Part shown: positions 1 to 14,425 of the stretch, piece after piece | How positions within the stretch are numbered: position 1 is the first letter of the stretch | Layout of the letters: the number at the start of each line of letters is the position of its first letter | IMG/VR virus record: IMGVR_UViG_2537561977_000008 | Origin: a virus | Taxonomy: Duplodnaviria; Heunggongvirae; Uroviricota; Caudoviricetes | Strand: one strand, 5' to 3' | DNA length: 14,425 nt | Position numbers and translations under genes: made by a program | Notes under the pieces: model-generated | The model's database searches: none | What the model saw: the letters and a program-made list of their open reading frames with translations, nothing else | What the model was told of the DNA's origin: nothing

Positions 1-251
1 ACATCCACAATGACGCGCATTACGCCAGCCTGATGGCGGTTATTCGTGAAAAGGAAGAAACACTGAAACAACGCGTGATCCGCGCGCTGGCGGGTTTTTC
101 GGGTTACGGGCGGGTGATGGTTGTCGGTGGCGGGGCGGAGATTGTGGCACCCGCTATCCGCGAAGCCTGCGGAGTTAATGCGACTTTCATCGCGGACGGG
201 GTGCCACAGTTTGCTCTGGTTAATGGGCTGTACGCAATGGACAAGGAGTAA
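1..251 (+). CDS. parM: ParM/StbA-like actin-type plasmid segregation ATPase, C-terminal fragment (5' end lies outside the window)
   Basis: The reading frame is open from the window edge (codon phase from nt 3) to TAA at 249-251. The C-terminus (VMVVGGGAEIV ... FALVNGLYAMDKE) resembles the C-terminal adenosine motif and LVNGMY tail of R1 ParM/StbA as recalled. It is followed directly by a ParR-like gene. Confidence 0.55.
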   Translation, partial: IHNDAHYASLMAVIREKEETLKQRVIRALAGFSGYGRVMVVGGGAEIVAPAIREACGVNATFIADGVPQFALVNGLYAMDKE

Positions 252-255
252 ACCA

Positions 256-567
256 ATGACGACACCAACCAGACGGATAAGTTTCTATCTGAAGCCCGCC
301 GCCGTCAAGAACGAAGGCGAAGCATGCGCCTGGCTGGACAGCCTTACACCAGAAGCCCGCAAAAGTGGTCAACGCGTGGCTTTTCTGGCCGGGCTGGCAC
401 TACTGAAAATGAATCCGGCAGAGGCTTACCGACTGGCTGCATGGGCTGATGATGAGGCGTTATCAGTGACACAAACCAGGACAGAACGCCCCGCGTCACA
501 GCCAGTATCAACCGCACAGATAACCAGTCAGATGGCCGGAAATATCCGGGCGTTATTTCCCGAATAA
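256..567 (+). CDS. parR: ParR-like partition adaptor (centromere-binding protein), 103 aa
   Basis: ATG at 256 with AGGAG 7 nt upstream. The protein (RISFYLKPAAV...LDSLTPEARKSGQRVAFLAGLALL...NIRALFPE) is co-linear with recalled R1 ParR (RTIAFKLNPDV...LDSIPQGERSRLNRAALTAGLALY...NILRSLFPKE). The 148-aa ORF in the track (121-567) is an upstream extension in the same reading frame that overlaps the parM stop region; the real start is 256. Confidence 0.55.
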   Translation: MTTPTRRISFYLKPAAVKNEGEACAWLDSLTPEARKSGQRVAFLAGLALLKMNPAEAYRLAAWADDEALSVTQTRTERPASQPVSTAQITSQMAGNIRALFPE

Positions 568-572
568 CACAA

Positions 573-596
573 CATCAGGGCGCATCCGCCCTGATG
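573..596 (+). terminator. Perfect 10-bp inverted repeat (CATCAGGGCG-catc-CGCCCTGATG) downstream of parR; candidate intrinsic terminator or operator palindrome
   Basis: Read directly from the sequence: a 10-bp GC-rich stem with a 4-nt loop, followed by ACTTTAA (a weak U-tract). It lies between the parR stop (567) and the next start (631). Confidence 0.35.
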
Positions 597-630
597 ACTT
601 TAACCCGGGAGCATAAACAAGGGGGACACA

Positions 631-963
631 ATGCAACACATTGACAGAGAAAAAGCGCAGCGACTGATTGAGCGGATGGAGGCGCTGGCGAAAGAAGAAA
701 ATGTCAACATCCAAAAAATAGCTGAATGTGGCCAGATAGTTCTTCGTCGTGAAAAAGACCTCAAACAACTGATGTCTGGCGAAACCAGCAAAACATGGAC
801 TTCAGGCGAGAAGACGGTTTACTGCAGTTTCTGCAATAAATCCCAGTACGAAGTCACAAAGGTGATTGCCGGACCGTCTGTTTACATCTGCAATGAGTGC
901 GTGGATTTGTGCAATGAAATTATCAGGAAAGAAGTGACAGACAAAAAGGAAAAAAACGCATGA
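631..963 (+). CDS. Small protein (110 aa) with a C-terminal ClpX-type C4 zinc-binding domain; no AAA+ module
   Basis: ATG at 631 preceded by AAGGGGGA. The C-terminal half ([39 protein letters not shown]) is near-identical in motif to the N-terminal zinc-binding domain of ClpX ([39 protein letters not shown], recalled). The N-terminal 60 aa is an unrelated charged helical region. Confidence 0.7.
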
Positions 964-1187
964 ACAGAAAACAGAAACAAGAGTTGAAATACTTCTTACG
1001 TAAAGAAATTGCCAGGCTGGAAGATGTGGAATCTCAATCATCAGAAATTCCGTTCGGAATGGATATCAACGACGCCCGTATGCTTCAGGCATACCGCATA
1101 GCCCTGGCTGCACTACAGAGAAAAGCACCAGACATCAACCCTCGCCAACAGGAAGAACAGGAACAGCACAAAGGAGGCAACCAGTGA
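960..1187 (+). CDS. Hypothetical small helical protein, 75 aa
   Basis: ATG overlaps the upstream stop (ATGA at 960-963), indicating translational coupling. Charged, helical composition; no recognisable family. Confidence 0.45.
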
Positions 1188-1423
1188 GTAATTCAGCACG
1201 ACTACAGCTTGGTTTTTCACCGCTATCAAAAACCATCGTGTTGGCAAAAATGCGTGACTTAGGAGACGGAACAAAACGCCGCGTAGGAAATGATCGCGGT
1301 CGCGATGTAACCAACGGGGCCGCTCAACTCGTTTGGCATCTAGTCATGGCAGAAGGCGGTGAAATTAATTGGGAGCTGGATGATGGTTCTCGTATGATTT
1401 TGAGGGCCGAGAAGAGTAAATAG
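1184..1423 (+). CDS. Hypothetical protein, 79 aa
   Basis: GTG start overlaps the upstream stop (GTGA at 1184-1187) with a strong AAGGAGG 6 nt upstream. No family recognised. Confidence 0.45.
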   Translation: MSNSARLQLGFSPLSKTIVLAKMRDLGDGTKRRVGNDRGRDVTNGAAQLVWHLVMAEGGEINWELDDGSRMILRAEKSK

Positions 1424-1437
1424 CTCAAGGGGGATTA

Positions 1438-1623
1438 ATGCTAAATGATGATGAAGAAGAGCTGCTTATGCAGGAATGGTCGCTCGGTGATTATGATAAT
1501 GGTGAAAATGGGTGCCCGCATTGTGGCCGTTATCGTTTATGTATCTGCCAGAATGGAAAACACAGATGTGAAAAGTGCAATTGGTCTCCGGAACTTAATG
1601 ACTACGTGCCGATCGAGTGGTAG
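1438..1623 (+). CDS. Small Cys-rich putative zinc-ribbon protein, 61 aa
   Basis: ATG at 1438 with AGGGGG upstream. Acidic N-terminus followed by CPHC-x5-CxC-x6-CxxC. Last gene of the four-gene operon. Confidence 0.45.
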   Translation: MLNDDEEELLMQEWSLGDYDNGENGCPHCGRYRLCICQNGKHRCEKCNWSPELNDYVPIEW

Positions 1624-1663
1624 AGGTAAGTCACACTAGGTGTTTTTTAGTTGATTTTATAAA

Positions 1664-1762
1664 TGCACAATAGTGCACAAATTTGCACAATTTTTTTGAA
1701 CGACTTTTTACCCTTCCGGCCTGCGTGGCGGCTGGATCCGTCAAGGATCCGTGCGTGCACAA
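1664..1762. repeat. Four direct copies of TGCACAA in helical phase; candidate protein-binding array (terminase/cosB-like or operator)
   Basis: Copies at 1664-1670, 1674-1680 and 1684-1690 are spaced exactly 10 bp apart; a fourth at 1756-1762 is 72 bp (about 7 turns) further on. The region is AT-rich and non-coding, and also contains a GGATCCGT direct repeat (1734-1741, 1745-1752) and a near-palindromic A7-CGCGC-T5 (1761-1777). Confidence 0.5.
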
Positions 1763-2063
1763 AAAAACGCGCTTTTTCTACGAGCAGGTGACGGGGGAAC
1801 AGCCCGCGTTTCAGGGGGTAAATAGCATTCCCTGAACGATGTCGCAGAGATACAACAGAATGGCTGTATTTCTCACGCTGAGCGTGAAAAAGACGTGAGG
1901 GCTTTTGATTTGATGGGGTGAAAGGTAAGGCCGTCAAAATCGCACTGAGACGGCGAGAATATGCAGTCAACGAGGTGGGATTGCGTAAGAGTCTGACTGT
2001 CGATGATGGCAATCAGCAGGAAAGCGTCGTGAAATTATCTGACTGATACAGGAGCTGGAGAGT

Positions 2064-2088
2064 CGGGGCATAAATTTTTTATGCCCCG
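2064..2088. terminator. Stem-loop (CGGGGCATAAA-ttt-TTTATGCCCCG) 27 nt downstream of the portal stop
   Basis: Read directly: 11-bp stem with a 3-nt loop. No clean U-tract on either strand, so it may be an RNA-stabilising hairpin, a terminator for the leftward Q transcript, or part of cos. Confidence 0.3.
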
Positions 2089-2114
2089 GCGAAGCAGCAG
2101 ACAAGCGAAGCGCG

Positions 2115-3134
2115 TCAGGATGTGGGCTGGGTGTCTAACAGTGCGTAAGGGTTAAAGCGGATCACCTCTTCGCCAAGCCAGTCATTGATGTGCTTCATGG
2201 CCTCCATGACGGGCATCAGCTCGTTAATTGCGTAAACCCGCGCGGCCTTCTCCACATCACCAAACGCACTTTTTTCGCCCGGCATCGCCCCCATCAGTTG
2301 CGGCGGAACGCGGTGCGCAGCCAGCACATCATCACGGGATGCCGCCTTAACATTCATGAACTCATCCTTTGCGGTGATCTGCTGGAACGGCAAAATTTGC
2401 ACCCCCTCTTTGCCCCCGTTGGGCGCATGAATGAGCACGTTTTTAAACGCACCACCACCACGTGCCCCCTGTAGCGTTTCTTTCAGGGAGTCCATGCTTT
2501 CGCGGTTTACCTGCGCTGCACCGATGTAGATGATGCACCCGGCGTGGGATCCGTTGTCGTAGTACAGTTTTCTGAACATGTCCGCCGAATGAGAAAGGCT
2601 GGCCGAGAGTAATGCGCCAAGATATTCCGGCATGCCGTAGATTTCCTGGTTAATATCCGGATTCATCAGGTGGCACACTTTGCCAGGACGAAACTGAAAC
2701 GCATCCTTGCCATCCTGCACATACCACCATGATTCAAGATCGCTTCCGCGTCGCATGTATTTCGCCAGGGCGTGCCGTAATTTAAGCGGTTCGCCGAGCA
2801 TATTGCTCCGAAGCTCAAGGAATGCGTTACCGAACACAAACCAGTCCAGCGCCAGCGCCGAGAAATCCTGCCGGGAAAGCAGCGGGTGCGGAATATAGCA
2901 GCCGAGCAATACATTGCGCTTAAAGTAAAGCGCAGACTGATGCCAGGACGTTTGCCGGGCAGCTCTTGCCAGACCGTACCAGTCCACCGGGGTTTCATAC
3001 CACCGCCCGTTATCAGCACAGTACATATTGTCCAGCAGGTCATGCCCGGTCAGGCGGTAAGGACCATCAAATGTGAATGCACTGAGCGACGATTCTTTCC
3101 TGAGCGCATCAGCGAGATCAATGCGTGAACTCAT
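2115..3134 (-). CDS. Q: Portal protein (P2 gpQ-like), 340 aa
   Basis: Long minus-strand ORF. The start is chosen at the internal ATG (MSSRIDLADAL...) so that it does not overlap the upstream terminase gene. Size and position (downstream of terminase large, next to the cos-side end) match P2 Q. Confidence 0.85.
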   Translation of the reverse strand: MSSRIDLADALRKESSLSAFTFDGPYRLTGHDLLDNMYCADNGRWYETPVDWYGLARAARQTSWHQSALYFKRNVLLGCYIPHPLLSRQDFSALALDWFVFGNAFLELRSNMLGEPLKLRHALAKYMRRGSDLESWWYVQDGKDAFQFRPGKVCHLMNPDINQEIYGMPEYLGALLSASLSHSADMFRKLYYDNGSHAGCIIYIGAAQVNRESMDSLKETLQGARGGGAFKNVLIHAPNGGKEGVQILPFQQITAKDEFMNVKAASRDDVLAAHRVPPQLMGAMPGEKSAFGDVEKAARVYAINELMPVMEAMKHINDWLGEEVIRFNPYALLDTQPTS

Positions 3135-3159
3135 GCGCACTTTTTTATTTTTCTGCTCA

Positions 3160-4912
3160 TCAGAACTCCATAACCGTGAAACGCTCGTTTTCTCCTTCGC
3201 CGCCAATCGGTTCGTTAATGACAGCAAGCATGGTTGCCCACGCAAGGTCGCCGTGGCTGATCCCCCTCGCGCGGTCCGTTTCGTAAGTGATAAAACCGCC
3301 CGGTGTTTTCACCTTACGCACGGCGTTAAAGGCCGCAACCAGCTCGCGTTCGGCGCGATCGTATTCCCACCGCCCGGCACGCATTATTTGCAGCATTTTC
3401 AGTACCAGCGACCGTTTTGATGACAGCGTGAAGGTGTAAGGGATGGCGGCGGGAAAAAACCGTTTCACTATCTGATAGACGGCATCCCCGTGCCCGCCCG
3501 TCGCATCAATGCCGATGTGTTCCACGTTGTAGCGATACGTGAACTCTTCAATAACTCTGGCCTGCTCTTCAAAATTCCAGCCCCTGAACGCGTCGCGTCT
3601 CCACCGTTCTGAAACGACTACCAGGAACAGCCGGAGGAACCACCACGGACACAGCGCCGCTGTCGCCGTTACCACTGCTGCCGTTTGCGTCATACCCAAT
3701 CCATACCGGACGATTCCCCATCGGGCGGGGGGCAAAGGGTTTCCAGTCTTTCCAGTCGTCGTATCCGTCAACACCGCAGCCAATCAGGATATTCAGGTTA
3801 AATGCCGATTCCCCTTCGCGGACAAACTCACACATATAGAGATTGCGGAACTCGTCTTCGGTGTTTTCATCACGAATTTCATCAATATCGGTGTGTTTCC
3901 AGCCGTGATTAACCACATCTTCCAGCGTGACAATTTGCCGCCACGTCCGGTCAGGGCAGATAAGCCCGTTATGCAGCGTTTTCCAGTCCACAGAAAAACG
4001 CTGGCGTTTATGCGCGGCCTTTTTCTCGTTCCAGCGGTCGCCGTTCCAGTAGGCGTATGCCTCGTGCGTTTCGGTGGATGGCGTGGAGAAGCAGGTGCGC
4101 CGCAGTCCGCTGAGGGTTGCCATAGCGCCAGCCACCTTGCGCAGTTCAGCAAAGCGACTGACCCAGAAAAATTCATCAAAATAAAAATTGCCCGTGTAAG
4201 ATTGCGCCGTCGCAGCAGAAGTGCCGAGAAAATGCATCTCTGCGCCGTTGGAGAGGATGATTTTATCGCCCCCTTTCAGCTCCACATCGACTTCAGCCGC
4301 GGCCTTCTGAATAATGCTTTTAAACTGGAACGCCTGACGACGCGACGCAGACAAAAAAATCTGGTTACACTGGTAAGGTTGTGCCACATCGTCACGCAGC
4401 GCCATCAGCAGTGCTTCCTGTGCAAAATACCAGGTCGCCCCAATCTGTCGGGATTTCAGGATCATCCTGTTACGTATCCCGGCTTCCCTGCAAAGCGTCA
4501 GGGAGTCAAACCAGCCCCGCTGATGCCACTCCAGCCTGCTGATGATTTTTTCCCGCAGTGCGGCAATCTGTTCCGGCGTGAAATGATTTTTGAGTTTTTT
4601 CGCCCGGCCTTTCTTTCCTGTGGCCGTCGCATCCGGCTGGCCATCATGCAGTTTTTTAAGCTGCCGGGTCAGCAGGTCTATTTCCTTAAAGTCACCACCT
4701 GTTTTATTCTGTTTTTCAGTAAGCTGGATGAGGCGCGCATCGATGGACTGCGTGACACGCTGCACGGGTGGCGTTTCATCCCACTGGTCGCGTTTTTTCC
4801 ACGCATAAATCGTGTTCGGGTTTATTCCCATCAGACGTGATATTTCTGCGGGCGGATAACCCTGCCAGTAAAGTTGCCGCGCACGCTGGCGCACAAAAGC
4901 GTCCTGAATCAT
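3160..4912 (-). pseudogene. P: Terminase large subunit (P2 gpP-like ATPase/nuclease), split into two frames by a 1-nt indel in a homopolymer run
   Basis: The N-terminal 447-aa ORF (3569-4912) matches recalled P2 P (ILKSRQIGATWYF, NQIFLSAS, FLGTSAATAQSY, FSTPST, NRPVWIGYD). The C-terminal 207-aa ORF (3160-3783, other frame) carries the rest (YNVEHIGIDATG...HGDLAWATM...MEF). The frames switch at the CCCC run on the + strand at 3581-3584. Confidence 0.85.
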
Positions 4913-5073
4913 TGCTCCCCCTGAGTAATTACAGGAAGATTACCCGCGCGCGAAACCGTTCTCCTTAACCCCCTGTTCTGGCCGTTTTCTTACAACAAAA
5001 GCCCTTTGTATCAGCCTGTTACGCTTTGCCATCATGACTGAAGAACCAGTCAGAGGGGCAAAAACTATGGCTA
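4913..5073. promoter_or_regulatory. Divergent intergenic region between P (leftward) and O (rightward); expected site of activator-dependent late promoters
   Basis: 161 bp between divergent morphogenesis operons, as in P2 where the Ogr-dependent P and O promoters lie here. A partial dyad TGT-N15-ACA is at 4974-4994. No clear sigma70 -35 element, consistent with activator dependence. Confidence 0.4.
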
Positions 5074-5904
5074 ATGAAAAAAGAGACATCCCGCAAAAAG
5101 TTTCGCGTGGCTGTCTCCGGATCAACTGTTGATGGCCGTGAAATCAGTCCGGTGCATCTGCGTGAAGCCGCCGAGAACTTCAACCCGGATGTTTACGCTG
5201 CCCGCGTGAACGTTGAGCACTATCTCTCGCCATGCCCGTCAAGCGAATTTTCCGCAATGGGCGATGTCACCGCACTGAGTACGGAAGACATTACGGAAGG
5301 TCCGCTGGCCGGACGTACTGCGCTGTATGCAGAAATCGAACCGACCGAGCGCATGAAGCAGCTTGTCGCGGACGGCAAGAAAATCTATTCCAGTATCGAA
5401 CTGCACCCGCAGTTCTCCGTTAACGGGCGCGCCTATCTGGTCGGGCTGGCGATGACCGACACCCCGGCAAGCCTGGGCACTGAGCGCCTGAAATTCACGG
5501 CACAGCAACGTCAGGCGGTGATGACGTTCAACAGTATCCAGGGTGAAGCACCGCTTATCTCCGAAGCCATCGAGTCTGAAATCATCGAAATGGCAGAACA
5601 ACGCCAGGAAGAAGGCACCCAGTGGTTTAACCGCGTAATGGGGATTATTGGTCGTGGCCGCAAAGCGGATGACGCCAGTTTCTCCCGTATTCAGGAAGCG
5701 GTGGAAAGCGTCGCAACGTCACAGGCCGACATTATCGACCGTTTTAATGCGCTGGAAACACGCCATCAGCAGGACAGCCAGAAAATCACTTTACTGACCA
5801 CGGAGCTGACAGCACTGAAGGAAAAACTGCGCACGCAGGACGGCGATCCGCAGAACCGGTTCACCGCAACGGGCGCAGCCTCCGACCAGCTGGCTGACTT
5901 CTGA
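5074..5904 (+). CDS. O: Capsid scaffolding protein (P2 gpO-like), 276 aa
   Basis: The N-terminus (KKFRVAVSGSTVDGREISPVHLREAAENFNP ... YLVGLAMTDTPASLGTE) is co-linear with recalled P2 gpO. The ATG at 5067 is out of frame and stops after 20 codons, so 5074 is the start. Confidence 0.85.
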   Translation: MKKETSRKKFRVAVSGSTVDGREISPVHLREAAENFNPDVYAARVNVEHYLSPCPSSEFSAMGDVTALSTEDITEGPLAGRTALYAEIEPTERMKQLVADGKKIYSSIELHPQFSVNGRAYLVGLAMTDTPASLGTERLKFTAQQRQAVMTFNSIQGEAPLISEAIESEIIEMAEQRQEEGTQWFNRVMGIIGRGRKADDASFSRIQEAVESVATSQADIIDRFNALETRHQQDSQKITLLTTELTALKEKLRTQDGDPQNRFTATGAASDQLADF

Positions 5905-5927
5905 TAAGACAAAGGAGCAAATTTTTT

Positions 5928-6977
5928 ATGAATCTGGTGATGTCAGATATTACCCGCAACAAGCTGGGTTGCTATATGGCGCAGCAGGCGTCGCTTAACA
6001 ATATCCCGGTTTCTGCACTGGTATCGCGATTTACCGTGGAACCTGCGGTGCAGCAACGTTTTGAAAACGCCTCAAAGGATAGCACCGAACTTACAAAAAA
6101 TTAACGTGATCGGCGTGACCGACCAGAAAGGCGAAAAATCCTCCTGGACACCACAGGACCGATTGCACGCACAAATACCAGTTATGACGGAACAAAACGC
6201 CGTAACCCGAATAACGTGGTTGATCTGAAAAACCGCAAATACCAGTGCGAACAGGTGAGCTACGACACGTTTATTTCGTATCCGCAGCTTGATGCCTGGT
6301 CGGCACACAGCGATTTTCAGTCCCGCATCAGCGCACAGATTGCCCGACAGGTGGCACTTGACCGCATCATGATCGGTTTCAACGGCACATCTCACGCGGA
6401 TGAGTCCAACTTCAGCACCAACAAGCTGCTTCAGGACGTTAACGTGGGGTGGCTGGAGCACATCAGAACCAATGCCAGCGAGCGCGTAATGAATGACGTG
6501 ACGCTGACTTCCCGCAACATGGACAACACCGTGGCGCACGCGGGTAAATACGCGAACCCTGATGCACTGGTACAGGACGCGCGCTCATCTCTGCTGGATG
6601 AATGGCACAAGGAAGCTGACGACCTCGTGGTGATTATGGGGCGCAACCTGTTTAACTCGCTGCGTCTGCCAGTGCTGAACAGCATCAGCGGCCAGAATCC
6701 CAATGCGGAATTACTTGCCGGGCAGCTCATCCTGTCATCGCGCACCATTGGCGGGCTGGGTGTGTTCCTTGCACCGTTCTTCCCGGATGCAACGATGCTG
6801 ATCACCTCATTCAACAACCTGTCGATTTACTGGCAGAAAGGTTCAATGCGTCGTCTGATGAAAGACGAACCGGAATACAACCGCATCGCCACCTACCAGT
6901 CCATCAATGACGCTTATGTCGTTGAAGACTATGGCAAGTGCGCGATGGTCACTGGCCTGAAGTTCGCCGACAGCTAA
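5928..6977 (+). pseudogene. N: Major capsid protein (P2 gpN-like) with two compensating 1-nt indels in A-runs 38 nt apart
   Basis: AAGGAG sits 10 nt before ATG 5928. Frame 0 reads MNLVMSDITRNKL...FTVEPAV then hits TAA at 6102-6104. The +1 frame carries INVIGVTDQKGEK (P2: INIVPVSEMKGEK), and frame 0 resumes with ILLDTTGPIARTNTS...KYQCEQ... through to 6977. The shifts are at A6 (6095-6100, one A too many) and A5 (6134-6138, one A too few). Confidence 0.85.
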
Positions 6978-6986
6978 TCAACTCAC

Positions 6987-7005
6987 GGCGGGCATCATGC
7001 CCGCC
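6987..7005 (+). terminator. GC-rich hairpin (GGCGGGCA-tca-TGCCCGCC) immediately after the major capsid gene; candidate partial terminator or mRNA stabiliser
   Basis: Read directly: 8-bp stem with a 3-nt loop, 10 nt after the capsid stop, with no U-tract. A common arrangement for keeping capsid mRNA above downstream terminase mRNA. Confidence 0.4.
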
Positions 7006-7022
7006 TGTAACGGAGAGAAAAA

Positions 7023-7828
7023 ATGATTACTCCTGCACAGCAACACTGGCAGAACGTGATGGCACAGCGCGCAGGCCGGGCGAATGAAGGTGTGGACCAC
7101 GCCGCGCGTACCGCGCATGAAGAGGTGCTGTATCGTCTGCGTCTGGCACAGGCCCGGCTTAAGGGCGTACAGGCCAGAAGCGCGAAAGCCGACATCAAAA
7201 AAGCGTTGTTGCCGGACTTTTCCGGCTGGATTGAGGGAACGCTGGAGGCTGACGCGGGCAACAGGACGAAGTGATTGCCACGCTGATGGTGTGGGCGATT
7301 GACTGCGGCGATCTTCCGCTTGCGCTGCGTATTGGTGCGTATGCGGTCCGTCACAACCTCATCATGCCGGATAACTTTGGCCGTACTGCTGCCACAGTGC
7401 TGACCGAAGAAATCTGCAATCCGGTACTGACGCAGGCCGGGACGGATGCCGACGCGGATTTGTCCGTCTTTATCGAACCACTGGACACACTTTGGGAAAT
7501 TGTCGCCAACCAGGATATGCCGGACGAAGTGCGCGCCAAATTATGCAAGGCGTGCGCCTTTGCCCGCCGTGGCCTGAGCGATGCGGACAGCATGGCCTCA
7601 TCACTGAAGCTGCTGCGCGAAGCGATGCATCTGAACCAGAACGCAGGTGTGAAACGCGAGATTGCAACCCTTTCCCGCGCCCTGAAAAAAGCCGATTCCG
7701 CAGCCGCACCAGAAGACGCCAGCGCACAGCAGGCGCAGGACGAAAGCAGCGAAAGTAAAAAGACAACGCGGAAGCCTGCAACACGAAAACCACCGCGACG
7801 CAGAAGGCGAAGCGCGGTTAACGACTGA
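7023..7828 (+). pseudogene. M: Terminase small (endonuclease) subunit (P2 gpM-like), frameshifted by a 1-nt deletion
   Basis: GGAG is 7 nt before ATG 7023. ORF 7023-7274 (MITPAQQHW...LEADAG) continues in the -1 frame as QQDEVIATLMVWAIDCGDL...DMPDEVRAKL... to 7828. This is co-linear with recalled P2 M (MTSPAQRHM...GKGAQDDILMTVMLW...ADMPDEVRAKL). The shift is at the GGG run at 7256-7258. Confidence 0.8.
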
Positions 7829-7837
7829 CCCCGTCAG

Positions 7838-7908
7838 CGGGCGGCGTGCGCGGTGTTCCGGTTTGGCTCCGTGACCGTTTACACCGCGCACCCACCGCCC
7901 GATTTTTT
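7838..7908 (+). terminator. Large interrupted stem-loop followed by a T6 tract between M and L; candidate intrinsic terminator or attenuator
   Basis: Left arm CGGGCGG-c-GTGCGCGGTG (7838-7855) pairs with right arm CACCGCGCAC-cca-CCGCCCG (7882-7901): 17 bp with one internal bulge and a 26-nt loop. It is followed by ATTTTTT (7902-7908), then the RBS GGAG for L. Confidence 0.45.
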
Positions 7909-7922
7909 CAGGAGTGAACCCC

Positions 7923-8418
7923 ATGAGTATGGTTGCCAGAACTGAACCCGGCCCCGCAGAGGACGACATCACCGACACCGAAGATGGCGATACCCGTATT
8001 TCAGCGGGTGCATTCTGGCCGGATATTGTGCTGCGCGAGCTGCGTCTGGCGGTACGACGTGCCGGGCCGCGTGACCACCTCCCGCCTGCTGCATACCGCC
8101 ACCGGGGCCGTGGCACACGTTACCCGCGAGCCGGAAGCATGGCAGCAGGAACAGCAGGCGGCTGGCCATCAGACGCTGGCCGATGTTCCGGCACCCGTAA
8201 TTAACGGAGAAAGCGTCAATCTCTGGCACTGGCGCAATGCTGTTTATACCGCCACACGCGCCCTGATTCTGGAGCGTTACCGCGATGCGGACACAACGGA
8301 CAAGGGCGACCGCCGGGCGGACGCACTGGATATACAGACATCGGATTTGTGGCGCGATGTGAGCTGGGCCATCTCTGACATTCTGTGCCGCCCGCGAATC
8401 TTTGCGGAGTTGTGCTGA
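7923..8418 (+). pseudogene. L: Head completion/stabilisation protein (P2 gpL-like), frameshifted
   Basis: The N-terminal frame (…FWPDIVLRELRLAV) matches P2 L (FFPDIDPKRVRERMRLEQTV). The C-terminal two-thirds lies in the +1 frame (…LADVPAPVINGESVNLWHWRNAV...ERYRDADTTDKGDRRADALDIQTSDLWRDVSWAI...; P2: LADVPADDIDGESIKVFYYERAV...ERYRGVDATAKGDKKADSIDSTIDELWRDMRWAV). The frame switch is somewhere in 8050-8085. Confidence 0.75.
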
Positions 8419-8613
8419 TGAAAGTGAAGGCACTGGAAGGCGACACCGTGGATTCGCTCTGTTTCCGGTACTACGGCACGACGCAGGGCGTCACCGAAAA
8501 GGTGCTGGATGCCAACCCCGGACTCTGCCGACAGGTATTTCTGGAAGCCGGACAGGAGGTGGAAATGCCGGAGTCGGAGAAGAAAACAACGAGAGATGAT
8601 ACAGCTATGGTAA
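8418..8613 (+). CDS. X: Tail protein X (P2 gpX-like); as given it reads through in frame into the holin, and a 1-nt insertion in an A-run is suspected
   Basis: ATG 8418 overlaps the L stop (TGATG). MKVKALEGDTVDSLCFRYYGTTQGVTEKVLDANPGL matches recalled P2 X (MKTFALQGDTLDAICVRYYGRTEGVVETVLAANPGL). The expected C-terminus (…EMIQLW, stop TAA 8611-8613 overlapping the holin ATG) is in the +1 frame after the AAAA run at 8582-8585. Confidence 0.55.
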
Positions 8614-8909
8614 CAGGTTTTTTTCAGCGGGTGAGTGACTGGATCACCTTCTGGGCATCAGTCACAGCCACCACAATAGGCGTGATGACCATCAGTGAAA
8701 AAATCGCCCTTGCCGGGTTGTTACTCGGTTCTCTGTCTGCATTACATGCCTGGCGACATCGCCGCCTGATGGAAACCGCCATGCAGCGTCGCAATGAACT
8801 CATCGCCAGTATCCTGGCGCAGTCAGACGCACGGCCACTTCACGACAGTGAGCGTCAGGCTCTGAACATTCTGCGGGATAACGATACACATGATAAAGCT
8901 GCCCGTTAA
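8607..8909 (+). CDS. Class II holin (two TM segments; pinholin-like), about 100 aa
   Basis: ATG 8607 sits in an ATGGTAA overlap with the presumed X stop. There are two hydrophobic segments (WITFWASVTATTIGVMTI and IALAGLLLGSLSALHAW) followed by a highly charged C-terminal tail. It lies immediately upstream of a SAR-type endolysin. Confidence 0.6.
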   Translation: MVTGFFQRVSDWITFWASVTATTIGVMTISEKIALAGLLLGSLSALHAWRHRRLMETAMQRRNELIASILAQSDARPLHDSERQALNILRDNDTHDKAAR

Positions 8910-9456
8910 ACGTTACGCCGTAGCCGCCATTGTGGCGCTGGGGTTCTCCATTGCCCCTCACAAACTCCGGACCAGCCCGGAAGCGCAAATCCGCATTGCC
9001 ACATGGGAGGACTGTCGCGCAACGCCTTACCGGGATATTGCCGGGGTAATGACCGTGGGGTGCGGCTCGACCGGGCATGTGGAAAATCGTCTGTACACCG
9101 AAACGGAAGTCGCCGGGCGCTGGGTTAATGATATGCAACATGCAGAAAACTGCATAAATCAGAACTTCAGCGGCAACGCCATGCCACAGTCCGCGTTTGA
9201 GGCAATGACAGATGCCGCCTTTAATCTTGGATGCAGAAATCTTATGTGGTTCAGGGATAAGAACCGTAACTACCACCGCACCACTATCTGGAAACATGCA
9301 CAGGCGCACAACTGGCCTGACATGTGCAACAGACTGACTGACTTCGTGAACAGCGGCGGCGAACGCTCACAGGGACTGGTTAACCGTCGTACTGATTTTC
9401 GTGCATGGTGCTTACGTGACACCGGAGGCCAGTCAAGAAAGTGCGTTACATCCTGA
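8890..9456 (+). CDS. SAR endolysin, glycoside hydrolase family 24 (T4/lambda-R type lysozyme), 188 aa
   Basis: N-terminal signal-anchor-like hydrophobic stretch (YAVAAIVALGFSIA) followed by the GH24 catalytic signature E...D...T (ATWEDCRATPYRDIAGVMTVGCGSTGH). This is not the P2 gpK type. Confidence 0.8.
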   Translation: MIKLPVKRYAVAAIVALGFSIAPHKLRTSPEAQIRIATWEDCRATPYRDIAGVMTVGCGSTGHVENRLYTETEVAGRWVNDMQHAENCINQNFSGNAMPQSAFEAMTDAAFNLGCRNLMWFRDKNRNYHRTTIWKHAQAHNWPDMCNRLTDFVNSGGERSQGLVNRRTDFRAWCLRDTGGQSRKCVTS

Positions 9457-9908
9457 TGATGGCACTGACCGTCCTCACGCTGCTGACCATAACACTCTGG
9501 CAGACATTCAGACTGGGGCAGGAAGACGGACACAACCGTTATACACAGGCGCAACTGGACGATTACAGCCGGACCCTGAAAGAGGCCGGCACCATCATCA
9601 GCACCGCATCCGGTGTACTGCGTGACGTCATGACAGCGCGCCAGAACCGACAACAGGAAGGGGAAATCCGACGTGAACAGCTACGCAACGATATCACGAC
9701 AGATGCATGTGCCCGCGCTGTTCCTGACGCTCGCTTTACTGAGCGGTTGCACCAGCACGCAGAACGCGTCCGCGCCGCCGCCGTCGTTCCGTTTCATCCC
9801 GGAAGGGCTGACCGCCCCCGTACTTCCCCCGCCGTTTCCGGTGACGCCATCATGGGGAAACATCGGGATATGGAGCGACAGCCTCATGGACGCACTGGAA
9901 ACCTGTAA
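9441..9908 (+). CDS. i-spanin (Rz/LysB-like inner-membrane spanin subunit)
   Basis: N-terminal TM helix (ILMMALTVLTLLTITLW) followed by a charged periplasmic region. The o-spanin gene is embedded in its 3' half in another frame. The start could be GTG 9441 (GGAGG upstream) or ATG 9456. Confidence 0.6.
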   Translation: MRYILMMALTVLTLLTITLWQTFRLGQEDGHNRYTQAQLDDYSRTLKEAGTIISTASGVLRDVMTARQNRQQEGEIRREQLRNDITTDACARAVPDARFTERLHQHAERVRAAAVVPFHPGRADRPRTSPAVSGDAIMGKHRDMERQPHGRTGNL

Positions 9909-9993
9909 CGCCGATAAGCGGGCCATTGAATTACTGGAACAGCGCAGGCTGCAACGACTGAACAACGAGGACAACAACCATGCTGAAAACTGA
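9673..9993 (+). CDS. o-spanin (Rz1/LysC-like outer-membrane lipoprotein), overlapping the i-spanin gene
   Basis: Lipoprotein signal with lipobox (FLTLALLSGC), a Pro-rich mature region, and the typical overlapped architecture inside and extending past the i-spanin gene. An alternative start is ATG 9703. Confidence 0.65.
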   Translation: MNSYATISRQMHVPALFLTLALLSGCTSTQNASAPPPSFRFIPEGLTAPVLPPPFPVTPSWGNIGIWSDSLMDALETCNADKRAIELLEQRRLQRLNNEDNNHAEN

Positions 9994-10446
9994 TTCCCTG
10001 CGTGAAGCCATGACCCGTTCATGCCGGTGGTGTCATGCCAACCCGGAAAAATTCACCATTTTCGTGGAGAGCGGCAACATTGAAACGACCGGAGAAACCC
10101 CATCGTTTGTTTACCGCTATCAGATAGTGATGTTTGTCATGGATTACGCCGGAGAGCTGGACGACCTCACGCTGCCGCTGCTGGCGTGGTTATCCGAAAA
10201 TCAGCCACAGTTGTTGCTCAATCCGGAGCGTAATCAGGACATCAAATTTTCCGCCGTTATCAATGACGATGACAGCGCCGATCTCCTGTTTACGCTCCCC
10301 CTGCGGGAACGCGTTCGCATCACGCGCAGCAGTCAGGGCACACCGCAGGCAGAACACCTGCCGGAGCCAAAACCCCGCCTGCCCTCTTCCGAAGGCGACT
10401 GGTCGCATGTATTCCAGGATGTGACGTGGGGGAAAGCGATGGATAA
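9980..10446 (+). CDS. R: Tail completion protein R (P2 gpR-like); as given it reads through into S, probably because of a 1-nt deletion in a G5 run
   Basis: The N-terminus (MLKTDSLREAMT...KFTIFVESGNIETT...LPLLAWLSENQP) matches recalled P2 R. As given, the frame continues without a stop into the S-like sequence (one 364-aa ORF, 9980-11074). Adding one G to the run at 10428-10432 would end R at TAA 10444-10446, overlapping the S ATG (ATGGATAA). Confidence 0.6.
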
Positions 10447-11074
10447 GGCATTCACCCGCGTGGATGAAACCTTTGAGGCTATCCGCGACAGCCTGAATCA
10501 GCAGGCCATTAATAACATCGCCAGAAAGCTGGCACAGGATTTACGCCGCGCCCAGCAGGCGCGTATCCGGTCACAGAAAGCGCCGGACGGGACCGCATGG
10601 ACACCACGCAGACGCCGCGTAACCCGGATACAGGAGCGCATTCGCTTTATCTGGAATAACGAAGCACGCACGCTGAAAAACTGGCATCACGACACGGGGA
10701 AATACGGGCGAACCATCACCGGGTGGGATGAGGATAAAAACAATATCCGCACGTTTTACCGGGATGACATCGACCGTTTTCTGGAAATACGCACCCGGCG
10801 CATCAACCAGGACAGCACCAGGCGCGTCTCCATGTTCGTAAAACTGCGCACCGCCCGCTACCTGAAAGCCCGTGCAGATGCTTCCGGTGTGACGGTGGGT
10901 TACAGCGGCGTGGCCGCACGTATTGCACGCGTTCATCAGTTCGGTGAGCGCGATCAGGTTGCGCCGGGCATTTTCACCGATTACCCGGTACGTGAGCTGC
11001 TGGGTATCAGCCAGGCAGATGAGCGCCTGATTTATAACACGGTGCTGGGCAGGATTGCGGAGGCTGTACGATGA
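10439..11074 (+). CDS. S: Tail completion / virion morphogenesis protein S (P2 gpS-like)
   Basis: Internal ATG at 10439. The C-terminal region (…VGYSGVAARIARVHQFGERDQVAPG...YPVRELLGIS) is typical of the phage virion morphogenesis (gpS) family. The stop overlaps the V start (ATGA at 11071). Confidence 0.6.
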   Translation: MDKAFTRVDETFEAIRDSLNQQAINNIARKLAQDLRRAQQARIRSQKAPDGTAWTPRRRRVTRIQERIRFIWNNEARTLKNWHHDTGKYGRTITGWDEDKNNIRTFYRDDIDRFLEIRTRRINQDSTRRVSMFVKLRTARYLKARADASGVTVGYSGVAARIARVHQFGERDQVAPGIFTDYPVRELLGISQADERLIYNTVLGRIAEAVR

Positions 11075-11652
11075 GCGCAGAACTCATGCGACTGCTGAGC
11101 AATATCATCCGCACCGGGATCATCTCTGAAGTTGATGAGGAATCCTGGTGCGTGCGCGTTCGCAGCGGCGAACTGGAAACAGGCTGGCTGCGCTGGAACA
11201 CCACGCGCGCGGGAGACTTCAACGTGTGGTTTCCGCCATCACCAGGCGAACAGGTGGCAATTGCCTGCATCGGCGGCAACCCGGAAACCGCCATGATAAT
11301 CGGCAGCCTGTGGAGTGATGCCATTCCGGCACCCGGCAAAAGCCTGAAAGAAATCGTGGTCAGCGCGCCGGACGGCGCGGTGTTCCGCTACGACGCGGAC
11401 GCAGGCGCACTGAGCGCAAGCGGCATGAAAACGGCCACTTTGCAGGCATCCATCAGCGTGACACTGAACACGCCTGTCGTGGAATGCACAGACCTTCTGA
11501 GAACAGCGACGCTTGACGTCACAAAAGGGGGAACGATGAGCGGCAATATCACGCACAGCGGCGGCGATTTCACCTCAAACGGCATCACAGTGCATACGCA
11601 TAAGCACGGTGGCGTTAAAGGTGGCAGCGATTCGACAGGAGGCCCGCAGTGA
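11071..11652 (+). CDS. V: Baseplate assembly / spike protein V (P2 gpV-like), 193 aa
   Basis: IRTGIISEVDEE...FPPSPGEQVAIACIGG...KGGTMSGNITHSGGDFTSNGITVHTHKH matches recalled P2 V (IRTGIIVETD...APSVGEQVLILAVGG...KGGTMRGNIEHTGGELSSNGKVLHTHKH). Confidence 0.85.
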   Translation: MSAELMRLLSNIIRTGIISEVDEESWCVRVRSGELETGWLRWNTTRAGDFNVWFPPSPGEQVAIACIGGNPETAMIIGSLWSDAIPAPGKSLKEIVVSAPDGAVFRYDADAGALSASGMKTATLQASISVTLNTPVVECTDLLRTATLDVTKGGTMSGNITHSGGDFTSNGITVHTHKHGGVKGGSDSTGGPQ

Positions 11653-11999
11653 CAACCCGCTACACAGGAATGAACCCGGACGGGACGGGAAACCTGAACG
11701 ATATGGCGCACCTGAAACAGTCAGTCAGGGACATCCTGACCACCCCGCTGGCAAGCCGGGTTATGCGACGGGAATATGGCAGCCTTGTGCCTGATTTGAT
11801 TGACGAACCCATGAATAACACCACGCGTCTGCAATGCATGAGTGCTACCGTGATTGCACTGACACGATGGGAACCACGCATTGCCCTGAACGCCATCGAC
11901 GTTGTCTGGAAGGCAGGAGGCCACGCCGGGGTGACGCTGTCGGGCACTGTCATGCAGACCATGCAGAATGTTGAATTAACCATCACGCTGAGGGAGTAA
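11649..11999 (+). CDS. W: Baseplate protein W (P2 gpW / gp25-like), 116 aa
   Basis: GTG start overlaps the V stop (GTGA). Size and position between V and J match P2 W. Confidence 0.8.
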   Translation: MTTRYTGMNPDGTGNLNDMAHLKQSVRDILTTPLASRVMRREYGSLVPDLIDEPMNNTTRLQCMSATVIALTRWEPRIALNAIDVVWKAGGHAGVTLSGTVMQTMQNVELTITLRE

Positions 12000-12002
12000 A
12001 TC

Positions 12003-12899
12003 ATGCCTGCCGTTGACCTTTCCCAGTTACCGGAACCCGCCATCATCGCGGAGCCTGACTTTGAGGCAATTCTGGCTGACACAAAGGCCATGATGATTGC
12101 AGCTTATCCCGCCGAACAGCGTGAAGTCGTCTCCGCCGCACTGGAACTGGAATCGGAACCCCTGAACGTTATCGCTCAAACCATGTCGTTTCGTGAAATG
12201 CTGTTACGCCAGCGGGTCAATGAGGCCGCACGCGCCTGCATGTTGAGCCACAGCGCCGGAACAGACCTGGACAACCTCGCGGGCAATATGAACACAAAGC
12301 GCCTGGTTATCACTCCGGCAACGGATACCACCGACGTGGTGATGGAGAACGACACCTCGCTGAGACTGCGGGCGCAGCGGGCGTATGACGGCCTGAGTGT
12401 TGCAGGCCCGTCAGGCGCATACGAGTATTTTGCCCGCAGCGCCAGCGGTCTGGTGCGCGATGCGCGGGCCATCAGTCCGTCTCCGGCAAATGTGACGGTT
12501 TCCATCCTGTCCACTGAGGGCGACGGCACAGCAACGGAGGCGTTGCTTAATACCGTTCGCGCCGTTCTGAATGCAGAGGATACCCGCCCGGTGGCCGACC
12601 GCCTGACCGTACAGAGTGCCAGAATCGTGACATGGCGGCTGAATGCAAAACTGTACTTTTACCCCGGTCCGGAATCCGAACCTATTCTGGCTGCGGCTGA
12701 ATCGTCGTTCAGGAAGTGGCTGGCTGAGCAGGGGCTTATCGGTCAGGACGTGGCGTTGTCCGCCATTGCTGCCGCACTGCATGTGCACGGTGTGCAACGC
12801 GTGGAGATAATCGAACCCACACAGAATATGGCCATCAGCGACATACAGGCGGCGCGCTGTGAGTCATTCACCATCAGCGAAGGTGGGCGTAATGAGTAA
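12003..12899 (+). CDS. J: Baseplate assembly protein J (P2 gpJ-like), 298 aa
   Basis: AGGGAG RBS upstream. Size and synteny (V-W-J-I) match P2 J. Confidence 0.85.
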   Translation: MPAVDLSQLPEPAIIAEPDFEAILADTKAMMIAAYPAEQREVVSAALELESEPLNVIAQTMSFREMLLRQRVNEAARACMLSHSAGTDLDNLAGNMNTKRLVITPATDTTDVVMENDTSLRLRAQRAYDGLSVAGPSGAYEYFARSASGLVRDARAISPSPANVTVSILSTEGDGTATEALLNTVRAVLNAEDTRPVADRLTVQSARIVTWRLNAKLYFYPGPESEPILAAAESSFRKWLAEQGLIGQDVALSAIAAALHVHGVQRVEIIEPTQNMAISDIQAARCESFTISEGGRNE

Positions 12900-13422
12900 T
12901 TCACTGTTACCACCATCAGCCAGCAATTTCATGCGTTGTGCCGAAGCCGTCGGAACACGCATTACAGACATTCCGGCAGACCTCAACACGCTGTGGTCGC
13001 CGGACACCTGCCCGGTGCATCTGCTGCCTTATCTCGCCTGGGCGTTTTCCGTTGACCGCTGGGATCGCAACTGGCCGGAAGAGACAAAGCGACAGGTGAT
13101 TCGTGATGCATGGCTGATACACCGACACAAAGGAACCATCAGCGCCCTGCGACGGGCCATTGAGCCGCTGGGATACCTCATTCGCGTGTCTGAGTGGTGG
13201 GAGTTCAACGGCGAACCCGGAACATTCAAGATTGATGTTGGCACGCTGGACAGTGGCGTGACGGAGGAAATGTATCTGGAAATGGAGCGGTTGATTGCTG
13301 ATGCCCGCCCGGTCAGCCGCCACATGACAGGGCTGAATATCATTCAGGAGATTCAGGGAGATATTTTCGCGGCAGCAGCAACTTACGACGGTGAAGTCAT
13401 TACCATTTATCCGGACGATTAA
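12892..13422 (+). CDS. I: Tail/baseplate protein I (P2 gpI-like), 176 aa
   Basis: Start is taken at ATG 12892, overlapping the J stop (MSNSLLPPSASNF...), rather than the longer in-frame ORF start at 12859. Size and synteny match P2 I. Confidence 0.8.
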   Translation: MSNSLLPPSASNFMRCAEAVGTRITDIPADLNTLWSPDTCPVHLLPYLAWAFSVDRWDRNWPEETKRQVIRDAWLIHRHKGTISALRRAIEPLGYLIRVSEWWEFNGEPGTFKIDVGTLDSGVTEEMYLEMERLIADARPVSRHMTGLNIIQEIQGDIFAAAATYDGEVITIYPDD

Positions 13423-13424
13423 GC

Positions 13425-14425
13425 ATGAGTACCACAACACGAAAATTTAAAACCATTATCACCGATACGGGTGCAAAAAATTAGCGCAGGCAACCGCGCC
13501 AGATGGGAAACCTGTCCGCCTGACACATATGGCCGTGGGTGACGGCGGCGGTACTTTACCCACGCCAGACAGTAAGCAGACCCGTCTTGTGCATGAGGTG
13601 TGGCGACATACCGTTAATCGCGTCACCCTGGACGCAACACATCAGAACCACATTATTGCGGAGCTGGTTATTCCTCCTGAAACGGGCGGATTCTGGATCC
13701 GGGAAATTGGTGTGTTTGATGAGCACGGCGATTTGATCGCGGTAGGCAATACTGCCGAAAGTTACAAGCCAACCGTTGCCGAAGGATCCGGACGTGCACA
13801 AACATTTCGCACCATTCTGACCGTATCCAGCACTGCCACTGTGGCGCTTACCGTGGATAACACCATGGTGATGGCCACAGTGAATTACGTGGATGACAAA
13901 CTGAAAGAGCATGAACAGTCACGACGTCACCCGGACGCCTCGCTGACCGCAAAAGGCCTTGTCCAGCTCAGCAACGCCACCAACAGCACGTCTGAAACGC
14001 TGGCAGCGACACCAAAAGCCGTTAAGGCAGTAATGGATGAAACGAACAAGAAAGCCCCATTAAACAGCCCGGCACTGACCGGAACGCCAACAACACCAAC
14101 TGCGCGACAGGGAACGAATAATACCCAAATCGCAAGCACGGCTTTCGTTATGGCTGCGATTGCCGCACTTGTAGACTCTTCGCCTGATGCACTGAACACA
14201 CTGAACGAGCTGGCGGCGGCGCTGGGCAACGACCCGAATTTTGCGACCACCATGACTAACGCGCTTGCGGGTAAGCAACCGAAAGATGCCACTCTGACGG
14301 CGCTGGCGGGGCTTGCTACTGCGGCAGACAGGTTTCCGTATTTTACGGGGAATGATGTCGCCAGCCTGGCAACCCTGACAAAGTCGGGCGGATATTCTTG
14401 CGAAATCGACCGTTGCCGCCGTTAT
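13425..14425 (+). pseudogene. H: Tail fibre protein H (P2 gpH-like), N-terminal part; 3' end outside the window; frameshifted by homopolymer deletions
   Basis: ATG 13425 gives MSTTTRKFKTIITDTGAKN then stops at TAG 13482-13484. The -1 frame continues as LAQATAPDGKPVRLTHMAVGDGGG...IAELVIPPETGGFW...HEQSRRHPDASLTAKG...LAATPKAVK... to the window end, closely matching recalled P2 H. The shift is at the A6 run at 13475-13480. The last ~30 nt show two more single-base losses (ACAAAG and GGGCGG versus the expected ACAAAAG and GGGCGGG). Confidence 0.8.

Follow-up and report, generated by a model that had tools for sequence, protein, structure and literature searches.

What use could a phage that integrates into its host's chromosome have for the DNA segregation machine of a plasmid, and why would such a machine stay under purifying selection, fixed beside the phage replication gene? 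The puzzle is posed by the first 567 nucleotides of a 14,425-nucleotide stretch of tailed-phage DNA (IMG/VR record IMGVR_UViG_2537561977_000008; here called the window), in which the original prediction, made from the letters alone, recognized the C terminus of an actin-like ParM followed by a ParR-like adaptor. That prediction offered three accounts of the pair: a phage-plasmid maintained outside the chromosome, a P2-like remnant embedded in a plasmid, or a partition cassette captured as cargo. The explanation that we favor, with moderate confidence, is a different one: parM and parR (parMR) form a fixed module of P88-like phages, which would segregate the phage genome while it exists as an extrachromosomal circle.

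An R1-type ParM and ParR at the start of the window

Profile searches bore out both halves of the predicted pair. The parM fragment, read in frame from position 3 (positions 3 to 251), comprises the last 82 of 319 codons, with a TAA stop at 249 to 251 and a product ending in LVNGLYAMDKE. It aligns to positions 80 to 159 of the 159-position profile for the ParM C-terminal domain (PF21523; E = 1.7e-27) and matches PHROG 691, "partition protein." The truncated gene is completed at L003 19292-20251 in the source genome, where the full 319-residue ParM carries, as the original prediction expected of the upstream sequence, the N-terminal domain (StbA_N; 2.1e-82) in addition to the C-terminal domain (1.3e-68). 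Full-length ParM matches the structure of R1 ParM (1mwk; E = 6.8e-93) and a full-length BLASTP alignment of the two proteins shows 47% identity. DDGSTNIK, DLGGTTLD, and GGGAE are conserved between the two proteins, and the phosphate-binding and adenosine motifs are intact. With an actin-fold ATPase architecture, both domains, and the nucleotide-binding motifs, the protein is an R1-type ParM. In an NCBIfam scan, ParM gave only sub-threshold matches to ParM/PRTRC models, and ParR gave none.

The 103-residue ParR belongs to PF10784 (Plasmid_stab_B; E = 1.6e-24, residues 6 to 76) and to PHROG 2515, "partition protein" (1.1e-58). R1 ParR, taken from an IncFII plasmid locus, falls into the same PF10784 family (2.6e-30), as does the ParR of IncL/M plasmids, and BLASTP aligns R1 ParR with the phage protein at 34% identity over 56 residues of the N-terminal domain (E = 2e-8). 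As a small adaptor encoded directly 3' of parM and homologous to R1 ParR/StbB, it too is of the R1 type. Its AAGGAG ribosome-binding site overlaps the last parM codons and its ATG, at 256, lies four bases past the parM stop; the two genes thus form a tightly coupled pair, and the 4-nt gap between them is kept in all 12 aligned loci. On sequence grounds, positions 1 to 567 are the distal part of a type II (R1-like ParMRC) DNA segregation module, and we regard the identity and the context of parMR, taken jointly, as nearly certain. The genes as such are already known: RefSeq names the products "plasmid segregation protein ParM" and "plasmid partitioning/stability family protein," the P88 and PhiSM genomes list parM/parR, and PHROGs holds both as partition proteins.

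Features of the parMR region, in window coordinates
Feature	Position	Strand	Basis and remarks
parM 3' end	1..251	+	frame 3 translation, Pfam, PHROG; rest of gene upstream of window
AAGGAG ribosome-binding site for parR	243..248	+	read from sequence; 7 nt before ATG
parR (stbB-type adaptor)	256..567	+	103 codons plus stop; PF10784, PHROG 2515
parR codons 6-14 RRISFYLKP, presumed DNA-reading N-terminal strand	271..297	+	conservation
parR codons 96-103 NIRALFPE, presumed ParM-binding C-terminal helix	541..564	+	conservation
Perfect 10-bp inverted repeat, 4-nt loop	573..596	.	CATCAGGGCG-GATG-CGCCCTGATG; 6 nt past parR stop

Among 22 ParR homologues, with identity down to 52%, the ends of the protein are invariant (N-terminal RRISFYLKP, C-terminal N-I-x-x-x-F-P) and the center is allelic. 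At the N terminus, R6, R7, I8, F10, Y11, L12, K13, and P14 are the same in all 22 proteins, and R6, F10, and P14 remain so as far as R1 and IncL/M ParR; this segment is presumably the DNA-reading strand of a ribbon-helix-helix domain. At the C terminus, N96, I97, F101, and P102 are invariant, and a K-N-x-x-x-L/F-F/I pattern that includes N96 is common to this ParR and those of R1 and IncL/M. By analogy with the R1 system, the NIRALFPE helix is presumed to bind ParM. An AlphaFold monomer built on the 22-sequence alignment was of low confidence (mean pLDDT 57). It places helices at residues 20 to 29, 32 to 52, and 54 to 61, followed by a disordered linker and a C-terminal helix at 86 to 100, and leaves residues 1 to 19 unstructured, a predicted layout that a ribbon-helix-helix adaptor could have, though it is no proof of one. 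Foldseek searches of the PDB with this low-confidence model returned nothing below an E value of 5, and a PDB sequence search with ParR gave no match even at E = 10. The inverted repeat past parR is terminator-like on the minus strand only and probably marks the end of the parMR unit.

A conserved place beside gene A in P88-like prophages

The replicon context, which the original prediction had left to be inspected, is chromosomal. Window positions 1 to 2100 are 100% identical, and the whole window is 99.8% identical, to the chromosome of E. coli FDAARGOS_943 (NZ_CP065615.1), where the element is annotated with an integrase, C-type repressor, Cox, gene A, and P2 late genes and is flanked by pdxB. 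Replication gene A is followed, after a 76-nt gap, by parM and, after the 4-nt gap, by parR; variable small genes come next, and then portal and terminase genes. Gene A, directly upstream of parM, encodes a 940-residue P2-type replication endonuclease (PF05840; 1.2e-129), and upstream of it lie Cox, the C-type repressor, the integrase, and then the host gene pdxB. Downstream of parR are a protein consisting of a ClpX zinc finger only, two small open reading frames (ORFs) (one of them DUF7446), and a conserved noncoding stretch; the P2 late genes follow, with portal, large terminase, scaffold, capsid, small terminase, lysis, and tail genes. The module had been thought to abut this late region directly and to sit beside cos. 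Instead, about 1.55 kb with four or five small ORFs separates the end of parR (567) from the stop of the portal gene (2115). A search for the 19-mer cohesive end of the P2/186 type, with up to 2 mismatches allowed, located no cos.

The nearest phage records are P88, PhiR44_2, PhiSM, and other members of Xuanwuvirus, at 96 to 97.5% identity over the shared parts; by megablast, P88 is 96.5% identical to the window over a shared 74% of positions 1 to 2100. In light of this DNA similarity and of the P2-type order (int, C, cox, gene A, Q, P, O, N, M, tail), in which its annotation agrees with P88, the element carrying the window is an integrated P88-like (Xuanwuvirus, Peduoviridae; P2 family) prophage beside pdxB. 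PhiSM, whose ParM is 99.4% identical to that of the window's element, is a temperate phage whose activity has been shown by experiment; in E. coli K-12 it integrates into pdxB, at a 17-bp site near the start of the gene (in its 5' end), and its authors listed the par gene only as a "fitness" factor (PMC6456863). The window's own prophage copy could be defective if the homopolymer indels in its late genes are real. Relatives of the parMR phage group are found in Salmonella, Citrobacter, Plesiomonas, Hafnia, Serratia, and Enterobacter.

The statement that the pair is not part of canonical P2 or 186 was upheld: a tblastn search of ParM against 50,697 phage records recovered only 14 P88-like records and the P1-like phage D6 (47.8% identity). 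One alternative is that a plasmid cassette was picked up between gene A and the portal gene and is now carried passively, as cargo or a relic with no phage role. The slot is indeed variable, in that only the 74% of positions 1 to 2100 noted above is common to the closest phages, and P2 has its accessory genes tin and old at the same position. However, parMR lies on the conserved side of the slot, fixed 76 nt from gene A. A query spanning the gene A/parM junction was found intact in 1,287 of 1,372 carrier genomes (94%), the non-intact junctions resembling deleted remnants, and the gene A-parM spacing is unchanged in loci whose ParR proteins are only 52 to 57% identical. None of the 12 parM copies from the P88-like group is disrupted, and their mean dN of 0.005 against a mean dS of 0.049 (dN/dS of about 0.1) indicates purifying selection.

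Comparison of ParM proteins likewise argues against a recent arrival. The best ParM on a genuine plasmid (outside embedded prophages), of the IncL/M type, is 52.6% identical. A protein search with full-length ParM left a gap in identity between the P88-like proteins, at 92% or above, and all others, at 63% or below. The four ParMs examined at 54 to 63% identity come from Plesiomonas, Hafnia, Serratia, and Enterobacter; all are in P2-like prophages, where each parM lies in the interval from gene A to the portal gene and the next gene encodes a PF10784 protein. At about 50% identity, the two homologues examined belong to a Rep3/ParA plasmid and to an ICE-like element with Tra genes. In a neighbor-joining tree, the phage-associated ParMs formed two groups outside the plasmid cluster, and a single clade of them was supported by only 41 of 100 bootstraps. 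A scan of GTDB species genomes found four loci only, two of them in probably contaminated assemblies. Taken together, the distance to plasmid ParMs, the selection on parM, and the same slot in four other genera lead us to conclude that parMR is a lineage-fixed part of the replication region and not recently captured cargo. Capture thus holds in an ancient sense only, and passive carriage of a cassette with no phage role is unlikely.

Candidate centromere and proposed role

The original prediction placed the parC centromere upstream of parM, outside the window, and a candidate is found there: a 42-nt direct repeat whose two copies (L003 19149-19190 and 19222-19263) are spaced by 73 bp. Each copy holds a 20-bp palindrome with the consensus ACGGGATT-N4-AATCCCGT. 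All 16 loci with this parM have palindromes whose first bases precede the parM ATG by 127 and 54 nt, at the same 73-bp spacing, with conserved arms and a variable 4-nt spacer. The first palindrome is inside the last codons of gene A, and the second is also terminator-like on the minus strand. Against an expectation of 0.11, the 35.8-kb P88 genome contains exactly two occurrences of the motif, and the 42 kb surrounding the window also contain two. The palindromes of the window's own element each have a single right-arm mismatch.

Related phages have repeats of their own. In the Plesiomonas phage, two GCGGGACAAC...CCC repeats stand 72 bp apart in the same place, and ParR starts with TRRISFYLNP (TRRISFYLKP here); the Serratia and Enterobacter phages have a different repeat pair, and their ParR proteins start with NRKISFYLKP. 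The palindrome pair fits the pattern expected of adaptor-binding sites, and we regard it as a candidate parC. The predicted location of parC is therefore matched by candidate sites, although these are only two, against the ten iterons of R1. A possible resemblance of the A/C-rich upstream region to the R1 iterons is a lead only.

We propose that ParR dimers would bind the two palindromes, that the conserved C-terminal helix of ParR would capture the ends of ParM-ATP filaments, and that filament growth would push or position the copies of the circular phage genome as long as these are outside the chromosome. The module would act after infection and before integration, after excision, and during replication driven by gene A; an integrated prophage in a repressed lysogen would need no partition. 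Between gene A and parM we found no plus-strand terminator-like site and, in a simple consensus scan, no sigma-70-like promoter, so parMR is probably read through from the early operon. Judging from these signals, its expression probably coincides with infection or induction and is shut off in the repressed lysogen, but since the promoter scan was a simple consensus test, parM may have its own promoter and be expressed in lysogens. A literature search for a functional study of parMR in P2-like phages found none. For the mechanism alone, in which ParR on the palindromes would couple the circular genome to ParM filaments, we put the chances at about even. The broader proposal, that widespread integrating P2-like phages use an R1-type actin machine as a core function with a minimal two-palindrome centromere, is more tentative and falls somewhat short of even.

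Alternatively, the pair could have been repurposed, with ParR serving mainly as a transcriptional regulator or with both proteins destabilizing incoming phages or plasmids in exclusion or defense. Plasmid ParR proteins also repress their own promoter, and parMR borders a region where P2 has exclusion genes. Moreover, the center of ParR exists in at least three allelic forms, 52 to 57% identical, while the adjacent ParM is 98 to 100% identical, a pattern that could reflect conflict or incompatibility. Yet the presumed DNA-reading N terminus of ParR and the palindromes stay constant between these alleles, and the nucleotide-binding motifs of ParM and the C-terminal motif of ParR are conserved, as in a working filament-adaptor pair. 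A PADLOC scan of ParM, ParR, and five neighboring ORFs returned no matches at an E value of 0.01 or better. We consider repurposing quite unlikely and retain segregation of the circular genome as the preferred role.

Extrachromosomal forms and known segregation systems

If the P88-like element were normally a low-copy extrachromosomal phage-plasmid, as the first of the original accounts had it, ParMRC would simply be the system that partitions it, much as in the P1-like plasmid prophage D6, whose ParM is a relative of this one. One record could be read in this way: NZ_CP148288.1, a 34,461-bp circle filed as a plasmid, is a complete P88-like genome with parMR. However, this circle encodes the same integrase (WP_000023401.1) as the window's element and no plasmid replication gene, and it has the appearance of a phage genome that was excised or is replicating. 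The par DNA (window positions 1 to 600) is present in 1,284 of 5,426 complete E. coli genomes, at 1,423 chromosomal versus 2 plasmid places, and the gene A/parM junction query gave 1,532 chromosomal versus 2 plasmid places. The window's element has chromosomal flanks at pdxB and an integrase, with gene A as its sole replication gene, and PhiSM lysogens are integrated at pdxB (PMC6456863). A phage-plasmid is therefore very unlikely, and matches to ParM and ParR are poor evidence that a contig is a plasmid or a phage-plasmid.

The remaining account, a P2-like remnant inside a plasmid that supplies the partition genes, has next to no chance: seven plasmid records in PLSDB do contain par DNA, but in all three whose annotation was inspected parMR is inside a P88-like prophage and adjoins gene A, be it a prophage embedded in an IncC plasmid, a prophage in an IncHI2A record that has pheA/tyrA in addition to parMR, or the 34,461-bp phage circle itself. 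For this window, it is ruled out by the chromosomal match and flanks.

If parMR acts on a transient circular genome, the positioning of nonplasmid mobile-element DNA by the cytoskeleton, so far demonstrated for just one Corynebacterium prophage and one ICE family, would be extended to a very common and easily manipulated group of E. coli prophages. The group to which the core-function proposal refers is present in about a quarter of complete E. coli genomes.

Among related systems, those of the P2-like prophages of Plesiomonas, Hafnia, Serratia, and Enterobacter have the same slot, a PF10784 partner, and ParMs at 54 to 63% identity; they differ in that their ParR proteins are longer (116 to 134 residues) and that gene A and parM are separated by zero to two additional genes. 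The Plesiomonas phage shares the two-site arrangement, at its 72-bp spacing, whereas the Serratia and Enterobacter repeats differ in sequence. D6 is the only phage record outside the P88-like group with such a ParM, in an StbA-type partition system, but it is a 91-kb plasmid prophage that is not P2-like and for which a partition role is obvious.

The ParMRC system of plasmid R1/NR1 (parA/stb) has the same order, parM and then parR, with repeated sites upstream of parM; the 47% ParM identity, the common PF10784 membership of ParR, and the shared C-terminal K-N-x-x-x-L/F motif extend the likeness to the proteins. Unlike R1 ParMRC, the P88-like module is in an integrated prophage, after a rolling-circle replication gene and without a plasmid replicon. 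R1 parC consists of ten A/C-rich iterons in two blocks of five around the promoter, whereas the candidate centromere here is two 20-bp palindromes 73 bp apart, one within a coding region, and in our consensus scan a promoter of parMR's own was not evident.

Two systems offer precedents for a normally integrated element that puts such a module to use only once it is excised. SrpMRC of the SXT/R391 ICEs is a type II partition locus with a centromere upstream of its ParM-like gene; it is expressed only around excision and stabilizes the transient circle (PMC4489591). It resembles P88-like parMR as a type II locus on a normally integrated element but is part of a conjugative element, where SetCD controls the operon that it shares with int, and SrpR has no recognizable domain, whereas the P88-like ParR is a clear member of PF10784. 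In AlpAC of the Corynebacterium glutamicum prophage CGP3, an actin-like protein has an adaptor as its partner, which recognizes a site upstream of the operon and connects the phage's circular DNA to the filaments; the system is induced early and is needed for efficient phage replication (PMC4446434). AlpAC, whose role is experimentally supported, is the closest functional precedent for parMR of P88-like phages, although it comes from an unrelated prophage of a Gram-positive host and its actin-like protein is distant. Should the core-function proposal hold, parMR would be the Gram-negative tailed-phage counterpart of AlpAC and SrpMRC.

Mosaicism of parR and a conserved box upstream of parM

Many E. 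coli genomes match window positions 1-310 at 99% and diverge beyond. At least three forms of the ParR center (window positions ∼300-540), 52 to 57% identical, were found with the ends invariant and ParM constant. parR is a mosaic, with a recombination junction or diversifying pressure within this adaptor gene. ParR proteins with 93 to 96% identity are also encoded on contigs classified as Vagococcus sp. and Fredinandcohnia humi (L017 and L019), most likely reflecting enterobacterial contamination of these assemblies. On the 5′ side of parM, the TTAATCAA box is kept across P88-like, Plesiomonas, and Hafnia phages despite ParM identity of only 62 to 63%; it may act as a −10 element, or it may be a binding site.

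Features mapped in the window and in the loci compared
Feature	Location	Strand	Position or profile match
TTAATCAA box	L003 (source-genome locus) 19268-19275; L021 6441-6448 and L022 6976-6983 (further loci compared)		just 5′ of the parM ribosome-binding site
110-aa ClpX-type C4 zinc-finger protein	window 631-963	+	PF06689, 6.8e-18; PHROG 6797, 2.1e-58
DUF7446 protein	window 1184-1423	+	PF24233, 9.6e-16
Three TGCACAA copies	window 1664, 1674, and 1684 (span 1664-1690)		exact 10-bp spacing

A circular record and late-gene differences

A complete P88-like phage genome, including the integrase and parMR, makes up NZ_CP148288.1, a 34,461-bp circular "plasmid" from an E. coli isolate from a cat. No plasmid replication gene is present in the whole record. 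Either assembly caught an excised or replicating phage, or the circle is a rare plasmid-like state.

Compared with the E. coli FDAARGOS_943 chromosome (NZ_CP065615.1), the window carries 9 substitutions and 13 short indels, all beyond position 3147 (span, 3147 to 14389), with ∼10 of the 13 indels in homopolymer runs. An extra A at position 3571 breaks the large terminase gene into open reading frames 3160-3783 and 3569-4912; in RefSeq, the gene is unbroken (3161-4912). Against this near-identical chromosome, the indels look like long-read assembly error, although the late-gene differences could still reflect true decay of the prophage copy in the window.

The region between parR and the late genes

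Directly 3′ of parR, many P88-like prophages encode the 110-aa zinc-finger protein. Its C4 zinc finger forms the C-terminal part, and the AAA+ module is absent from this protein; a speculative role would be that of a host ClpX decoy or adaptor. Farther downstream, the DUF7446 gene has DNA matches in unrelated phages, at 91% in Yersinia phage vB_YpM_39 and at 83% in the ∼100-kb Escherichia phage records CMS-2020a and PhiR41_1. Positions ∼1190-1660 are missing from most P88-like relatives, and this stretch with its DUF7446 gene is the variable cargo part of the region.

The TGCACAA triplet starts a conserved noncoding segment (window positions 1664-2100). Because this segment also occurs in P2-like phages that lack ParM, such as phage 500465-2, it was ruled out as parC; a site near cos for packaging or regulation is one possibility.

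Follow-up and report, generated by a model that had tools for sequence, protein, structure and literature searches.

The first of four small genes in the variable cargo region of a P88-like prophage encodes a free-standing zinc-binding domain (ZBD) of the type found at the N-terminus of the host unfoldase ClpX. Our overall reading, in which this protein (gene 1) would act as a decoy of the ClpX N-domain and the three genes behind it would be mosaic passengers, is one to which we give about even odds.

The window, by which we mean the whole 14,425-nucleotide stretch of DNA that was analysed, derives from a P88-like (Xuanwuvirus, P2-family) prophage of E. coli, in which synteny with the source genome and P88 gives the order replication gene A, array, portal gene Q. 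The gpA–gpQ interval of P2 is a published variable hotspot (PMC9122126), and by its position between gene A and gene Q the array belongs to the cargo of this P2-family hotspot; GC content drops from 0.56 to 0.41–0.47 across it. A location of the cargo next to cos, which an earlier sequence-only reading of this DNA had put forward, agrees with the gpA–gpQ synteny, from which the cos-proximal position is taken, a P2 cos 19-mer having no match in the window. The features of the region are as follows.

1–251, plus strand: 3′ end of parM, the rest of which lies to the left, outside the window (Pfam ParM C-terminal domain, E 3.4e-24; RefSeq 'plasmid segregation protein ParM').
256–567, plus strand: parR/stbB-type partition adaptor gene (Pfam Plasmid_stab_B, E 1.6e-24; phrog_2515 'partition protein', E 1e-58).
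573–596, unstranded: 10-bp G+C-rich hairpin within the 63-nt spacer between parR and gene 1, from the terminator scan.
631–963, plus strand: gene 1, free-standing ClpX N-domain mimic (110 aa, ATG start).
960–1187, plus strand: gene 2, chimeric remnant (75 aa, ATG start).
1133–1148, unstranded: recombination junction within gene 2 (P88 homology stops at 1132; L061-type homology starts at 1149).
1184–1423, plus strand: gene 3, DUF7446 family (79 aa, GTG start).
1438–1623, plus strand: gene 4, Cys-rich CxxC...CxxC protein (61 aa, ATG start; phrog_24897, E 2.6e-46).
1662–2114, unstranded: conserved non-coding backbone beside the portal gene, presumed cos region (95% identity to P88 and PhiR44_2).
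1673–1695, plus strand: terminator-like hairpin and T-run closing the transcription unit (GTGCACAAATTTGCAC then AATTTTTTTG).
2115–3161, minus strand: portal gene Q, which bounds the hotspot on the right (RefSeq 'phage portal protein'; ORF listing).

The four coupled ORFs lie on the same strand at exactly the coordinates first read from the sequence, with genes 1 and 2 overlapping by ATGA (960–963), genes 2 and 3 by GTGA (1184–1187), and genes 3 and 4 separated by a 14-nt gap. Purine-rich RBSs precede three of the starts (GGGGGA before 631, AAAGGAGG before 1184 and AAGGGGGA before 1438), and all four ORFs are genes rather than chance ORFs, because each has homologues. In the spacer upstream of gene 1, the hairpin at 573–596 scored on the minus strand in the terminator scan and is not followed by a T-run on the plus strand, and no sigma-70-like promoter was found in these 63 nt. 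An Rfam scan of the whole window returned no RNA family, and a repeat search of positions 500–2150 gave nothing meaningful. We propose that the region would represent the downstream end of a rightward early/partition transcription unit of the P88-like P2-family prophage, made up of one conserved accessory gene, gene 1, and then a hypervariable tail of unrelated small genes.

The gene 1 protein is built from a helical hairpin (aa 6–48), a disordered linker (aa 52–59) and a C4 zinc-binding domain (aa 60–109). Residues 64–99 match the Pfam family zf-C4_ClpX (PF06689) with 64.7 bits against a cut-off of 27 (E 6.8e-18), phmmer matches the protein to PDB 1OVX (E 7e-20), and the ZBD is ~78% identical to residues 9–52 of E. 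coli ClpX. Its zinc ligands C65, C68, C87 and C90, spaced CxxC-18-CxxC, are invariant in nine family members and align with ClpX C15, C18, C37 and C40 (counting Met as residue 1), so that the profile check proposed in the earlier reading confirms the domain, with the C4 zinc site intact. The structural check came out the same way: in the AlphaFold2 (AF2) model the ZBD blocks have pLDDT values of 82–91, and Foldseek superposes this predicted structure on 2DS5_A with an rmsd of 0.7 Å (78% identity, TM(target) 0.88), which assigns it a treble-clef fold. The hydrophobic-pocket residues Phe16 and Ile46 of ClpX, which are used by trigger factor (TF), lambda O, SspB and RssB (PMC7804408), are kept as F67 and I97, the comparison of ligand surfaces covering these two residues from that source. 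In the helix forming the dimer interface (ECVDLCNxII), gene 1 hardly differs from ClpX. At positions invariant in 14 genuine ClpX N-termini, the P88-type ZBD departs only by L-to-V/I substitutions at two positions, and judged by these alignments it varies no more from the ClpX N-terminal ZBD than natural ClpX sequences do among themselves. The ZBD variants of phage-plasmids alter three ClpX-invariant positions (E24, P32-S33 and Y35), and because of these changes their ligand specificity may have drifted.

As a ClpX unfoldase, gene 1 scores 51 bits against the cut-off of 370.75 of the NCBIfam equivalogs (TIGR00382 / NF003745), covering only positions 6–54 of the profile, and it contains no AAA+ module. 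Residues 1–50 constitute a separate helical-hairpin domain that had been overlooked in the earlier reading. An exhaustive phmmer search with this N-domain (aa 1–60) against 1.84 billion representatives gave 12 matches: ten to fragments, members or short relatives of the small gene-1 family, an eleventh (41% identity) to a protein of 119 aa, and the last to a protein of 1212 aa, where a coiled coil probably accounts for it. The search yielded no functional lead for the hairpin. When the gene 1 model was compared with the PDB and BFVD by Foldseek, the ZBD part alone was matched.

At the DNA level, the ZBD of gene 1 is 61% identical to K-12 clpX and uses the same codon at 11 of 32 conserved residues, and blastn of gene 1 against chromosomal clpX gave no match. 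The earlier description of gene 1 as a near-copy of the ClpX ZBD is accurate for the protein, in its identity, Pfam assignment and fold, but not for the DNA. A recent capture of host clpX is ruled out by the codon evidence and the absent blastn match. Between P88-type and phage-plasmid-type genes, the ZBD shows a dN/dS of ~0.2, the protein sequence of the N-domain is preserved while its synonymous sites are saturated, and the linker evolves under relaxed constraint; purifying selection acts on gene 1. That gene 1 is a functionless, decaying fragment of a captured host clpX, as might be expected of a clpX-derived domain without its ATPase, is accordingly barely credible: purifying selection and the saturated synonymous divergence from clpX effectively refute it, and the architecture is kept across several phage types at identities down to 44%, with a dedicated N-domain and an intact start and RBS.

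Gene 1 directly follows ParM-ParR in all 41 P88-like loci with upstream DNA. Relatives also occur in P2-like prophages without ParMR, in D6/P1-like and SSU5-like phage-plasmids and in one chromosomal prophage, and most of the non-P88-type homologues in E. coli lie on plasmids, i.e. phage-plasmids (62 of 188 places); stand-alone 65-aa ZBDs are found in Pseudomonas phages. The family corresponds to PHROG 6797 and carries the RefSeq name 'ClpX C4-type zinc finger protein', and Table S5 of a P2-hotspot survey (Rousset et al. 2022, PMC9122126) contains an identical protein, WP_001163782. We found no functional test of the gene-1 family in the literature, and searches on DUF7446, on zf-C4_ClpX and on phage ZBD proteins of characterised function returned nothing relevant; the family is already catalogued but uncharacterised.

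The four genes had been read from the sequence as one operon and one combination, a view that the genomic survey overturns. The full array is present in one of 5426 complete E. coli genomes and in none of 42 related viral contigs, none of which carries genes 3 and 4 with gene 1. At least 13 different arrangements follow gene 1, and the array consists of three segments, each with different closest relatives. It does not co-occur across independent genomes or elements as a conserved multi-gene system would, and we are confident that it is a mosaic of three separately inherited segments in which genes 2–4 are not partners of gene 1.

Within this mosaic, gene 2 is 91% identical to P88 gp20 over aa 1–58, a figure that applies to this stretch only, the conserved gp20 family being 104–112 aa long. 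Its tail, a 13-aa segment, matches the end of the L061 174-aa protein and derives from the 3′ end of the gene preceding DUF7446 in the donor. No match to gene 2 was found in Pfam, NCBIfam or PADLOC, and alignment places it in the P88 gp20 family as a truncated protein, a recombination remnant or scar. An assignment of gene 2 as an Ea22-like protein was rejected, with no detectable similarity to the Ea22-like genes of five loci. Gene 3 belongs to DUF7446 (Pfam PF24233, 57.8 bits against a cut-off of 24.1, E 9.6e-16; RefSeq 'DUF7446 family protein'), with homologues in 339 clusters that are mostly 77–95% identical and share 37 invariant columns; it is an accessory gene of the Ea22-type arrays of temperate enterobacterial phages, and its AF2 prediction from 31 homologues has a mean pLDDT of 54. 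Gene 4, which has 36 homologue clusters, received no PGAP call in the source genome and is missing from its RefSeq annotation. Its Cys 29, 35, 44 and 47 do not vary among 25 homologues and Cys 26 and 37 hardly do, conserving the CxxC knuckles C26xxC29 and C44xxC47; it is a candidate zinc ribbon, although its match to Pfam Zn_ribbon_IS1595, at 17.1 bits, lies below the cut-off of 25.4. In P2-like prophages of the Salmonella type that otherwise carry unrelated cargo, it is the last gene before cos and the portal gene, and segment 1408–1808 is 89% identical to those loci. In related loci, ten proteins encoded nearby were searched with Pfam, and no informative domain came up. We take genes 3 and 4 to be accessory genes of independent origin, each acquired in a recombination event of its own.

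The possibility that the four genes jointly form a new defence, anti-defence or toxin-antitoxin system draws on their tight translational coupling and single terminator, and on a hotspot that is rich in defence systems and in which many unannotated loci prove defensive (PMC9122126, PMC13586616). A ZBD and DUF7446 also lie within ~1 kb of each other in three contexts (the window, L061/L062 and PhiR41_1), and on account of this proximity genes 1 and 3 may conceivably be loosely connected in function. We nevertheless regard a joint system as highly improbable, given the single genome with the full array, the absence of genes 3 and 4 from all 42 P88-type viral contigs, the variety of arrangements after gene 1, the truncated, chimeric gene 2, and a gene 4 that travels with cos and not with the ZBD. 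None of the four proteins has a match in PADLOC-DB v2 at E≤1 or belongs to a defence, toxin or antitoxin family in Pfam, NCBIfam or PADLOC, which leaves them outside type II toxin-antitoxin systems by homology and agrees with the earlier impression that no known defence, anti-defence or toxin-antitoxin system is present. The apparent four-gene 'system' being a recombination mosaic, tight ORF coupling in phage hotspots is no evidence of a functional unit.

The ZBD of ClpX forms a constitutive homodimer, to which SspB-XB, lambda O and RssB bind. We infer that the gene 1 protein dimerises through its own ZBD and binds ClpX ligands, and that proteolysis is affected as a result. In the proposed mechanism, it would compete with host ClpX N-domains for SspB, RssB/sigma-S, lambda-O-type or MuA-type substrates and trigger factor, selectively dampening adaptor- and N-domain-dependent proteolysis by ClpXP while degradation of substrates recognised by the pore (ssrA-type) would stay intact; the benefit could be a stabilised phage or plasmid protein, or a stabilised host regulator. 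Published experiments with ClpX fit such a division: the isolated ZBD supplied in trans inhibits RssB-mediated sigma-S breakdown by ClpXP, deletion of the ZBD leaves ssrA substrates unaffected (both PMC7226468), and lambda O degradation needs the ZBD (PMC7804408). A decoy or dominant-negative role, first raised as speculation, is plausible because a free ZBD inhibits ClpXP in trans and gene 1 keeps the F67/I97 pocket; for this mechanism taken by itself, the sequence evidence leaves the chances evenly balanced. A pure decoy leaves the N-terminal hairpin unexplained, since it would need no more than the ZBD that makes up the 65-aa proteins of Pseudomonas phages. We know of no ClpXP-sensitive P2-like phage protein that needs protection.

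The hairpin is central to a different proposal, in which the ZBD of gene 1 heterodimerises with a ClpX N-domain in place of the second ClpX N-domain, and the hairpin thereby grafted onto the ClpX hexamer either brings ClpXP a selected target, be it a defence or a regulatory protein of the host, or blocks the pore. The near-identity of the dimer-interface helix speaks for this proposal, two modules joined by a disordered linker resemble a tethering adaptor, and a hairpin that is under purifying selection and only found fused to the ZBD implies a function beyond that of a bare decoy. This proposal is without a known target, however, and the bare 65-aa phage ZBDs indicate that the hairpin is dispensable for a free-ZBD role in other phages; we consider it unlikely. 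A broader version, in which gene 1 is a viral re-programming subunit whose ZBD swaps into ClpX N-domain dimers or forms a competing dimer, and whose hairpin serves as a new recognition arm or a selective block, so that ClpXP is redirected or silenced toward proteins of the host or of rival elements, appears more doubtful still; if true, it would be the first virus-encoded mimic of the recognition domain of an AAA+ unfoldase, and one common to P2-like phages and phage-plasmids.

It could also be that the ZBD is a mere scaffold, a stable dimerising treble-clef, and that the protein acts outside ClpXP proteolysis; it might instead be an anti-sigma-like or regulatory factor, say, or assist in plasmid-prophage maintenance. 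B. subtilis CsfB, a dimeric treble-clef protein like the ClpX N-domain, inhibits sigma factors (PMC5890618), and both the invariable position of gene 1 right after ParM-ParR in P88-type loci and the prevalence of phage-plasmids among its other E. coli homologues would suit a role of this kind. CsfB is, however, only ~20% identical to ClpX and uses different surfaces (PMC5890618), whereas gene 1 keeps ~78% identity including the ligand pocket, and this weakens the scaffold explanation because a mere scaffold needs no such strong surface conservation; relatives of gene 1 also occur without ParMR. We give this explanation a small chance.

Should gene 1 prove to be a ClpX decoy, ~3% of sequenced E. 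coli genomes would carry a selective brake on adaptor-dependent ClpXP proteolysis on a prophage or phage-plasmid, possibly affecting sigma-S, SspB cargo, lambda-O- and MuA-type substrates and some antitoxins. Prophage carriage would then be connected with the stress physiology of the host and with how stable phage or plasmid proteins are, and mimicry of a protease domain would join the known phage controls of host proteolysis. The decoy hypothesis is directly testable with existing ClpXP assays.

Compared with the ZBD of E. coli ClpX itself (PDB 1OVX, 2DS5–2DS8), gene 1 has the same C4 zinc site, treble-clef fold, dimer helix and Phe16/Ile46 pocket, with ~78% identity over residues 9–52, but it is phage-encoded, at 61% DNA identity to clpX, and adds the N-terminal hairpin and linker. 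It cannot unfold substrates or dock to ClpP, because the AAA+ module, pore loops and IGF loop of ClpX are missing. In the survey of Rousset et al. 2022, the cassette 'StbA + Plasmid_stab_B + zf-C4_ClpX + hypothetical...' in Table S5 places WP_001163782 at the same gpA–gpQ position; this is cataloguing by Pfam label only, 'ClpX' being absent from the table of tested systems and the main text covering only the partition system. The 65-aa ZBD proteins of Pseudomonas phages (phrog_12435; e.g. the PP9W2 'Clp protease') are likewise phage-encoded, free ClpX-type ZBDs and likewise uncharacterised, but they are devoid of the N-terminal hairpin and only ~45–50% identical to gene 1.

Small phage proteins that reshape the regulated proteolysis of the host, for example by stabilising lambda O or antitoxins, include the inhibitors T7 gp4.5 and T4 PinA, which act on Lon, and lambda RexB, which acts on ClpP proteases, as well as the adaptor-like SPO1 gp53 of ClpCP (PMC10286901, PMC6873191). 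Gene 1 would resemble them in this respect, but none of them mimics a domain of the protease itself and none is homologous to it. The small anti-adaptors IraD, IraM and IraP block adaptor-mediated delivery of sigma-S to ClpXP (PMC7226468) by binding RssB through unrelated folds, whereas gene 1 would imitate the docking site on ClpX. The mycobacterial ClpC2, a free homologue of the ClpC1 N-domain acting as a molecular sponge (PMC10030653), belongs to another unfoldase, has a different helical fold, is chromosomal, has the antibiotic cyclomarin A as its known ligand and bears no sequence relationship to gene 1. In architecture, however, the two are alike: each pairs the ligand-docking N-domain of a Clp unfoldase, standing alone, with an N-terminal region that is not homologous. 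ClpC2 competes with the real unfoldase for ligands, and by analogy gene 1 may act as a sponge for those of ClpX.

Over the queried span, window positions 560-1700 match a prophage of E. coli FDAARGOS_943, whose integration site adjoins pdxB, at 100%. Among named phages, Escherichia phage P88 (Xuanwuvirus, Peduoviridae) and PhiR44_2 come closest, with 97-98% identity over window 1-1132. The gene order runs from cox through replication endonuclease A, parM, parR, genes 1-4 and a non-coding region to portal Q (opposite strand) and terminase; the gpA-gpQ interval is a published variable hotspot in P2-like phages (PMC9122126). All four open reading frames lie exactly where the sequence-only reading had placed them, and their stop-start overlaps and ribosome-binding sites agree with its description:

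631-963, + strand: gene 1 (110 aa), with a ClpX N-terminal zinc-binding domain (ZBD)
960-1187, + strand: gene 2 (75 aa), start of a P88 gp20-type protein
1184-1423, + strand: gene 3 (79 aa), DUF7446 family
1438-1623, + strand: gene 4 (61 aa), Cys-rich, without PGAP annotation in the source genome

In the array GC content is 0.41-0.47, down from 0.56, and a terminator-like hairpin with a T-run lies 3' of gene 4. Just upstream of parM and outside the window, a palindromic motif of ~26 bp is present twice in the source genome (L003:12604-12706; AAACGGGATTcacAAAACCCGTgAA and AAACGGGATTtgaAAACCCCGTaAA), where gene A ends and in the spacer between A and parM. The two copies look like a parC-type centromere/operator, in which case the parM-parR-gene 1 block would own a ParR-regulated promoter. 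Elsewhere in the prophage, the Rz1-like lysC (window ~9708-9878; L003:23149-23319) is flagged in RefSeq as a pseudogene, incomplete, which may mean a partial defect in the lysis cassette.

Comparison of the region with fetched loci by blastn gave its segments different relatives, among them the P2-like prophage locus L061:

1-1132: parM 3' end, parR, gene 1 and gene 2 codons 1-58; P88 backbone, 97-98%
1133-1148: junction; no match
1149-1414: gene 2 end and DUF7446; L061, 86%, and lambdoid prophage and phage-plasmid, 80-82%
1408-1808: gene 4 and downstream; Salmonella-type P2-like prophages, 89%
1662-2118: non-coding, beside portal; P88, 95%

The whole array occurs in one of 5426 complete E. 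coli genomes. Among 42 IMG/VR viral contigs with a P88-type gene 1, ParM-ParR lies immediately 5' of gene 1 in every contig having upstream DNA (41/41), and 27 of the 42 continue after gene 1 with the gene 2 N-terminus; gene 3 follows gene 1 in none of the 42, nor does gene 4. Across 41 loci, the DNA between gene 1 and the portal takes at least 13 arrangements, the window's own being a singleton. The rarity of the array, the differing relatives of its segments and its singleton arrangement speak against the earlier proposal of a four-gene operon or system; judged by these sequence relationships, the array is a mosaic.

Residues 1-58 of gene 2 correspond to the start of the conserved 104-112-aa P88 gp20 family, of which the C-terminal half is lost, and its 13-aa tail matches the end of a 174-aa gene preceding DUF7446 in L061. 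Because a gp20 N-terminal part is thus joined to an L061-type tail, we regard gene 2 as a recombination scar. P88 gp20 homology also stops at about residue 55 in four viral contigs (L020, L028, L035 and L036; ~5494), the same place as the window junction at 1124-1148, which suggests that recombination recurrently breaks the gp20-like gene there. In PhiR44_2, a 163-aa cargo protein encoded downstream of the ZBD and gp20 genes (L001:2777-3265) scores 22.4 bits against the Mom family, below the threshold of 27.1, which would make its gene a candidate for accessory DNA modification. Homologues of gene 4 form 36 clusters with CxxC...CxxC conserved. In Salmonella-type P2-like prophages (L009-L013, 4001-4186), whose upstream cargo is unrelated to the window's, they are always the final gene before the portal, presumably the cos side, as if gene 4 were cos-proximal backbone of a sub-lineage.

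The gene 3 family is widespread and highly conserved in enterobacterial prophages (339 clusters), and its home is the Ea22-type arrays that lambdoid prophages and phage-plasmids carry. A loose link between genes 1 and 3 would fit their separation by less than ~1 kb in three contexts, namely the window, L061/L062 and PhiR41_1. Against this, the ZBD gene has no DUF7446 nearby in D6, L014, L015, L058-L060 and 42/42 P88-type contigs, and a lambdoid prophage has DUF7446 without a ZBD gene; we read this as a shared mosaic gene pool, not a partnership.

Gene 1 alone is the object of interest. Its full-length relatives (44-54% identity) are found in D6, a P1-like phage-plasmid, and plasmids related to it, in the ~108-kb phage-plasmids PhiR41_1 and CMS-2020a, in one chromosomal prophage, and in P2-like prophages of Salmonella and E. 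coli that have no ParMR, usually in overlapping small-gene arrays beside ead/Ea22-like genes. In complete E. coli genomes, non-P88-type homologues reside mostly on 90-113-kb plasmids, which are phage-plasmids; since the P88-type gene also sits beside ParM-ParR, the family may be linked with a plasmid-prophage lifestyle, the P2-like prophages without ParMR being counter-examples. Additionally, Pseudomonas siphophages (PP9W2, phi1, BUCT566, PSA04 and others) repeatedly encode bare ClpX-type ZBDs of ~65 aa (phrog_12435), labelled 'Clp protease' in some records and 'ClpX' in others, apparently an independent instance of a free ZBD encoded by phages.

The family is catalogued but uncharacterised. 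PADLOC matched none of the four proteins, and PHROG labels all four families 'unknown function'. RefSeq names gene 1 'ClpX C4-type zinc finger protein'; older records mislabel it 'carboxylate--amine ligase', an error widespread among its homologues in GenBank/RefSeq, in many E. coli genomes as well as in P88 and D6. Rousset et al. 2022 list an identical protein, WP_001163782, in their Table S5 among 'StbA + Plasmid_stab_B + zf-C4_ClpX + hypothetical' loci; 'ClpX' is absent from the tested-systems table of that study, and our literature searches found no characterised phage ZBD protein.

Profile searches bore out the ZBD assignment: the Pfam zf-C4_ClpX profile scores 64.7 bits (cut-off 27) on residues 64-99, and phmmer against the solved E. 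coli ClpX ZBD (1OVX, 2DS5) gave E-values of 1e-19 to 1e-20 at ~78% identity. The full ClpX equivalog scores 51 bits, far under its cut-off of 371, indicating that gene 1 encodes the N-domain on its own instead of a ClpX. The AF2 model, computed from nine family members, comprises:

residues 6-23 and 27-48: helices of a helical hairpin
residues 52-59: disordered linker, pLDDT <50
after the linker: ZBD, superposing on 2DS5 at 0.7 Å

An exhaustive search with the hairpin over 1.84 billion representatives returned 12 matches, essentially all from its own small family; by this measure the hairpin is family-specific.

Sequence divergence indicates that the ClpX-domain copy is old and maintained by selection. 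K-12 clpX and the gene 1 ZBD share 61% DNA identity over 48 codons, with the same codon at 11 of 32 identical residues, and blastn with the ZBD-coding DNA found matches in 178/5426 E. coli genomes, not the universal clpX. Between P88-type and phage-plasmid-type genes, ZBD dN/dS is ~0.2, the hairpin domain has a pN of 0.37 with saturated synonymous sites, and the linker is relaxed. Compared with 14 genuine ClpX N-termini, ClpX-invariant positions of the P88-type ZBD are changed only by two L-to-V/I substitutions. ZBD-coding DNA of the window (814-927) and L061 (5187-5300) is 88% identical, the hairpin-coding DNA gives no blastn match, and the whole proteins share 54% identity, which hints at domain-level exchange or tighter constraint on the ZBD half.

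The earlier suggestion of a ClpXP decoy was, like the ZBD identification, reasonable. F67 and I97 preserve ClpX Phe16 and Ile46, which form the hydrophobic pocket for trigger factor, lambda O, SspB and RssB (PMC7804408). Breakdown of lambda O depends on the ZBD (PMC7804408), ssrA-substrate degradation survives its deletion, and the isolated ZBD in trans inhibits RssB-mediated sigma-S degradation (PMC7226468); gene 1 would act as a selective decoy for ClpX N-domain-dependent ligands. Given known ClpX biochemistry, such a decoy would not obviously stop AA-degron defences such as CmdTAC, which is ClpX-dependent and uses a C-terminal AA degron (bioRxiv 10.1101/2024.02.24.581848). The conserved hairpin exceeds what a pure decoy needs or explains, and would suit either a hijacker that heterodimerises with ClpX or, by analogy with CsfB (PMC5890618), a repurposed zinc module.

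The selective decoy is nevertheless the best-supported reading, drawn from conservation and from precedent: inhibition by the ZBD in trans; mycobacterial ClpC2, a stand-alone homologue of the ClpC1 N-domain that has an additional N-terminal region and acts as a sponge (PMC10030653); and known phage inhibitors, T4 PinA and T7 gp4.5 against Lon and lambda RexB against ClpP proteases (PMC10286901). The predicted action of gene 1 would be a new variation on known phage strategies against host proteases.

Follow-up and report, generated by a model that had tools for sequence, protein, structure and literature searches.

Gene neighborhood of the portal gene

We examined a 14,425-nucleotide stretch of phage DNA (hereafter, the window) and focused on the region preceding its portal gene. 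From left to right, the window encodes ParM, a Plasmid_stab_B protein, a ClpX-zinc-finger protein, and small cargo genes, followed by the candidate cos region and the genes Q, P, O, N, and M. The ParM/StbB partition pair occupies positions 1-567, the replication gene A is located to the left of the cargo and outside the window, and the portal protein gene Q (348 aa) is found at 2115-3161 on the minus strand. The gpM protein is a member of the Pfam Phage_term_smal family, and the frame of the window's own M gene is broken. The window is a P88-like (genus Xuanwuvirus) P2-family prophage of E. coli, with P88, P88_4B11, 500465-2, and others showing 91-97% identity to it by blastn. E. coli FDAARGOS_943 carries the 511 bases at 1640-2150 with 100% identity. 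Of 5426 complete E. coli genomes, 1181, or about a fifth, contain a match to the region.

The gene order confirmed the placement proposed by the initial annotation, in which the region lies between the cargo and the 3' end of portal gene Q, as cos does in P2-like phages. More specifically, it is bounded by the gpA-side cargo hotspot on the left and by the end of Q on the right; a gpA-gpQ hotspot adjoining cos is known in P2-like phages (PMC9122126). The region had also been called non-coding. In agreement with this, the small ORFs found there (1663-1791, 1683-1835, 1918-2046, and, on the minus strand, 1967-2104 and 1647-2012) showed no codon-position bias among 69 related sequences. Their variable sites were spread evenly over codon positions, and they were ruled out as genes. 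A scan of the whole window against Rfam returned no match at E <= 1.

A phased TGCACAA array and nearby short elements

Four copies of TGCACAA were found on the plus strand, at 1664-1670 (R1), 1674-1680 (R2), 1684-1690 (R3), and 1756-1762 (R4). The R1-R2 and R2-R3 spacings are exactly 10 bp, and the fourth copy follows the third at a distance of 72 bp (approximately 6.9 helical turns), with the array spanning approximately 92 bp from R1 to R4. All four of the helically phased repeats described in the initial annotation are therefore present. R1 forms the left edge of the conserved module, with variable cargo upstream. R3 continues into a conserved T7-GA run (1684-1700, plus strand), and TTTGCACAATTTTTTTGA is nearly invariant across genera, while R4 is followed by an A-run (1756-1767, plus strand).

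The TGCACAA word itself was not enriched in the window, with seven copies compared to 4.0 expected (24 of 200 shuffles reached seven), which means that the arrangement rather than the count is the unusual part. The array was the only equally spaced triple of any 5- to 7-mer in the 14.4-kb window. Among 1000 random sequences of the same length generated with a first-order Markov model, only one contained a 7-mer triple at 9-12 bp spacing.

Several other short elements were noted in the same region. A block in the R3-R4 spacer, TTTTTACCCTTCCGGCCT (1705-1722), is conserved across genera. The previously listed direct repeat GGATCCGT is present in two copies, each with a GATC (Dam) site, at 1734-1741 and 1745-1752, and cross-genus conservation was limited to the GGATC of the second copy, approximately 7 nt before R4. 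The previously listed A7-CGCGC-T5 element was also recovered, at 1761-1777. The two copies of TCTGACTG exist as well, but they are found at 1992-1999 and 2038-2045 rather than within 2021-2046; this pair is a two-copy 8-mer of a kind expected at chance level and is not conserved outside the genus. The first GGATCCGT copy, the TCTGACTG pair, and the CGCGC-T5 segment are lineage-specific and probably incidental.

The TCTGACTG copies are situated in a genus-specific non-coding spacer (1830-2063) between the candidate cos and the portal-gene terminator. At 2064-2088, there is a perfect 11-bp hairpin, CGGGGCATAAA/TTTATGCCCCG, with T-runs on both strands and a placement like that of tQ in P2. This hairpin is likely the terminator of the leftward P-Q (portal/terminase) operon.

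Conservation begins at the first repeat

We then compared the region among related elements. Across 70 distinct P88-like sequences from IMG/VR, conservation starts exactly at R1 and the DNA upstream of it varies; among the E. coli matches listed, homology begins at 1662-1664 in most cases. R1-R4 were retained whatever cargo lies upstream. Within the P88 group, the least variable segments were 1784-1823 and the terminator, and GCGCGCAGGTGACGGGGGAACAGCC was the least variable sequence of all, with a minor-allele frequency of 0.2% and conservation across genera as well.

The cross-genus set was composed of Citrobacter, Trabulsiella, Symbiopectobacterium, Enterobacter, Pantoea, Mixta, and Yokenella elements with a portal identity of 66-81%. 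In this set, conservation was restricted to R1-R3 with the T7-GA run, the block at 1705-1722, the GGATC near 1745, R4 with its A-run, and GCGCGCAGGTGACGGGGGAACAGCCC.CGC. Beyond approximately 1830, only the terminator hairpin before Q was conserved outside the genus. Conservation of the repeats in related prophages, a point raised in the initial annotation, was observed both in the P88-like relatives and across genera.

The same repeat geometry is found at known cos sites

The cos sites of P2, 186, and P4 have 19-nt 5' cohesive ends and share a conserved core of 55 bp (Ziermann and Calendar 1990, as cited in PMC3931495 and PMC5694545). The ends of P2 were experimentally determined (PMC3931495), as were the ends of phiRSA1, GGTGAGGCGGGGTCCCAAC, which begin with GGTGAGGCGGGG (PMC5694545). 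For 186 and P4, nick positions were taken from the annotated cos or from the ends of the GenBank records. The ends of both phages were mapped in the classical literature.

Relative to the cos nick, TGCAY motifs were located at -123, -111, -101, and -29 in P2, at -124, -111, -101, and -29 in both 186 and P4, and at -129, -110, -100, and -29 in phiRSA1. In the layout common to all four, three TGCAT repeats, the last two separated by 10 bp, are followed after another 71-72 bp by a fourth, and the nick comes 29 nt later. The window repeats have offsets of -123, -113, -103, and -31 when counted from G1787, which is equivalent to -121, -111, -101, and -29 from C1785. Alignment with known P2 and 186 cos sequences had been suggested as a check, and it recovered the same 3+1 geometry at these mapped or annotated sites.

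The resemblance to P2, 186, and P4 extends to the surroundings of the repeats. As in these references, the site in the window has a variable cargo hotspot on one side and the end of the portal gene Q on the other, three phased TGCA-core repeats are followed 72 bp later by a fourth with an A-run, and a G-rich GGYGA...GGGG...AGC segment is encountered approximately 30 nt past the fourth repeat. R4 with its A-run is the counterpart of TGCATTAAAACC, the left part of the 55-bp core in P2, P4, and 186, and the three upstream repeats fall outside this core. After the TGCAY and A-run comes a G-rich sequence of approximately 19 nt, and in the window this sequence, GGTGACGGGGGAACAGCCC, starts 31 nt past R4. 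As with P2 and P4, a satellite of matching type carries the module.

It was noted that the window also departs from these references in several respects. Its repeat word is TGCACAA instead of TGCAT(T/G), its R1-R2 spacing is 10 bp compared to 12-13 bp, and the distance from the fourth repeat to GGYGA is 31 nt compared to 29 nt. The predicted cohesive-end sequence is different, with a GCGCGC-type flank and a 13/19 ungapped identity to P2 over 1787-1805, a value equalled by several chance matches in the G+C-rich window. Furthermore, the ends of P2 were mapped experimentally, whereas those of the window are predicted from sequence. The phiRSA1 cos shares the GGTGA start, a nick that comes 29 nt past the fourth repeat, and upstream repeats at -129, -110, and -100, but it differs from the window in its TGCAT-type repeats, its R1-R2 distance of 19 bp, and its host and cargo layout.

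The literature consulted on P2-family cos sites (PMC3931495, PMC5694545) mentions only the 55-bp core, which contains the fourth repeat. Nor are the repeats annotated in the GenBank reference entries for P2 and 186.

Distribution of the 3+1 layout across species

We assessed how widely the layout occurs by using portal-gene neighborhoods from one genome per species (n = 70) and searching within 1.5 kb of Q. An unbiased search accepted any 5-mer whose first three copies were spaced by 9-14 and then 9-12 bp and whose fourth copy followed after 66-78 bp. It identified the layout in 21 of the 70 regions downstream of Q; among the controls, one of 140 regions on the P-gene side and one of 70 searched in the opposite orientation matched. 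When the search was limited to TGCAY and the 3+1 layout had to be accompanied by GGYG..G 26-35 nt after the fourth copy, 19 of 70 loci were recovered compared to none of 210 controls. These matches range from Enterobacterales to a Rhodocyclaceae genome. In 17 of them R3 and R4 are 72 bp apart, and in the other 2 the distance is 71 bp.

The repeat word was found to vary by lineage, with TGCACAA, TGCAT(K), and GTTACC types encountered. The other 51 loci may have gone undetected because cargo separates cos from Q, because their repeats are degenerate, or because they use a different word, for example the GTTACC type. Cargo is located between cos and Q in phiRSA1 and phiCTX (PMC5694545).

A P4-like satellite shares only the cos module

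The module was also identified in L172, an E. coli element of approximately 10 kb with genes for Icd-like, toprim-primase, integrase, and ogr/Delta-like products. It lacks genes for a terminase, a portal, or a tail and is a P4-like satellite. L172 and the window have only 1664-1829 in common, at 78% identity. Its TGCACAA copies start at 6001, 6011, 6021, and, 72 bp on, 6093, and GGTGACGGGGGAACAGC is found at 6124, 31 nt after the fourth repeat. The geometry is thus identical in the satellite and the window.

P4 and P2 have cos as their sole region in common (PMC9122126), and we found that P4 carries the same module in its TGCAT type. Because a satellite copies the packaging signal of its helper and little else, the shared interval marks the extent of the functional cos, from R1 to approximately 25 nt past the G-rich block. 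Its right edge falls at the end of the flank GCGTTTCAGGGGGTAAATAGCATT (1806-1829), where the satellite homology ends. The repeats belong to this functional cos, since L172 retains them.

The site is a lineage variant of the known P2-family cos. The proposal in the initial annotation that this is the cos region of a P2-like prophage was upheld by the repeats forming the exact left edge of conserved phage DNA, by the 3+1 geometry at known cos sites, and by the presence of the module in the satellite. What was directly seen is an oriented array of fixed geometry beside a conserved cos-like block, in both phages and a satellite, and the phased repeats behave like a conserved component of the signal for packaging.

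Proposed recognition of the array by the terminase

We consider it likely that 1664 to approximately 1829 is cos, comprising a four-repeat recognition array, with R1-R3 on one helical face, and a cleavage site approximately 30 nt past R4, both used by the terminase subunits gpM and gpP. In the proposed mechanism, an oligomer of the small subunit gpM would bind the four repeats and bend or wrap the approximately 92 bp that they span. With gpM bound, the large subunit gpP would be held a set distance away from R4 and would make staggered nicks approximately 29-31 nt past R4, giving 5' cohesive ends of approximately 19 nt. The terminase would be expected to remain on the cargo-side end (the right end of the P2 map), which would enter the capsid first; this side is favored because the shared elements lie there, along with at most approximately 25 nt past the cut. 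Our search of the literature on P2 found no data on which end is packaged first.

This arrangement resembles that of lambda cos (cosQ-cosN-cosB), in which a cleavage site is accompanied by repeats for the small terminase subunit, one of them near the cut and the others past a bendable spacer. The lambda site has gpNu1-binding R elements and an IHF site, and its repeat length and spacing differ from those in the window. P2 packages monomeric circles, and a cosQ-like termination element may therefore not be needed.

A broader reading is that the 3+1 TGCAY array is an undescribed, family-wide cosB that acts as a molecular ruler, with gpM wrapping the approximately 92 bp and setting the cut and with the repeat word setting which satellites a helper can package. 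The ruler would consist of the constant 71-72 bp between the third and fourth repeats and the 29 nt from the fourth to the nick, seen in enterobacterial and betaproteobacterial phages as well as in satellites. We hold this reading tentatively and regard it as less likely than not. The gpM proteins that were compared are homologous along their length, with 36-40% identity between the P88 and P2 groups, and the TGCA core of the repeats is common to these groups. A sequence search with gpM against solved structures found none related.

In a different possibility, the site is cos but the repeats are bound by a protein other than gpM. A nucleoid protein of the host, or a different phage protein, would shape the DNA, and the terminase would read only the core. 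The role of gpM is a prediction, the T- and A-runs after the repeats could bend DNA, and the TGCA core hardly differs between the phages of enterobacteria and betaproteobacteria while gpM has diverged to the extent given above. However, the repeat word is lineage-specific and travels with the satellite of matching type. Because the word follows both lineage and satellite, a phage-encoded specificity factor fits better than a host protein. Inspection of the spacer by eye also found no exact IHF consensus; the nearest candidate, in the T7-GA region, has N5 rather than N4 spacing. We regard a binder other than gpM as unlikely.

Position of the cleavage site

Returning to the terminase model, the cleavage region is most likely GGTGACGGGGGAACAGCCC, at about 1785-1805 on the plus strand, within a conserved cos-like block at approximately 1780-1812. 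Two registers were obtained for this predicted cohesive-end (cosN) segment. The sequence comparison places the nick before G1787 (1787-1805), and the 29-nt distance rule places it before C1785 (1785-1803), so the predicted nick positions carry an uncertainty of approximately 2 nt. The identity of 1787-1805 to the P2 cohesive end was dropped as evidence for being non-specific, and since it is no better than chance matches, the cosN call was made from context. The interval 1785-1805 is preferred because it has the expected distance from R4 and the highest conservation, because the mapped phiRSA1 end begins with GGTGAGGCGGGG, and because intermediate forms link it to the P2 type. These are several relatives, among them L101, L105, and Klebsiella phage 3LV2017, in which TGCAC-type repeats are combined with the P2-type GGCGAGGCGGGGGAGCAAG at +29. 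None of the phage records that were found starts or ends at the predicted site. An 18-column alignment insertion beside cosN was also considered as a cohesive-end duplication and rejected, as it derives from an unrelated sequence (L079).

The predicted cut is approximately 60 bp to the right of the position suggested in the initial annotation, which had noted that GCGTGGCGG (1723-1731, plus strand) resembles the start of the cohesive end. The partial resemblance that it reported does exist, as GCGTGGCGG matches positions 2-10 of the 186 cos and 11/19 of the full cohesive end, but the segment falls in the poorly conserved spacer between R3 and R4. This is to the left of R4, whereas the references are nicked to the right of it, and the proposed start at GCGTGGCGG is not supported.

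A cut within the R3-R4 spacer, at approximately 1709-1731 and with the four repeats flanking it, would nonetheless have some additional points in its favor. The P88_4B11 record (LR595891) starts at the equivalent of 1709, a P2-type phage record from the same authors starts exactly at cos, and the block at 1705-1722 is conserved. Yet the stretch 1723-1740 varies from genus to genus, P2, 186, P4, and phiRSA1 are nicked 29 nt to the right of R4, and a strongly conserved homologue of the nicked segment is present at the matching position of the window. The paper on P88_4B11 does not give the method by which genome starts were set. It was further noted that this record lacks the CCCGCG to the right of the block. 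We consider a cut in the spacer very unlikely and retain 1785-1805 as the candidate cleavage region.

State of the site in this copy

The left flank of the cleavage region (1778-1786) was found to differ between the window and its relatives. The window has CTACGAGCA where relatives have CTGCGCGCA, corresponding to the substitutions G1780A and C1783A. CTACGAGCA was shared by the window and FDAARGOS_943, and each of the 76 remaining P88-like sequences has CTGCGCGCA. Exact matching against IMG/VR recovered one contig with the variant flank compared to at least 120 with the canonical form. With two substitutions in an otherwise invariant GCGCGC flank, the site in the window may have lost some of its function.

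The window also differs from FDAARGOS_943 by approximately 10 single-base indels, which break the P, N, and M frames that are annotated as intact in that genome. The interval 1640-2150 contains none of these indels, which look like errors of the assembly and not like biological differences.

Relation of the repeats to neighboring genes

Phased direct repeats adjacent to cargo genes raise the question of whether they serve those genes instead, as an operator or promoter for the cargo, as a cargo terminator (the R2/R3 hairpin followed by T7), or as the parC of the ParM/StbB pair. Direct repeats at 10-bp phasing are typical of operator and parC sites, ParM and the Plasmid_stab_B protein are encoded just upstream, and a terminator-like hairpin was flagged at 1673-1688 (R2/R3). 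The likeness to a ParMRC parC is found in the direct repeats phased by approximately one helical turn near parM and parR-like genes; unlike such a site, the repeats of the window are tied to cos and Q and not to parMR. The array persists with many unrelated cargos. It occurs in phiT5282H, whose annotation shows no partition gene over the 2.5 kb preceding the array, and in satellite L172, whose examined flanks have no annotated parMR. We found no promoter-like site in 1400-2300, and the R2/R3 hairpin (-6.1 kcal/mol) does not exceed shuffled sequence in stability (z score of -0.67), with terminator-like matches at chance level. The suggestion in the initial annotation that the repeats could be operators for cargo proteins is not supported, given the retention of the array whatever the cargo, including in phiT5282H and the satellite, and the missing promoter-like site. 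We regard service to neighboring genes as highly improbable.

Implications for P2-like prophages and their satellites

The P2-family cos assigned here does not reveal a new kind of system, but it locates the packaging signal for a type of prophage that is very common in E. coli and corrects the likely cut site relative to the first reading. R1 marks the edge of a cargo and defense hotspot. The geometry rule offers a testable way to find cos in P2-like prophages and satellites, and the repeat word would predict packaging compatibility between helper and satellite. If the molecular-ruler reading is true, the difference between the TGCAT and TGCACAA words would decide which helpers and satellites match in packaging. 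The design of cosmids and transducing particles now relies on the P2 and P4 cos (PMC9942202), and the geometry rule and the repeat word would both be useful for such designs.

Sequence features at the predicted packaging site

Two GATC (Dam) sites were located at window positions 1735-1738 and 1746-1749, in the spacer between the third and fourth TGCACAA repeats. The second occurs as GGATC approximately 7 nt upstream of the fourth repeat and was kept across genera of the TGCACAA-type phages, whereas P2, 186, and P4 were found to be without this second-site GGATC. Directly left of the predicted cut site, the window carries a variant flank, CTACGAGCA (1778-1786), that differs by G1780A and C1783A from the canonical flank, CTGCGCGCA, present in all 76 other P88-like sequences. 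Among IMG/VR contigs, the CTACGAGCA variant was encountered only once, compared to at least 120 occurrences of the canonical form. The window cos, with its G1780A/C1783A flank, may be weakened.

It was also noted that the GenBank record of the isolated phage P88_4B11 (LR595891.1; L001 1-60 and L002 2440-2501) begins at the equivalent of window position 1709, inside the spacer between the third and fourth repeats, and is without the 6 nt CCCGCG that directly adjoin the predicted cohesive end on its right. A P2-type phage record of the same authors begins exactly at cos.

Surroundings of the repeat array and related layouts

In a related prophage of E. coli NRZ14408, ISEc12 (IS21 family) was found between cos and the portal gene (L183 5751-8053), and the cos-to-Q spacer therefore tolerates insertions. 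For P2, the start points annotated for leftward old-tin transcription lie approximately 25-30 bp away from the first of the TGCAT repeats (L007 831-886, corresponding to 33424-33479 of the P2 record); by estimate, the -35 region of the old-tin promoter would overlap the repeat array.

Other repeat words were observed downstream of the portal gene in two metagenome-assembled genomes. The Gammaproteobacteria MAG (L161) carries GTTACC at 12 + 10 bp spacing with additional copies 67 and 76 bp further, and the Rhodocyclaceae MAG (L170) carries ATTACC at 12 + 10 bp spacing with an additional copy 76 bp further, together with a TGCAT-type array and a cos-like block. Both possess a different repeat word in a layout similar to that of the TGCAY-type arrays.

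A TGCACAA-type cos was also present in a P4-like satellite of E. coli 600468 (L172, 1-9700; NZ_CP025849.1), which encodes Icd-like, toprim primase, integrase, and ogr/Delta proteins. This satellite was additionally observed to encode its own 1272-nt gene annotated as 'P2 family phage major capsid protein', as well as a MazEF pair. Satellites do not usually possess a P2-type capsid gene of their own.

Integrity and gene content of the window

Compared to E. coli FDAARGOS_943, the window contains approximately 10 single-base indels (3147, 3571, 5083, 6094, 6133, 7253, 7785, 8059, 8582, and 10427) and is elsewhere 99.8% identical. Three genes acquire in-frame stops or frame changes from these indels: the reading frame of terminase P meets a stop at 3569 and that of capsid N at 6102, while that of the small terminase gene M is disrupted near 7253. 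Because P, N, and M are annotated intact in FDAARGOS_943, assembly error is the likely source of the indels.

Upstream of cos, the cargo genes (631-1623) encode four proteins: one of 110 aa with a ClpX C4 zinc finger as its sole Pfam match, one of 75 aa assigned to no family, one of the DUF7446 type, and a zinc-ribbon protein of 61 aa. They are preceded by the C-terminal part of ParM and a Plasmid_stab_B (ParR-like) protein (1-567), which immediately follow replication gene A and are likewise annotated in P88, P88_4B11, and FDAARGOS_943. These two genes are an actin-type plasmid partition pair within a P2-like prophage.

Follow-up and report, generated by a model that had tools for sequence, protein, structure and literature searches.

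Frameshifted morphogenesis genes of a P88-like prophage in the Escherichia coli LT-68 draft genome are very probably consensus errors

A P88-like prophage contig and its relatives

In Escherichia phage P88 (Xuanwuvirus P88, Peduoviridae; NC_026014.1) and in related prophages, the par genes are followed by Q and P, encoded on the minus strand, and then by O-N-M-L-X, lysis genes, and R-S-V-W-J-I-H. Here, we report an analysis of a 14,425-bp stretch of DNA (the window) with this same gene order, in which phage genes are frameshifted in the deposited sequence. The whole window is contig ADUP01000048.1 of Escherichia coli LT-68 (draft assembly GCA_000188815.2), with identical private alleles, and it contains partition, accessory, and late (head, lysis, and tail) genes of a P88-like prophage (Xuanwuvirus, P2-family). 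The remainder of the prophage is on other contigs, outside the 14.4-kb comparison with P88.

P88 matched the window at 96.2% DNA identity over 89% of the 14.4 kb. The nearest relative, a prophage of E. coli FDAARGOS_943 (NZ_CP065615.1, 8744-23177) in which each gene is annotated as full length, matched at 99.8% identity over 100%. Both annotations were colinear with the window, and tblastn of P88 proteins placed all members of the P2-family order (Q-P divergent from O-N-M-L-X, lysis genes, R-S, and V-W-J-I-H). However, P88 holin and M15 endolysin had no tblastn match in the window, which has a lysozyme-family enzyme and a 100-aa open reading frame (ORF) instead. Precomputed Pfam assignments for the called genes of the contig comprised the P2-type families Phage_portal, Terminase_6N/6C, Phage_GPO_N, Phage_cap_P2, Phage_term_smal, Phage_GPL, Phage_tail_X, P2_Phage_GpR, Phage_tail_S, Phage_base_V, GPW_gp25, Baseplate_J, Tail_P2_I, and Phage_tail_fib.

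Differences from the intact FDAARGOS_943 prophage

The whole window was aligned base by base to the FDAARGOS_943 prophage as reference. A total of 22 differences were found, all between window positions 3147 and 14391, comprising 9 substitutions and 13 indel events. The indels were 3 insertions and 10 deletions, of which two removed 2 bases each. The original prediction of at least ten single-base homopolymer indels, both insertions and deletions, was a correct lower bound, and all ten listed breaks exist. The single-base homopolymer description holds for most events, although two of the listed breaks are of 2 bases and the insertion in L is outside any run; two listed breaks had been mislocated by 3 to 10 nt. 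Absent from that first list were frameshifts in Q (3148-3152) and O (5083), a second one in M (7786-7789), and a T>A substitution at 9436.

Positions 1 to 3146 had zero differences from FDAARGOS_943, an outcome with P about 0.009 under uniform errors, and none of the seven runs of 6 to 7 bases there was altered. This error-free stretch includes the end of parM and the greater part of the portal gene Q, and between the two lie a parR-like gene (256-567), a ClpX-type zinc-finger gene (631-963), small ORFs, and an intergenic region; the proteins of its four small genes were identical to those of FDAARGOS_943.

In Q (portal; 2115 to 3160, minus strand), a T6 to T5 deletion at 3148-3152 (an A-run on the coding strand) shifted the frame at codon 5, with an in-frame ATG still present at codon 10. 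P (large terminase; 3160 to 4912, minus strand) was split into fragments of 447 and 102 aa. This break had been assigned to C4 at 3581-3584 but is an A3 to A4 insertion at 3571-3574; the gene also had private substitutions at 3619 (G432S) and 4369 (R182C). In O (scaffold/protease; 5067 to 5904, plus strand), an extra G at 5083 in an A7 run (A7-GAC to A6-GAGAC) caused loss of frame after codon 5, and a 276-aa ORF was recovered from an ATG at 5074.

Both breaks placed in N (major capsid; 5928 to 6977, plus strand) were confirmed, the first as a 2-base rather than a single-base deletion (A8 to A6 at 6095-6100) and the second as A6 to A5 at 6134-6138. Although the pair has a net change of −3 and the frame returns 13 codons later, the gene is not rescued because a stop comes immediately after codon 57. 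N also had a private substitution at 6259 (N112S). The N segment, present in 1,094 genomes, was 451 nt long in the window versus 454 nt in the best eight E. coli genomes listed, and none of the genomes matched at >99.1%.

M (small terminase; 7023 to 7821, plus strand) was frameshifted after codon 77, as anticipated, by a GG to G change that left a single G at 7254, and not at GGG (7256-7258), which was unaltered; an A5 to A4 deletion at 7786-7789 was near its C terminus. The break in L (head completion; 7923 to 8418, plus strand), a G inserted at 8059 (CGAC[G]TGCC) with a frameshift after codon 45, fell within the predicted bracket of 8050-8085 but not in a mononucleotide run. Private substitutions in L were at 7952 (synonymous) and 8132 (L70P).

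X (tail protein X; 8418 to 8613, plus strand) had the last 9 aa replaced and was fused to the following ORF (8607-8909), itself intact, by an A6 to A4 deletion. The remaining run is at 8583-8586, so that a break called at 8582-8585 was real but one base off and of 2 bases. The T>A substitution at 9436 lies in an ATGA overlap, where it changed the stop codon of the lysozyme gene (8890-9438, plus strand) from TGA to AGA, giving a 188-aa read-through, and the start codon of the Rz-like gene (9435-9908, plus strand) from ATG to AAG. R (9980-10446, plus strand) lost its final 4 aa and was fused in frame to S (364 aa) by the G6 to G5 deletion at 10428-10432, exactly where it had been predicted. S (10439-11074, plus strand) kept its own ATG, and its change at 11051 was synonymous.

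The baseplate and tail genes V, W, J, and I (11071 to 13422, plus strand) were all full length. V has a substitution at 11332 (S88P) and J has one at 12426 (H142Y); both alleles also occur in P88 and CP044191.1 and are therefore ordinary polymorphisms. H (tail fibre; 13425 to 14425, plus strand), truncated by the contig end, had the three breaks expected of it, A7 to A6 at 13475-13480, A4 to A3 at 14380-14382, and GGG to GG at 14390-14391 (net −3), the last two within the final 46 nt of the contig (P = 0.002).

Private changes, run enrichment, and mutation spectrum

In a sequence-level comparison with four relatives (FDAARGOS_943, P88, Shae_phiSM, and CP044191.1), 12 indels (all but one) and 7 substitutions (all but two) were private to the window. 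No other assembly searched had any of these 12 indels. The genes that carry these private changes were all full length in CP026802.1. Both the 447-aa P fragment and the 188-aa read-through lysozyme occurred in ADUP01000048.1 alone in a search of 153 billion gene positions.

The sole indel common to other assemblies was G6 to G5 in R; the G5 allele and an identical 364-aa protein were present in CP044191.1 and CP026802.1. These are two independent complete genomes, and not all changes can be set aside as private noise. Among the fetched loci, G6 at the R/S junction was found in FDAARGOS_943 only, and G5 at this junction was not found in 1,036 complete E. coli genomes. The shared change may be a genuine allele, or the run most prone to error may have been miscounted repeatedly.

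Runs of at least 5 bases make up 2.7% of the sequence and hold 8 of the 13 indels (P = 3e-10). The enrichment held across thresholds, with 9/13 indels in runs of at least 4 bases, 8/13 in at least 5, and 7/13 in at least 6 (P = 4e-9 to 8e-11), and 7 of the 22 runs of at least 6 bases beyond position 3141 were altered. The two-base contractions were in an A8 run and in one A6 run. Read on the coding strand, most altered sites are runs of A or G, as would suit programmed or phase-variable frameshifting at slippery runs with the genes still expressed. That idea has next to no chance of being right, given thirteen independent sites in nine genes, two insertions outside runs, about a thousand E. 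coli genomes that are single-frame at the two positions of the N segment and the R/S junction, and a twin prophage (FDAARGOS_943) that is intact without such a requirement; these intact homologues effectively refute it.

The private changes comprised 12 indels and 7 substitutions, compared with 2 and 20, respectively, between FDAARGOS_943 and CP044191.1, a control pair for the same prophage (Fisher P = 6e-4). In mismatch-repair-deficient E. coli, 5,324 indels and 30,061 substitutions (15% indels) have been reported (PMC8510543), and at that rate the probability that 12 or more of 19 changes are indels is 2.4e-6. The 12:7 ratio is incompatible with both lineage divergence and mismatch-repair-deficient E. 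coli.

These figures bear on very recent, real pseudogenization, in which Q, P, O, N, M, L, X, R, and H would have acquired some dozen frameshifts between them, leaving LT-68 with a cryptic, non-inducible prophage. That the deposited sequence contains the breaks is beyond question, and spontaneous E. coli indels also favor mononucleotide runs (PMC8510543). The R deletion is shared with two complete genomes, and in one of them, CP044191.1, the P gene is also broken and the tail-fibre region carries IS elements; some decay therefore occurs in this prophage lineage. However, neutral decay is expected to yield several-fold more substitutions than indels, against 7 private substitutions and 12 private indels in 14.4 kb, and there is no IS element and no deletion of >2 bp anywhere in the window. 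Several genes are broken two or three times where one lesion would be enough, two lesions are at the very end of the contig, and the private indels recur in no other assembly searched. We consider genuine pseudogenization unlikely.

Real run-specific frameshifts could conceivably have arisen in a single burst within the late operon only, for example when a break in the prophage was repaired by error-prone (Pol IV-type) synthesis. The result would be a thoroughly inactivated prophage almost free of substitutions, with the shared R deletion as a first step that relaxed selection on the other genes. We regard such a burst as a remote prospect.

Consensus errors and comparison with known systems

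The frameshifts are very probably consensus errors of the draft genome assembly and not mutations of the prophage. The LT-68 consensus would have miscounted bases, mostly by undercounting A, T, and G runs, with a few stray bases and miscalls added, presumably at low read depth or quality. What LT-68 most likely carries is an ordinary P2-family prophage, P88-like and intact, which is essentially the one of FDAARGOS_943. The original prediction had left a choice between homopolymer sequencing error and very recent inactivation, arguing from the conservation of the protein sequence flanking each break. That argument was correct, and homopolymer error is the favored half of the choice; recent inactivation is opposed by the privacy of the changes, the 12:7 spectrum, the deletions at the contig end, and the draft status of the contig. 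The further suggestion of a non-inducible cryptic remnant was conditional on real lesions and most likely does not apply.

Sequencing chemistry was probably the cause, pyrosequencing being suggested by the age of the record. Pyrosequencing-type error would also fit better than long-read error, as a record from this accession period is unlikely to stem from a long-read platform. Low local coverage would have contributed. At about 1.7 per kb over 11.3 kb, the errors are dense for the consensus of a finished sequence, which counts against the error reading unless depth was low; read depth tapers at contig ends. Also speaking against it are the uneven spread, with the first 3,146 nt error-free, the 7 private substitutions and two non-run insertions, which are not classic homopolymer errors, and the R deletion shared with two complete genomes.

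The uneven density along the contig would also suit a consensus of a mixture, either two near-identical P2-like prophages collapsed into one or a low-abundance contaminant or induced phage, with errors made from a mixed or thin pile-up. Up to 6 places per E. coli genome match the window, and the contig is all phage DNA, cut off within parM at one end and within H, the variable tail-fibre gene, at the other; contig ends inside such phage genes are typical of breaks at repeat boundaries. However, a second contributing copy would be expected to supply alleles of a relative, and the private substitution alleles match no relative examined; moreover, depth goes up when a repeat is collapsed, and homopolymer errors should then become rarer. 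A mixture is thus highly unlikely, and plain consensus error remains the preferred reading.

As biology, this is an ordinary finding of little importance. It serves as a worked example of an old draft contig that mimics a cryptic prophage, with nine essential phage genes seemingly broken. GenBank lists the resulting fragments as separate proteins of Escherichia coli LT-68 (e.g., EFZ57400.1 and EFZ57412.1, both from ADUP01000048.1), and anyone who tallied pseudogenes, defective prophages, or "novel fusion proteins" in assemblies of this kind would be misled. Before prophage decay is called, the indel-to-substitution ratio, privacy to one assembly, and distance to contig ends should be checked. 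If the lesions were true, the P2-like prophage of LT-68 would have been inactivated only recently, and it would hold modest interest for research on prophage domestication.

Cryptic prophages of E. coli and Shigella carry frameshifts, IS insertions, and deletions, and the window, as deposited, likewise has multiple essential morphogenesis genes interrupted. The related prophages in CP044191.1 have one or two frameshifts plus IS elements; in contrast, the window lacks a neutral-decay spectrum, IS elements, and deletions of >2 bp, and it has hardly diverged from intact phages by substitution. False frameshifts from homopolymer miscounting are a standard concern in the field, and run lengths have needed Sanger verification (Scholz et al. 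2016; PMC4746626). Compared with the homopolymer errors of draft assemblies (pyrosequencing, semiconductor, and early long-read) that create false pseudogenes, the window is denser in errors than the usual consensus, yet has a 3.1-kb error-free stretch, and additionally has the private substitutions and non-run insertions. It is alike in its indels in runs, rising with run length, in its excess of deletions over insertions and of indels over substitutions, in its privacy to one assembly, and in the clustering of some of the errors at the contig end.

Source and identity of the element

The window is an entire stand-alone draft-assembly contig rather than an excerpt from a chromosome. It corresponds to ADUP01000048.1 of NCBI assembly GCA_000188815.2 (same length of 14,425 bp, 364-amino-acid [aa] open reading frame [ORF] at the same coordinates, same allele of gene N, same last 120 bases), and both contig ends lie inside phage genes. 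Protein records of the source (EFZ57400.1 and EFZ57412.1) are named Escherichia coli LT-68. Exact-pattern scans of species-representative genomes and IMG/VR viral contigs gave no match to the window-specific N allele.

Against phage records (megablast), Escherichia phage P88 (Xuanwuvirus, Peduoviridae, P2 family) was 96.2% identical across 89% of the window, and other P88-like phages gave similar values. Gene order was colinear with the P88 annotation: the left part holds partition genes and small accessory genes, then portal Q and large terminase P (both minus strand), and the right part holds, in order, O (scaffold), N (major capsid), M (small terminase), L, X, lysis genes, R, S, V, W, J, I, and the start of H (tail fibre). 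Matches to the window were present in 2,400 of 5,426 complete E. coli genomes, among them FDAARGOS_943 (NZ_CP065615.1, positions 8744 to 23177), which was 99.8% identical over 100% of the window and 9 bp longer, with all these genes annotated at full length. The order of its genes, their protein families, and its DNA identity make the element an ordinary member of the P88-like P2-family prophages, a group common in E. coli.

The lysis module differs from that of P88, and this difference explains a large share of the 11% of the window that P88 leaves uncovered. In the window the cassette (8607 to 9908) comprises a 100-aa ORF, a lysozyme-family (PF00959) enzyme, and a 157-aa Rz-like gene; in P88 (8798 to 9914 of the phage locus) it comprises holin/anti-holin, an M15 peptidase endolysin, and a DUF2570 protein. 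The last is only 44% identical, and neither the P88 holin nor the P88 endolysin had a match in the window. Directly downstream of the minus-strand Q stop (2064 to 2087) lies a perfect G+C-rich hairpin whose loop is rich in T and A (GGGGCATAAATTTTTTATGCCCC), unchanged in FDAARGOS_943 and resembling a bidirectional terminator.

Differences from the intact prophage and their consequences

The FDAARGOS_943 locus was rebuilt from five pairwise alignments to the window, and all differences were enumerated. There were 22: 9 substitutions, 10 deletions (2 bases long in two cases), and three 1-base insertions, the 13 indel events summing to −9 bp. Positions 1 to 3146 were identical, and all 22 differences lay beyond 3147, from the Q/P junction onward. 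The indels were located in Q (T6 to T5, 3148 to 3152), P (A3 to A4, 3571 to 3574), O (additional G within an A7 run, 5083), N (A8 to A6, 6095 to 6100; A6 to A5, 6134 to 6138), M (GG to G, 7254; A5 to A4, 7786 to 7789), L (additional G outside any run, 8059), X (A6 to A4, 8583 to 8586), R (G6 to G5, 10428 to 10432), and H (A7 to A6, 13475 to 13480; A4 to A3, 14380 to 14382; GGG to GG, 14390 to 14391).

The original prediction was of at least ten single-base homopolymer indels in P, N, M, L, X, R, and H. All ten of the breaks it listed exist in the base-level alignment, and the reading frames are not continuous. Its placement was 10 nt off for the P run and 2 to 3 nt off for the M run; two of the events are 2-base deletions, and the L event is not in a homopolymer. 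Not in its list are the Q and O breaks, the second of the two in M, and a T-to-A substitution at 9436. The analysis upholds the observation and widens it: 13 indel events and one stop/start substitution.

With translation begun at the reference start codons, Q ends after 9 codons, P is reduced to 447 of 583 aa, N to 58 of 350 aa, M to 83 of 266 aa, and H to 19 codons; L loses its frame past codon 45, X is fused with the next ORF, and R is fused with S. For O, 21 codons are read, and the extra G leaves an in-frame ATG at 5074 (region 5067 to 5090) that rescues 276 aa; the gene caller reported O as a 276-aa protein with an altered N terminus (MKKETSRKK...) rather than as a pseudogene. The substitution at 9436 lies in an ATGA overlap, changing the lysozyme stop TGA to AGA (Arg; 6-codon extension) and the start of the downstream Rz-like lysis gene from ATG to AAG, for which GTG at 9441 could be a substitute. 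S, V, W, J, I, a holin-like ORF, and four left-hand genes are intact. Frame sums are net −3 in both N and H; compensating frameshifts were considered and rejected, as a stop directly follows the first N deletion and precludes functional rescue of N.

Private changes and the R/S junction

The 22 sites were compared in P88, Citrobacter phage Shae_phiSM, FDAARGOS_943, and the complete genome CP044191.1 (4 of eight relatives). All 13 indels and 7 of the 9 substitutions were absent from the first three; the substitutions at 11332 and 12426 are common to the window, P88, and CP044191.1 and are thus ordinary polymorphisms. Changes private to the contig total 12 indels and 7 substitutions. The N segment measures 451 nt in the window versus 454 nt in all E. 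coli genomes among the matches listed, and its best match was at most 99.1% identical across 1,094 genomes carrying the segment. Among 153 billion recorded gene positions, the truncated P (447 aa) and the read-through lysozyme (188 aa) were each found nowhere but in this contig.

The sole shared indel is the G6-to-G5 change in R, which joins tail-completion genes R and S into the 364-aa ORF (9980 to 11074); an identical fusion is present in complete genomes CP044191.1 and CP026802.1, the latter with all other late genes at full length. The junction lies at 10439 to 10463 in both the CP044191.1 and the CP026802.1 locus. Among the fetched loci, G6 was found at the junction in FDAARGOS_943 alone, and three of four sub-lineage assemblies carried G5; the shorter G5 allele was found in 0 of 1,036 complete RefSeq E. 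coli genomes carrying the junction. In CP044191.1, the only further broken late gene is P, with its own G6-to-G5 change (about 3743 of the locus; 480 aa instead of 583), so that each of the two G6 runs in the region is shortened and 0 of 27 long A/T runs are. Judged from these run lengths, the CP044191.1 contractions look like a platform-specific G-run undercall. The shared R change is ambiguous between a real, inherited R-S fusion allele of one prophage sub-lineage and a recurrent G-run undercall across platforms.

Other irregularities were noted in related records. CP044191.1 has IS3-family transposase pairs in its tail-fibre/tail-fibre-assembly region (15889 to 20005 of the locus). The major capsid gene of Xuanwuvirus P884B11 (NC_049391.1, 4229 to 5266) is annotated as a 489-bp piece plus a spurious reverse ORF, and records of phages 503458 and 500465-2 (NC_049341.1 and NC_049343.1) list "terminase large subunit (x3)." Among public records of P88-like phages, artefactual frameshifts seem to be common.

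Sequencing error versus mutation

Runs of at least 5 bases contain 8 of the 13 indels yet make up only 2.7% of the sequence (P = 3 × 10⁻¹⁰), an enrichment far above chance. The events resemble base miscounting, with two bases lost from each of the A8 run and one A6 run and a deletion-to-insertion ratio of 10:3. By base, 6 of 23 A-runs and 1 of 12 T-runs were hit, too few events to interpret strand or base bias. Two deletions fall in the last 46 nt at the contig 3′ end (P = 0.002 for at least 2 of 19), an apparent clustering of errors where read depth and quality would drop.

The balance of indels and substitutions does not fit real mutation. By substitutions alone, identity between the contig and intact relatives is 99.95%, and real neutral decay with 12 indels should bring several-fold more substitutions. 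Between two complete genomes, FDAARGOS_943 and CP044191.1, the same prophage shows 20 substitutions and 2 indels, and the private spectrum of the contig departs significantly from this (Fisher P = 6 × 10⁻⁴). Among natural states with good data, mismatch-repair deficiency is the most prone to indels, and such E. coli lines accumulated 5,324 indels versus 30,061 substitutions, or 15% (PMC8510543). At that fraction, the probability of at least 12 indels in 19 events is 2.4 × 10⁻⁶; a mutator host was rejected on this ground, and 3 of the 7 private substitutions are transversions. Nothing suggests selection among the lesions, since the N stop follows the first deletion and some genes carry two or three hits where one suffices to inactivate. 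Five of the seven private substitutions are non-synonymous, which is uninformative on selection because the natural control pair is also mainly non-synonymous.

Some features fit error less cleanly. Errors number about 1.7 per kb over 11.3 kb, a high density for a consensus and one that implies low depth. No error occurs in the first 3,146 nt despite seven runs of 6 to 7 bases (probability about 0.009 under a uniform spread of the 19 private differences), an unevenness for which local coverage is a candidate cause. Two insertions and seven substitutions are unlike classic homopolymer errors. A possible sub-mechanism is a template that was thin or mixed, from collapsed copies of the prophage or from a minor DNA population. 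Nanopore-style miscalls at methylation motifs were rejected for the substitutions, as only 1 of 9 sites adjoins CCWGG and the record is too early for the platform. The WGS prefix ADUP and the EFZ protein accessions date from about 2011. E. coli drafts of about that year were commonly pyrosequenced, and homopolymer miscounting is the signature error of pyrosequencing. Literature under the WGS accession or strain name gave nothing usable on the platform. The need for Sanger checks of run lengths in such data is acknowledged in published work (PMC4746626).

The original prediction had allowed either sequencing error or very recent inactivation of the prophage. Private changes, run enrichment, the indel-to-substitution spectrum, and the apparent contig-end clustering support the former, and the frameshifts are very probably sequencing or consensus errors; real recent inactivation is unlikely, with 12 of the 13 indels not reproduced in the assemblies searched and a spectrum that is not neutral. 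The frameshift set would thus not be a real biological feature. It agrees with the homopolymer consensus errors of draft assemblies in its concentration in runs, its restriction to one assembly, and its indel-to-substitution ratio, and departs from true prophage decay in both reproducibility and neutral spectrum.

Follow-up and report, generated by a model that had tools for sequence, protein, structure and literature searches.

Paired A-run deletions in the major capsid gene of an Escherichia coli LT-68 prophage contig are very probably base-run length miscalls of a draft assembly

When a prophage major capsid gene leaves its reading frame at one A run, meets a stop codon, and regains the frame at a second A run only 12 codons later, does this reflect programmed recoding, a decaying pseudogene, or an error in the sequence? 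The question is raised by a stretch of 14,425 nucleotides (the window), which is the whole of contig ADUP01000048.1 from the draft assembly GCA_000188815.2 of E. coli LT-68 and consists of the late-gene region of a P88-like prophage (Xuanwuvirus, P2 family). The left part of the window carries a parM fragment, a partition gene, and small genes, followed by the portal and large terminase genes on the minus strand. The plus strand encodes, in order, the scaffold, the capsid, gpM, gpL, gpX, the lysis genes, R, S, V, W, J, I, and the start of the tail-fibre gene H. Its closest relative is the prophage of E. coli FDAARGOS_943 (NZ_CP065615.1), which matches it at 99.8% identity across all 14,425 bases. 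Literature searches with the strain name returned one passing mention, as ETEC (PMC4038620), while the WGS accession returned nothing, and a sequencing method was not found in these searches.

The major capsid gene, a homologue of P2-family gpN, occupies positions 5928–6977 of the plus strand, as do all of its features described here. It is flanked by the scaffold (GPO) and gpM genes and lies opposite the portal and large terminase genes, an arrangement evident from both the ORF layout and four annotated relatives. From the ATG at 5928, the ORF runs for just 58 amino acids to a frame-0 TAA at 6102–6104, and two ORFs of the same frame, 5928–6104 and 6216–6977, make up the gene. The first lesion is an A6 run at 6095–6100. 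Three-frame translation places the 12 frame-0 codons of 6099–6134 (N*RDRRDRPERR) out of register and locates the homologous peptide, INVIGVTDQKGEK, in the +1 frame between approximately 6100 and 6138. The TAA is a product of the frame error, as its bases are found within the codons ATT AAC of the intact gene. The second lesion is an A5 run at 6134–6138, after which frame 0 picks up at ILLDTTGPIA and stays open to the stop at 6975–6977. Thus, with a stop at 6102–6104 and a change of frame over 6100–6138, the gene as written does not form an uninterrupted reading frame. It also carries a single window-private substitution, A>G at 6259, which encodes Ser112 in place of the Asn found in all relatives.

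Alignments and a run census revealed A8 and A6 at the two runs in FDAARGOS_943, P88, CFIAFB20190157, CP044191.1, CP026802.1, and four IMG/VR contigs. The second run is A6 in 29 of the 29 other copies examined, whereas the first is A7 in some copies and in UTI89 reads AAAAAGAA, i.e. an interrupted tract. Relative to the A8/A6 arrangement of intact relatives, the window lesions are therefore both deletions, of two bases and of one. Because these sum to −3, the gene measures 1050 nt rather than the 1053 nt found in 16 related phage records, and the frame returns after 12 codons. Otherwise, the gene is 95–96.5% identical to those of phages Chuche, 500465-2, and P88. The A6/A5 state is absent from the 862 complete E. 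coli genomes having the 161-nt stretch around the lesions, among which the best identity is 98.2% and the best 40 matches all span 164 nt. Likewise, neither IMG/VR nor the GTDB representative genomes contain an exact copy of a 63-mer of the lesion region, and the 58-aa N-terminal fragment is recorded on one contig only, ADUP01000048.1, as 'major capsid domain protein [Escherichia coli LT-68]'.

Adding back AA at the first run and A at the second yields a 350-aa capsid protein that differs from those of three near-identical prophages only by N112S. This repaired protein scores 382.9 bits against PF05125 (curated cut-off, 27 bits) and covers positions 4–324 of the 327-position model, while the pieces as written score 302.3 bits (253 aa) and 24.6 bits (58 aa), the latter under the cut-off. 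The repaired gene is a typical P2-family capsid gene and presents nothing new. An earlier note on this DNA, made from its letters alone, had already recognized a P2-like major capsid gene and had correctly placed the A6 and A5 runs, the TAA, and the 12-codon out-of-frame stretch. It had, however, taken the lesions for indels of opposite sign, with one A too many in the first run and one too few in the second. Comparison with related capsid genes at the nucleotide level, which the note had proposed as a check, bears out the missing A of the second run (A6), but the first run of the relatives is A8 and not the expected A5. One surplus A is the same modulo 3 as two missing A's, yet it is factually wrong, and the repair predicted from it (A5 and A6) does open the frame but yields a protein one Lys shorter than that of any relative.

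Could the gene be expressed as it stands? A full-length capsid protein would result either from RNA polymerase slippage or from ribosomes that move by +1 at the first A run and by −1 at the next, in which case LT-68 phage particles would hold the capsid peptide ...ELTKINVIGVTDQKGEKILL.... Both sites are A runs decoded by lysine tRNA, which is able to slip, and the net frame is indeed regained after 12 codons. Yet the configuration is not conserved, as all other copies examined have either an unbroken ORF or the A7 lesion alone, and no copy with A6/A5 was found in the 862 complete E. coli genomes, the 16 phage records, IMG/VR, or the GTDB representative genomes. Even the tract itself is not conserved, since it is interrupted in UTI89. 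While A_AAA_AAT would suit a −1 heptamer, the −1 frame closes after three codons, and the productive frame requires +1 followed by −1, which such a slippery site does not provide. Moreover, two low-efficiency events in series presumably could not yield the most abundant protein of the virion. With A6/A5 not conserved and the −1 frame closed, we rejected recoding, which we consider extremely improbable.

The capsid gene is one of many affected genes in the window. Relative to FDAARGOS_943, the window has 9 substitutions and 13 indel events, which together affect 15 bases and almost all fall in base runs, and at 13 of the 13 indel sites P88, UTI89, and CFIAFB20190157, which are 4–5% divergent, have the frame-preserving length. 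About eight or nine genes are broken, among them those for the portal, terminase, scaffold, capsid, gpM, gpL, gpX, and tail fibre. On the minus strand, T6 has become T5 close to where the portal gene begins (its 5' end; 3147–3148), a change otherwise present in just one Logan assembly, and A3 has become A4 in the large terminase gene (3568–3571), splitting it into ORFs of 447 and 207 aa. On the plus strand, the scaffold gene opens with an A7G that is read as A6GAG, with an extra base (5077–5085). The small terminase gene gpM is split into 83-aa and 185-aa ORFs by GG to G at 7253–7254 and also has A5 shortened to A4 near its 3' end (7786–7789), while the head-completion gene gpL is frameshifted by an extra G at 8059, outside any run. 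Further downstream on the same strand, A6 to A4 at 8579–8582 fuses gpX to the following ORF, the tail-fibre gene has A7 to A6 at its start (13475–13480), a change otherwise present only in the other LT-68 contig, and two changes 10 nt apart within the tail-fibre gene (14379–14391), A4 to A3 and G3 to G2, are found only in both LT-68 contigs.

Several other variable sites were encountered in this region and its relatives. Around the end of gpX, the A6 run at 8579–8582 and a T7 run at 8618–8624 vary in length in several older drafts and Logan assemblies, such that the same long runs are repeatedly altered across different assemblies. A window-private T>A at 9436 turns the stop codon of the lysozyme gene from TGA into AGA, so that the ORF continues for six more codons, and also removes the overlapping start codon (ATG) of the lysis gene that follows. 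At 10423–10427, the window has a G5 run, FDAARGOS_943 and seven other assemblies have G6, and P88 and UTI89 have GGGGTG. G5 fuses the tail-completion genes R and S into a 364-aa ORF, and an identical protein is encoded in CP044191.1 and CP026802.1. Because it is common to two complete genomes, this run variant is probably real, or else a recurrent miscall. The CP044191.1 prophage additionally carries IS3-family insertions in its tail-fibre region (15889–17045 and 18849–20005 of L005, our extract of that prophage) and a G-run deletion that cuts its large terminase to 480 aa (L005:3486–4928), indicating that this prophage lineage truly decays in some hosts.

In the LT-68 assembly, contig ADUP01000059.1 ends with a second copy of this late region (13.3 kb), in which L023:5245–18503 corresponds to window positions 1163–14425. 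Both contigs stop at exactly the same base, inside the tail-fibre gene H. Their left arms differ, however: window positions 1–565 are only 96.5% identical, and 566–1162, a module that includes a ClpX-type zinc-finger protein, is without counterpart in ADUP01000059.1. These differing arms rule out that the window as a whole is merely a 'shadow' duplicate of that contig, though reads of the two copies may have been mixed over the common 13.3 kb. We counted private changes in an 11-way alignment of the common region, in which the two LT-68 contigs were set against nine further assemblies of this prophage. Private indel columns number 8 in the window and 8 in ADUP01000059.1, versus 0–1 per assembly in the other nine, and private substitutions number 7 and 1 in the two LT-68 contigs, respectively. 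The window has further indels in common with a few assemblies, and most of its indels fall in base runs. Three indels near the common contig end (13474, 14379, and 14389) occur only in the two LT-68 contigs. The indel excess is thus a property of the assembly and not of the phage lineage, and it takes the form of assembly-specific changes in run length that fall regardless of gene function, as would be expected of an artefact.

Since run slippage commonly degrades prophages, the lesions could in principle all be real, with both LT-68 copies decaying, perhaps in a mutator strain, and the capsid a pseudogene with two slippage deletions. That damage is present in both copies and that relatives carry seemingly real run variants, such as G5 at 10427 and the terminase G-run deletion of CP044191.1, would fit such a history. 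However, indels constitute 15 of the 23 private changes (65%), compared with 5,324 of 35,385 (15%) even in mutation-accumulation lines of mismatch repair-deficient E. coli (bioRxiv 10.1101/2021.08.23.457454), a difference with a binomial P = 7e-8. Furthermore, several lesions sit in runs of 1–3 bases, where slippage is rare, and 3 of the 7 window-private substitutions are transversions; neither feature suits a slippage or mismatch-repair spectrum. Five of these seven substitutions are non-synonymous, which is uninformative, as differences among the complete genomes are likewise mostly non-synonymous. We rejected a mutator origin on this spectrum, and, with the nine other assemblies of this prophage nearly free of private indels, wholesale genuine decay is very unlikely.

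The earlier note had favored sequence error over recoding, a preference that agrees with the assembly-private lesions in run length and the lack of conservation of A6/A5, but it had also called the pairing of the two capsid lesions striking, and in this it did not hold up. The proportion of mis-sized runs in the contig rises from 2 of 9,728 for runs of ≤3 bases to 1 of 100, 1 of 38, 3 of 20, 1 of 6, and 1 of 1 for runs of 4, 5, 6, 7, and 8 bases, respectively. The capsid runs, which are 33 nt apart, are the sole 8-run and one of the twenty 6-runs in the region, and these are the classes most often mis-sized. In simulations placing ~12 indel events in 13.3 kb, the probability of at least one frame-restoring adjacent pair within 40 nt was 0.19 with uniform placement and 0.13 with placement weighted by run length. 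Among the dozen or so homopolymer lesions of this draft, the capsid pair is therefore a coincidence that does not go beyond chance.

A shorter first run also occurs outside the window. At least 16 contigs, drawn from 10 or more samples, have A7 followed by an intact A6 second run (among our loci L008–L027, e.g. L019:10001–10183 and L022:10001–10183); their sources include Shigella sonnei drafts, old SRA runs, LT-68 contig ADUP01000059.1, and two recent samples, GCA_047953875.1 and SRR29249332, in which the capsid is the only broken late gene. None of the complete E. coli genomes has A7 at 100% identity. Both A8 and A7 exist in near-identical prophages, and A7 may mark either a site where slippage truly recurs or a consistent under-call. 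The A7 copies are largely from older drafts, where miscalls are conceivable, and the tract is interrupted in UTI89. One could imagine the A8 tract as a natural hot spot toggling between an 'on' state (A8) and an 'off' state (A7 or A6), as a reversible switch or a recurrent path to domestication of the prophage, with at least the first LT-68 lesion being real; we consider this quite unlikely.

A mixed origin would have the LT-68 copy truly A7, and hence a capsid pseudogene, from which the draft then lost one further A as well as one at the next run. The presence of A7/A6 in the other LT-68 contig and in the samples listed above would favor it, as would an exchange of reads between the two LT-68 copies, which is conceivable because the contigs have a 13.3-kb near-identical stretch in common and end at the same base. 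On the other hand, the regions flanking the capsid (1167–1783 and 8196–8574) carry the markers of FDAARGOS_943, which has A8, and A7 itself, which no complete E. coli genome shows at 100% identity, may be a systematic under-call of older drafts. A mixed origin is therefore unlikely.

Taken together, the comparisons indicate that the capsid lesions are very probably base-run length miscalls of a low-quality LT-68 draft, with neither recoding nor a notable pseudogene involved, and we attribute the interruption of the capsid frame to sequence error. The consensus would have under-called the longest A runs here, as at about ten other runs in the contig, and, with −2 and −1 totaling −3, the frame would come back by accident after 12 codons. 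Reads of the two-copy 13.3-kb repeat, split between two contigs, may have aggravated the miscalling. From the lesions, their confinement to this assembly, and their spectrum, we infer the sequencing chemistry or the assembly to be the cause. The ADUP accession series, which we take to date from about 2011, suggests the pyrosequencing era. The second run of the true prophage is almost certainly A6, while the first would be A8, giving an intact 350-aa capsid, or possibly A7. Against miscalling, real slippage also prefers long runs, and the A8 tract may be one where it genuinely recurs. In addition, A7 recurs in at least 16 contigs, including the two recent samples with no other broken late gene, and one homopolymer variant of the window itself, G5 at 10427, is probably real.

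What follows from these results is chiefly quality control, in the form of a warning about one assembly and the GenBank fragments derived from it. The contig, and probably the whole LT-68 draft, is unfit for inferring pseudogenes, recoding, or prophage decay. Frame errors or run variants account for entries like EFZ57402.1 (58 aa), EFZ57404.1 (253 aa), and possibly EFZ57412.1 (364 aa). Had the lesions been real, they would merely describe one more dead prophage, and even a true on/off switch in the A tract would make a modest addition to the knowledge of prophage domestication.

Set beside known systems, the locus is most like the FDAARGOS_943 capsid, WP_001055080.1 (also present in CP044191.1 and CP026802.1), to which the repaired protein is identical at 349 of 350 positions and with which it has the scaffold-capsid-gpM order in common; the window differs from FDAARGOS_943 by lacking three A's in two runs, by N112S, and by 12 further indel bases in other genes. 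The capsid of phage P88 (YP_009113069.1; Xuanwuvirus, Peduoviridae) is likewise a PF05125 protein, encoded by 1053 nt with A8 and A6 at the same positions and ~95% nucleotide identity. It has 15 amino-acid differences from the repaired protein and comes from a complete, functional phage genome. The A7 allele of the Shigella sonnei 53G and 3226-85 drafts and others (60-aa EFZ54993.1, ...ELTKKLT) resembles the window in its shortened tract and N-terminal capsid fragment, but it is a single −1 lesion with the second run intact and is found in many independent samples, whereas A6/A5 is confined to this contig. Homopolymer-length errors of flow-based or long-read sequencing are a known class of artefact in draft assemblies. 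The window lesions are like that class in that they become more common with run length, are mostly deletions, are confined to one assembly, and are scattered over all genes regardless of function, and unlike it in that three insertions are not simple run extensions. The capsid lesion belongs to this well-known class and adds nothing new to it.

Follow-up and report, generated by a model that had tools for sequence, protein, structure and literature searches.

The locus studied here raises the question of whether two tail genes of a P2-like prophage, R and S, are really fused or only appear to be so in the deposited sequence. In the window, by which we mean the whole stretch of 14,425 nucleotides that was analyzed, an R-like and an S-like sequence are joined in frame in a single 364-aa ORF, as a preliminary description made from the letters alone had pointed out. 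That description favored a one-base homopolymer deletion and kept a novel tail-completion architecture as the alternative. By exact-sequence match, the window is contig ADUP01000048.1 of Escherichia coli LT-68 (assembly GCA_000188815.2). The region corresponds to the late operon of a P88-like prophage (Xuanwuvirus, Peduoviridae), with the gene order portal, terminase, scaffold, capsid, gpM, gpL, X, lysis genes, R, S, V, W, J, I, and H. The features of the R-S region are collected in Table 1.

Table 1. Features of the R-S region and positions of the private indels (window coordinates)
Feature	Position	Strand	Description
R-S ORF as written	9980..11074	+	364 aa, ATG start; deposited as EFZ57412.1, "phage virion morphogenesis protein [Escherichia coli LT-68]"
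Gene R	9980..10446	+	155 aa after restoring one G; predicted P2 gpR-type tail-to-head joining protein / tube terminator
R true stop	TAA 10444-10446	+	In the frame that follows the lost base
G5 run	10428..10432	+	Exactly five G, context TGGGGGA; site of the missing base
ATGGATAA	10439..10446	+	R stop overlapped by the start codon of S; in intact relatives, the two genes share 8 nt
Purine-rich GGGGGAAAGCG	upstream of ATGGATAA	+	
Gene S	10439..11074	+	Intact in the window, 211 aa; predicted P2 gpS / Mu gpG-type tail completion ("virion morphogenesis") protein
ATGA	11071..11074	+	S stop overlapping the start of baseplate gene V (11071-11652)
Private indel sites	3147, 3571, 5083, 6094, 6133, 7253, 7785, 8059, 8582, 13474, 14379, 14389		14 indel bases

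Both parts of the ORF were recognized by Pfam. P2_Phage_GpR (PF06891; cutoff, 25 bits) matched residues 1 to 130 over its full length (profile 1 to 133 of 133; E = 6.8e-39; 133.5 bits), and Phage_tail_S (PF05069; cutoff, 24.3 bits) gave a significant match whose best stretch was residues 275 to 356 (E = 8.4e-27; 94.3 bits). The homologs of S carried the PF05069 annotation throughout the protein search. As literally written in the window, R is not a separate gene; a stand-alone gene of about 155 aa between the lysis cassette and S was obtained only after restoring one G. Indeed, inserting a G in the run of five (G5) led to an R ending in TWGESDG, with its TAA overlapping the ATG of S, exactly as had been proposed. 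The nearest relative, the E. coli FDAARGOS_943 prophage, encodes exactly the restored R, and its S protein does not differ from that of the window either. S has its own start overlapping the R stop (the ATG within ATGGATAA, which is in frame with the 364-aa ORF) and is followed, after the ATGA junction, by V-W-J-I. By homology and from published work on P2, the two proteins are predicted to play the roles of P2 gpR, the tube terminator or tail-to-head joining protein, and P2 gpS, the tail completion protein or sheath terminator; P2 mutants lacking tube terminator or tail completion functions make overly long tubes or sheaths and are defective in joining heads (PMC11099176, PMC11784142).

The junction is organized differently in the relatives of this prophage. 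In all 13 phage records with a full-length match, the R-S interval measures 1096 nt, compared to 1095 nt in the window, and those of the 13 that are annotated harbor two genes each. In P88, P88_4B11, Chuche, and the FDAARGOS_943 prophage, these are genes of 468 nt (155 aa) and 636 nt (211 aa) overlapping by 8 nt, the FDAARGOS_943 interval also measuring 1096 nt; in Shae_phiSM, R is likewise annotated with 468 nt, and the second gene, called with a start farther downstream (615 nt), has no overlap with R. Four of the four aligned phage records read GGGGTG at the junction. Among 121 IMG/VR alleles, 113 had the T (GGGGTG), 8 had a G instead, giving a run of six (G6), and none had G5; matches to the intact allele were found on at least 120 IMG/VR contigs. 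The T-to-G change is synonymous (GGT to GGG, Gly) and creates the six-G run. The preliminary description can be refined in that G6 is confined to the window's own sublineage, most relatives reading GGGGTG.

The FDAARGOS_943 prophage, 99.8% identical to the window across 14.4 kb, reads G6 and keeps R and S separate. The identical S protein is encoded as a separate gene in ten more chromosomal copies, all ten of which read G6, and the exact S protein was present as a stand-alone gene on many contigs. Searching for the exact G5 junction returned none of 1016 E. coli complete-genome records, the G5 junction pattern had no match in IMG/VR, JGI metagenome, or GTDB-representative contigs, and the 364-aa fused protein was absent from the Logan contigs, which are built from short-read runs.

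The LT-68 contig itself is rich in differences of the same kind. Compared to FDAARGOS_943, it differs at 24 positions, made up of 9 substitutions and 15 indel bases. Leaving the G5 aside, 14 indel bases and 8 substitutions are private to the window with respect to eight close relatives, and nearly all of the private indels lie within or adjoin short single-base runs. Measured against FDAARGOS_943, indels occur at 4 of the 20 runs of 6 nt and at 3 of the 7 runs of at least 7 nt, and the indels of the window split or distort the reading frames of portal, terminase, capsid, gpM / small terminase, gpL, X, I, and H. Homopolymer miscalls thus have a high base rate in this contig, which as a whole looks like a low-accuracy draft.

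The strongest point against a miscall is that the identical 364-aa product is also encoded by two finished chromosomes, CP044191.1 and CP026802.1 (Shigella sonnei ATCC 29930), in both of which the neighboring genes are mostly intact. At face value, replication in three independently produced assemblies is the pattern expected for a real allele. Furthermore, G runs are hot spots of genuine slippage, and the prophages of Shigella and enteroinvasive E. coli decay, which also weighs against a miscall.

Each of these chromosomes nevertheless has a sister that reads G6. CP044191.1 and CP032523.1 (G6) have three derived SNPs in common and carry the same IS insertions; 4 substitutions and 2 indels separate them across 20.6 kb, and at each indel CP044191.1 lacks a G. 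The region contains just two G6 runs, the focal one and one in the terminase gene (window positions about 3721 to 3727), and these are where the two indels lie. CP026802.1, in which the junction lies around position 1,455,260, differs by one SNP from CP026836.1, which reads G6 and is listed in the literature as S. boydii; in addition, CP026802.1 is short of a G both in a G5 run and in the focal G6. The IMG/VR contig L048 has the same three derived SNPs as CP044191.1 and CP026802.1, yet it reads G6, and the window clusters with FDAARGOS_943 (G6). The G5 carriers are hence three separate tips, each with a G6 sister and each with further private homopolymer deletions, while all five assemblies without private indels read G6. 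The fusion was found neither in a phylogenetically coherent set of genomes nor in any assembly free of other homopolymer indels. As to whether fused R and S exist in related genomes, the identical product in two chromosomes speaks for it only formally: each of the two stands beside a G6 sister and has other private G-run deletions, and they resemble repeats of one miscall more than a confirmation.

Three other interpretations of the junction were discarded on the way. That G5 is a real inherited allele, considered on the basis of the two chromosomes and a four-way alignment, was dropped after G6 had been read in L048, CP032523.1, and CP026836.1. A haplotype linked to G5 (11332C/12426T) was dropped as well, both sites being private to FDAARGOS_943 and the other relatives matching the window. 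Loss of the T from GGGGTG as the origin of G5 was ruled out by the nearest relatives of all three carriers, which read G6.

Two further assemblies of long-read style show defects elsewhere in this prophage. UFYX01000005.1 has private indels, and its scaffold and tape-measure genes are split; CP029794.1 has a private indel, one C missing from a C5 run at window-equivalent position 2288, and lacks a portal gene call. This shows that homopolymer and indel problems are common for this prophage.

Because each carrier has a G6 sister and other private G-run deletions, G5 is best understood as a recurrent under-call. We estimate at roughly 85% the probability that the missing G is a sequencing or assembly under-call of the error-prone G6 tract and that R and S are really separate genes; that the error arose in the reads or the assembly, rather than by mutation in the DNA of the strain, is inferred from the sequence comparisons. 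A real origin requires three independent identical deletions in lineages only a few SNPs old, plus further real G-run deletions, whereas an error origin requires only that G6 was under-called in error-prone assemblies, which make such errors elsewhere too. The explanation preferred from the start, a one-base homopolymer deletion artifact joining R and S, is thus strengthened by the G6 and separate genes of FDAARGOS_943 and by the 14 other private indel bases.

According to this under-call explanation, the window holds two ordinary tail genes, R with 155 aa and S with 211 aa, the TAA of R overlapping the ATG of S in ATGGATAA. In the sublineage, the synonymous GGT-to-GGG change would have turned GGGGTG into G6 near the 3' end of R, and the LT-68 draft assembly would then have under-called G6 as G5. 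The loss of the base would join R residues 1 to 151, followed by Lys-Ala, to Met1 of S, the last four residues of R (ESDG) being replaced. Since S lies in the -1 frame relative to R, any loss of one base shortly upstream puts R onto the S frame; the clean appearance of the fusion follows from the geometry of the overlap and is no evidence of design.

We consider it unlikely, though worth weighing, that G5 is real and that the G6 tract is an in vivo slippage hot spot which lost one G independently in three strains (LT-68, S. sonnei ATCC 29930, and that of CP044191.1), so that in lysogens of Shigella and E. coli the coupled R/S pair repeatedly came to encode a single R-S polypeptide. The product would be this polypeptide, possibly accompanied by free S from the internal start but with no free R, and for the resident prophage the lesion would be either disabling or neutral. 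The occurrence of the same allele in three assemblies of different strains fits this explanation, as does the retention of the S start codon and of the purine-rich stretch upstream of it; moreover, the CP044191.1 prophage is broken by IS elements, so that decay does occur there. However, it calls for three identical independent events on tips that are 1 to 4 SNPs per 12 to 20 kb away from their G6 sisters, and it also demands that a second G6 deletion in CP044191.1 and the G5-run deletion in CP026802.1 be real. The absence of the allele from the 1016 E. coli complete-genome records and from all IMG/VR contigs with this junction, as well as the lack of a Logan contig with the fused protein, argues in the same direction.

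A single real G5 mutation could instead have passed between near-identical prophages on a short patch exchanged by homologous recombination, which would account for G5 not following the SNP tree. The prophage is mosaic and evidently mobile, with near-identical copies in S. sonnei, in the strain listed as S. boydii, and in E. coli, and the SNP density is low enough to leave room for a short conversion tract. We nevertheless regard this as highly improbable: there is no linked marker accompanying G5, and such a spread leaves unexplained why G5 occurs in precisely those assemblies that have other private homopolymer deletions.

Fused R-S proteins were also searched for among 5.8 billion proteins and protein clusters. 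Only two representatives had both domains, and no established fused R-S family was found in this search. One of the two, P0037, is a singleton in which about 53 residues spanning the R-S junction have been lost in frame; the other, P0134, is a fragment and comes from a long-read contig in which frameshifts break many genes. Other chimeric matches (S+V, R+scaffold, and S+capsid) were singletons too. A 312-aa R-S product, about 53 residues short, lies at positions 3001 to 3939 of a Logan contig (SRR27904698; L129) from a P2-like phage, at 40% identity. The lost part takes in the C-terminal third of R along with the N-terminal residues of S. The surrounding phage genes appear intact, and the product could be either a real deletion variant or an assembly artifact. 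This survey effectively refutes the view that tail completion makes use of a genuine R-S fusion maintained by selection, or of a programmed frameshift site, even though a 1:1 fusion is conceivable for two proteins that, judging from their roles (PMC11099176, PMC11784142), sit at the same tail end: there is no cluster of fused proteins, the other two-domain cases are the singleton and the broken-contig fragment, and all close relatives keep the 8-nt overlap arrangement. The proposed novel tail-completion architecture thus does not hold up, as there is no coherent fused lineage and only isolated singletons from different events. Taken together, the spread of G5 by recombination and a selected fusion are left with a few per cent.

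The prophage shows several further peculiarities outside the junction. The copies in CP026802.1, CP026836.1, FDAARGOS_943, and LT-68 are only 1 to 10 SNPs apart per about 12 kb, and such proximity across Shigella and E. coli hosts indicates a very recent spread of infectious phage. Around window positions 570 to 1170 (ORFs 631-963 and 960-1187) lies a mosaic early-region module, which in the window and in FDAARGOS_943 contains a ClpX-type zinc-finger ORF (110 aa) and a 75-aa ORF; the Shigella copies (L126/L127/L131, about 219 to 1204) have an unrelated 174-aa ORF adjoining ParM/StbA-like and plasmid-stability genes. Two insertion sequences of the IS3 family (15889-17045 and 18849-20005 in L126; 15430-16586 and 18390-19546 in L132) bracket the tail-fiber / tail-fiber-assembly segment, which lies next to a Cin-like resolvase, and they truncate a Caudo_TAP gene (137 aa versus 177 aa). 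The loci of CP026802.1 (L127) and CP026836.1 (L131) diverge sharply past about 14.4 kb, in the tail-fiber region next to the resolvase, which may reflect opposite orientations of an invertible segment. Finally, an unannotated stretch of 271 bp in Aeromonas phage AP1 (MT713136.1, 254 kb; positions 242157 to 242427) is 97.8% identical to window positions 10689 to 10959, inside S. One would not expect such a match in a jumbo Aeromonas phage, and contamination or a chimeric assembly may account for it.

For users of these records, EFZ57412.1, annotated as a virion morphogenesis protein, and the same call in two finished Shigella-type chromosomes most likely reflect a miscalled homopolymer, and the case is a lesson in quality control: because the miscall recurs at the same G6 tract, the agreement of three public assemblies is no proof. 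The genes underneath are the well-known P2-family R and S, and the fusion is most probably no real feature. A real G5 would amount to a lineage-restricted frameshift of a resident prophage, with R made only as a fusion; it would be of modest interest for tail assembly and still no new class of tail protein. Were the hot-spot explanation true, these lysogens would show, as a natural experiment, whether a tail can still be built when the tube terminator and the tail completion protein are covalently linked.

The intact arrangement can be compared with known systems at several distances. A PDB sequence search gave no matches. The closest is FDAARGOS_943 (NZ_CP065615.1), whose WP_000920573.1 and WP_000356353.1 are identical to the R (with one G restored) and the S of the window; unlike the window, which combines G5 with 14 other indel bases, it has G6 and intact genes throughout. 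Phage P88 encodes gp33, "tail protein" (YP_009113076.1), and gp34, "virion morphogenesis protein" (YP_009113077.1), in a region with 98% nucleotide identity to window positions 9980 to 11074. Like the window, P88 has lysis genes upstream, V, W, and J downstream, and the ATGGATAA overlap, but it reads GGGGTG in place of GGGGG and therefore has two genes, of 155 and 211 aa. The P88_4B11 record annotates R and S as Tc1 and Ne1. In P2, likeness was judged by Pfam family, gene order, and length: gpR (P36933, 155 aa) belongs to the same family (PF06891) and has the same length as the R of the window, gpS (P36934, 150 aa) belongs to the same family (PF05069) but is shorter than the S of the window (211 aa), and the order R-S-V-W-J-I is the same. 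More distantly, SPP1 gp17/gp16.1 and lambda gpU/gpZ (Tc1/Ne1 in the Virfam scheme) are functional analogs of gpR/gpS (PMC11099176, Table 1), although the tails of SPP1 and lambda are non-contractile.
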